Assembly (NCBI GenBank): GCA_965202585.1
Contig: OZ241828.1
Span: 16,120,001-16,184,000 of the forward strand
Reading direction: 5' to 3'
Source: Thalia democratica
Lineage: Eukaryota
DNA length: 64,000 bases
Part shown: one piece after another, positions 1-64,000 of the stretch
Position numbering within the stretch: position 1 is the first letter of the stretch
Layout of the letters: each line of letters begins with the position of its first letter
Position numbers and translations under genes: made by a program
Notes under the pieces: generated by a model
Database searches by the model: none
Told to the model about the DNA's origin: nothing
Seen by the model: the letters and a program-made list of their open reading frames with translations, nothing else

Positions 1-479
1 ACAAAAAAAATTACTAAGTTTTTTATTTTGTCACGTAGAAATATGGATTCTATTTAGTTTTTCAAATTTTGAATTAATAATGCAATTTTAAAATGACCCG
101 TAATATCTACCTCAAACCTTGTTTTGAATTTCAATCAAAAAATTTAGAATATAAAGTAAAAGCTATAAAATGTATATAGCTGTGGTGCAGCTTTATCTTT
201 CGCGGGCTGGATTCAACTTAAATTTTTAAAAAGCTACTCAGTTAGTCATTTACAATTCTGCGGGCCTCCAACTATATTTTACCGAGTTACTTAATTCCAC
301 AGAAAATCAGACCAATATTACTTTTATCAAAACAATTTTTACATCTAATAATTAAAAAATATTTACAAAAAAGTTGATAAGTACTATTGAATACAAAGTC
401 AAAAGTTATTAAAGCTGATTGATAAATACAAAAAATTGATTACAGTATTTGAATATTAACTAGTATTAGTCATTATTTT

Positions 480-2880
480 TTCAACGTTATTTCAACTTAG
501 ACTGACTTTTAAATATAATTTCAAGAAATCATTAGATTAGCAAATCATCATTCTTAAATATAACCTTAGAATTAAAAAAAATAGCAATAAATAACTGAAA
601 AATTTCGAATTGGTTCTTAGAAAAATAAAAATTAAGTGTTCTTTAGTTAAGTGTTCTTAAAACACATTTGAAGTATTATGTTGTTCTTTATGAACTCAAA
701 TTTGTGAGAAATGTTTAAACTTATTTTAAGTCATCTAGGAGTTGCTACCTAAGTGCATTTCTCCTTACAGATTATATTAATACTAAGCTAACAAATTCTT
801 AGGAGGCATTCTTAATATAATCTTTTTGTCAATTATTTTCCTATAAAATACATTATTGTCTTTTTTATATCAATCTTTAAAATAATTTACTTTCTTTAAA
901 TTTTTTTAATCAAAATTTCCTTTTTTTTTATTTATCTATTATTTTTTTAAGGTAGAAAAACACCAGAAAATACCCACTCTCCCCTCTGCAACGATAGACG
1001 ATTTCTTGTCTAAATTTAATTATAGAATGAAATGAGGCAAATGTTAAAAAAATTAAAAATGCTAAAAAGATATTCTAATTTTAATATAATTGTGTTAATA
1101 AAATCTTAGCTTTATAAATTTTTTTTTATTTATTTCGTGTTTTATACAAATTTTTTCGTTTGAAAAATAAAAAGTGTTCTAAATTCTAGGTTCGTACATT
1201 ATTTTGATGGTTTTGGTACAAAATTAATCAACTCTTAATGTTTTACTGTAAACCAACAAAACTTTTAACATTGCAACTTCAAATCTAACTCTAAATTTAT
1301 TTTGTTTTTAAAACTACCGTCTTTAACATAAAATAACATCTTAAGCATAACATTTTGAATAGTTTTTCTCGTTTTGTATAAGTTTAATAAAAAACAACTA
1401 ATATCTCTATGTATGTTATGTGATACAATATACTATACAAGTGTGAAAAACGTAATGAAGAGTATAAAAATTATCGCTAGTTACTTCAAATTCAGTCAGA
1501 CATTAAAAATTTGAGTCAGCAAAATGTAATAAATTGTATTTTTTATCTTGTTTTTTTAACTTTAATTTTTGATATGTTTCGGTTAGGTTGGATAGAGAGA
1601 AGGCTATCAATAAACTAATTATCAACAAAATCTTTAAAAAGGCTGCTAAATCATTATTTTTATAATTTTTTTCAACCTTTTTTTCAGCTTAGACTGACTT
1701 GTGAATATAACTTCAAGAAGTCATTAGATTAGCAAATCATTGTTTTTATATATAATCTTTAAACTTAAAAAAATCACAAAAAAATAACTGGAAAACCTGG
1801 AATTGGTTCTTAGAAGAATAAAAATTAAATGTTCTAAAGTTAAGTGGTCTTAAGTTAAGTGTCGTTAAAAGAATAAAAATAAAATGTTAATAAAACACAG
1901 TTAAAGTATGATGTTTCTCGTGATGTACTCAAATTTGTAAGATGTGTTTAAGCTTATTATAAGTTATCTAGGAGTAGCTACCTAAGTGCATTTCTCCTTA
2001 CAGATTATAAAAATGTCTAGCTAACAAATTCTTAGGAGGCACTCCTAACATAATCTTTTTATTAATTATCTTCCTATAAAAAACATTATTGCTATTTATT
2101 TTTAGTTTCTTATAAAATATTTTACTTTCATTTCGCCGTTTTAAATTAAGTTTTTTAATTTTAAATTAAAACATTAAATAAAATTAGGCAGATATTAAAA
2201 TAATTAAAAGTGCGAAAAAGATATTCTAATTTTAATATAAATGTTTTGACAAAAATTTTAAGTTTTTTATAATTTTTTTTTTATATATTTCGTACTTTTT
2301 ACAATTTTTTTCGTTTGAAAAATAGAAAGTGTTCTAAATTCTAGGTTCGTACATTATTTTGATGGTTTTGGAACAAAATTAATTAAATCCTAATGTTTTA
2401 TTGTAAACTAACACAACTTTTTACCTTGCAACTTCAAATCTAATTTTAAATTTATTTTGTATTTGAAACTACCGTCTTCAACATTAAATAATTTATTAAG
2501 TAGAATATTTCAAACTTTTTTTTTTGGTTTAGTTTAAGTTTAATAAAAAACCACTAGTATCTCTATGTATGTCATGTGGTACAATGTACTATCTAAGTAT
2601 GAAAACGTATTAAGAGTAAAAAAATCATTACTAGTTTACTTCAAATTCAGTCAGACCTAAAATAATTTCACCAGCAAGAGAAAATAAATTTTAATTCTTT
2701 TTTTTTTAACTTAAGTTTATGCTAGGTTTGTTAAGAAAAAGTCTACAATTTAACTATTAATCATCGACAAAAGCTTTAAAAAATTTGTTAAGTCTTTTTT
2801 TTTTCAACGTTTAATCAGCTTAGACTGACTTTTAAATATAATTTCAAGAAATCATTAGATTACCAAATCACCATTCTAAT
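480..2880 (+). repeat. Tandem ~1.15-kb units of a locally amplified AT-rich repeat
   Basis: The motifs AAATCATTAGATTAGCAAATCA (526, 1720, 2850), CTAGGAGTTGCTACCTAAGTGCATTTCTCC (735, 1968), TGCAACTTCAAATCTAA and TTCAGTCAGAC recur in the same order. Confidence 0.85.
736..814. other. Conserved imperfect hairpin within the 1.1-kb unit. Copies at 736-814, 1969-2047, 11717-11794, 12732-12809 and 61528-61606; degenerate copies at about 19672-19752 and 41322-41403.
   Basis: 5' arm TAGGAG-T-TGC-TA-CCTAAG-TGC-ATTT pairs with 3' arm AAAT-T-CTTAGG-AG-GCA-CTCCTA across a ~32-nt loop. Function unknown. Confidence 0.55.
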
Positions 2881-5800
2881 ATATAACCTTCAAATTAAAA
2901 AAATATCGCAAAATATAAATGAAACAACCTGGAACTGGATATGTTTTATAAAAAGTTAATCAAAACCTAGAAATTTTAATTAACATGCATCAAAATTAGT
3001 GAAATTAAAAAAATTTAATTGTGGTGAAAACAATAGTAGCCTAATGATAATAATTAAGCTGCTACAACCTGTAAATTCTTTAAATGGTTTTTATAGAACC
3101 AAATTTTCATTAGAAAAACTATTTTAAAACGGCTTATAGGTTATGCAACTTAAGTTATGTTTAGGCACTACTTAGGTATTAATAAGGGTATATTTATAAA
3201 GCTCTAAATTTAGTTTATCTATATTTTATTACAAACTAATAAGAGCTAATCCCTCGCAAGAGCTTAACAACTTAACATAATTAAGAGATTTTTGTTTTAA
3301 ATAAATATTGAGATCTTAGCAGGCAAGAAAAAGCAAACAATTTTATTTTAATAATTAGTAAACATAAATTTACAACAAAAAAATTTTAAGCATCAGAAAT
3401 CAAAATAACAACAGTTGATAATGTAACATTTTTTTTATAAAAACAATATGTTTAACGTAAAAGACAAAGTTGAAAGTTTTCGAAATATTAAGAAGATTTT
3501 AAACAGTTTTTAAACTATTTATTGCCAACTGTTGTTTTTTAAAAAGAAAGAAAATAGTGTGATAGATTTAATTATTCAACTGATAATGAACTTCATATCA
3601 AATGAACTTTATTATAACATATCATACTTATGTGTAAAATAAAAGTTAATAATATACTTGCACGCTTTTCAAAGCTATTTAAAAACTTATAATAATTATG
3701 TTATAAACTGTATTATTTCATTAAAAAGTATAATAAAATTAAGTTGAAAGATTAAGTTATAATATTTTAAAATTTCTTTATAAATCGCGTTAGTTAGTTA
3801 AATTATCAAATTTTAAGACTGTAAATTTAGTACTTTTTTCTAAATTAAAATGAACTTTTAATTCAATCTAATATCTTGTAATTAATTTATTATATCTAAT
3901 AACTAGTTGTTTAATTTTTTTAAAAAACTTGATAATTAATGAAATATTTGATTTTAGTAAAACTCTTATTTCATTTCTAAGTTGTTAAAGTTAAAAATTA
4001 TATCTTTATTTACAACTATATCATGATGTTTTTAAGATAAAAAAGATTACATTTAATATACCAAAATATACTTTTAATTCTGTTTTAAGTAACTTGATTC
4101 CGTAAAATTTAAAGTGTTGTTGTTGTTCTTTCTAATAAGCATGTTATGTTAAGAAAATATATTTTCGTATGTTTAATTAGATTTATAGATATTAATCAAC
4201 TAAGTGTTTAATAGTTTAATTATCATTTTATTAACAAACTTCTCGTTTTGTAGTAATAGTTTTGAATAGAGTTTAGTTTTTTCTTAGAGTAAAACCTACA
4301 AAGAATGTTTTCTTAATTAAGCTATCCAGCCAGTAATTTTTTAAATTATGAAACAATATCTAGTTGATACTAGTTTGAACTGGTTTTAAATAGAGAGGTT
4401 AGCTATATTGAGTAAGTTTTTGCTTAATTTGATTACTTAATTACTTAATTTAATTATTGGCACTTAAGTATTTTAAGTCTTAAGTACTTAAATAATGAGT
4501 ATAAATAAAATTATTCTACAATAAAAGGAAACTCAATGGTTAAAAAACCATACTGTTTCTATAAGTTAATATAGTTTTTTACAATTTTGTTTCTTTATAA
4601 CAGATAGGCTAACTGATTCTAGTTTAAAATATTTTGAAAACTCAGAATAACTCAGTCTAGTTTGTGATGTGTAAAAATTCAGGATAATTTAAGCAAGCTT
4701 ATATGTATAAAATTCATAAAAAACTAGTTTACTGATTATTTAAAATAAATTTATTTATATACTTTTGAAGTTAATGAAATTTTCTAAAATTGAATTAAAA
4801 AAAATATAAGATGACTTTTTATGGTTCAAAACTCAGAATATCTTTTTACTCAAAGAGTGGCAACCCTGACTCTTTATTTTTATCATTAATAAAGTACCAC
4901 AACATTTTTACTAAAGTTTGTTAATTAAAAGGTACAACAGTTTATTCATCACAGTGGTAAAGGTAAATGGTATTTTTCAAAATCTAGATAATTCATTACT
5001 ATTTTCAGTTGTAATAAAAGAAAAAAAAGTGTTGAAACAGTTCAAATGCTTACTCACATACTCAGTTTGCTTGAAAAATTATATAATAGTTATCCATTTC
5101 ATTTAAAAAATCTAAAACCAATTGTTTTAATGCTTTCTCATGATTTTTGCTCAATTTTTTATTTATTTTTTGTGAGGTGTTTCCATAGTTTGTAGGGTAA
5201 GGATTGTGGTACACTTAATTTATTGACCCTCCTCGTTTTTATTAAACCCTACATTATCAAAATACTTAAAAATACTATGTGATAATAATAACATTTTAAT
5301 ATTATTATAATATAAAATATTAACTAATTATATTTATATTATAATAAATATATGAAACAAGTTTATTTTATATAAATCAGATAAGACAACTTTAGTAGTT
5401 TATATTTAAAAAGAAAGAACCACAGAAAATTATTAACAAAATATAAGTTAATTTTTTGAATAACTTAAAATAAAAATAACTTTATAACATTTTAAGTTTA
5501 AAAATAAAATACTGTATAACTTTAATTAATGTGAACTATAAAATATTGAAAGAACTTTTAAAACAAAACATTTTATTACAAATTTTAGTCCTTACTATCA
5601 TCTATAGATGCAATTTATAAGCTTTTAGTTTCTTCTGATAAAAGATGAAAGTAGGACTTATTTTTGTAAAAAATATTTTCTTTTGTCGATTACTATAATT
5701 GCAATTTTATTGTCAATACGATGGACCCAGGCATCAAAACCTAGGCCACTAAAACTGAAAGATGTATAAAATGAAGAAGAAAAATTACTCAAATAGTTTA

Positions 5801-8419
5801 TTTTGTTTAAAATGTCATTTAACTAAACTTCGATTTGATTTAATTAGAAAAGTTATCTCACCGAAAGACACTAGTTTTTATTTTTGGATTATACATAAAT
5901 ATAACGGCAAATATAGAACTGTTATTAATAGTAATTACAATATTTACACTTCTTACTAAAAAATAATGTAGATAAACTCTACATTTAAATTTTTATCAAA
6001 GTATTTCAAGTTTAAAATGTATTAAAGAAAGATATCTGATTATAAAACATAAATTATTCCAGATATTTTTAACAAAGTGCTAGGTGACTGAAATTTAATG
6101 GTTATGTGTTAATTATCCCTTGATTAAAACTAGACGTTTTAAAAAAATGGTATAGGTTAGAAAACTGATAAAGCTTGTTTAAATTATTTTTGAAATTTTT
6201 GAAATTAATTCAAAAAAATAAGAAGGGTTAAAAAATTTACAAACATTTTTTTAAAATAGCTTAAGTTTTGAACTTTAAAAGGTCATTTTAAATCTTAATT
6301 TACTTTTGAACTTATTAAAAGTCATTTTACTTTCGGTCACTTTTCGGTCGAAAAAGAGCTTATAAAGAAGGTCAAAAGTTTAAATAAATAATTGTATAAA
6401 AATTTAAAAAATACATACTTAAAAAATTTTATCTTAAAAAGTCTTTGACATGGTTTAATTTAAGTATTGATATAATCAAGTAAAAATAAATAAATTTACA
6501 AATTTATTAAAAGTTAAAAGACTGCCTATTAATACTCAGAAACTGTTTTTTGCCCTTCACCATCAACTCTGATTTTCTAGTACAAGTTTTAATATTACTT
6601 TTCAAATTTTCTTTAGCTGTTTTACTGTAAATTAAGAGTGTAGAATGAACGCTTTGAATAGTGATAGCGCCCTTGAGGCTTCTTTACTACCCACGATCCC
6701 CTTTTTACCCCTTTGCAGCCTATAGCCACAAAAACTGCTGAAACAGCTAACTATGGGAAAGCCTGGTACATTATTAGCTTAAACATAACCTTAATTTTAA
6801 CAGTTTTCACCAAAAACTTTCTCAAGCGTATTTATTTAAAACTGCAAGTATATGAAGTTGTTCTACTATTTCAATTTAACCTACACAAACACTATAAATG
6901 TAAGTAATCAGCATTTAATTTATTTAAATCTTTTGTTTTGTTTAAGCAAATTATTATCTTTGGACAGGTTTTAGACAAATTTTGAAAAAATTCTTGAATA
7001 TTTTCATTACACATACCAAAGTTGTGAATTTATTACTGGAAAATTATTATACATTCAATCAGGCATGACATTTTAAGTTGAAACAGACTAACTGTTTGTA
7101 CATTGTACTGTATTTTTGCAGTGTACAGTAAAATTGTTAGTTGATAAGTTCCATATAAAACAGTTTAAAACAGTTTATTATTTATTTAAAAAAAAAAAAT
7201 ATGTAAAATATGGTCAAAGCATTCTAGTACAATTGATCGTTTAATTTTAAACTAATTAATTTAGACCTCCTATAACGCTGATAAATTAAATTGTATAAAT
7301 TTATACTTCTTTTACAAGGTGATATTTTTGTATCTTATATTTTGTATTCAAAATTATTTGTCTCCTTAGATTTTATTTATTGTTATAACAAAACGCAAGT
7401 AAATTGTTAATTTTCTAATTATGTATTTTTTAATGAAGAAGTTTTTAAGAACTTAATAGTGTTTTTAATAAAGTTTTAAATACTACTAGACTATTTTTAG
7501 TCCAGAATATTACTAGTTTACTCCAAGTTAATATTCATTATTTGTATAGCCTCGGTTGAATCTCTAAAAAAATTACAAATTAAATATTTTCGAATCAAAT
7601 TGTAATGGCACGCGTTTATCATTTAATTTTCCCCTGTTTTAAAGCTGTTTAGTGTCGTAATATTGAATGTCACATAACTATTCAACCAGAACACAAGTAT
7701 TTAAACAATATTATAACTATTTTGGGATTATTCTTGGTAAGACCTAGAGCTTGTATTTAGGTACTGCTAAAAGCTACTGTTAGACACTTTTTAGAACTGC
7801 ATGTTATTTGTTTTTGTATGCTTATTATTCAAGTATTAAAAGTTTTTATTTGGCCGTACTAAATTGTTTAAAAGTTCTTTCCATATTTTATAGTTCACAT
7901 TATTTAAAGTTTTACAGTATTTTATTTTTAAACGTAAACTATTATAAAGTTTTATTTATTCTAACTTATTTACAAAATTAACTAATATTTCCGTGGTTCT
8001 TTTTATTAAACATAAATTACTAAAATAGTCTTTTCTGATTTATATAAACTAGCATCACAGTTGTAAAGAAAGGTGGTATTTTTCTAAATACAGATAATTC
8101 AATATTATTTTCAGTTGTAATAAAAGAAATCAAAAAGACATTTTAACAATTCAAATTCTCATATATATATTCAATTTCCTTTTAAAAATCATATAATAGT
8201 TACACATTTCATTTTAAAAAGTATAAAACCTATTGTTTGAGTGTTTTCTCATGATTTTTTCTCAATTTTTTATTTATTTTTTGTAAGGTTTTTCCAAAGT
8301 TTGTAGGGTATGGATTCTAGTACACTTAATTTATTGACCCTCCCCGTTTTAATTAAACCCTACGTTATCATAATACTTATAAATACTAGATGTTATTTAG
8401 TATTTATAAGTATTATGAT

Positions 8420-11400
8420 TTTTTTTATGAAATTTTATACATATAAGATTGCTTAAATTATCCTGAATATTTACACATCACAAACTAGACTGAGTTATTC
8501 TGAGTTTTCAAAATATTTCAAATAGCAATAGAATTAGTTAGCCTATCTGCTATAATGAAACAAAATTACAAAAAACTGTATCAACTTTGAAAAACAGTAT
8601 GGTTCTGTAATCATTTAGTTTCCTAACATTATAGAAAAATTTTATTTAAATTTAAAAAATAAAATATATTGTTGACAAAATTGCTTTTATAAAAGCTATA
8701 CTATTATTTATATAGAATGAATCAGGTAGCATGGTTTTTTAAATTATTAAAATTTAAGTTTATAGCTTTAAAATATTAATTCTAAAATAATTACGCCTTT
8801 CATTTATTTCTTCTAAGAAAACTTATTATTTAAGTACTTAAGTCTTTAAGTACTTAAGTGTTGATAATCAAATTAAGTAATTAAGTAATCAAATTAATAA
8901 AAACTTAATCTATTTAGCTAACCTCTCTTTTTAAAATCAGTTCAAACTAGTATCAACTAGATATTATTTCATAATTTAAAAAATTACTGGTTGGAAAACA
9001 TTATTAAAAAAACATTCTTTGTAGGTTCTACTTTTAAAGAAGAACTAAACTCTATTCAAAATTATTACTACAAAACGAGAAGTTTGTTAATAAAGTTGTA
9101 ATTAAACGATCAAAAACTTAGTTGATTATTATCTATAATTCTTAATAAACATACGAAAATGTATTTTTATAACATAACATGCTTATTAGAAAGAACAACA
9201 ACATTTTAAATTTTACAGAATCAAGTTACTTAAAACAGATTTAAAAGTATAATTTTATATTTTTTATGTAATCTTTTTTATGTTAAAAACATCATGATAT
9301 AGTTGCCAATGAAGATTTAACTGAAAATTTTAACTACCTAAAAAAGAAAATACTTATTCTAAAACTAAAAATTTCAATTTTTACTACGTTTTTAAAAGAA
9401 ATTAAACAACTAGTAATTAGATATAATAATTAAATTACAAAAAATTAGATTAAATTTAAAATTCATTTTAATTTAGAAAAGGGTACTAAATTTACAGTCT
9501 TAAAATTTGATAATCTAATTAATTAACGCGATTTAGAAAGAAATGTTAAAATATTATAACTTAATCTTTTAACTTAGTTTAATTATACTTTTAAATAAAT
9601 AATACAGTTTATAACATACTTATTATAAATCTTTAAATAAATTTGAATAGCGTGGAAGTATATTATTAACTTTTATTTCACACATAAGTATGATATGTTA
9701 TAATAAATTTCATTTGATATAAAATTCATTATCAGTTGAATTATTAAATTTATCACATCATTTTCCTTCTTTGAAAAAAACGACAATTGGCAATGTGTAG
9801 TTTAAAAACTGTTTAAAATGTACTTAATATTTTAAAAACTTTTACCTTTGTCTTTTACGTTGAACAAATAGTTTTTATAAAAAAAATATACATTATCAAA
9901 TTTTGTTACTCTGGTTTATATGCTTAAAATTTGTTTTGTTGTAAATTTATGTTTAATAAATATTAAAATAAAATTGTTTGTTTTTTCTTTCCTGTTAAGA
10001 CCTCAATATCTTTAGAAAACAAAATATTTTAATTATGTTCAGTAGTTAAACTTTTGCGAGGAATTAGCTTTTATTATTTTGTAATAAAATATAGATAAAC
10101 TAAATATAAAGCTTTATAAATATGATATTATTAAAATCTAAGTAGAGCCTAAACATAACAAAAGTTTTATAACTTATAAGCCGTTTTAAAATAGTTTTTC
10201 TACTGAAAATTTGGATCTATAAAAACCATTTAAAGAATTTACAGGTTGTAGTAGCTTTATTATTATCATTAAACTACTATTGTTTTCACCATAATTACAA
10301 TTTTTTTTATTTTCACTAATTTTGATGCATGTTATATAAAATTTCTAGGTCTTATTATGTTTATTAAATATTTTTAATAAAACATTTCTAATTTCGGGTT
10401 TTTCCAGTTTTATTTTGCGCGAATCTTTTAGTTTAAAGGTTATATATAAGAATAATGATTTGCTAATCTAATGATTTCTTAAAATTATATTTAAAAGTCA
10501 TTCTAAGCTGAAAAAACGTTAAAAAAATAATGATTTAGCAATTTTTTTTGTTTATTGGTAGTTTATAGCCTTTTCCCTAACCAACCTAATCTAAACATAT
10601 CGAAAATAAAAGTTAAAAAGAATAATATAAGAAATATATTTTATTTTCTTTTGCTGATTCAACTTTCTTAGGTCTGACTGAATTTGAAGTAAATTAGCGA
10701 TGATTTTTATACTTTTCATTACGTTTTTCATATTTGTTAGTATATACTGTCACATAACATACATAGAGATATTAAAGGTTATTTTATAATATTATAGAGA
10801 ACCAAAAAAAAAGTTCGAATTATTTTACTTAATAAATTATATTTTGATAAAGACAAAATAAAATTAGAGTTAGATATGAAGTTGCAAGGTAAAAAATTGT
10901 GTTGGTTTACTATATAGTATGAATAATTAATTAATTTTGTTCAAAGACCATCAAAACAATGTACGAGCTTAGAATTTAAAACCCTTTTATTTCTAAAACG
11001 AAAAAATTTGTATAAAATACGAAATAAATGAAAAAAAATCATATAAAATTTATAAATTTTATTAAGATATTTATAATAAAATTAGAGTATTTTTTAGTAT
11101 TTTTTTTCTAAAGATTCGCTTTATTTTATTTTATTTTATTTTTAATTTGTATAGATTTATGCAAATTGCATATTTTATTCGCGACCGGTTTCGGTGGCAA
11201 AAGAAATTTTTCACGCAAAAATTTGCGACCTTGCAAAAAATAAAATATAAAACTGCATATTGAATGCATAAAATGCATTCATAATGTGCAAATGAATGCA
11301 TATTGAATGCATATTGAATGCATATATAAACTGTATGTACATTCTCTTTTAAAACAATATGCAGTTTATGCAGTTCATATGCATTTAATATGCATTCATT

Positions 11401-13745
11401 TGCATATTATGAATGCATTTTATGCATTCAATATGCAGTTATATATTTTATTTTTTGCGTAAAAAATTCGCAATCTCTTGCCATCAAAACCGGTCGCGAA
11501 TAAAATATACAATTTGCATAAATCTATTTAAATAAGCTATTTACATCCTAGTAAATTGAACATTCCTTTAAAATTAAGGCAAATAACTATACATATAAAA
11601 ATTTGAAAAAGAGATTTATTTTTTAAAATTTAAAAAAAAAGTAAAATATTTTGGACGAAATTATAAAAAAGACAATTATGTTTTTTATAGGAAAATAATT
11701 GATAAAAAGATTCTGTTAGGAGTGCCTCCTAAGAATTTGTTAGCAAAAAATTATACAATCAGTAAGGAGAAATGCACTTAGGTAGCAACTCCTAGAAAAC
11801 TTATAATAAGCTTAAACATATCTCACAAATTTAAATTTATCAAGAGCAACATACATATAGTACCTGAAACTGTGTTTTATTAATTTTTATTTTTCTTCTA
11901 ACAACACTTAACCTAAGAACACTTAATTTAAAAACACTTGATTTTTATTCTTCTCAAGAACCAATTCTAGGTTTTCCAGTTTTTTTTTTGCGATTTTTTT
12001 AAATTTATTGATTAATAATGATTTGCTAATCTAATAATTTCTAAAAACTATATTTAAAAGTCAATTTAAGCTGAATAAACTTTGATAAAAAGAAAGATTT
12101 AGAAAACTTTTCAAAGCTTTTGTTGATTGGTAGTTTATTTATAGCCTTTTCCATTACCAACCTAACCCAAACATATCAAAAGTTAAAGTTAAAAATAATA
12201 AAATAAGAAACACAATTTATTTTCTTTTGCTGATTCAATTTTTTTTTAAGTGAGACTGATTTTGATTTAAATTAGCAGTTATTTTTAAACATTTCATTAC
12301 GTTTTTTATACTTGTATAGTATATACTGTCATATAACACACATTAAGAGGTTAGTGGTTTTTTATCAAAGTTATACAAAACGGAAAAAAAAAGTCCAAAA
12401 TGTTATGCTTAAGAAATTATTTTTCTTTATTTAAATCAGTAGGTAGATTCAGAAGGTAGTTTAAAAACAAAATAAATTAAGAGTTAGGTTTGAAGTTGCA
12501 ATGATAAAAGTTGTGTTTGTTTACAATAAAACATTAAGAGTCAATTAATTTTGTTCCAAATTCATCAAAATCGCGTACAAACATAATATTTAGAAAACTT
12601 TTTAAATTTTAAACGAAAAAATTTGTATAATTACAAAATAAATGAACAAAAAATATTTACATTACTGAAAATTTTTATTAGTTCATTTAGTATAAATTTT
12701 TAATAGAAAGTAATTGATAAAAAGATTATGTTAGGAGTGACTCCTAAGAATTTGTTAGCTAGACATTTTTGTAATCTGAAAAAGAAATGCACTTAGGTAG
12801 CAACTCCTTGATAACTTATAAAAAGCTTAAACATATCTCACAAATCTAAGTTCATCAAGAGCAACATAATACCTTAACTGTGTTTTGTTAATATTTAGTT
12901 TTATTGTTCTAACATCAGTTAACTTCAAAACACTTAATTTTTATTCTTCTAAGAACCAATTCCAGGTTTTCCAGTATTTTTTTGCGATTTATTTTAATTT
13001 AAAGGTTATATATAAGAATAATGATTTGCTAACCTAATAATTTCTTAAAATTATATTTTAAAGTCAGTCTAAGCTCGAAAAACGGTAAAAAAAAGATAAT
13101 GATTTAGCAACTTTTTTAAAGCTAGTGTTTATTGTAGTTTTTTAATAGCATTTTCCCTAACCAACCTAACCCAAACATTTCAAATATTTAACTTTAAAAA
13201 GTTAGATAAGAATAACAGCTTATTTTTATTTGCTGTTTCAACTTTTTTTTAAGTCAGATGATTTTTGAAGTATATTAGCAGTTATTTTTAAACTTTTCAT
13301 CATGTTTTTCATACTTGTTTAGTTTATTCTTCACATAAGATACATAAAGATATTAGTAGTTTTTTATCAAAATTATACAAAACGAAAAAAAAATCAAAAT
13401 GTTACGCTTAAAAAATTATTTTATTTTAAAGACTGTAAAAACAAAATAAATTTAGGGTTGAATTTGAAGTTGCAATGTTAAAAGTTGTGTTTGTTTACAA
13501 TGAAACATTAAGATTCAATTAATTTTATTCCAAAATCATCAAAATAATATAAGGCCCTAGTATTTAGAACACTTTTTATTTTTCAAAAAAAAAAAAAAAT
13601 TGTATAAAATACGAAATAAATGAAAATAAACATATATAAAACTTAGATATTTTGTTAACGCATTTATATTTAACTTAGTGTCTCTTTTTAGCACTTTTAA
13701 TTTTTTAACATTTGCTTAGTTTTATTTTATAATAAAATTTAGACA
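8420..13745 (-). repeat. Large inverted copy of the ~0.5-4.72 kb block, with about 3 units of the 1.1-kb repeat
   Basis: 8420-8550 is the reverse complement of 4600-4722 (CAGATAGGCTAACTGATTCT...CTCAGAATAACTCAGTCTAGTTTGTGATGTG). Reverse-complement matches continue to about 13745, including inverted hairpins at 11717 and 12732. Confidence 0.85.
11151..11527. mobile_element. Fold-back MITE, almost entirely palindromic
   Basis: Left end ATAGATTTATGCAAATTGCATATTTTATTCGCGACCGGTTT; right end AAACCGGTCGCGAATAAAATATACAATTTGCATAAATCTAT. Internal GCATATTGAAT / ATTCAATATGC repeats. No clear target-site duplication (TSD). Confidence 0.8.
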
Positions 13746-16125
13746 AAGAATAGTATTAAATTGTTTGAAGTTTTAAAATATTTTTCTTTTAGACTTAAAT
13801 TGTTATTAAAGTCTATTTATTCCAATTTATTTAAAAAAAAACTTTTATTATTGAAATGGTGATCTCATAATTAAGTTCTGTGGTTCTTTTATAAGGTAGA
13901 TACATTACTCATGTTGTCTAATTTGTAAAAAGTAGACTAAAATAGAATCTAGTATTTACAGGTATTTTAAAAAGGTAGGATTTGATTATAACGAGTAGTA
14001 ACAATTAACTTGGTTGTACCACAATCTATATCCTAAAAACTTGGGACAACCTTAAAATAATTGATTAATACATTATTTTGAGCAAAACCATGGTGAACCT
14101 TGAAACAGCAGGTTTTTTATTTTTTAAAGTGAGAAGGTTGACTAACATATGATTTTTTTGAAGCAAGTATGTGTGCAAGGATTTCTGTTGTTTATTAAAA
14201 CGTTTTTTTTATTAAAACTGAAAATAGTATACCGTCCACACACCATCTATTTTTACACCTGTGATGAATAAACTATATTTTAACTTTAACTTATTATTTT
14301 TTATAAAGGTTTAGGCATCTTAAAAAACTTTTTTACGAGTGCCTTTTATAACAATATACTAAATGGTGCTTGTATTATTTCAGCAATCAGCTCCTTTAAA
14401 ATAAGAGTTCAATTAAATCAGATTCAATATTCTGTTGTAAAAATAGTATATTTCATACTATGTTATACAAAATAAAATTTCATGTGTTGTTTAAAAAAGC
14501 AGACTTTTCTACCATGAGATAAGCTTTGAATTTAAAAATTCATTTTTATCTTAAAAGTTTAAGTCTTAGTATCAGGATTGTTATATCACTTGCATTAAAA
14601 CTATTGTACCTTTTTACTAATAAATATGACGTGGTACTGAATTAGTGTTATAAGAAAAAGTTACGGTTGCCACTCTTTAAGTTGCCACTCCTTTTGTCTT
14701 TTTTGCATCCTATGGATAGCTAACGTTATGAAACACTGATGTAGTAATAGTCTAACCTTATCTAATTTTAATAATTTTCACCTAAAACTTTTTTTATCCT
14801 TATTGGTTTAAAAATGCATGTCTATGAAATTGTCCTACTAAGTCAGCCTACATAAAAAATATATAATTTAATTAATCGTCAAATTATCTTTTTATTTTTT
14901 TATGGTTCAGTAGACTATTAACTATGGACTGTGTTTGGAATATCTTTAATGAGCTTGAAATCTTAAACATTTACATTACACATACCATATTTGTTACTTG
15001 TAGTGTTAAATCTTTACTGGAAAATTCTTTTATAATCAATCAAGCATGTCATTTTAAATAAGAGTAGAAAATATTTTGTTAATTTCTCAGAAATAGTTAT
15101 TTCTGTGGTTTAAATGGTTAAAACAGTTTTACACTTATGTACAGTTGTATTATAAATTCATAAATTCAATAAAAATTATTTAAAATAACTTTTTATTAAT
15201 GATATAGTATACTAATTAAAAGTTGTGCTAGAAGCATTCTAATACACTTGATGCTTAATTTATAAAATTAATTAATTCAGACCTCTTAAAAGCTGAAAAA
15301 TTAAATTCTATAACCTCCTACTTTATTTACAAAGCATAATTTGTTTAACTTGTATTCTGTCATTAAGTGTATTGCCTTCATTTTATTTGTTAATGTAATA
15401 AAAAGTAAGTAACTTATTTGTGCTGCTTAATAAAATATAAATTTTTGATCAATTTTTTTACTTGAAAACTAATATCAACGTTCTTTCTCATCTCAAAACA
15501 AATTCAGAAAATTATATGATTTTAACATTAAAAGATAAAAGTATATTAGATGTTTTTACTTTTTTAGTGCCCCTCTTTTAAAAATAATGCCCTGAAAATT
15601 ATATTTAAAATGGCTTTTAAAGTTTTGGTTTCAAGGGAACTTTCTACTAAAGGTTTTTTTTTCAAAACAATTTAGTTATCTAATTATAATTTAATTTATA
15701 AAGTTGTTTCTATTCTTAATTTTTTTTTTCATTGAGATGTTTTTAAAATGTTTATAATGTTTGAAACTGTATTTGTAATACTAAATTACTATTTTTAAGT
15801 TTAGAATATTACTAGTGTACTCCAAGCTAATAGGTACAATGTACATAGTCTGTATTGAAACTATGGAAAGTATTTAAATTTAGGTAATTAGTAAAATTAT
15901 TATGTTTACAAAATAAATCATTTAAGATAGTCAATAGTAACAAATAATTTTTTTAACTTATATTTTGTCCTTAAAAGTATAATACTTGCCTTCATTTTAT
16001 TTCATAATGTAATAAAATGTAAGAAACTAATTTATACTGCATAATAAAATATAAATTTGTGATAAATATTAAACTTTCAAACTAGTATCAACGTTTTCTC
16101 TTTTCTCAAAACTACATAACAAAAA

Positions 16126-16494
16126 TATACCACAGATGTTCTTGTGCTAAAACTTTATTTCAACTAACGGCGTTTCACTGCTCTCAAATAAATTTAAGAA
16201 CAGATCTACGGAGTCTATAAAATGTTAACACACATTAGAAAAAAAGCAGAAAAAAGCATGTATAATTATAAATAGTATTTATCTAGGTAGTAACTATAAA
16301 TGGACTTTATGGTTTAAAAACAAAGTTTGGGATAAAAGCATAAAATTATAAAATTGTCTACAAAAAAGACAAATTTTATAAAATTAGGCACTAACCATTT
16401 TATAGACTCCGTAGATCTGTTCTTAAATTTATTTGAGAGCAGTGAAACGCCGTTAGTTGAAATTAAGTTTTAGCACAAGAACATCTGTGGTATA
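16126..16494. mobile_element. Young MITE with ~100-bp near-perfect terminal inverted repeats (TIRs) and TA-containing ends
   Basis: TATACCACAGATGTTCTTGTGCTAAAACT...CAGATCTACGGAGTCTATAAAATG (16126-16227) is mirrored at about 16395-16494 (...CACAAGAACATCTGTGGTATA). Confidence 0.85.
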
Positions 16495-19400
16495 CATTCC
16501 GATAAGCTTAGCTTATCAGGATCTCCAGGATTTAACGCCTTATAACGTTACATCTTATAACAAAAATATATGTTTTCAACATTTAAGAAAAAAGTATACA
16601 AATGTTTTTTACTCTTTTAGTGCTCCCTTTTAAAAATAATACCCTGTATAACAAATCTAAATTGGATTTTAAAGTTTTGATTTCAAGGCAATTTCCTACT
16701 CAAGGTTTTTCTTTCATTACAAATAAATTATCTAACTACAATCTAATTAAAAAAATCTTTTATTCTTTTAAATAGTGTTTTTTATTCATTGAGATATTTT
16801 AAAACGTTTATTGTTTTTTTAAAATTGTGTTTGTAATAACAAATTACTATGTTTGAATATTACTAGTATACTCTAAGCTAATATGTATAATGTACATAGC
16901 CTGGTCTGAATCCCTGAAAAATACTTAAATTTAAGTATTTAGTAAAACTATCATGTTAAAAACCATACAATAAATAGATAAAAAATGACTTTAAGCAGAA
17001 ATAGCTTAAACATTTTTTTTTAACTTTAGTAAAAAAAAGATGAAATTACAATGCATATCAAAAAATATATTATTCAGAGTATTATTCACTCTATTACACA
17101 TTTAAATCACTATTTTTTTTTAATGATTTCTATATATATATAAGATATATACATGTTTATATATAATACATGAGATAAGATATAGAGAAATATTAAAAGT
17201 ATCAGGAAATGAAAAAAAAAACTTGCCTGAGTTATCCTGAGTTTTGTAATTATTTCATTCTTGCCTGAGTTAGCCTATTTAGGGTAATAAAAAAAAGATA
17301 AAATTTTAAGCAATTATCTTTTTGCTATTTAACTTTTTGAAATAGTTGACTAAACTATTACATGAAGATTGGGTATAGAATTTTTTTAAATTAGTTCAAA
17401 ATCTTATACACAATCTGTACACATCATAATCTGTAAACACATTGATAGAAAACTCTTTTACAATCAATCGAACATGTCATTTTTAGTTAAAACAGATAAA
17501 AAGTGTTTAGTAATTTCTCACAAATAGTTGTTGCTTTGTTATCAATGGAAAAACTGCACAGTGTACAATAATTTTATTATTAGTTTATAAATTCAATAAT
17601 TTTTTCTAAATAGTTTACTATTTGTTTTTCGAAATTGTGGTCAAAGCACTTTAGTACAATCGATGAACGTTTTTTGAAATAACTAGTTTAAACCTTCTAT
17701 AACGCTGAAAAAATAAACTCTATAAATTTTGTTTTCATTTACAAGACACACTTTTTATAGTTTTTAAGTTGTAAATATATTTATTTTATTTGCCTTGATT
17801 TTATTTAATATTGCATAAATATATATCTTATTCATGCTGCTGAAATGATGCATAATAATTAAAAGTTTTGAAAGAAATATTTTATTTATAAATTGATATT
17901 AACTTTCTCTCTAACATTAAAACCACATAAAAAAAATTGTTTATAACATTTACCTAAAAATGCATTTCAGATCATTTTTACTTTTTTTAATGCCCTCCAT
18001 TTCTTTAAAAATATTGCCCTGTTAAACAAATCTTTTATGGCTTTTAAAACTTTGGTTTCAAATAGACTTTTTACTTAACTTTTTTTCTACAAAAAAATAA
18101 GTATTCATCTACAATCAGTTTTCAAGTGTTCTTTTTAGTGTTTTTTTTTATATGTGGATGTTTTATAGTTGTTATTAGTGTTTTAAGTTAATATTTTTAA
18201 TACTAAAGTACTAATTTTTGGTTTAGAATATTACTTATGTACTTTAAGTTATTACATACAATGTACTTAGGCTGGACTTGTTATTTCTGATAGTTACAAT
18301 TTTTTTGTAGGAGTTTTATGTATTCTAATAATTTAAAAAAAACGTTTTCTTCATTTCTGTTAAAATCTTTTACTATTTTAAAAACAAAAACCTTTTAATT
18401 ATGTTAAGCCATTTAACTCTAGTTAGGGATTAGCTCTTATAATAATTTATAACTAAACTTTAACTTAGAGCTTATAACTTATGATCGTAATAAAACTATA
18501 CAATGCTAAGTTGTAACTAAAGCTTTATAACTTTTATTTAAACATTTAAACATTTAGCACATTTTTAAATATTTTTTCTACTGATCATTTGGTTCTATAA
18601 AACCATTGTTAGAATTCACAAGTTTTAGTAGCTTACTTTTTATTGTTAGGTTAATACTTTTTTTTTGTCACCACATTTACAATATTTTTAATTTTCATTA
18701 TTTTTGAAGTATACAATTTGAAATTTATTGGTTTTAAAAGGTTATTTAAGGGTTTTCGAAAAAACGTATCCGATTTCAGATATTTTCTGAAATTTACATT
18801 AATTTTTAGTTTAAACGTTATGCATAAGATTAATGATTTACTATTTAAACTATTTTAGGAAAGTATAACAGATTAAGCTGAAAAACGCTGAAAAAAAAAA
18901 CAGATTTTTTTTAAAACTTTTTATCATTAGTTTTCTAATCTATAGCCTTATCCCTAATCCACCCTTTCGAAAGGTATCAATAACTAATCAAAAGCTAACT
19001 TTTAACAAGTTAAAATTTAAAATGACGCAAATAAATATTTTGTTAGTTTATTTGTTATTTTGCTCTGAGCGGACTAGCAATGATCTTTATATTATTTATT
19101 ATATTTTTCATACTAGCGTATACTGTCACATTACATATATAGACACATTAGTGATTGTTTATATAACTTACTCGAACCAGAGACGTAATAGAAATAACTG
19201 TTAAAAAAGTTAAAGTTAAGAAATAATTTAAAGTTAAAGACGATAGTTTTATATATAAAATAAATTTAGAATTACATTCGAAGTTGCAAAATTAAAAGCT
19301 GCATTTGTTTATAATCATATATCAAGATTTTTTTACTTATGGTTTTTGTTAATTAGTTTTGGTCCAAAACCACCAAAAATTTGACAAACTTGGAATTTCA

Positions 19401-20318
19401 GTAAGAGAAAAAAAAAGATAAAGACAGTAAAATCATAAAAAAACTTTAGTTTTTTACTAACACACTTAAAGTTAAGTTTAAGTATATTTTTAGTACATTT
19501 TAAGTATTAAAAATATATTTAACAAAAATTTATATAACTTAACTTATTATTAAATTTAGACAAGAAACTTTTGTATTAAAAACGTTAGAAAAGTTAAAAT
19601 GTTTCAAAGCAAATTATAAAAATTTAATGGTATAATATTTTTAAATGGAAACCAATTAGACAAAAATGTATGTTAGAAGTGCTTTCTAAGTAATATTTTA
19701 CTTTACATTTACTTAAGCACAAAGAAGAAATTCACTAAAAGAGCAACTCTTAGATGAACAACTATTGTAACTTTATAACTGCTAATTAAAAAACAAGAAA
19801 TGTATAAGTTTATGGTATAAATATTCTACATTCAAGAGTATTTTATTATAATTTTACATCATATGCTTTCAGAATTTTATTGTAAGCATACCATGACAGC
19901 AAATAAATCTGTCATTTGCATTTAGCAGCTGAAGAAGTAACTTGTAAAGTTTTATTTTTTGTTCCCAATTCAATTTAAGCAATTTTATTTAGACTACACC
20001 GGTTTTTTGCTAATACGTGATATTTCTTTAAGCGTTTATTTCTAATTTGTTGGATTGTAGTTTTACTGTTTTACTGGAGTTTGTTATATGTCAGTAAATT
20101 TAATAAGTTTGAGTTATTATTTTGTAGTTGTTAGATTTAAATAATTTAAGTAATTGTAATCTTTGTATTCTACTGATAAAAATAGCTCTAAATATGTATG
20201 AGTTATCTAAACTTTCTTTTCTGTTTTTCTTCTAAATAAGTCAAAGTCTGTAATGTTTGAATAATTTAATAATGATTTACTTAATTTTTTAATAGAAAAC
20301 TATAATAACTAACAAAAA

Positions 20319-21401
20319 ATGAGCGAAATAGGTGAAAATACAAAAATAATGCAAATGAAAAATGGTTCGAGGAAATTCGAGCTCGTACCTGTTCATAAAC
20401 TACAACCTCAATTCCGAGAAGATTGCTATCAACTGATAGAAAAGGAATTTCCTTTCTACTTTGATATTAAGTGAGTTTGTATGGAATTCTCCATTTGTAT
20501 TACTTAGTTTATAGATTGCTTATTATGTATCAAGCTAAAGCTTTTGTGTAAAACTTTAACATCTAAACTAAAATAGATTAGTTTTTTTAGTATGAGAAAC
20601 TCTTACTTGAAGTTTGAAATTGATGTTTTTATGTACTGTTAAGTTAGTTGGTAGTTGAAAGTTGCTCTATTTGTGTATATATCAAATAATATTCTTATTA
20701 CTCCAGACAGATATACTAGCACAGTCTTGTGATAAACTACCAACTTGATGACTTAAAATAAGAAAATTTGTAGATTTATGATTAAATAAGTTTACAAACA
20801 AATAAAAAATAGGATGGAGTCATTAGCAAGTTCTTGTGATGAACTACCAACTTCTTTTGTATACATGGATACTTCCGTAAATCCTCATAAAATAATGGGA
20901 CATGTTCTTGTCGAAAAAATAAAAGACTTTAATGATGTTGAAAAAATATATTGGGAAAAATTTATTGAAATAAACACTACCGTTAAGTTTGATTTGGGTA
21001 AGTCAACTTGATGTGTTATATTTAAAGAAAGTTAAAACAATAACTAGTCAAGGTATATAATTTATTTGGTTTAAAATATTTGAAATGCCAAAGCTTATCT
21101 ACTGAAATAAAAATTCATTTTAAAAATTTATAGGAGTTAATTGTTCAAAAACTATGTACTTTGAAATAACTTATTTTTTTTAGTGACAGTATCAGAAGAT
21201 TACAGAGGAAATAAGCTTGGTAAAAGGATGCTGTTGGCCGCTGAGGATATGGCATTCGAAAGAGGATTCAATTGCTGCGTGGTGAGTTCCTCACACGATG
21301 TGGTGGAATTTTACAAAAAATGCGGGTACAATGTTGAGTTTGGACAACTGATAACTGACCCGATAGTGCTGATGAAAAAAGAACTCCGCAAGCAACCTTA
21401 A
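20319..21401 (+). CDS. NAA80: NAA80/NAT6-like GNAT N-acetyltransferase paralog 1. Exons 20319-20470, 20813-20997, 21184-21401; about 184 aa.
   Basis: Spliced in frame with GT-AG: MSEIGENTKIMQMKNGSRKFELVPVHKLQPQFREDCYQLIEKEFPFYFDIK/MESLASSCDELPTSFVYMDTSVNPHKIMGHVLVEK...FDL/VTVSEDYRGNKLGKRMLLAAED...SSSHDVVEFYKKCGY...VLMKKEL. GNAT motif A is RGxxLG. From recall of the family, the N-terminal (LxPxH..C..LI..E.P) and MxSLxxSCDxLP motifs match NAA80; no search was run. The exon 2 acceptor is A-rich and weak. Confidence 0.75.
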
Positions 21402-21591
21402 AAATTGGATTAATTTGCAAAAGCTATAATTTTTTAGAAAAACGTGTTAAATAGCAATACATAATTGAAGTTTAAAAACATATGTTTGTTTAATTTTTAA
21501 TTTTTTTACTATTTTATTTTCAATAAAGTCCTTCTCATAGTTTTCAGTTATTATATTTCAATCTATAAAAAAACTAATTATTCTATATATA

Positions 21592-21745
21592 CATGTGTGT
21601 GTCTAAACATACCAACCATCAGACGATATTTCCGCGTAATCTTCGCCGAAATCATCTTCGGCCCGCGAGTAAGTTTTTTAAAAATTGAATGCGGCCCAGG
21701 AAAAGATATTCAGCGGCCTGCGAACTTGTAAATGTTGCACGCTTA
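21592..21745. mobile_element. Degenerate hAT-type MITE remnant downstream of each GNAT copy (also about 34315-34470 and 43250-43405)
   Basis: CGGCCCGCGAG...ATGCGGCCCAGG...GCGGCCTGCGA...GTTGCACGC resembles the right end of hAT MITEs. A similar degenerate left-end motif (GTGGTGCAGC...TCGCGGGCTGG) lies at about 180-290, 58935-59050 and 60980-61080. Confidence 0.45.
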
Positions 21746-23025
21746 GCAAAAACATAACTTAAGTTAAATTCTTTTCGGTAACTTGGTTTGATTTGATTAA
21801 TTACTTTATAAGTACCTGCTTAATATTTTCAAACAATAAAAAGACTTTACTATTTATACTTAAAAATGTGAAAAAGACAGATTAGCTTTTGAGCAGTGTT
21901 TTTTTCTTAGTTTCATAATAACTTTATTGTTACAAAAGAAAGTAATAATCTCAAAAAACTGTGTAAAAATACTTGGACTCTGTAAAATATTTAAAGAATA
22001 CCCATTTAGTAAATAAACTACATGCAAATGTTTTCCATAGTGTACAAAAGTAATACACAGTAATAAAACTTAAATATTATTTTTTATTTTTAGGTATTTT
22101 GTTTAATGAAATTTATACCAAGTTTCTCTTATTTAAAACAATAAAAAAAATAACGGAATAATAAATATAAGGTTTGTTTTGTAAGGTATTTAAGCTTGAA
22201 AATGACTGAGAAAAAGTCATAAACTAAGTTTTCATCTCTCCTTAAAAAATATTAACTTAAATAAGTTTGTATTACTGAATTTAATCAGTTTTATTATTTG
22301 TAAACTTTTCTATTCAATTGTAAAATAAATATAGAAAGCATATTTTATAGTATATATTGGTGTTACTATAACTTAAATATTAAAATTTAAATTAATTTTC
22401 TCAAAAACTTCATTGATTAAGTAAACACCGTTATAAATTTCAACCAACATTCATTTGAAAAAATAAAATAAAACTAACATAAATATGAACATTAAATCTT
22501 TTCGGTAATTACAGGTGCTAAGCTATTTTTTCGTAAACGTTTTTTTATAAACTAAATATTTGTAGACTTTTAATTCAATTTCAATTTTTTAACGAATTTT
22601 GTGAATGCTCAACGTTTCCAACCACCGTAGTTTGTCGGGAAGGTTTTGCAACACATATTTTGCGCTGTTTTTTAGAATTTTTTTACAAATTAAAAAAAAA
22701 TTACTATGCACACAATTTTGACTATAGTAAGAAACTTTCCAATAAAGTTTTGTAGTACATAAACCATTATTAGTTTACAAGATATTTCAATCGGAAATAT
22801 TATAATTAACATACTCTTTCAACATTAATTTTTGTTTATATATATCTATATGTATAATTGAACATACTGATCAGTTGTTCTTACATACTAATGTAAATCA
22901 AATTGGAAAATCCTTTCTTACAAAAAGCTTTTATTATGTTATTAGATCAGTTTTGTAATATTAGTTTTATATGATTATAGGATTAGTTTTATAACCTTTT
23001 AATCAATATTTCATTACGTATTAAA

Positions 23026-23211
23026 AGTAATGACCTACCGAATCAAGATTTGGACCCGGATTCGGACTAATCCGGCCTTTTTGGACTTAGGTTTGTATCC
23101 GGCCTAATCCAAATTTCAAAATGAGATTTGGATTCGGCCGAATCATAAATTCAAAGTAAAACTCGGATTAGGATTCGGCCGAATCCGAAATTTTGGATTT
23201 AGTAGACAACT
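23026..23211. mobile_element. Short hAT-like element with GGATTCGGCCGAATC subterminal repeats (copy A)
   Basis: Left end GACCTACCGAATC; right end GATTTAGTAGACAACT (copy B: GATTCGGTAGACCACT). Repeated GATTCGG/CCGAATC palindromic motifs. Confidence 0.6.
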
Positions 23212-23887
23212 TTGAACTTTTTGAATTTTATTTTATTGTTTGTCAAAAGCAAAATGTTAAACTAGTTGATCATTTCACGTTTGAGTGGATAGAAAATGTT
23301 TTTTTACTCTTATAAAAGCCTTTTTGAAATTTTTCAAAACTCTAAATTTTGATTTAGAGTTTTGCCCACAGTACAAAACTATGATATATTATTTTTTTAG
23401 ACTCTCAAAAAAGTATTAAGTACATACTTATAGCGTTTAATCTAAGATTTTTAGATAACCGCTCTTATATATCTACATATGTTAAGATTTTTACGTTTGC
23501 TCGTGAACCTATTTCAATTCAAATGCTGAATAACAATGTACACGAATTTTAAATTTTATAAATAAAGTTTGAGCATTTTAAAATCGTAAGCTTAATAACT
23601 ATTTAAAGATACATTGGTTTTTATTTTGTAGTATCATGTTTTGCATAGTAGTTTAAAAAACATTTTTTTTTGTATCCATAAAATGTTTTATTCAACTGAA
23701 AACATAATTTAAGAACAAAACTATTACGACTTTGTTAACTGCTTTATCAAAGTATGATTTACACAGCAGAGAAATTGCATTACTGTTTAGAATTAATATT
23801 TACTGCATTTAAATTTAATAATACTTTTATTGTTAACATATTACTATATTATTATTCTAAAGTCATTTTTCATTTACAGTATTAATA

Positions 23888-25833
23888 ATGCTTTCAATAG
23901 TCTGGCAACACTTTACTACATGTTTGGAAGATAATTCCATCGCAGTATGCAACATCTGCGGAGCTAACATAAAAAAAGGAAGTAGAAAGTCTAAATTTCA
24001 TACTACCTCTTTTATGCACAAGCAATTGAAAACTTCGCAAGGCGGGAGTTAATCTATAGACAAAGATAAAAGTTGTACTACACCCGAACCTCCGAAGAAA
24101 AGAAAGCTTAAAGCTATCAGGCAAACTAGCCTTGAAGGTTATAAGTCTATGAAACGCTGGGACATTACGGATTCTAAAGCAATTAAAGTTCATAAAAAAA
24201 TATGAATATGATTGCTATGGACAATCAGTGTTTTGCAATTGTGGAAGATAAAGGCTTCATAGAGCTCTTGCCTGAATTAGAGCCAAGATACGTATTTCCA
24301 AGTACTAAGTATTTTAATGAAATCATGCTTCCACAGGCTTATGATAGTCTGAAGCAGAAATATTACTAAAGAGTTGTCACATGCTTCGTCTTAGTCATTC
24401 ACAAGCGATATGTGGAAAAATTCGAGAACTAATCATAAATTTCTTTAACCGCGCACTAGTTAAGTGAAAATTTTGAGTTCAAACATCGTATTTTGAATTG
24501 CCGGGAAAAGGAGTGTGAGCACACTGGCCAAAACATCTGTAACTACATTCAGGATATGCTTAGTAATTGGAATATTACCTTAGATCGTTTTCACGTTTTT
24601 TTTTTGCGAGACAACGCAAGAAATATTATAAAGATAAAGAGAAAAACCTCGTCAGTACCATGTTTTGTCTATACGCTTGAGCTAGTATTTTAGTGTTCAT
24701 TATTTAGGAACGTTTGTGTAAAATTGTTTAAAAGTTGTAATGTTTTAGATACGATTCTATTAGTAAAGGTACAAAAATAGTTTGCCATTTCAGCCATTTT
24801 TTATAGCGAACGAAACACTAAAAAGATTTAGGCAGCTTTTGACCACGCACAAACAATACAAAAAACCTTGTTTCTTGGTCAAGATGTAGATACAAGGTGG
24901 AATTCAACATATCTTATTCTAGAGAGACTGAAAAAGCTAAAATCAAGTTTCTGCTACTATGTGGCTAACTATAAAAACGATCAAGATTCGAATATTACAC
25001 TTGAAGAATGGCAACTGGTTAGTCACATCGTTCTGCTGCTCGAACCTTTTTTATTTGTAAGAAAAGAGTGTAGTAAAAAATGAGCTGCTCTCAAGCGTGA
25101 TCCTGCATTCAAAATCACTGACAAAATTTGTTAACTTGTATGAAAATTTAGAAGAAGTATCAAATGTTTGTAAATCTTTTGCCGAAAACATAGTAGAGAC
25201 TTGCGAAAGAAGGATCTTTACCAATAACAATAATTTAAACCTGAATGACAACAAGTTACTGTTAGTCAAAGAAGCTGTTGATCCACGATATCGATTTTCC
25301 CATTTTCATTATACCTCAAAAATAATGTTAAAGAGCAGCTAAAATTAAATATTAAAAAACATATCTGTTTCGAGGCTAATCAAGGTGGTGATTCACCTAC
25401 ATTGCCACCAGAATAACCAAAACTACAAAACTCTGTATATTTTGACCCGAAGAAGTTTTAAACTTACTATTTTTTGTTTAAAATAAAGTCAAAGACAGCT
25501 ACACAGGAGGACGAGAAACAATTGCTTCAACTTTATTAATAAAGAAGTTGAAGCAGAAGTAAAGGTCATTTTTGCTACAGAAAATTAGAAATTAGATTCT
25601 GGAGAGGATGAAGTCTAAACTAGTGGAATTTGAACGAGACAAAATGCCCAGATTATGCCAGTTTTGCAAAGAAATATCTTGCTGCAACATCATCTTCTGT
25701 GTATTCTGAAAGATTGAAAGCTGAAGCTCGGAATTCGTACGATCAAAAGCGCAACCGATTGCTTCCGAAGAACAGCGAAAAGCTTTTATTTCTCTACCAC
25801 AACAAAAAACAAGAATATCCTATCATATTATAA
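23888..25833 (+). pseudogene. Decayed hAT (Ac/ZBED-type) transposase, copy A
   Basis: BED finger IVWQHFTTCLEDNSIAVCNICG...HTTSFMHKQL, followed by IVEDKGFIELL..LEPRY.FPS, HTGQNI, RDNARNI, DVDTRWNST, VDPRY and the dimerisation motif SSVYSERL...KRNRLLPKN. Many stops and frameshifts. Confidence 0.9.
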
Positions 25834-28189
25834 CAGAGACATCTTTTGCTATTGTAGTTCGTTTTGTAGTTTTAAACAGCTGCTAAAGTTAATCTATATT
25901 TCTTTTTTGTTATGGTAGAAGTGTAATCCTAAGTAGAATTAAAAACTTCTTATTACAACTGTATTTCCTACTATTTTATGGGCCTTTACTACAATTGGTA
26001 CTATACTTCAGTTTATTACGGCTCCATGTTTTTTAATTGCTTTTTGCTTTATAAACATAAATACTTGCAAAAGTTTTTGTTCTAATTCGTTTATAGTTAC
26101 AATAAGAAATAAATCTTAATTTAACTGTAAAATGTTTTAACTGTGTTGTGATTTGATTTCTGCATTAAGCATTTATTACACACTATAAATTATATATTTT
26201 GCATAACAAAAGTACATCTTAATTGTTAATGTTGCTTGCATGGACAACTAAATATAGAAATTAAATTTGTGATGTAGCTTAATTTTATTTCCAGCAAGAC
26301 ATAGGTCTTTTTGTTTGCTTTTAAAATAAATCATTCTAAAATAAATATCTTTTTATTGACACTTCAAAGTATTGTTTATCTTGTTTTTACGAAATAAGTT
26401 ATAATATGATACGTAATTATAATTTATAAATCTAAATTGTATTTACTTGACAAGCACATTAAATCTATAGAATTTTAATTAGTAAAATATTCAAATATAT
26501 AATAAATACTTAAGATCAAACCGGGCCAGGATTACTTAAACTATTTAGAAATTTGGTTCTTTCCAACATTTTTTGCAGTAGCTTTAATTTTTACAGTCGT
26601 AGTGTTTTTTAATTAGAGCCGTTCTAGAATACTAGTATGTTTTGGTAAAAATGCAGCATTATGAATATTTTAAAATTTTACTAATCAAACAGTTTTCTTA
26701 AAAAGCTAACTTGAAGAATTAGTTAAAATATTTTTAGCTTGACATAATTTTGTTTTGATTGATCTCTACAAGTGTTTTGTTAATTTCTTCAAGTACTTAA
26801 ATATGCTTAAAACATGCATACAATTGTTTGATCTATCTATTTACATTACTGTCGTACTGTTTTAATTAAACAAACACATATACAGTACAGTATAAAACTA
26901 AAAAAAACAAACTTTAAGTAATAAAGTACAGTATAGTCAAAAAAACCAATTTAAGCATACATTTATTTAAATTCCTAGTGTATAAAAAAAAAAATGCTTA
27001 TTATTCAGTTTTTGTTGTATAAGTTATAAAAACACATAACTTAATAAACTACTGTTTACATTAATTATTTTGATCATTATCAAAAATCGTATCATTTGAA
27101 ATCACAAACTGAGTTGTCTGATCAAATCTTAATAATATTTAAAACAATAAGCAACATCTATATGAAGCCTACTTTATATAGAACAAAATCGAAAAACTAT
27201 TACTTAACTAAATTTTTAAGTAATAACTTATCATAAACTTGTCTGAATTGTTAAACAAACTTTATTTGTTTGTATTCGCGATAAAAAAAAAGTATGATGG
27301 CTTATTAGGCAAAGTGCTGTATGATAAATTTAAGTGTTCGGATTCGAAAGCCTTTTGTTGAGGTTATTTTTTTGTTTATTTTGTACAAGAAGTGGTTTTT
27401 CAGTTTATTTATAGTTTTAAACAAGTACTGTTTCAAAGCAGATCGAAGCTATTATAAACGTACTTTATTTACTATTTATAGTTTTGATTAAAATTTGTTA
27501 AAAACTTATCAAAGTTAGTATTGACCAATTAAAAGAAACATTTCAATTTTCAATAAACAATATTTTATTACAAACAGTATAAACAAGTAAGCGAAATTTA
27601 AGTACTTAAGTTATATAGTAGGAAAAACAGTTTCTTTCAAATTAGTTAAATGTTTCTCTTATTAAGTACGTGTTTATTGCATAGTTTTCTAAACTTCATG
27701 TAGAATAAGCAAGCAACATAGTAAAAAAAATTTTATATTTTAAAATTTTGCGATTTAATATGTTTGAAAATGATAACTAACATTATACCCAACTTTAAAT
27801 TTGTATCAAGTTTATTCTAATTAAACTATCTAAATCGTAAATGTTTTCAAATTCTAAAAATACATTTGTAAAAGCTAAGCCTTTCAAAACATAATAAGAA
27901 GCTATAAATTATTTTTAAATACAAATTAATATCATTTATTAATGATTACATAAATAAGTTACTGCTTAAAAACTTAAGTGTAAAAGTTAGTTTTTTAAAG
28001 TGGATATTGTAAAAGTGATTATGAAATAAAGTTTGTAAAAAAAATCTTAAATTTTGCTCTTAAAAATCAAGTATTAAAGTTTATTTTTCTAAGCAGAATT
28101 CGAAAAAGTATATTTTACGAGCTTAAGAAAAAAAAACCGTCACAACTAAAGGTTCCTAGGGAGTGGGTTCAGAGTTCTGGTCAAAAGTA

Positions 28190-29600
28190 TTTAGACGTAT
28201 TTTAAGTTTTACAATGCTCTTTATAAATAATGCCCTGAAAAAAAAGGCTTTTTGGCTTTAAAGCTTGGGTTTCAAAGAAGTATTTTAATCTACTCTATTT
28301 TATATCATTCACTAAAATTTAAGAATTGAAACAAAATAAAATTTTAGAAGTCTTTTTTTATAAAATGTGTTGTTTTATATGCAGAACTTTATAGTAGCTC
28401 ATAGTTTTTAAAATAAAGTTTTTAATTCTAAAATACTTTTTTTTAAATAGAATATTACTAGTATTCTCTTTGCTAATATGTCAAGCCTGGACTGAAACTC
28501 TTGAAGTAGAATTTAAATAATTAGGAAAATTAATTTGTTATGGAACTCGCATCTTTCATTTACTCTTCCATTTTTTTAGTGTTTGAATGTTGAGTGTCAC
28601 AAACTATTCAACAAGAACGCAAGTATATCAGGCAACCTTATAATTATTATTTATTGCTGATAAGACCTAGAGCTTGTATTGAGATATTTCTAAAAGTCGT
28701 TTTTAGACATTTTTTAGAACTGCATTTTTTTTGTTTTTTGATTGTTTATCATTTAACTATGACAACTTTTTATTCAACAATACTTAAATATTTAAGAATT
28801 CTTTGAGTAGTTTACAGTACTTTTTGTTTAAAGTTATAAAGTATTTTATTTTTGAACTTAAATTGTTATTAAGTTGTATTGATTCCAAGTTATTTAAAAA
28901 AGTAACTTATATCGTTGAAACATTGTTGTTACAATAATGTTCTGTTGCTCATTTTTATAAAAGATACATTACTCTATTTGTACTGTCTGATTTAAAGTTA
29001 GAAGTAAAGTCTAATGTCTATAAGTATTTTAATAAGCTAGGGTTTAATTTTAATGAGTAATACCAATAAATTAAGTGTACTACAATTCATATCCTAAAAT
29101 CTTTGGAAACATACAGAAGATTGAAAATGCACATTATGTTTAGCAAAAATCACTGAAAATCTTAAATCAGTTAGTTTATAATTATTAAGGTAAAAGGGTA
29201 ACTATTATATGATGTTTAAAGCAAATTAATTATGTGTGTAAAATTTTTAAACAAATACTTAATTTGCTTTAAAAAATAATATAATAGTTTCCTAGTTTGT
29301 ATTACTTCAGCAATCAGCATCTTTTAAAATAAGGATTTAGTGAAGCACGGTCCATGTTCTGCTGTATGATACGTGTATTTCATTATGTTTTTTATAAGAT
29401 AAAAATTCATGTATTGTTTTGTAAAAGCAGATTCCTTCAACACTAATTAAGCATTTAAATTTAAATGTTGTTGTTGTCTATAATTTTCATATTCTTTTTA
29501 ATTAATTATTCTTATACCAGTTACATTGAAACTGTTGTACTTTTTAACTACTAAATTTGATGTGTGACTGTATTAATTTTAAAAAGAACGAGTCAAAAAG
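28190..29600 (+). repeat. Dispersed local repeat module set, also at about 37278-38830, with partial copies at about 7400-8000, 13750-16900, 17900-18300 and 40200-40600
   Basis: Shared motifs TTACAATGCTCTTTATAAATAATGCCCTG, AGAATATTACTAGTATACTC, AGACCTAGAGCTTGTATT, TTCAGCAATCAGC and AAAGCAGATTCC recur in the same order. Confidence 0.7.
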
Positions 29601-30799
29601 TGATAAAAACTGTCCAAAACCGTCAGATATTTTGAAGGTGTTTAAAGTGCTTAAAATAATATTTAAAATACTAAGATACAGTTTTTTAGTTTAGATAATT
29701 ACTAGTATACTCTAAGTCTAAGCCATATTTACAATGTTCATAGACTGGATAGATTCCCTGGAAAAAATTTAAACTTTAATATTTAGTAAAGTTAAATTAT
29801 GAAAACCCATTAAAATATGGAAATATATAGTTTTGAGCAAACTTTATGAAAAAATAAAATTATATTGTCATTAAAAAAAAAAAAAAACTACAAAGCACAT
29901 CAAAAATTATATATTAATCAGAGTATTATTACCTTTATAGTAAATTTGGATAACTAAGTTAGCTTAAATATATCGGTTTTTTTTAAATTTATCACAAACT
30001 ATTTTTTTTAATTTCCTCTGATTTTTTTGATATACAGAGACGAAAAAGCTTGTAGTAGTAAATGTTAAAAATATTAAATAAACAGAAGGTTTCTCCTTTT
30101 TTAAGTGATAAGGGTGACTATTAGATTATTTTTTAAAAGCAAATTATGTATGTGTGTAACCGTTTATACTGTTAAACATAATCATATATCTTTTTTCACA
30201 ACTGAACATAGTATTAATTTGTACAGACTCAAGAAAATACCATTTTTTTACAGCAGTAATAAATAAGTTATAGCCTATCTTTAACTAACTATTTTTCATA
30301 AAGGTAAGTGCATATTAAAAAACTTTTTTGTTAGTTTTATACAAGTGTCTCGTACAAAAATATACGAGATATTGTTTTTGTTACTTCAGGAATCAGCTTG
30401 TTACAAATAAGGCTTAGTGAAAGCAGATTTCATGTTCTGTTATATGATAAGTATATTTCATAACGTGTTTTATAACATAAAGTTTCATGTGTTGTTTTGT
30501 AAAAGCAGAATTATCCACCATGAATTAAGCATTTAGTTTGAATTTTAAATTTATCTAAAAGTTTTATATTTGAAAATTATACTTTTTATATCACTTGCAG
30601 TTAACTCTTGTACTTTTTAACTAACAAACTTTTGATAAAAATGTTGTGGTACTTTATTAATGAGAAAAAGAAAGAGTAAGAGTTGCCACTCTTTGAGTAA
30701 AAAGGTATTCTAAGTTTTTACTTAGTCATCTTAAATTTTTCAAATTCATTTTGAAAGTATTTTATTATCTTAAAATATATTTAAATAAGTTTTTCAAAA

Positions 30800-32300
30800 T
30801 CAATAGAAATCTAGTTTTTGATGAAATTTTGAACAGATAAGCTTGCTTAATTTATCCTGAATATTAAAACTTTACAAACTAGACTGAGTTATTTTGAGTT
30901 TTCAAAATATTTTAAACTAAAATGAGTAAGCCTATCTGTTATAATGAAAAAAAAATACAAAAAACTATATCAACTTTTAAAAACAGTATAGTTCTGTAAT
31001 CATTTTGTTTGCAATATTAAATAATAACTTTATTGAGACTATAGAAATAAAGTACACTGCTGATAAAATTGCTTATATAAAAGCAGAATCTTATTTAAAT
31101 AGAATGAATCAGGTAGCATGATCTTTTTAAGTATACTAACCTTAAGTTATTACAATTTTCGTCTCTAGCTTTTAATTTTTAGTTCTAAAATAATCATGCC
31201 TTTCAGTTATTTCTACTAAAAACACTTATTAGTTTTGTATTTAAGTCATAAAGAGCTTAAGTTAAATAAGCAAATATTTATTCAATTAAGCTAACCTCTC
31301 TATTTAAAACCGGTTCAAACTAGTATAAACTGGATTTTTGTTCATAATTTAAAAAAGTTACTCGCAGGTAACTATATTTAGAAAACACTCTTAGTAAACT
31401 CTATTCTTTTAAAGAAGAACTAAACTCTATTCAAAATAATAACTACAAAGTGAGAAGTTAGTTAACAAAATGGTAATTTAACTATCAGATATTTAGTTGA
31501 TTACCTTCTTTAAATCTGATTTAAACATACGAAAATGTATTTTTATAACATAACATGCTTATTAGAAAGAACAACAACAGCATTTTAAATTTTACGGAAT
31601 AAAGTTACTTAAAACGGATTTCAAAGTATAAGTTAATATTTTGAATGTAACCTTTGTTATGTTAAACACATGATGATATAGTTGCCGATAAAAATATAAC
31701 TGATATTTTAAACATATAGAAATAAAATAAGACTTATACTAAAACAAAAGGGTTGATCATGCCAATTCAATCATCAGACCAAAAGTTTCGGTATACCGAA
31801 ACTTGTGGTCTGATGATCGAATTGGCATGATCAACCCTTTTGTTAAATTTGAGCTTGTCTCACGGCAAACGAAAGTCCGGACTTGTTCTGCAGACTTTCG
31901 CCGGTTTTGTTGCTTATACTAAAACTGTATATTTCAAATATTTGTACGTTTTTCGAAGCAATTAAACGACTAATAGTTACATATAATAATTTGATTACAA
32001 AAAATCAAACTAAATTCAAAGTTTATTTTAATTTTGAAAAGAGTTCTCAAGTACAATGTGAAAATTTGATAATTCGACAAAAATTATTCCAATTAAGAAA
32101 GAAATATTAAAAGGTTATAAAATTATTTTAATTTAAAATGTTTATGTTTTTAACAAATTGTTATAGTTTATAACATATCTATCATTAGACCTTTTAAATA
32201 GCTTTAAATTGCTAGTAAGTCATTAATTTTTTCTCTAAACAAAGTTATGTATTATTAAATAAAGTTCTTTTCATATAAAATTTATTATCGGTTGAACTAA
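30800..32300 (+). repeat. Direct copy of the 8440-9800 block (inverted copy of about 3400-4700)
   Basis: Shares ACAAACTAGACTGAGTTATT, GAATGAATCAGGTAGCATG, AGCTAACCTCTC and CATAACATGCTTATTAGAAAGAACAACAAC with 8470-9210. Confidence 0.8.
31746..31912. mobile_element. 167-bp structured insertion with a 13-bp TSD
   Basis: CTTATACTAAAAC at 31733-31745 and 31913-31925. The homologous empty site at about 9355 has one copy. Contains a 51-bp-arm palindrome (31743-31844, 2 mismatches) and a second stem CGAAAGTC/GACTTTCG. Confidence 0.75.
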
Positions 32301-33119
32301 TAAATTTATCACAGCAACTATTTTCTTAATTTTATTGAGAAACAATAGTAATGTGTAAGTAGCTTAAAAGCTGTTTTAGATTTTCTTTTTTTTTAACTTG
32401 ACTTTTATGTTACACTGATTTCTAATACTTGCTTTTTTTTTTGTTTTAAGTTTATGTAAATTAACTACTGAAAAAATTGTCATTTTATATAGTAAAATTA
32501 AGTATAACAATTTCTACTAAACTTAAACAGAACCAAAAATCAAAATAAAAATAACTGTTAAATATGTTAGTAAGTAATAAACGATTTGATGTTAAAGATG
32601 ACAGTTTTAAAGAAAAATCAAATTTAGAATTAGATTTGAAGTTGCGAAGTTGAAAGTTGTATTGGTCTTAAATAATAATTAAGATTTTCAAGCTTAAGGT
32701 TAATTGTAAAATTACTTAGTCAAAAGCAATCAAAAAAGTAGACAAACCTAGTATCTGAACACATTTTTGTTTTTAAAACAAAAAAAAATTATGAGATATG
32801 AAATCGATATAAAAAACAAAATCATATAACACATAGGATTTAATTGAAACATTTAAAATGGTATTACAGTATAATTCTAGTAATTCTATAACGCTATAAA
32901 AATTTTAATATAAGTAGTTGTTAGTTTAAAATAATTTAATTAACTGGTAGTATTGTTTTTTATAGATGTGTTACCAAGAAATACTTCTAGTTTTTTGAAT
33001 CATGTGTCTTTTTTTTTTAATATACAGCAAACAGTCTGCATTGATTGTATAACTTGAAAAAAAAAGCAACAAAATAAATACTAAAACTTTTAATAGAAAA
33101 TTTTAACATCAAATAAAAA

Positions 33120-34083
33120 ATGTACCAAGTCGATAATAATACAAAAATAATGCAAGTGAAAAATGATGCAAGCAAATACGAGCTTGTTCCTATTCATAAA
33201 TTACAACCTCAATTTCGTGAAGATTGCCTTCGAATGATAGAAATGGAGTTTCCTGGATACATTGGTAATAAGTGAGTTTCTATCTAGTTCACAATTTTGT
33301 TTAGTATTTATTTTTTTACTAATTCTTTTTATTTATATATTTTTACTCTAATTCTTATTTTGTATAAAATTTAAGCTTCTGTATCATACTTTCAACATTT
33401 AAAATAAATTTTTTTTTTTTCTAAAACGAGAAACTCTTATTTATAATTTGAAACTGTTGTTAATATACTGTTTAATCAGTTATTTGTTCAGAACAGTTCC
33501 ATCCGTTCAATAGTCAATTATATTTTTATTACTTTAGAATGAAGTCATTATCGAATTCTCGTAATGAACTACCAACATCATTTGCATACATGGATACTTC
33601 CGTTATTCCTCATAAAATAATGGGACACCTGCTTGTCGAAAAATGGAAATACTTTAGTGACGTTGAAGAAAGAAACTGGGAAAGATGTATTGAAACAAAC
33701 TATACTGTTGAGTTTGATTTGGGTAAGTTAACTTGATGTGTTACTGTGAATAAAATTTAAAGTTGCAACAGCATAGTAAAAATAAATAACTAGTTTCAAT
33801 TCAAAATGGTAGAACGCTGAAGGTTATTATCTATATTAAATATTTTTTTGTTAATTTTATAGGGATCAACTGTTTATAAACTGAATAACTTTAAATAAAT
33901 AGTTTTTATTATTCAGTGATAGTATCAGAAGATCACAGAGGAAAAAAGCTTGGTAAGAGAATGCTGTTGGCCACTGAGAATTGGGCATTTAAAAGAGGAT
34001 TTAATTGTTGCGTAGTGCACTCCACACATGACGTGGTGGAGTTTTACGAAAAATGCGGGTACAATGTTGAGTTTGGACAATAG
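33120..34083 (+). CDS. NAA80: NAA80-like GNAT paralog 2. Exons 33120-33271, 33538-33722, 33917-34083; C-terminally truncated by an in-frame TAG.
   Basis: Same intron phases as paralog 1 (2, 1), with good acceptors (ACTTTAG, ATTCAG). MYQVDNNTKIMQVKNDASKYELVPIHKLQPQFREDCLRMIEMEFPGYIGNK/MKSLSNSRNELPTS.../VIVSEDHRGKKLGKRMLL...HSTHDVVEFYEKCGYNVEFGQ*. The homologous tail TIVLMIKDLCKQP* follows in frame after the TAG. Confidence 0.65.
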
Positions 34084-34924
34084 ACAATTGTGTTGATGAT
34101 AAAGGATCTTTGCAAACAACCTTAAAAATTGGATGACTTTGCAAAAGCTATAATCTTTATGAAAAACGTGTTAAATAGCAATACACAATTGAAGTTTAAA
34201 AACATATGTTTGTTTTATTTTTAATTTTGTTATTATTTTAGTTTAAATAAAGTCCTTCTCATAGTTTTAAGTTATTATATTTCAATCTATAAAAAAAATA
34301 ATTATTCTATATATACATGTGTGTGTCTAAACATACCAACCATCAGACGATATTTCCGTGTAATCTTCGCCGAAATCATCTTCGGCACACTAGTAAGTTT
34401 TTTTTTAATTAAATGCTGTTCAGGAAAAGAATTTCTGCGGCCGTGATCATGTAAATGTTGCACGCTTAGCAAAAACATAATTGTTAAATTTTTTTTGGTA
34501 ATTTGGTTTAATTTGAATAATTACGTTTTAAGTCCCTGTTTATTTATTTTAAACAATAAAAAGACTTTACTATTTTTCCTTAAAAATGAGAAAAAGACAG
34601 ATTAGCATTTAAGTAGTGATTATTTCTTAGTTTCATAATAAATTTCTTGTTAAAAAAGAAACTACTAATCTCAAAAAACTATGTAAAAATAGTTGGACTC
34701 AGTAAGTTATTTAAAATAATACCCATTTAGTAAATAAACTACATGCAAATGTTTTCCATTGTGCACAAAATTAATGCACAGTAATAAAACTTAAATGTTA
34801 TTTTTTACATTTTAGGCATTTTGTTTAACATGAAAACTATACAAAGTTTCTCTTATAGAAAACAATAAAAAAGTAACGTAATAACAAAATATAAGGTTTG
34901 TTTTGTAAGATATCTAAACTTGAA

Positions 34925-36975
34925 AATGTTTATATTTATTGTTGCTTCGAGTTTATTGATCCGTTTACTTTCTAAAAAAATCTAAGTTTGAATAATTTTT
35001 AGTGGTGTCTACAAAGATAGTTGAAAAAGCTTCTTTTAAATCTTTTTTTGATGTTTTTGAAAATTTAGTAATATGTATATTTAAAATATAGTATTTAAGT
35101 TTTTTTTTCAGTTTTATTGTTTTTCTTTTTTTTTAACTTTACTAAGCTTGTTTTCTTTACCATTGTATCTTTGCAAAGCAAACATTAACCACAAGGGGAT
35201 GAAATTCCTTCTTCATTATTAACTTCATGAGCTATTTTCTTGTAGTTAGTTAGTAAAGTTGCAATAGTCTGCGGTCGTTTGTTTGTTATCATCACGGTTT
35301 GATTCAATTTGTTTTCTCTTTCTGTTAATTTAAGCCAGTTCGGAAAGATTGTCGTCCAAATGCTTATGTTTTTGTTACTTTACTTCGTTCTTTTTGTTGG
35401 TGGTCTGAACCGATCTTTCCACTTTTCTTTTTTTCCAGCATCTCTACTACTAAACCCTCGCAAAAGTATGATTTTATGCACTTATCTTTTAATAGTTTCA
35501 AAGCTTCCAAATAATCACAATCCCGTTCACAAAACCTTCTTAATCTTATAGATTCGCTAAATACAATAGATTTGTAAATTGAGCGAGGATGATAAGATCG
35601 ACCATTTGTGTAAACCCTATTGATAGCGGTAGGCTTTATGTAATTTCTTACATAAAACCCACCTTTTTCTTCTTCATCTATGATGTGATTGACATCTAAA
35701 AACTCCAACTCTTTGTTTTTACTTTGGTGAGAAATTTCTCTAAAAATAAGTTTTAAATCATACTTCTAAAACACAAATTTAAGTTTGTCTTTGATATTAT
35801 CTTGCTGTTCTTGTGATTTTGGCTGTTCTTGCTTGGGTAAAAAAGATAATGTCATCGATATAACGATTGAAAAGTATTGATGTTTTTAAAGTTGTTTTAA
35901 CTTGTAATATTATATGATGTAGTGCAATATTGGCAATTGAAACAGAATTGTTATCTTTGGTAACAATTCCGTTTTCTTGCTAATAGAATGATGTTCCGTT
36001 TTGCACTACTACATTTTCTAAACAAAACATTGTAAGATTGACTAAAGTTTTGTTTAACTTTTTTTGAATAGTTTGTGCACTTTTCGATTGCATTTGACAA
36101 ACTAATTTTAACTAATTCTCGACTTATGTTAGTGTATAAGCCTTGTACATCTGCAGCGACTAAAATATTTTTTGTTGATTCAAATATTTTGTGGTAGACT
36201 TTTTTTCCATAAATCTAAATCTTCTAAATAACTTTTGCTGTCTTTAGAGTATTCATTTACATCTTATTTAAAAAATTTAATACTTATTGGTTTAAATAAC
36301 ATTTCTAAAAAGCTTGTAACTCTTAAAGTGGTTATGTTACCTGCAGATTGTACTAGTCGAGTTGGTATTTCAAAAATTTTTGTATTCAAAACTTCTGAGT
36401 TATTTAATTTATGTGTTTTAAACAGTAGGTAAGCATATGCAGGTTCGTTACAGTGAAAGTGTTTGGCCATTGTTCCTTTTAGTTATGAGTAAATACCGTT
36501 TTTATGTTTGATTCCGATTGTATGTTTAAAATTTTATAATCTATGCAATTTAGTTTATGTAAATTTATAATCGAGTCATAAAATTTTTCGCGTATGTTTT
36601 TAAAATGCTTTTAATAGTATTTTCATTTAGTGTGTCTAACTTCTTAAACACTTCAAGCTCTCGACCCATTATTTTTTTGTAGTCATCAAAGTTCAGAACT
36701 ACTAATTTACCATCTTTATCTGATCTACATATTACTTTATTTTTGTTTCTTACTTGTTCATTTAATTCAGTTAGTGATATTTTAATTTTGATATTTAAAT
36801 TGTTTCTTTTAATGTATTGTTTTTTAACTTGTACTTCTAAGTTTCTTATTTTATTTGTAGTTATAGTACAATAAGTTTTAATTTTTTCATCAACTAGAGC
36901 ATTTATGGGTCGATTAAGTTTTTCTATTTTTAATTGTTTAGGTAAGTGAGTATAGTTTAAGTCAATTTCTTGGTT
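34925..36975 (-). mobile_element. Decayed Penelope-like retroelement (RT plus partial GIY-YIG endonuclease)
   Basis: Minus-strand motifs in order: SDKDGKLVVLNFDDY; LLFKTHK...IPTRLVQS; LVAADVQGLYTNIS (about 36122-36165); RYIDDI (35851-35862); EFLDV; YIKPT...SYHPRSIYKSIV; PCG*CLLC; LDFLESKRINKLEATININ. It interrupts the sequence downstream of GNAT paralog 2. Confidence 0.85.
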
Positions 36976-39307
36976 ATCTTTACTTAAAACATTTTGCTAT
37001 TCAACAGATCTAAATTGGAGTTCTTTTTAAATGATAAGGGTAACTAATATAGGATTTTTATAAGCAAATTAAGTATGTGTGTAAGCTTTTATGCTGTTGA
37101 AGTACTATCCCAAAAATAAGTAAGAAAATATACCAAAAAGTGTTTGCTATACTTCAGCAATCAGCAGATTTTTAATATTTTTACACCTTGGAAATAATTA
37201 TCAACATTCTCTCTAATCTCAAAACAACATAAAACAAATAAACATCTAACTTTTGTTTTTAACATTCACCTTAAAAAGTATTTAGATGTATTTTAAGTTT
37301 TACAATGCTCTTTATAAATAATGCCCTGTAAAACAAGTTTTTATTGCTTTAAAGTTTGGGTTTCAAAGAAGTATTCTGCTATACTCTTTTTTTTCTTATT
37401 CACTAAAATTAGAGAATTGAAATAAAATAAAATTTTAGAATTTTTTTTTATAAAATGTGGTTTTTTATATGCAGATTTTCATAGTAGTTCATAATTTTTA
37501 AAATAAAGTTTTTGATACTGAAATACTTTTTTAGAATAGAAAATTACTAGTATACTCTTTGCTAATATGTCAAGCCTAGACATATTCTCTGGAATTACAA
37601 CTTTAATAATTAAGAAAATTAACTTGTAATGGAACGCAATTTTCATTTACTCTTCCATTGTTTTAGTGTTAATTATTAAGTGTCACAAATTACTTAACCA
37701 GAACGCAAGTATTTCAGTGAATCTTATAATTAATTATTGTTGCTGATAAGACCTAGAGCTTGTATTGAGATACTTTTAAAAGTTGTCTTTAGACCTTTTT
37801 TAGAACTGCATGTTATTTGTTTTTTGTATGTTTATTATTTAAGTATCACGATTTTTTATTCAACAATTAATACTTTAATGTTTAAGAGTTCTTTGAATAA
37901 TTTATAGTACACATTGTTTAAAGGTTTAAAGTATTTTACCTTTGAACTTAAATTGTTATTAAAGTGTATTGATACAAAGCTATTTAAAAAAATTACTTAT
38001 ATTTTTAAAACAGTGTTGTCACAATAATGTTCTGTTGCTCATTTTTATAAAAAATACAGCACTCAAATTGTCTTGTCTGATTTATTAAAGTTAGAAGTAA
38101 AACCTAATTTTTATAAGTATTTTGATAAGCTAGAGTTTAATTTTAATGAGTACTACCAATAAGTTGTGTACCACAACTCATACCATAAAATCTTTGGAAA
38201 CACCATACAAAAAATGAAAAATGCACATTATTTTTTGCAAAAATCACTTGAAATTCTTGAAACACTTAGTTTTACACTTTTTACGGTGAAAAGGGTATGA
38301 TGTTTAAAAGCAAGTTAAGTATGTGTGTAAAAATTTATTGTGTTGAATTACTACCTTTTTTATAGTACCACTGCAAATAGTATTGAATTATCATGATTAA
38401 TAAAAATACTATATATTTTTAAAACTTTTGATAAGTAAACTACACCTTAACTTTAACTTATATTTTTTATAAAGACTTTGCATTTTGAAAATTTGTTTCA
38501 TTAGTTTTTTACAAGTGCCTTGTACAAAAATGTACTAAATCATGTTTGTATTACTTCAGAAATCAGCATGTTTAAAAATAAGGTTTTAGTGAAAGCAGGT
38601 TCCATGTTCTAATATATGATTCGTATATTTCATAATGTGTTTTTAAGATAAAAACTCGTGTGTTGTTTTGTAAAAGCAGATTCCTTCACCATTAATTAAG
38701 CATTTAATATTAAATTTTATTGTTATCTACAAATTTCATATTCTTAAATAATTATTCTTATATCAGTTATGTTGGAAGTCTTGTACTTTTTAACTATTAA
38801 ATTTAATGTGTGACTGCATTAATTTTAAAAAGAAAGAGTCAAGGTTGCCATTGTTTAACTAAAACAAAACAATATCATGAGTGATAACAAACTGTTTTTA
38901 ATTATTTTAAACTGTCCTAAATCAGCTTAAGATTTTCTTAATCTATTTTTAAATAATAGATTTATTTTAAAAAAAGTTTTCAGAAAACCTCTCAATTAAT
39001 AGAAATCTAGCTTTTGATAAAATATTAAACAGATACAACTAAATATCAGTTAAAATTTATAATAAATTAGTTTCAGATTTTCGAGAAGTATTAAAAGTAA
39101 CAGGAAATTAAAAAAAAAACTTGCCTGAGTTTTGTAAAAATTTCATTCTTGCCTGAGTTAGGCTATTTAGGGTGATAAAAATATCACCCTAAATGATAAA
39201 TGATAAATTAAGCAATCATCTTTAAGCTAATTAACTTTTTCAAATAGTTGGCTAAACTATTACATGTAGATTGGGTATAGAATTTTTTTTAATTAGTTCA
39301 AAATCTT

Positions 39308-39736
39308 GGTTACATGACAATTCAAATTCGGACAACTCAAATTCCGACAATTCAAACTCTTGAAAAAACATTTAAAAGACTATATCTCAAAAAGTGTTAT
39401 AATTTTTTTTTTTAATAAAAAACATATGTAGATCTTATTAAAACCTACAAGCAACTTTTTCCTTTTTCCGAAATCTTAAATATTTTCTAAGATATTTCAA
39501 AATTACTTAAGATAATTATATTTTTTCTTTATATTATTTCCATATTTAAGCCATATCTAAAAAAATATTTAATGTTTTGCAAAAGCAAAAAAATGGCTTG
39601 TAGATATTAATAGGACCTACATATGTATTTTTTTATATTTGACAAATATGCATTACTTTTTTAGTTATTTATTTTTTTTTATAAGAATTTGAATTGTCGG
39701 AATTTTAGTTGTCCGAATTTGAATAGTCGTGCACCC
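39308..39736. mobile_element. Mutator-like MITE with a 9-bp TSD
   Basis: CAAAATCTT at 39299-39307 and 39737-39745; single copy at the empty site at about 17398 in copy A. TIRs GGTTACATGACAATTCAAATTCGGACAAC / GTTGTCCGAATTTGAATAGTCGTGCACCC. Confidence 0.85.
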
Positions 39737-41977
39737 CAAAATCTTATACATAATCTGTACACATCATAATCTGTAAACACATTATATAAATGGAAAAACT
39801 GCATAGTGTACAAAAATATTATTAGTTTATAAATTCAATAAATTTTTCTAAAAAGTTTACTATTTCTTTTTCGAAGTGTAGTTTTTTAAGTTGTGGTCGA
39901 AGCATTTTAGTACAATCGATGTACGTTTTTTGAAATAACTAGTTTAAATCTTCTATAACGCTGGAAAAATAAATTCTATGAATTTTTTCAATTACAAGAC
40001 ATACTTTTTATAATTTTTAATTTGTAAGTATATTTATTTTATTTGCCTTGATTTCATTTAATATTGCAAAAATGCGTATCTTATTCATGCTGCTGAAATG
40101 ATGCATGATAGTAAAAAGTTTTGAAAGAAATTTTTAGCTTATAAATTTATATTAACTTTCTCTCTAAAATTAAAACCACATAAAAATATGCTTTTAACAT
40201 TTACCTAAAAAAGCATTTTAGATCAATTTTTGCTTTTTTTAATGCCCTCCACTTCCTTAAAAATATTGTCCTATAAAAAAAATCTTTTATGGCTTTTAAA
40301 ATTTTGGTTTCAAATAAACTTTTTACTTGGCTTTTTTTTCTACAAAAAATTAAGTATTTATCTACAATCAGCTTTCAAGTGTTATTTTTAGTGTTTTTTT
40401 TTATATGTGGATGTTTTATAGTTATTATTAGTGTTTTAATTTAATATTTTTAATACTAAAGTACTATTTTTTGGTTTAGAATATTACTTATGTACTTTAA
40501 GTTATTACGTACAATGTACTTAGGCTGGACTGAACTGCATCCCTGGAAAAATTATAAATCTGAATGTTAAGGAAATTAACTTTGGTAAAACCATTCAAGT
40601 TATTGTTATTTCTGACAGTTACAATTTTTTTGTATGAGTTTTATGTGAACCAATAATTAAAAAAAAAAAAGTTTTCTTCATTTCTGTTAAAATCCTAATA
40701 CTCTTTTAAAAACAAAAACTTTTTAATGCAAAAACAAATAAATAAAACACTCTCTCAAGCTTTTCTGTGAAAGTTTATACGTATTACACTACTTTTCGTC
40801 AGAACTTAACAGTAGAACAAATTTAAAACTATGAATAAGTTTTTAAACAAAAACACAAAAAGTTAAAACTAACAAAGTAATAAGCACAATAAATAATCAG
40901 TGTAAAGTAATAAATAATTAAGCCTTTTACCTTTTAAAACCTTTTAATTATGTTAAATCATTTTACTTTAGTTAGGGATTAGCTCTTATGATAATTTATA
41001 ACTAAAATTTAACTTAGAGCTCATAACTTATAATCTTAGTTAAAAATTGACAAACTTGAAATTTTTGTAAGATAAAAAAATGATAAAGACAACAAAATCA
41101 TACAAAACTTAGGTTTTTTACTAACACATTTAAAGTAAGGTTTAAATATATTTTTATAACTTTTTAAATTTTAAAAGTTTATATAACTTAACTTACTGTT
41201 AAATTTAGGCAAGAAACTTTTGTATTAAAAACGTTACAGAAGTTAAAATCCTTCAAAGAAAATTATAAAAGTTTAGTGGTATAATGTTTTTTAATGGAAA
41301 ATAATTAGACAAAATATTTATGCTAGAAGTGCTACCTAAGTAATATTTTACTTTACATTTACTTAAGCACAAAGAAGAAATTCACTAAGAGAGTAACTCT
41401 TAGATGAACAAATGTTACTAACTATATAACTGCTTATTAAAAAAAGTAATAAATGTATGATTTTATGGTATAAATATTATATTTTCAAGAGTATTCTATT
41501 ATAATAATATTGAATGATATGCTTTCAGAAGTTAAATGTAAATATACCAAGACAGCAAATAAATCTGTCATTTTTATTTAACAGCTGAAATAGTAATATA
41601 TATTTTTTTTTTTTGTTCCCAATTCAATTTAAGCAATTTTATTTAGACTACACTGTTTTTTCTTTTGCTAATACGTGATAGTTCTTTAGGCGTTTATTTC
41701 TATTTTATTGATTTGTAGTTTTACTGTTTTACTGGAGTTAGTTATATGTAAGTAAATTTAATAAGTTTCAATTGTTATTTTGTAGTTGTTACATTTTAAT
41801 AATTTAAGTAATTGTTAGCTTTTATTCTACTGATAAAAATAGCTCCAAATATGTATGAGTTATTTAAACTTTGTGTTCTGTTTTTCTTCTAAAATATTAA
41901 AAAAGTCCGTAATGTTTGAACAATTTGATAATGATTTACTTAAACATTTAATAGAAAATTGTAATAACTAACAAAAA

Positions 41978-43062
41978 ATGAGCGAATTAGGTTAAAAAAC
42001 AAAAATAATGCAAGTTAAAAATTCGAGAAAATTTGAGCTCATACCTGTTCATAAACTACGACCTCAATTCCGAGAAGATTGCTATCAACTGATAGATAAG
42101 GAATTTCCTTTCTACTTTGATATTAAGTGAGTTTGTATGAAATTCTCCGTTTGTATTACTTAGTCTATAGATTGATAATTATGTATAAAGCTTAAGCTTC
42201 TGTGTAATACTTTTAACATCTAAACTAAACTAAATTAGTTTTTTTTAGTATGATAAACTCTTACTTGAAGTTTGAAACTGATGTTTTAATATACTGTTAA
42301 GTTAGTTGGTAGTTTAAAGTTGCTCTTTTTGTGTATATATCAAACAATATTCTTATTACTCCAGGGCGGATATACTAGCACAGTCTTGTGACAAACTACC
42401 AACTTAATGACTTAAAATAAGAAAATTTGTAGATTTATAATTAAATAAGTTTACAAACAAATAAAAAATAGGATGGAGTCATTAGCAAGTTCTTGTGATG
42501 AACTACCAACTTCATTTGCATACATGGATACTTCCGTTAATCCTCATAAAATAATTGGACATGTTTTGTCGAAAAAATAAAATACTTTAATTTTGTTGAA
42601 GAAATACATTGGGAAAAATTTATTAAAATAAACACTACTGTTGAGTTTGATTTGGGTTAGTCAACTTGATGTGTTATATTTAAAGAAAGTTAAAACAATA
42701 GCTAGTCAAGACATAAAGTTAATTTGGTTCAAAATGTTTTCAATTCTAAAGTTTATCTACTGAAGTAAAAATTCATTTTATAAATTTATAGGGATTAACT
42801 GTTCATAAACCATGTTCTTTGAAATAAATAACTTATTTTTTTAATGACAGTATCAGAAGATTACAGAGGAAATAAGCTCGGTAAGAGGATGCTGTTGGCT
42901 GCTGAGGATATGGCATTCGAAAGAGGATTTAATTGTTGCGTGGTGAGTTCCTCACACGATGTGGTGGAGTTTTACAAAAAATGCGGGTACAATGTTGAGT
43001 TTGGACAACTGATAACTGACCCGATAGTGCTGATGAAAAAAGAACTCCGCAAGCAACCTTAA
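41978..43062 (+). pseudogene. NAA80-like GNAT paralog 3, apparently disabled
   Basis: The first ATG hits TAA after 5 codons; a second ATG at 42008 is usable. Exon 2 (42472-about 42656) has a 1-nt deletion (CATGTTTTGTCG vs CATGTTCTTGTCG) giving a stop. The exon 3 acceptor AG is changed to AA. The exon 3 peptide is identical to paralog 1. Confidence 0.75.
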
Positions 43063-44800
43063 AAATTGGATGATTTTGCGAATGCTATAATCTTTAAGAA
43101 AAACGTGTTAAATAGCAACACACAATTGAAGTTTAAAAAAATATGTTTGTTTTATTTTTAATTTTGTTACTATTTTATTTGAAATAAATTTCTTCTCATA
43201 GTTTTCGGTTATTATATTTCTACCTATAAAAAAACTACTTATTTTATATACACATGTGTGTGTCTAAACATACTAACCATCAGACGATATTTCCGAGTTA
43301 TCTTCGCCGAAATCATCTTCGGCCCGCGAGTAAGTTTTTTTTTAAATTTAATGCGGCCCAGGAAAATAAATTTTGCGGCCCGCAATCATGTAAATGTTGC
43401 ACGCTTAGCAAAAATATAATTGTTAAATATTTTTTGGTAACTTAGTTTAATTTGAATAATTACGTTTTAAGTCCCTGCTTAAGTATTTTAAACAATAAAA
43501 AGACTTAACTATATTTCATTAAAAATGAGAAAAAACATATTAGCATTTGAGCAGTGTTTATTTCTTAGTTTCATAATAAATTTCTTGTTAAAATAGAAAC
43601 TACTAATCTCAAAAAACTAGTTAAAAAGTGCTTGGACTCAGTAAGTTATTTAAAATAATACCCATTTAGTAAATAAACTACATGCAAATGTTTTCTATTG
43701 GGCACAAAAGTAATACACAGTAATAAAACTTAAATGTTATTGTTAACATTTTAGGCATTTTGTTTAACATGAAAATTATACCAAGTTTTTCTTATAGAAA
43801 ACAATAAAAAAGTAACGTAATAGTAAAATATAAGGTTTGTTTTGTAAGGTATATAAACTTAAAAATGGCTGAGAAAAAGTCATACACTAAGTTTTTCATT
43901 TTTTTTTTTTAAACTATAACTTAAATAAGCTTGTTTCTATTTGTAAGCTTTTTTATTCAATTGTTAAATAAATATTGAAAATAAGTTTTATAGTATATAT
44001 TGTTGTTACTATAACTTAACTATTAAAATATAGTTTAAATCAATTTTCTCAAAAACTTCATTGATTAAGTAAACACCGGTATAAACTTTAACCTCTTTTT
44101 TATCGAAAAAATAAAACAAAATTAATATAAATCTCAACATTAAATATTTTTGGTAATTACAGATGCTAAGCTATTTATTTTTCGTAAACGTTTTTTTATA
44201 AACTTTATATCTGTAGCGTCGATAGACTTTTAACTCAATTTCGTTTTTTTAATGAATTTTGTGAATGCTCAATGTTTCCAACCACCGTAGTTTTTGGGGA
44301 AAGGGTTTGGCAACACATATCTTGAGCTGTTTTGTAGAATTTTTTTCAAAATTAAAAAAACCTTTTTCCTATCCACAAAATCTTTGACGGTAGGAAGAAA
44401 CTTTCCAATAAAATTTGTAGTACATACATCGTTATTAGTTTACAAGATATTTCAATCAAAAATATTAAAACTTACATACTTTTTGAACATTAGTATTTAT
44501 TTATATATATATCTATAAGTATAATTTATCTTATAAATATATAAGCAGCTTTTTAAAATATTTTTTTTAACAATGATATAAATAGTTAAATCACAGTAAT
44601 AAAGTTTTACGTTGTTTATTATAAAATTAAATTTTTACTTAATCTTTAATTGAATATAATGATCGATTGTTTTTAAATACTAAGGTAAATTACATCGGAA
44701 AAATACTTTCTTAGAAAAAGCTTTTATTATGTCATTATGTTAAAGCTTTTGTAGTATTAGTTTTATAAGATTTTAATCAATAATTCATTACGTATTAAAA

Positions 44801-45033
44801 ATAATAATCTACAGAATCAAGATTCGGACTCGAATTTGGAAGAATCCAGCCGTTTTGGACTTGGATTTAGTTCCGGCCTAATCTTAATTTCAAAATTAGA
44901 TTTAAATTCGGATTCAGTCAAATTAAAAACTTTAAAATAAGACTAGAATTCGTATTCGGCCGAATCATAAATTCAAAATAATATACGGATTTGGATTCGG
45001 CCGAATTCGAAATTTTGGATTCGGTAGACCACT
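44801..45033. mobile_element. Short hAT-like element with GGATTCGGCCGAAT repeats (copy B)
   Basis: ATCTACAGAATC...GGATTCGGTAGACCACT; homologous to 23026-23211. Confidence 0.6.
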
Positions 45034-45718
45034 TTGAACTTTTTAAATTTTATTTTATTGCTTGTGAAAAGCTAAATATTAAACTAGTTGATGATTTCAC
45101 GCTTGAGTGGATAAAAAAGGTTTTTTACACTTATAAAAGCCTTATCAATTTTGATTTAAAGTTTTGCTCATAGTACAAAACTATGATATATTATTTTTTT
45201 TAGACTCTCAAAAAAGAACTAAGTACATAGTTAAGGCGTTTAGCCTAAACTTTTTGGATAACCCCTCTTATTTATCTACATATGTTAAGATTTTTACGTT
45301 TGCTCGTGAACCTATTTCGGTTCAAATTCTGAATAACGATGGACACGAATTATAAATTTAATAAAATAAGTGTGACTCTCTAAGTTAGTATAAATAAAAC
45401 TTGAGCTTTTTAAGAACATAAGCTTAATAACTATTTAAAGATATATTTGTTTGTATTTTTTTGTATCATGTTTTGCATAGTAGTTTAAAAAAATTTTTTT
45501 TGTATCCATAAATTTTTTTATTTAACTGAAAATGTAGTTTAAGAACAAAACTACTACGACTTATATTAACAGCTTTATCAAAGTATGATTTACACAACAG
45601 AGATATTACATTACTATTTAGAATTAAAATTTACTGCATTTAAATTTTATAATACTGTTATTATTATTATAATACTATATTATTATTCTAAAGTTATTTC
45701 TCATTTACAGTATTAATA

Positions 45719-47640
45719 ATGCCTTCAATAGTCTGGCAACATTTTACTACAAGTTTGAAAGATAACTCTATCGCAGTATGCAATATCTGCGGAGCTAAGA
45801 TAAAAAAGGAAGTAGAAAGTCTAAATCCTATACTGTCCCTTCCATGCACAAGCAATTGAAAACTCCACACAGTGAGAGTTAACCTTTAGACAAAGATAGA
45901 AGTTGTACTACAGCCGAACCTCCGAAGAAAAAAAAGCTTGAAGCTATCAGGCAAACTAGCCTTGATGATTATAATTCTATGAAACTGTGGGACATTACGG
46001 ATTCTAAAGCAATTAAAGTTCATAAAAAATGAATATGATTGCTATGAACAATCAGCGTTTTGCAATTGTGGATTATCAAGGCTTCATAGAGCTCTTAGCT
46101 GAATTAGAGCCAAGATACGTAATTCCAAGTACTAAGTACTTTAATGAATTCATGCTTACACAGGCTTATGATAGTCTGAAGCAGGAATGTTATTAAAGAG
46201 TTGTCACATGCTTCGTCTTTTTCATTCACAGGAGATATGCGGAAATATTCAAGAACAAATCATAAACTTCTTTAACCGCGCACTATTTAAGTGGAAATTT
46301 TGAGTTCAAACATCGTGTTTTGAATTGCCGGGAAATGGATGGTGAGCACACTGGCCAACACATCTGTAACTACATTCAGGATATGCTTAGTAATTGGAAT
46401 ATTTCCTTAGATCGTTTTCAAGTTTTTTTTGCGAGACAACGCAAGAAATATAAAAAAGACGAAGAATAAAACCTCGTCAGTACCCTGTTTTATCTATACG
46501 CTTGAGCTAGTATTTTAGTGTTCATTATTCAGGAATGTTTGTGTAAAATTGTTAAATAGTTGTAATGTTTTAGGTACGATTTTATTAGCAAAGGTACGAA
46601 AAATAGTTTGCCATTTCAGCCATTGTTCTATAGCGAGCGAAACACTAAAAAGATTTAGGTAGATTTTGACCACACATAAACAAAACAAAAAACCTTGCTT
46701 CTTGGTCAAGATGTAGGTACAAGGTGGAACTCAACATGCTTTATTTTAGAGAGACTGAAAAAGATCAAATCAAATGTCGGCAAATGACTAACTTTAAAAA
46801 CGATCAAGATTCGAATATTACTTCTGAAGAATGGCAACTGGTTTGTCACATCATTCTGCTGCTCGAACCTTTTTTATTTGTAAGAAAGGAGTGTAGTAAA
46901 AAATGAACTGCTCTCAAGCGTGTTCCCGCATGCAAAATCACTAATAAAGTTTGTTAACTTTTATGAAATTTTAGAAGATGTATCAAATGTTTGTAAAGTT
47001 TTTGCCAAAAACATAGGAGAGACTTGCGAAATAAGGGTCTTTACCAATAACAATAGCTTAAACCTGAATGACAACAAGTTACTGTTAGTCACAGAAGCTG
47101 TTGATCCACGATATCGACTTTCCGCTTTCCATTTTACCTCAATAATAATGGTAAAGAACAGTTAAAATTAAATACTAAAAAGCATATCTGTTTCGAGGCT
47201 AATCAAGGTGGTGATTCTCCTATATTGCCACCAGAATAACTAAAACTACAACACTCTGTAAATTTTGACCCGAAGAAGTTTTAAACTTACTATTTTTTGT
47301 TTAAAATATAGTCAAAGACAGCTACACAGGAGGACGAGAAACAGTTGCTTCAATTTTATTAATAAAGAAGTTAAAGCAGAAGTAAAGGTCATTTTTGCTA
47401 CAGAGAATTTGAAAGCAGATTCTTGAGAGGATGAAGTCTAAACTGGTGGAACTTAAACAAGACAAAATACCCACATTGCGCCAGTTTTGCAAGAAAATAT
47501 CTTGCTGCACCATCATCTTCTGTGTATTCTGAAGGATTAAAAGCTGAAGCTTGGAATTTTACGAGCAAAAGCGCAACCGATTGCTTCCAAAGAACAACGA
47601 AAAACTTTTTTTTCTCTACCACAACTTAAAAAAACAAGAA
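45719..47640 (+). pseudogene. Decayed hAT transposase, copy B
   Basis: Same BED, RDNARN, DVGTRWNST, VDPRY and SSVYSE motifs as copy A, with a partly different set of lesions. Confidence 0.9.
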
Positions 47641-49984
47641 TAGCCTTTTGTAGTATAACAGAGACATCTTTTGCTATTGTAGTCCGTTTTATAGTTTTAA
47701 TCAGTAGCTATAGATAATCTATATTTCTTTTTTGTTGTAGTAGAAGTGTAATCCTAAGTGGAATTAAAAACTTCTTATTACAATTGTAATTCCTACTATT
47801 TTATTGGCCTTTACTACAGTTGGTACTATACTTCAATTTATACGGCTCCATGTTCTTTTAAATACTTTTTCTTTTATAAAATAAGCAAATCTATAGTCAC
47901 AACAATATCTAACTCTTAAGTTAAACGTAAAATAATTTAACTTTTTTGTGATTTGATTTCTGCATTAAGCATTTATTAGACGCTATAAATTATATATTTT
48001 GCATATCAAAAGTACAACTTAGTTGTTAATGTTGCTTGCATGGACTACAAAATAAAGAAATTAAATTTGTGTATGTAGCCTAATTTAATTTCCAGCAAGA
48101 CATACGTTTTTTTGGTTGCTTTTAAAATAAATTATTCTAAAATAAAAATGTATTTATTAACAATTTAAAATATTTTTCAACATTTTTTAACGAAATTACT
48201 TATACTATGATACGTTATTATTATTTATAAATCTATTTTGTTTTTACTTAACAAGCAGATTAAATCTATAGGAATTAAGTTAGTAAAATATTCTAATATA
48301 TAATAAGTACGTAAGATCAAACCTGGCCAGGATTACAAAAACTATTTTGAAATTTGGTTCTTTCAAACAATTTTAGCAATATCTTTTATTTGTATAGTCG
48401 TTGTGTTTTTTTAATTAGAGCCGTTTTAGAATACTAGTATGTTTTGGTAAATTTTTAGCATCATAAATATTATAAAATTGAACCAATCTGACAGTTTTCT
48501 TAAAAAGCTAACTTGAAGAATCAGTTAAAATATATTTAGCTTGACATAAACTTGTTTTGATTGATCTCTACAAGTGTTTTAATATTTTCTTCAAGTACTT
48601 AAATATGCTTAAAAAAGGCATACAGTTTTTGACCTATCTGTTTAAATTACTATCGTATTGTTTTAACTAAACAAACACATATACAGTACAGTATAAAAAT
48701 AAAACAAACAAACTTTAAGTAATAAAGTATAGTATACTTAAAAAAACCAATTTAAACATATATTTATTTAAGTTTTTAATGTATAAAGAAAATAAAATGC
48801 TTATGATTCAGTTTTTGTTGTATAAGTTATAAAAACACATAATTTGATAAACTACCGTTTAGATTAACCGTTTTGATCATTATTAAAAACCGTACCATTT
48901 AAAATTATAAACTGAGTTGTCTGATCAAATATTAATAATATTCAAAACAATAAGCGCAATCTATATAAAGCCTACTTTATATAAAACAAACACAAGCAGC
49001 AAGCTAACTATTAAAAAAAAATTAAAGAAAAATTTAGCATTAACTTGTCTCAGTTGTCAAATAAATATTACTTGTTTGTATTCACATTTAAAATAAATTT
49101 ATGATGGCTTATTAGGCAAGCGCTGTACGACAAATTCAAGTATTCGGATTCGAAAGCCTTTTGAATAAGTTATTTTTAGTTTATTTTGTACTAGAACTGA
49201 TTTTTCAGTTTATTTATAGTTTTAAAAAAGTACTGTTACAAATCAGATCAAAGTTATTATAAACGTACTATATTTACCATATAAAGTTTTGGTTAAAGTT
49301 TGTTAAAAACTTATCCAAGTTAGTATTGACCAATTAAAAGAAACATTTAAATTTTCATTAAACAATATTTTATTACAAACGTTATAAACAAGTAAACGAA
49401 ATTGAAGTACTTAAGTAATATAGTAGGAAAACAGTTTATTTCAAATTAGTTAAATGGTTCTAATATTTAGTACGTATTTATTGCATAGTTTTCTATAATT
49501 CATGTAGAATAAGCAAACAACATAGTATAAACAAGTTTTATATTTTGAAATTTTGCGATTTAATATGTTTAACAAACTGATAACTAACATTGTACCACAC
49601 TTTAAATTTAAATCAAGTTTGTTATAATTAAATTATCTAAATCGTAAATGTTTACAAATACATTTGTAAAAGCCTTTCAAAAAACTGTTTTTTTTTAGCC
49701 TTTCAAAACATACTAAAGAGACAAAAATAGATCTTAAATACAAATTAATATAATTTGTTAATGATTACATAAGTAAGTTACTGCTTAAAAACTTAGTGTA
49801 AAAGTTAGTTTTTTAAAAGTAGATATTGAAAAAGTGATTACGAAACAAAGTTTTTAAAGTAATTAAAGCATATATTGACATATTATTAAATTTTGTTCTT
49901 AAAGTTCAAGTATAAAAGTTTGTTGTTGTAAGCAGAATTCGAAAAAATATTTTACGAGCTCAACAAAAAAAAAACTAACTACTG

Positions 49985-50415
49985 AAGGTTCCTAGGGAGT
50001 GGGTTCAGAGTCCTGGTCAAAGATCGCGCCCTTCGGTCGGCTCCGGACCTGATCGCCCCGAGGGGAATCAGATCGCGGGGCCTCCCAAAGGGCAGCGACC
50101 ACTAAACAAACTGCAGTCCGTCCGGGCCCGGTCCTCACCCTCTAAAAATATCGTTAAGATCTTATATTTAAACCCTATTGAGATACGTGTGTTTTAAAAC
50201 CCTCGTAAGCGTTAAACCCACGACCTAGTGATTACTAGTCTAACAGCTCTAGCCTTTAAGCCATCGTGATTGATGATATCATAGTGCTAATCAAGATCAT
50301 ATTACAACTTATTTGAACTTTTCGATTCTGCCTTTGCAAAAATACTCATGTGGGTGTAATCGAACCAAGGGACTTTCGTTTTAAAGTCCGCCAGCGTTAG
50401 CCAATGGGCTACCTT
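49985..50415 (-). mobile_element. tRNA-derived SINE-like element with two tRNA-like heads and a GC-rich body
   Basis: Minus strand: A-box-like TAGCCCATTGG (50401-50411) and B-box GGTTCGATT (50358-50366). A second degenerate tRNA-like block TGGCTTAAAGGCTAGAGC...CTAGTAA...GGTCGTGGGTTTAAC (about 50210-50263) is followed by a GC-rich structured segment (about 49990-50145). Only the last ~40 nt survive in duplicate A (28152-28188). Confidence 0.5.
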
Positions 50416-50445
50416 TGATGTTGTATAAAAGAAAATTTAGCAGTA

Positions 50446-51279
50446 CAGTAACTTCTCGCTTATTTACGCACATTGTGTCCACAAAAAAAAATGCGTCAAG
50501 ATACGAGAGATCGTAAAGATACGAGAGGTACCAAATATATTTACTATAATCGCTGGTTGTTGATAGTGCTTCTAGTTAAAAGCAAACTGGGGACTTTCCC
50601 ACTTTTAACAATTTGTTATTTATAGATATGAAAACAAAAGATAAAACTATACATATATTAAAAAAAAAGAATATAAATTCGTATAAAATAATAATACTTG
50701 TAGAAAAATTTTACTATTTTTAATTATAAGTAGGTTTTTTCTTTATCTTAATTTATATGTGACTTATTTCATACTTAACATTTATATTCTGTACTTCTAA
50801 CTAGTGATATGCTTACTAAATAAACAATTGAAATTTATGTAAAGTGTAAGCTCTATATTTATTTAGCATCACTGCTATTTTTTGCTAGGAAATTTCATTA
50901 GATTCTTTTAGATGTTTATTCGTATATAAGGCAAGAGTGCTGCATTAATTATTTGTGTTTTAAACTCTCAGTATTTCATTATATTTTCATTATTTAGCAC
51001 AGTCATATTTCTTTCAGAACATAAATTTAATCTCTTATTGTTACAAAAATTTCTGATTTACTGAAGTATAACTAAATGTTTATCAACTAGTCTAAAGATA
51101 TAGAGAGCCGAATTAGCATTTAAAAACATACTTTAAACTAAAAATATACATTAAACCTAATTTGTGCAATATTGAAAATAATTAAATTTTTATTTTTTTG
51201 AATATTTTAGAATTCTAAAATGCGTAACTAAACGAGAGTTCGTAACTTCACGAGTGCGTAAAGATGTGAGAGGTTACTG
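50446..51279. mobile_element. Non-autonomous Tc1/mariner (pogo-like) element with TA TSD
   Basis: TA|CAGTAACTTCTCGCTTATTTACGCAC ... GTGCGTAAAGATGTGAGAGGTTACTG|TA. Confidence 0.8.
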
Positions 51280-53164
51280 TATATAATCATATTTTTAACG
51301 ATCAACTAAAATAATTGTATTGTATATTAAAGAGATTGATATATTTTTTGTTAATAAAATAGTTATTTTTTAATTATAAACTTTTGAATGTATTTACTTC
51401 TATATATATAAAGTTTACCGTTACTAGTAAATAATATTTTTTTTTTAGTAAGTTCATATTCGTGCAAGTTTAAGTAACTATTATTAAGTTTTTTTTTAAT
51501 GGTTTAATTTTGAAATATATAAGTATTTTAAAGAACAATAACTTTACTTAAATCTAAATATAGATAGTTACAAAAGTCTTAAGTTAGGGGATTTTTTGAG
51601 AAATAAATTAACGAACCTCTTTACCAAAATACCACTCTACGCCACTGGTGATTAACAATATTATTTCTAAATTTTTTTCGTTGTTTTATTAATTTTTTCC
51701 AATTTATAGAAAGTACTCGTTTTTTGTTCTGTTTTTAGTTTTTAGTTAAGCTTAAAGTAGCAATTTTTCAATAGTAAAACAACATAAAAAAATTACTATT
51801 GAATTGTTTTTAATGTATTTTTTAAATAATAATAAAGTTTGATGATAACAAAAAATTTTTGTCTATGTTATAGAACTCTAAAATCTAAATTTATACTAAA
51901 CATGTAAAAGTTGTTCAAAATTTAAGGTACTTAAGTGATGTTGTTCACAATTCTGCGTATTTTGCAATTTATCTAAAATTTCAGATTATTCAAACGTACA
52001 GAGTCTAAACAAAAAAAAAAGAGAAGCTAAATAACTCCTATTTTCAAGGTTGACCCAATCGGATGTCCTTTCTGTTAAGAGCCAAACTTTTTATCCAGCA
52101 GTTTATGGGTAGACGACAGTAAAATTGCAAAATAAAAATTGAAACTTTATTGATTTTTGTGATATTTCAGCTGTTTTAGAAGTTAATTTACTTTGAGCTT
52201 CAAAAAAAAACATTATAGTTTTTGCAGAATAGTAAAAGTATAAAACAGTTTTAAATAATTCGTAATGTGTAACTACAAGTTAGATAAAGTAGTATATTAA
52301 CCCTTATAAGTCTTACTGTAGTTTATACAGCAAGTAAAGTTTAAAACAAAAAAAAGACTACTTGTTAAACATCAAACGCGCATTAGTTTAATTAACTTTT
52401 TGCATTTGGAACGGTTTTAATTTCCGACATGATAGTTTTATTCTATAAATAACAGCACTGAAACTTTAATAGTTTATTACTTCAAATAAAAATACAATGA
52501 CCTTAAAGATTTGATAGAATTAATAACAGTTTATTATAAAATTTACATATGGTAAGCTTTTCGTATCTGAAAGACATCTAAAAGTAATTTTAGCTTTTAA
52601 CAAAATTCTAACTTGTTTACTATTTAACTAAATGTCTAATAATAAGAAAACTTAGCAAAATCTAAAATATATTAGAAAAAATTATTAAAAAATTTACTTC
52701 TGAAGCCTTTCTTAATTTCTCAATATAAGTTTATGTATTTTGATAGTGTATAAAAACATGATGTAGAATTATTTTAAAAACTAGAGGCATAGTAAGTAAT
52801 AAAAGAAGTATAACTATTTTGTAGCAACTATCTACACGTTAGCTTTATTTAACCGATAGGTGGCAACAAGACATTAAGCTACAAGGAGCGAAAATTCGAG
52901 AGGTGTTAATAAAAATACATACCTAAAAAACGAGATCAATGTTTTCTATTAATTTCAGTTAAAGCTTGCAAGAAGTAAGCTAAACTTTTAACTAACATAG
53001 TTTTATATAATTTACAAGTAATTGCTCACGATTATTTAATACATTGGCGTATTAGTTTTGTATACAGTTCATTGTGATAAAATTATAGAAAATATAACTT
53101 ATTTTAGTATACAAAAAATAAATAAACGATGGTTTAAAAATCTATTAGTTTATCGCAACATTTT

Positions 53165-53204
53165 GTTCAAATTAATTTCAGACAACAGTCCTTCATCAGT
53201 GAAC
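53165..53204 (-). ncRNA. Minimal type I hammerhead ribozyme-like motif (left arm)
   Basis: GUUCA-CUGAUGA-A-GGAC-UGUU-GUCU-GAAA-UUAA-U-U-UGAAC. Stem I is 5 bp, stem II is 4 bp, and stem III is the palindrome AUUAAU. It has an extra A after the core and an AUU cleavage triplet. Confidence 0.55.
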
Positions 53205-54289
53205 TTTAAAATAAGTAGAACTAAACACATTCATGCAACAAAATAAATAAAAGTTAAAAAATATATTATGACGTAGTACTTCAAAAATGTGTATAAAACT
53301 AAAATTTTAAAAGCTAGATGATTTTTTACATTGTAATGGTATTTTTGTATGTAAAAGTAAATTAAAATGAAATGCGTATAAAAACAAACACTTTACCGAT
53401 ATAAACTTTAAATCAAAACCTATCTTAGTAAAGAAATGTTTGATGTAAGATATTGTTAATAAATAATTACTGCTATCGGCGAAATAAAAATAAAAACTTT
53501 TCCCAAACAATACTTAAAGTTGTTACAAAAACCTATATTAATAAGAAGCTGTATTTTACAAACTTCTTATCTTAAAGAAATAGTTTTATCCATGAATAAA
53601 AATAACTATTTTGAAACAAAACTTAAATCTAAGTAAGATAATAATACAAAAAATATATAAAAAATTAAATTAACTTGTTTCAGTAGCAAATTATTTATTG
53701 TAATATATTGTTTTTTAAGGTAAAAATTTTATCAAATAAACAAACGTTTAAAAACTATTGTGAAATAAAAATTATTCTTATTGAAACTATCCTATTAAAA
53801 ACCGATTACTCTAAAATTATTGATTTTATAAGTTTGCTATTATCTATAAAAAGGCAGTACTGTTTTATTTATGTTTTACTTGCTTGTAATAAATTAACCC
53901 ATTATGTTGGCGTAGTGAAGTTTGAGTGCAGCTCGTAAGATACAGCTTCTTATTAATACAGGTTTTTGTAACAACTTTAAGTATTGTTTGGGAAAAGTTT
54001 TTATTTTTATTTCGCCGATAGCAGTAATTATTTATTAACAATATCTTACATCAAACATTTCTTTACTAAGATAGGTTTTAATTTAAAGTTTATATCGGTA
54101 AAGTGTTTGTTTTTATACGCATTTCAATTTAATTTACTTTTACACACAAAAATATCATTACAATGTAAAAAATCGTCTAGCTTTTAAAATTTTAGTTTTT
54201 TACACAGTTTTGAAGTACTACGTCATAATATATTTTTTAACTTTTATTTATTTTGGTGCATGAATGTGTTTAGTTCTACTTATTTTAAA

Positions 54290-54329
54290 GTTCACTGATG
54301 AAGGACTGTTGTCCGAAATTAATTTAAAC
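54290..54329 (+). ncRNA. Minimal type I hammerhead ribozyme-like motif (right arm)
   Basis: GUUCA-CUGAUGA-A-GGAC-UGUU-GUCC-GAAA-UUAA-U-U-UAAAC. Stem II is perfect; stem I has one mismatch. Confidence 0.55.
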
Positions 54330-55639
54330 AAAATGTTGCAATAAACTAATAGATTTTTAAACCATCGTTTATTTATTTTTTGTAACTACTGATGCAGGGA
54401 AAAAAATCACCAGTAAAAACAATTGACTTGTGTCCTGGACCGATTTGGAAATTATTTATAAATCTTTTAGTATATAAAAAAATATTGTTTTGTATAAACT
54501 AAGTAGTATTATAAAAAACTAGCATATTATCATGAACAAGTTTTTTTTTTTTCCAAAAACTAAATAGAATTTAAAAATCTAGGTAAAATTTACTTTAATT
54601 TTATTTTCCAAATATCAGTTGTAAAACAAACGATTTTAAACATTGAAAAAAAATATTTATTTTAATTTACTACAACCTTTCTATATAAACTTAGTAAATA
54701 TAAACTAAAATCTTAGATATATAAGGCACATGATAATTGACATATGAAACAAACACTTTAATCCTGTACTCTTTTGTACAAGTTTGGTTGAAATTCTTGA
54801 TGCTTTACAAATATAATCCGTGATTAATAATGTAAAATGGACTAATGTTGTATTTTAGAATCACTTAGTATAAATACAAAATGCTAGCAAATAATAATTG
54901 TTGTATAAAAATTCTTTTAGTTTAAATTATAACAGTTTTTTTTCTTAATAGTATACTTAAAGTAATCAGAAATTATATAATAATGCAACACGGAAAAAAT
55001 TGAAATTTTAAACGCAAAAAAACGGAATATTTACACAGAAGGAATTAATTACAAAGAGGATGTTTGCATTGTGGAAAACAACTAATTAAAAAACTGTGTT
55101 GGTATCGTAGTAGTATATTGTTTAAAATTTACTACTCATGCTATCCTACGTAATATACAATCATTGTATAAATTTTATTTTACTTATAAATTAAAACTTA
55201 AAAGCGCTTAGAAGTGAGAACGCTTAGACGCTTAGAAGACGCTAAAGAAGCGCTTAGACGCTGAAACGGTTGTTCAAGGCAAAAGTTTATCACTTGTTAC
55301 TAAGTCTGTACATATTTGTTTATTTACTTTTAAAAGAAATGCAACGAATTATAGCTTATACTAACACAACACTATAGTTTCGTGAATCTTTTTTAGAGCT
55401 TCAAATTGCGGGGCATTTTTTGCTATCTCCTTTCTGAATTAAAAAACATTGTCATAAAAACAAAGTTTCATAAACATAAGTATAAAGTTGCAGCCTCTGG
55501 TCGGCTCTAAGCCAAGATAGCAAAACTCAAACAAGTAAATTAAGAAAAAAAGTTCGGTCAAAACTTTCATATAACAAATAAACTAAAATTTAATGTTTAA
55601 TTTGTAAGTTTTGAAACTTATAAATGTCTGTTTTTATTT

Positions 55640-55952
55640 TTTGGTAGAATTTGAATTTTCATATTTTGAATTTTCGAAATTTAAATCCTCAGATTTTGAA
55701 TTTTGATTTATTGTATTTTAACTTTTGAATTTTAATTGTCAGAATTTGAGTTGTCGAAACTTGAACTGGCGTATTTAAGTTATCGAAATTCGAGTTGCCA
55801 AAATTATAATTTTTATTGTCGGAATTTAAGTTTCCTAGTTTAAATATTTGAATTTAAGTTTTTCAAAATTAATTTGTCAGAATTTAAATTGTCCGAATTT
55901 GAGTTGATGTCGGAATATAAATTGTCGGAGTTTTAGTTTTCAGAATTTAGTT
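55640..55952 (+). repeat. Degenerate ~15-bp tandem array (GAATTTGAGTTGTCG-like), related to the subterminal repeats of the 39308 MITE
   Basis: Repeated GAATTT(G/A)AGTTGTC(G/A/C)G units ending in GTAACGCATCC, which resembles the right TIR GTCGTGCACCC. Confidence 0.6.
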
Positions 55953-56444
55953 AGTAACGCATCCTTTATAGATCATTCCAGTTGAGTTGCCCACTTAGTT
56001 ATAAATAACTGAATTTGTTTTAATTTCAACAAGAGTATAAACATATATTGTTAATCTAAACAAAAATACAAATCAGGTAGATATAAAGTTTATTTCTTTA
56101 GAGCATAAGTTCTAAACACAAAACTAGTTACAACAGCAGAAAACAGGTTATGTAGGTATGTTTATTATTGAAGAAATTTCTATATGGTATCCATCTTGAA
56201 ATCATTTACAAAACGATAAAAAAGTATGTAATTAAAAAAAACATATGCGTATAGAAAATAACTAAACATATTTTAAAAGTTTGTTCACCATAGAATTATT
56301 TATTTTAGCACAAAAAAAAATTCATACTAGAAGCTAATCAACTTTTAATAAAGTGTTCGAATAATCTCTAACTAAGTAATGTAGTAGACAAAATGAAAAA
56401 TTAGTTTCAGTAAATACTGTATACATCATGCAAGTTCATTTGAT

Positions 56445-58662
56445 TTAATTTCTTTTCTTTTTCTTTTCCTCTTGTCGTTTGTTATTGAACCAACACTGTA
56501 AAAAGAAATGTTAGTTAGTAATTTATGTAAAAATATCAATCTAATTCTTTGAATGGAGAAGAAAAAATACAACTTCATAATTATATTAAAAGACTAAAGA
56601 GGGTTATTATTATTTTTTAAATTAATTAAAGTATAAATACATAAAATACACTTGAATCTTCGAAGTGTCCTAAAAAAAAACTTCTCTCTATCTAAAAACA
56701 ACATAACAATTAAAAAATTTTAAATCAGGTTCTTTTATATAAAAACAAACTATTTACTCTGCATTTATTTTCAGGCAGGCCAATTTTTTCGACAAGTTCA
56801 AAAAACTCTTTTTTGTTTGGTCTTCTATTTTCCCTGTTAGTTTTTTCGTACAGTTCTTCGAAACATTTCAACTGATGTGAAGTATAGCTGGTGCGGAGTC
56901 TAAGTTTTGAAACGTTTTTCATTATAAGTAATAGCACTTTTATTTCAATATATGTTTAAACATACAAACTTAATCTTCATTGTGTGTTGAAAACTAGTTT
57001 TGATTGTCAAAAAAACATTTTTTACGTGTTTTTATAACTTTGAAATTTTTAAATAAAACTCTTACCTTTTCTTATATTTTTTCGTTTTCTGGTCTATGAC
57101 ACAGGACTCCCTTGCTAAAATATATTATTAGGTAATTTTTTGTATATGTAATTTATCAAACTTACTTAAATACAAAATTAATGATTTTTTAAAATCTAGG
57201 TAGAAAATATGTTTTAGAAACACTATTGTTTTTTTGGTCATATTTTTCAACTTATTTGTTTTAAATACTAGGGATAACAAACAAACTAACTATTATTTTC
57301 AATGAGTTTAATTTCTTTTGAATAAGTTGCAAGAAAGTGTTTAAATATTTCCTCATGATTACCTCCCTTAATCTTCTCAACTGCAATACCTTGACTTTTA
57401 TCTTTATGTATTCTATTTTGAAACCAGGACTGAAAAATATTGAAAATATTAGAACTTATTTAAATTAATGTATTAACTTTTAGTAAAAAATAGTAAACTT
57501 TTATTATTTCTTTTATTACATGAACTTGATAAAAAAACAAACTTACTGTTAGTTCTCTTTTACTAAGACCAGTTAATTTTCCAAGTTTGTCCTTTTGATC
57601 TGGCAGTGGGTGTTTAATTCTTTCATAAAAATATTCTAACATTGATGATTGAGAGAATGTTAAATGTATCCTTTGTCTGTATGTAAAATCATACTTAAAC
57701 TTTCCGAATTTTCACACATTAAAATATTTAAGTTAATTTAAAAATTCAAATAAATTAAACTTATAAACTAGTTAAACTTTCTATTAGTTTAAAGTTTTGA
57801 ATTTACTAACTTTCGTTTTTTTAGTTTAGATTCCTGCTCTTTACATTGTTCGTTGGAATTATCAAATTCAAGTTTTAAATTATTATTTAAAATCGATGCA
57901 TCGGATGAAGGTTCTGAAACTTTTTGCTGCAAACACCACTTTCCAAGGTTGGCATCTATAGATGATAAATAATAATTGACTGCTAAGAAAAAAAAAATAT
58001 TTTTCAAATAAAAAATTGAATTAAAGTTTACCTTTCATAGAGGGGTATGCACGTGGCAGTTGAGCAAAATTATCTGCTTGAGCAGGATTAACCGTTGTTA
58101 CATTGAAATTATTTGCACAAGAAGGTTTAAGCTGGATACCACCTTGCAAACAAGTACTCAACTGCTGGTAGTTGTCAAAACATCTGTGTGGCTGGTAACA
58201 GCTGTTCGTATTTGATTGACAATTTTGTTGTTGATTATAGTCAGAAGAAGAAGTTAATGTATGATAGTTTGAGTAATTAGGTATGCCACCTCGTTGCGCT
58301 TGAAATGTACAATTCTGAACATTTTGATACAAAGGCTGACCACTTGCACAACTTGGATAACTTCCATATTGATGTTGCACTGTGTAGCTAGGAGCTTGAT
58401 TTGTCGAAGAAAACACAGCGGGCTGACAACTTTGTTGCTCGTTTATATTCATTCTATTTTGCTCATCTTGCTTTAAACTGTTTGTTGCAGTTAGCGCGAA
58501 AGAACCAATGCTTTCTATTTCGCGTCTAATAAAGTCGTTATCACACATTTTTGAAAGTATTTTTTCTTGGTCTTCTAATGAAAGCATATTTTCATCATTA
58601 TGTAGAAATGGTAGAACGTCATTACTACTGTTTTGAGACAAATCGTTGTATTTTTCCGACAT
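56445..58662 (-). CDS. Double-homeodomain transcription factor, 437 aa. Exons 58662-58032, 57982-57811, 57676-57547, 57429-57291, 57114-57066, 56899-56758, 56495-56445.
   Basis: All six introns are GT-AG with matching phases and the spliced frame is open. HD1: KRKQRIHLTFSQSSMLEYFYERIKHPLPDQKDKLGKLTGLSKRELT/SWFQNRIHK. HD2: KKRLRTSYTSHQLKCFEELYEKTNRENRRPNKKEFFELVEKIGLPENKCR/CWFNNKRQEEKKKKRN*. The last intron has a TACTAAC branch point. The N-terminal region is Q/N/S-rich. Confidence 0.85.
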
Positions 58663-61160
58663 TGTTGTATTTATTTTTTTTATAGCTTAGCAATTAATCT
58701 GAAAGAGTAACTTTTCTTAAAATGTTGTATTTAATAACACAAAAAGTAAAACAATGACACAAAAAAAAAACTCAATTGTTTATTTTGTCCCGTAGAAATA
58801 TGGATTCTAATTAGTTTTTTAAATTTTGAATTAATAATGCAATTTTATAATGACCCGCAATATCTAACTAAAATCTTATTTTGAATTTCAATCAAAAATT
58901 TTAGAATATAAAGTAAAAGCTGTAAAATATATTTAGCGGTGGTGCAGCTTTATATTTCGCGTGCTGGACTCAACTAAAATTATAAAAAGCTACTCGGTTG
59001 GTCATTTCCTATTCTGCGGGCCTCCCACTCTATTTTACCGAGTTACTTAATTCCACAGATTAAATCAAAAACCAATATTACTTTTACCAAAACAAGTTTT
59101 ATGTCAAATAATTAAAGAAAATATTTACTAAAAAATATTTATCTTTAATTTATCAAACTTACTTAAATACAAAATTAATGATTTTTTAAAATCTAGGTAG
59201 AAAATATGTTTTAGAAACACTATTGTTTTTTTGGTCATATTTTTCAACTTATTTGTTTTAAATACTAGGGATAACAAACAAACTAACTATTATTTTCAAT
59301 GAGTTTAATTTCTTTTGAATAAGTTGCAAGAAGGTGTTTAAATATTTCCTCATGATTACCTCCCTTAATTTTCTCAACTGCAATACTTTGACTTTTATCT
59401 TTATGTATTCCATTTTGAAACCAGGACTGAAAAAAATTGAAAATATAAGAACTTATTTAAATTAATTTATTAATTTTTAGTAAAAAACAGTATACTTTTA
59501 TTATTCTTTTTATTACATAAACTTGATAAAAAATAAACTTACTACTAGTTCTCTTTTACTAAGACCAGTTAATTTTCCAAGTTTTTCCTTTTGATCTGGC
59601 AGTGGGTGTTTAATTCTTTCATAAAAATATTCTAACATTGATGATTGAGAGAATGTTAAATGTATCCTTTGTCTGTATGTAAAATCATACTTAAACTTTC
59701 CAAATTTTCACACATTACATTATTTAAGTTAATTTTAAAAAATTCAAATAAATTAAATTTGTAAACTAGTTAAATTTTCTATTAGTTTAAAGTTTTAAAA
59801 ATGTTTTTTTATTGTTTTGTTTGATATTTAAAAAAGATAATAGTTAAACTAACTTTTGTTTTTTTAGTTTAGATTGCTGCTCTTTACATTTTTCTATGGA
59901 ATTATCAGATTCAAATTTTAAATTATTATTTAAAATCGATGCATCTGATGAAGGTTCTGAAACTTTTTGCTGCAAACACCACTTTCCAAGGTTGGCATCT
60001 ATGGATGGATAAATAATAATTGCCTGCTAAGAAAAAAAAAAAAATTTCAGTTAAAAAATTGAATTAAAGTTTACCTTTCATAGAGGGGTATGCACGTGGC
60101 AGTTGAGCAAAATTATCTGCTTGAGCAGGATTAACCGTTGTTACATTGAAATTATTTGCACAAGAAGGTTTAAGCTGGATACCACCTTGCAAACAAGTAC
60201 TCAACTGCTGGTAGTTTTCTAAACATCTGTTTGGCTGGTAACAGCTGTTGGTATTTGTTTGACAATTTTGCTGTTGATTATAGTCAGAAGAAGAAGTTAA
60301 TGTATGATAGTTTGAGTAATTAAGTATGCCACCTCGTTGCGCTTAAAATGTACAATTCTGAACATTTTGATACAAAGGCTGACCACTTGCACAACTTGGA
60401 TAACTTTCATATTGATGTTGCACTGTGTAGCTAGGAGCTTGATTTGTCGAAGAAAACACAGCGGGCTGACAACTTTCTTGCTCGCTTATATTTATTCTTT
60501 TTTGCTCATCTCGCATTAAACTGTTTGTTGCAGTTAGCGCGAAAGAACCAATGCTTTCTATTTCGCGTCTAATAAAGTCGTCATTACACATTTTTGAAAG
60601 TATTTTTTCTTGGTCTTCCAATGAAAGCATATTTTCATCATTATTTAGAAATGGTAGAACGTCATCACTACTGTTTTGGGACAAATCGTTGTATTTTTCC
60701 GACATTGTTGTATTTAGTTTTTTATAGCTTAGAAATTAATCTGAAAGAGTAACTTTTCTTTAAATGTTGTATTTAATAACACAAAAAGTAAAACAATGAC
60801 ACAAAAAAAAAAATACTCAATTGTTTATTTTGTCCCGTAGAAATATGGATTTTTATTAGTTTTTAAAATTTTGAATTAATAATGCAATTTTAAAATGATC
60901 CGTAATATCTACCTACAAACTTATTTTGAATTTCAATCAAAGATTTTAGAATATAAAGTAAAAGCTATAAAATTGATTTATCTTTCGCGTGCTGGATTCA
61001 ACTACAATTTTTAAAAAGCTACTCGGTTGGTCATTTACAATTCTGCGGGCCTCTCACTATATTTTACCGAGTTACTTAATTCCACAGATTAAATCAAAAA
61101 CCAATATTACTTTTACCAAAACAAATTTTACATAAAATAATTCAAAAAACATTTACTAAA
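57145..61160. repeat. ~2.0-kb tandem duplication of the homeobox gene's 5' half plus proximal upstream DNA (57145-59140 / 59145-61160)
   Basis: Both units begin TTTATCAAACTTACTTAAATACAAAATT and end AAAA(T/C)ATTTACTAAAAAA. Confidence 0.9.
59288..60705 (-). pseudogene. Partial disabled copy of the double-homeobox gene (exons 1-4 only, HD1 only)
   Basis: Exon 1 (60705-60075) has CAA>TAA at 60343-60345. Exon 2 has a +1 frameshift near 60005. HD1 helix 3 reads WFQNGI. Exons 5-7 are absent. Confidence 0.85.
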
Positions 61161-64000
61161 AAACTGATAAGTACCATTGAATACAGAGTCAATAGTTATT
61201 ATAGCTGATTGATAAATACAAAAATTTATAACAATATTTAATTATAGTACTAATCATTATTTTTATAAACGTTTTTCCAGCTTAGACTGTTTTTAGATAT
61301 AATTTCAAGAAATAATTAGATTAGCAAATCACTATTCTTAGATATAAGCTACAAACTAAAAAAACTGAAAAACCTAGATTTGGTTCTTAGAAGAAAAAAA
61401 ATTAAGTGTTTTTAAGTTGAGTGTTCTGAAAAGAACGAAAATAAAATACGAATTATTTTTGTTTATTATTATTTAAACTTGATATATTCAAATTTTTAAG
61501 ATATGTTTATGCTTATTATAAGTAATCTAGGAGTAGCTACCTAAGTGCATTTCTCCTTTCAGATTATACAAATGTTAAGCTAACAAATTCTGAGGAGGCA
61601 CTCCTAACATAATCTTTTTATCAATTATCTTCCTATAAAAAACTTTATTGCCTTTTTTATGATTTTTTTTAGAATATTTTTGTTTCATTTAAATTTTTTT
61701 AATCAAAATGTCTTGTCTAAATTTAAATAAAATTAAAATTAAGCAAATATTAAAAAAATAAATGTGGTAAAAAGATATTCTAATTTTAATATAAATTTGT
61801 TAATAAAAATTCTGAATTTTATATTTTTTTTTTTCATTTATTTTATATTTTATAAAAATTTTTTTGTTTGAAAAATAAAAATTGTTCTGAATTCTAGGTT
61901 CGTGCATTTTTTTGATGGTTTTGGAACAAAATTAACTAACTCTTAATGTTTTATTGTAAACCAACAAAAATTTTTACCTTGCAACTTCAAATCTAATTCT
62001 AATTTCATTTTGTTTTAAAAACTACCGTCTTAAACATGAAATAATTTATTAAGTAAAATATTTCCAACTTTTTTTTTGATTTTGTATAAGTTTAATAAAA
62101 AACCATTAATATCTCTATGTATGTTATGTGATACAATATACTATACAAGTATGAATAACGTAATGAAAAATATAAAAATTATCGCAAGTTTACTTTAAAT
62201 TCAGTCAGACCTAATAAAGTTGATACAGCGAATGATAACAAATTGTATTTCTCATCTTATGTTTTTAACTTTAGTTTTTGATATGTTTCGGTTAGGTTGG
62301 TTAGGAAAAAGGCTATTAATAAACTATTAATTCAAAAGTTTTAAAAAGGTTGCTAAATCATTATTTTTTTCAACGTTTTTCAGCTTAGGCTAACTTTTAA
62401 ATTCAATACAAGAAATCATTAGATTAGCAAACCATTATTTTTATATTTAACCTTGAAATTAAAAATTTATCGCAAGTATAACTGGAACAATCTGGAATTG
62501 GATATGTTTTATAAAAAAAATTTAAATTATTATAATATAACCTAGAAATTTTATCTAACATGCATTAAAATTAGTGAAATTAAAAAAATGTAATTTTGGT
62601 AAAAACAATAGTAGCCTAATGATAATAATTAAGCTACTACAAACTGTATATTCTTTAAATGGTTTTTATAAAACCAAATGTTCAGTAGAAAAACTATTAT
62701 AAAACGGCTTATAAGTTATGAAACTTTAGTTACGGCTTATTACAAACTAATAAGAGCTAATTCTTCGCAAGAGTTTAACAACTTGTCATAATTAAAAGAT
62801 TTTGTTTTGCAAAGATATTGAGATCTTAGCAGGAAAGAAAAATCAAACAATTTTTTTTAATAATTAGTAAACATAAACTTAAAACAAAATAAATCTAAAG
62901 TAACTGAAATCAGATAACAAAAATTGATGACCTTTTTTATAAAATATATATATGTTCAACGTAAAAGTCAGAAGTAAAAGTATTCTAAATATTAAGAACT
63001 TTTGAAACAGTTTTTAAACTACTTATTGCCAACTGTCGTTTTTTAAAAAGAAAGAAAATGGTGTGATAGATTTAATAATTCAACTGATAATGAATTCTAT
63101 GTCAAATGAACTTTATTATAACATATCATACTTATGTGTGAAATAAAAGTTAATAATATACTTGCACGCTTTTCAAAGCTATTTAAAGACTTATGATTAG
63201 TATGTAATAAAATGTATAATTTTATTAAAAATATAATCAAATTAAGTTAAAAGATTAAGTTGTAATACTTTATAATTTCTTTGTTAATCGCGTTAGTTAA
63301 TTAGATTATCAAATTTTAAAACTGTAAATTTAGTACTCTTTTTTAAATTAAAATGAATTTTAAATTCAATCTAATATCTTGTAATTAATTTATTATATCT
63401 AATAACTAGTTGTTTAATTTCTTTGAAAAACCTAATAATTAATGAAATATTTGATTTTAGTAAAATTCTTATTTCATTTCAATATTTTTAAAACTATAAA
63501 TTATATCTTTATTTGCAACTATATCATGATTTTTTTAAGATAAAAAAGATTACATTTAATTAAATTATCAAATTTTAAGACTGTAAATTTAGTACTCTTT
63601 TCTAAATTGAAATGAACTTTAAATTTAATCTAATATTTTGTAATTAATTTATTGTATCTAATAACTAGTTGTTTAATTTTTTTGAAAACCTAATAATTAA
63701 TGAAATGTTTGATTTTAGTAAAACTCTTATTTCATTTCTATGTTGTTAAAACTATAAACTATATCTTTATTTGCAACTATATCATGATGTTTTTAAGATA
63801 AAAAAGATTACATTTAATATATCAAAGTATACTTTTAATTCTGTTTTAAGTAACTTGATTCCGTAAAATTTAAAGTGTTGTTGTTGTTCTTTCTAATAAG
63901 CATGTTGTGTTAAAAAAATATATTTTCGTATGTTTAATTAGATTTAAAAATATTAATCAACTAAGTGTTAAATAGTTAAATTATCATTTTATTAACAAAC
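60801..64000 (+). repeat. Upstream block duplicated at 1-4240; includes a local ~260-bp tandem duplication at about 63300-63820
   Basis: Colinear with the window start. TTATCAAATTTTAA.ACTGTAAATTTAGTACTC occurs at about 63305 and 63565. Confidence 0.85.

Follow-up and report, generated by a model that had tools for sequence, protein, structure and literature searches.

An apparently intact double-homeobox gene from a multicopy, lineage-restricted family in the salp Thalia democratica

The minus-strand locus at 58662..56445 most probably represents an intact member of a lineage-restricted and recently amplified family of double-homeobox transcription factors comprising about 38 loci, where all positions refer to the window, that is, the whole stretch of 64,000 nucleotides analyzed (contig OZ241828.1 of Thalia democratica). 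The gene runs from an ATG at 58662 to a TAA at 56445 and consists of seven exons and six canonical GT-AG introns, with an uninterrupted spliced frame. An intact double-homeobox gene had been called here by the first-pass annotation, and the open spliced frame with its two homeodomains bears this out, as do exon lengths and residue counts for the intron positions proposed there (phase 2 in codon 3 and phase 0 between residues 46 and 47 of both homeoboxes). The protein length of 437 aa given there was not reproduced, since its apparent model yields 413 aa (exon 2 from 57982) and the conserved acceptor described below yields 404 aa (exon 2 from 57955). What had been regarded as one hidden gene is a real gene, but it belongs to a multicopy birth-and-death family of paralogous loci. 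The encoded protein would be composed of a disordered N-terminus, a 60-aa PRD-like homeodomain (HD1), a 22-aa linker and a 64-aa homeodomain (HD2) followed by a basic tail.

Exon 1 (58032..58662, 631 nt) begins with the ATG, encodes a 210-aa N-terminal region rich in Q, N, S and C, and ends at the donor AAAG/gtaaac. Exon 2 (57811..57955, 145 nt) closes with the first two residues of HD1 and two bases of the third codon, and its donor GT is present in all copies; exon 3 (57547..57676, 130 nt), whose AG and GT are kept in all copies, carries HD1 residues 3-46, and exon 4 (57363..57429, 67 nt) carries residues 47-60 (SWFQNRIHKDK) and the start of the linker. Exon 5 (57066..57114, 49 nt) completes the linker and, as exon 2 does for HD1, supplies the first two residues of HD2 and two bases of the third codon. 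HD2 residues 3-46 with a four-residue loop insertion lie in exon 6 (56758..56899, 142 nt), and residues 47-60 (CWFNNKRQEE), the basic tail and the TAA stop in exon 7 (56445..56495, 51 nt), which is conserved in L052 as IWFNNKRQEEKKKKR. The genomic span of HD1 is 57388..57818 (60 aa; Q50, N51 and I53, with residues counted from W48) and that of HD2 is 56454..57073 (64 aa; N50, N51, K52 and R53, from residue count and alignment). Cumulative exon lengths place introns 2 and 5 in phase 2 and introns 3 and 6 in phase 0, and counting back from W48 puts the former in codon 3 and the latter between residues 46 and 47 of both homeodomains. The intron-1 acceptor conserved in every family clade lies 27 nt downstream, so that exon 2 starts at 57955 and not at 57982, with the frame unchanged; this acceptor (...atag/AT) was found in nearly all copies and in metagenome relatives, and the upstream one (...cttag/CAG), which adds nine in-frame residues, is limited to the C4/C2 clade. 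The 5' flank (58663..59116), a putative promoter region, is conserved, being homologous in paralogues and metagenome relatives, with conservation of 70-77% in L039, a distant contig. With a stop expectation of 0.09 per codon, the probability that the 210 codons of exon 1 stay open is about 3e-9, which together with the GC contrast between exons (34.7%) and introns (18.8%) excludes a chance open frame. The GC content of the window as a whole is 24%.

The two homeodomains fill the last ~150 residues of the protein with a spacing of 22 residues, and both carry the W48-F49-x-N51 signature directly after the 46/47 intron (SWFQNRIHK in HD1, CWFNNKRQ in HD2). The residues noted in the first pass were recovered from the translation and the profile alignment: helix 3 of HD1 reads WFQNRIHK, with Q50 and I53, and that of HD2 reads WFNNKR, with N50, while the loop from helix 1 to helix 2 of HD2 is longer by four residues (44 residues against 40 aligned profile positions). 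R53, a backbone-contacting homeodomain residue, is absent from HD1 and present in HD2. When single exons were scored with the Pfam homeodomain model PF00046 (curated cut-off 22.9 bits), a search that the first-pass annotation had proposed, the HD2 exon alone exceeded the cut-off with 23.9 bits (E 3.7e-5). With 16.4 bits (E 0.008, profile positions 4-43) the HD1 exon by itself stayed below the cut-off, and the HD1-type exons of paralogues scored 22.2-26.7 bits. Residues 4-46 were searched for solved relatives, and the best matches of the HD1-type profile, all weak (E 0.02-0.16), were PITX2, GSC, ALX4, Aristaless, Pax3 and Paired, with HD2 of DUX4 also among the PRD-class relatives; HD2-type matches were LHX9 (9e-4), ZFHX3 (weak, E 0.008-0.04), OTX2, GSC and Engrailed. 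PRD and PRD-like homeodomains carry S, Q or K at residue 50, a set that Q50 of HD1 fits and N50 of HD2 does not; N50 also occurs in the HD1-like relatives L041 and L042. The PAX subclass has a paired domain upstream of the homeodomain, and no paired domain was detected here, exons 1 and 2 being without any Pfam family match. In the multi-homeodomain proteins of the ZF class (ZFHX, ZHX/HOMEZ) zinc fingers accompany the homeodomains, and no zinc-finger Pfam family was matched in any exon of the gene. The first-pass annotation had also named the 46/47 intron as a PRD hallmark, which agrees with the published account of phase-0 splicing at 46/47 as canonical for PRD-like genes (PMC6258689) and with introns 3 and 6, both in phase 0 before residue 47; the same intron is present in hbn, rx and otp (PMC2938728). 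Judged by sequence, HD1 looks PRD-like, and HD2 does not and is not assignable to a class.

No known domain was recognized in the N-terminal region. The 210 aa of exon 1 contain no Pfam domain and have no look-alike in the ESM Atlas (best score 0.77), and AlphaFold modeled them with a mean pLDDT of 39.6 and helices only at low confidence in residues 29-76, a mean on which the exon-1 region was read as disordered. The whole N-terminus ahead of HD1, about 250 aa rich in Q, N, S and C, is predicted to be disordered and is probably the effector or activation part.

The loci of the family were located by genome search in clusters on four chromosomes, and the HD2 exon is represented by 35 genomic copies with 79-100% amino acid identity. 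Among 32 near-full copies, 13-16 are intact, 13 of them strictly, and 16-19 carry frameshifts or stops, with the GT and AG of introns 2-6 retained in all of the more than 40 copies, including the dead ones. On C4 the copies are grouped in three blocks, each some 140 kb long and with four or five loci. The order of the loci is shared among the blocks and one of the blocks is inverted, a pattern that indicates segmental duplication. A truncated and dead tandem duplicate (61145..59118, minus strand), a copy of 59116..57117 with 92.5% nucleotide identity, lies directly upstream of the intact gene; it comprises the promoter region and exons 1-4 with the greater part of intron 4, HD1 being its only homeodomain, and is disrupted by an in-frame TAA following codon 120 of exon 1 and a 1-nt insertion in exon 2 (173 nt). 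The arrangement of gene plus truncated duplicate is repeated in both sister blocks (L005 and L020), where the positional equivalents of the intact gene are broken in exon 1. The identity profile of the intact gene is mosaic, its centre having been overwritten by sequence of neighboring copies, indicating gene conversion, although misassembly of a multicopy region may account for part of the mosaic. New copies of the family come from segmental and tandem duplication, and copies are lost through frameshifts and stops and share sequence through gene conversion.

Differential conservation was observed along the coding sequence. Tree-based counts among the intact copies gave an overall omega of 0.47 (241 nonsynonymous and 122 synonymous changes; p 4e-11), with 0.26 for HD1 (p 3e-4) and 0.33 for HD2 plus tail (p 8e-5); the estimates draw on copies selected for intactness and presuppose a tree, an assumption broken by gene conversion. 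The linker accumulated 17 nonsynonymous changes against one synonymous change, the recognition helices are invariant in 13 of 13 intact copies, and exons are 93.8% identical among copies versus 89.7% for introns. Outside the genome, relatives were detected in contigs of Tara Oceans and other marine metagenomes, 70-75% identical overall and 84-87% identical in the homeobox exons, with open frames, conserved splice sites and pN/pS values of 0.25-0.27; they retain I53, N50 and the four-residue insertion, a distant lineage reading WFQNRIYK, and one related contig (L037) is a dead copy. These comparisons indicate purifying selection on the coding sequence, strongest on both homeodomains, and this holds among the copies of this genome as well as between lineages. 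When exon 1 was searched exhaustively, the matches were five clusters of ORF fragments from metagenomes, with no annotated protein among them; the ORF search with the HD2 exon returned one metagenome fragment (P0025), and among 1.8 billion representatives the matches were metagenome ORF fragments only, with no annotated or transcript-derived protein. The homeobox exons of paralogues matched HOPX clusters of the ESM Atlas at 0.76 or had no match. In the three sequencing runs that contain the stretch, short multicopy contigs cover introns and exons alike with no splice joints and are DNA-like, and a literature search for double homeobox and tunicates gave no match beyond general homeobox surveys.

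The same records bear on whether the family is functional at all. Segmental duplicates of a once-functional gene might all be drifting into pseudogenes, the open frame at this locus being a recent patch of gene conversion, and the broken state of half or more of the near-full copies (16-19 of 32) and of both positional equivalents in the sister blocks, the overwritten centre of the gene, the dead metagenome contig, and the finding of neither RNA nor annotated protein, with only DNA-like runs containing the stretch, are all in keeping with such genomic debris. Debris would however not be expected to show omega values of 0.26-0.33 in both homeodomains of its intact copies (p < 1e-3), invariant recognition helices, exons clearly better conserved than introns, and pN/pS of about 0.25 against 70-75%-identical contigs that keep their frames and splice sites, and this reading is regarded as quite improbable. 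Still less credible is that a mobile element carries the gene and that the copies spread by transposition and not by duplication of a host gene. The distribution over four chromosomes, the loss of similarity of many copies at one downstream point (55546) and a repeat of about 1.5 kb upstream of many copies would suit transposition, but the copies keep their introns, the neighborhood has no ORF for a transposase or reverse transcriptase (only four ORFs in the window reach 90 aa), and the three-block arrangement on C4 is that of segmental duplication; similarity between copies moreover extends at least 2.3 kb upstream and at least 0.9 kb downstream with end points that vary by subset. A mobile-element origin was rejected on the flanks, which are homologous for kilobases and end at different points in different copies. 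A constrained host-gene family, in which this locus is an intact member, is therefore preferred over both.

The origin of the two homeoboxes can be approached through older paralogues. L047 (C8:32.957 Mb) and L048 (C5:12.25 Mb) have, as in the present family, an HD1 with Q50 followed by an HD2 with N50, and the intron pair of each homeobox coincides in position and phase with that described above. Their N-terminus, rich in Q, N and Y, is a further likeness, but their homeobox exons are only 32-50% identical to it, R52/R53 are canonical in both domains, the HD2 insertion is one residue and not four, the inter-domain region is longer, the exons are GC-richer and the genes are apparently single-copy. 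The shared two-domain layout and its four introns imply that the layout predates the amplification, and that any internal duplication is ancient and not specific to this gene. From gene structure alone it is plausible that the two homeoboxes go back to such an ancient internal duplication, ultimately that of a three-exon module. The internal duplication proposed in the first-pass annotation thus stands as a plausible event, but as an ancient one not particular to this gene, with HD1 and HD2 now about 24% identical (hhalign 92%). Alternatively, two distinct neighboring homeobox genes, one PRD-like with Q50 and one with N50 from another lineage, may have fused, each with introns inherited from a wider clade. 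Besides the low identity, this is favored by the differing best solved relatives (PRD-class for HD1, mixed LIM, ZF and PRD for HD2) and by L041-L043, apparently single-homeobox HD1-like genes that also have introns in codon 3 and at 46/47, some of them with N50 or K50, which show that the intron pair marks a clade and not only this gene. The pair is nevertheless uncommon, since among the best 150 genomic matches 33 of the 39 homeobox exons ending at 46/47 begin at profile position 1 and so lack the codon-3 intron, and it occurs in both modules across three independent subfamilies; tandem duplication followed by fusion is, besides, mechanistically near-identical to internal duplication. Fusion of two distinct neighbors is a real though lesser possibility, and ancient internal duplication is retained as the working explanation.

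The family is a lineage-restricted and previously undescribed example of a known gene type. Fast-multiplying double-homeobox genes are known mainly from placental mammals, where DUX triggers embryonic genome activation and causes disease when misexpressed. By analogy, HD1 and HD2 would contact DNA next to each other and together form a bipartite reader, like DUX4, and the family might act in the germline or early embryos, as do DUX, Obox and ETCHbox. The two domains may also differ in DNA-binding specificity, as the first-pass annotation had proposed. A bolder and rather unlikely proposal is that salps or their close relatives independently evolved a DUX-like multicopy double-homeobox system, kept uniform by gene conversion, whose products are expressed in bursts as regulators in the germline or early embryo and read a new bipartite motif with N50 and R53-less homeodomains; if true, a role in genome activation, or in the alternation of the sexual and asexual generations, would be possible. 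As an independent, intron-bearing and constrained DUX analogue in a non-vertebrate chordate, in which gene conversion is active and one recognition helix has the unusual N50, the family would lend itself to comparative work on why double-homeobox architectures arise, how two homeodomains read DNA, and how multicopy regulators are kept functional. The locus also shows that current gene sets of this AT-rich genome miss lineage-specific homeobox genes.

Compared with mammalian DUX genes (DUX4, Dux, DUXA, DUXB and DUXC), the salp family shares tandem homeodomains with a short linker, of which at least the first is PRD-like, a high copy number per genome with many dead copies, and a lineage-restricted, fast-evolving character. 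Orthology to DUX4 was not detected, as the HD1 exon of this gene matched it at E 0.85-1.4, the HD2 exon had no match and a paralogue HD1 exon reached E 0.008, so the DUX-like layout appears convergent, in line with what the first-pass annotation had suggested. The DUX homeodomains are N-terminal with a C-terminal activation domain, whereas here they are C-terminal behind the disordered region of 250 aa; N50 and the four-residue insertion of HD2, I53 of HD1 and the marine invertebrate host are further differences. The salp copies keep their introns and lie 40-60 kb apart in segmental blocks, unlike the intronless DUX4 in its 3.3-kb macrosatellite. Introns inside the homeoboxes are a further likeness, intron-containing DUX members such as DUXA having one in each homeobox (PMC2211742). 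Independently evolved double-homeobox genes are also represented by Caenorhabditis HOCHOB and a Dictyostelium group, as far as the work citing them describes them (PMC4901127); they share the repeated single-lineage origin of two-homeodomain genes with divergent domains of uncertain class, but belong to other phyla and are likened to the salp genes by architecture alone. In mammals, the PRD-like ETCHbox genes (LEUTX, TPRX, ARGFX and DPRX), Obox and Rhox are likewise multicopy, fast-evolving, lineage-restricted, tandemly amplified and subject to birth and death, but have a single homeodomain and documented expression at embryonic genome activation. Among them, LEUTX has the phase-0 intron at 46/47 and an intron at or just before the homeobox (PMC6258689), as in the gene described here.

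Joining seven hand-spliced exons on the minus strand of 56400-58720 (58662-58032, 57982-57811, 57676-57547, 57429-57363, 57114-57066, 56899-56758 and 56495-56445) produced a 1242-nt frame of 413 amino acids with no internal stops, and all introns of the gene are GT-AG. The first-pass annotation, which had proposed a hidden double-homeobox gene here, was essentially right about the gene, and its start and stop coordinates were matched exactly by the rebuilt model, except that its protein length of 437 amino acids was not reproduced. The intron-1 acceptor of this model was confined to one clade in the paralogue comparison, whereas nearly every copy, and the relatives from other lineages, have a further AG that lies 27 nt downstream without changing the frame, so that an exon 2 starting at 57955, with a protein of 404 amino acids, appears the likelier model. 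A stop is expected per 11 codons at the local composition, the probability of the 210-codon exon 1 being open is about 3e-9, and GC content is 34.7% in exons against 18.8% in introns, which together exclude a chance origin of the open frame.

Both homeodomains were recognizable, with exon 6 scoring 23.9 bits against the Pfam Homeodomain model (above its 22.9-bit cut-off) and exon 3 scoring 16.4 bits (E 0.008), and the helix-3 signature follows beyond the intron as SWFQNRIHK in the first homeodomain (HD1) and CWFNNKRQ in the second (HD2). HD1 comprises 60 residues with Q50, N51 and I53, numbered from W48; HD2 carries N50, N51, K52 and R53, and is lengthened by 4 residues inserted between helices 1 and 2. 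By exon length, codon 3 of each homeodomain is split by a phase-2 intron (introns 2 and 5) and a phase-0 intron (introns 3 and 6) separates residues 46 and 47, which, with the count from W48, bears out the anatomy first described for both homeoboxes. The 46/47 phase-0 splice site is canonical for PRD-like genes (PMC6258689) and is also found in hbn, rx and otp (PMC2938728). The HD1 type resembles PITX2, GSC, ALX4, Aristaless, Paired and the second homeodomain of DUX4 at E 0.008-0.16 and appears PRD-like; the HD2 type matches LHX9, ZFHX3, OTX2 and GSC at E 9e-4 to 0.03, and the residues searched do not place it in any class. Exon 1 (210 aa) matched no Pfam family, had no look-alike in Atlas and gave a predicted fold with a mean pLDDT of 39.6, and its product is hence read as a presumably disordered Q/N/S/C-rich region, whose final ~40 residues hardly vary from copy to copy.

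The window (G000:C4:16120001-16184000) has a GC content of 24.3% in a genome of 802 Mb, and Thalia democratica has been reported at 790.7 Mb and 25.3% GC, the lowest GC among tunicates (PMC13746493). As genome queries, exon 1 gave 49 matches, the HD1 exon 38 (90-100% amino acid identity) and the HD2 exon 35 (79-100%), and what had been presented as a single hidden gene is thus present as one member of a multicopy family of about 38 copies, with loci on C4 (15.78-15.92, 16.04-16.18, 16.84-16.98 and 26.11 Mb); C2 (11.3-12.1, 89.55 and 91.36 Mb); C7 (35.3-35.5 and 44.8-45.0 Mb); C10 (24.8-24.9 Mb); and the unplaced contig C390. The C4 loci form three ~140 kb blocks of four or five loci each in the same order, one of them inverted, with flanks ~100% identical between blocks. 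Directly upstream of the gene, 61145..59118 (minus strand) is a tandem duplicate of 59116..57117 in which the promoter region is followed by exons 1-4 and the greater part of intron 4, with a TAA in frame and one inserted nucleotide; the same pair is present in both sister blocks, indicating that the tandem duplication is older than the block duplication. When the gene model was projected onto 43 extracted stretches, 40 from this genome, the GT and AG of introns 2-6 were kept in all 43, and 13 of the 32 near-full copies were strictly intact, with three more arguable and the others, including the gene's own positional equivalents, carrying frameshifts or stops.

Repeats were also observed around the loci. 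A ~1.5 kb repeat lies upstream of the gene and of a neighbouring family copy (window 61250-62730 and 1000-3500) and recurs, often several times in tandem, beside the C2 and C4 family clusters, as well as on C5 and C517. The last ~465 bases of the downstream flank (54000-54465) match at least 8 unrelated places on C2, C4, C5, C6 and C1464 at 92-95% identity and are a dispersed repeat, which may be why paralogue similarity ends near 55546. A 114-aa ORF at 35364-35708 (minus strand), one of only four of at least 90 aa in the 64-kb window, looks like a retroelement-type protein fragment.

Sliding-window comparison with the copies revealed the gene as a mosaic. Its 5' end and 3' third are 98-100% identical to L005 and L020, the positional equivalents in the sister blocks, but its centre (58320-57120) is nearest to other copies, with some tracts 100% identical to its two chromosomal neighbours, L006 at 58220-58021 and L007 at 58120-57921. 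The patch spans the site where the positional equivalents are broken, and the open frame may therefore owe its integrity to gene conversion; an assembly chimera within the multicopy region could conceivably produce the same mosaic.

Constraint on the coding sequence was observed among the 13 intact copies, with an identity of 93.8% in exons against 89.7% in introns. Changes counted on the ML tree of intact copies, which were picked for intactness and in which gene conversion violates the tree assumption, gave 241 nonsynonymous and 122 synonymous changes for the whole CDS (omega 0.47, p 4e-11), with omega of 0.26 for HD1, 0.33 for HD2 plus tail and 0.50 for the N-terminal region; the 22-residue linker showed 17 nonsynonymous against 1 synonymous change, which is not significant at so few sites, and the recognition helices of both domains were invariant. 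Marine metagenome assemblies, Tara Oceans (PRJEB4352) among them, yielded ORF fragments on related contigs, such as L037, a dead copy 81-86% identical to the full-length copies of this genome, and L039 and L049-L052, which are 70-75% identical. The homeobox exons of this distant group reach 84-87% identity, frames are open, splice sites are kept, pN/pS comes to 0.26 in HD1 and 0.25 in HD2, and I53 (WFQNRIYK), N50 and the 4-residue insertion are retained; the open frames, splice sites and low pN/pS independently support purifying constraint. Within this genome every copy is nearer to the other copies than to either outside group, which fits recent amplification, concerted evolution, or both. 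In L039 (741-1750), L049, L050 and L051, an in-frame tandem duplication takes in the 3' half of exon 1, all of intron 1 and the beginning of exon 2, and the conserved CYQP...FDNYQQ...LQGG...NNFNVT motif consequently occurs twice in this lineage.

Weak genome matches of the HD1 exon led to two old paralogues, L047 (C8:32.957 Mb; G000:C8:32956001-32965900, exons near 929-1061, 2293-2420, 3809-3941 and 4151-4200) and L048 (C5:12.25 Mb; G000:C5:12249001-12258900, -), with GC-richer exons. In each, an HD1-like exon with 42-50% identity precedes SWFQNRRRKDRK, and an HD2-like exon with 32-39% identity precedes IWFNNRRQ; domain order and the four intron positions and phases are identical to those of the gene, the helices (WFQNRRRK and WFNNRRQ) and R52/R53 are canonical, and the HD2 insertion is 1 residue only. 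The Q50 plus N50 double layout is therefore older than the multicopy family, L047 and L048 are probably its conserved founders, and I53 and the longer HD2 insertion are derived and fixed in the family. Three HD1-like loci (C2:13.68 and 13.87 Mb; C6:19.82 Mb) share the codon-3 and 46/47 introns, with no second homeobox seen within 3 kb, and read N50 (TWFNNRR) or K50 (TWFKNRR), indicating that residue 50 varies within this lineage-specific PRD-like clade. Among the best 150 genomic homeobox matches 39 end at 46/47, and 33 of these start at profile position 1, which speaks against a codon-3 intron there, so the intron pair is uncommon and marks a clade. The internal duplication initially proposed is partly sustained: judged by gene structure, through the shared intron pair, the two modules more likely go back to one origin, but this origin is old, fits tandem duplication followed by fusion as well as internal duplication, and is not shown by the sequences, HD1 and HD2 being ~24% identical (hhalign probability 92%), a likeness no greater than for any two homeodomains.

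Other homeobox families were also observed in this genome. Two long arrays (G000:C6:69.83-70.22 Mb, at least 11 copies; G000:C4:36.18-36.71 Mb, at least 12), spaced ~20-60 kb, have identical Pfam scores of 60.3 bits over an uninterrupted profile 2-57 and belong to a different multicopy family with an intron-less homeobox. A cluster at G000:C7:51.05-51.81 Mb, plus C99 and C604, holds long uninterrupted frames of 470-918 aa with at least 2 homeodomain matches per frame, another multi-homeobox family.

The gene thus represents, by a copy that is intact and under selective constraint, an undescribed multicopy family of PRD-like double-homeobox genes, which shows birth-and-death evolution and gene conversion and by analogy may encode a putative bipartite DNA-binding regulator. 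General homeobox surveys aside, no paper in the literature searched joins double homeobox genes with tunicates. Mammalian DUX genes likewise have two homeodomains joined by a short linker and exist in many, mostly dead, copies, and DUXA has an intron in each homeobox (PMC2211742), as here. However, similarity to DUX4 is not significant for this gene, the homeodomains lie at opposite ends of the protein in DUX and here, and the copies retain introns and belong to a non-mammalian host, so the first-pass interpretation, upheld in part overall, retains its claim of a DUX-like architecture by convergence. Double-homeobox inventions have likewise been independent in Caenorhabditis (HOCHOB) and Dictyostelium (PMC4901127).
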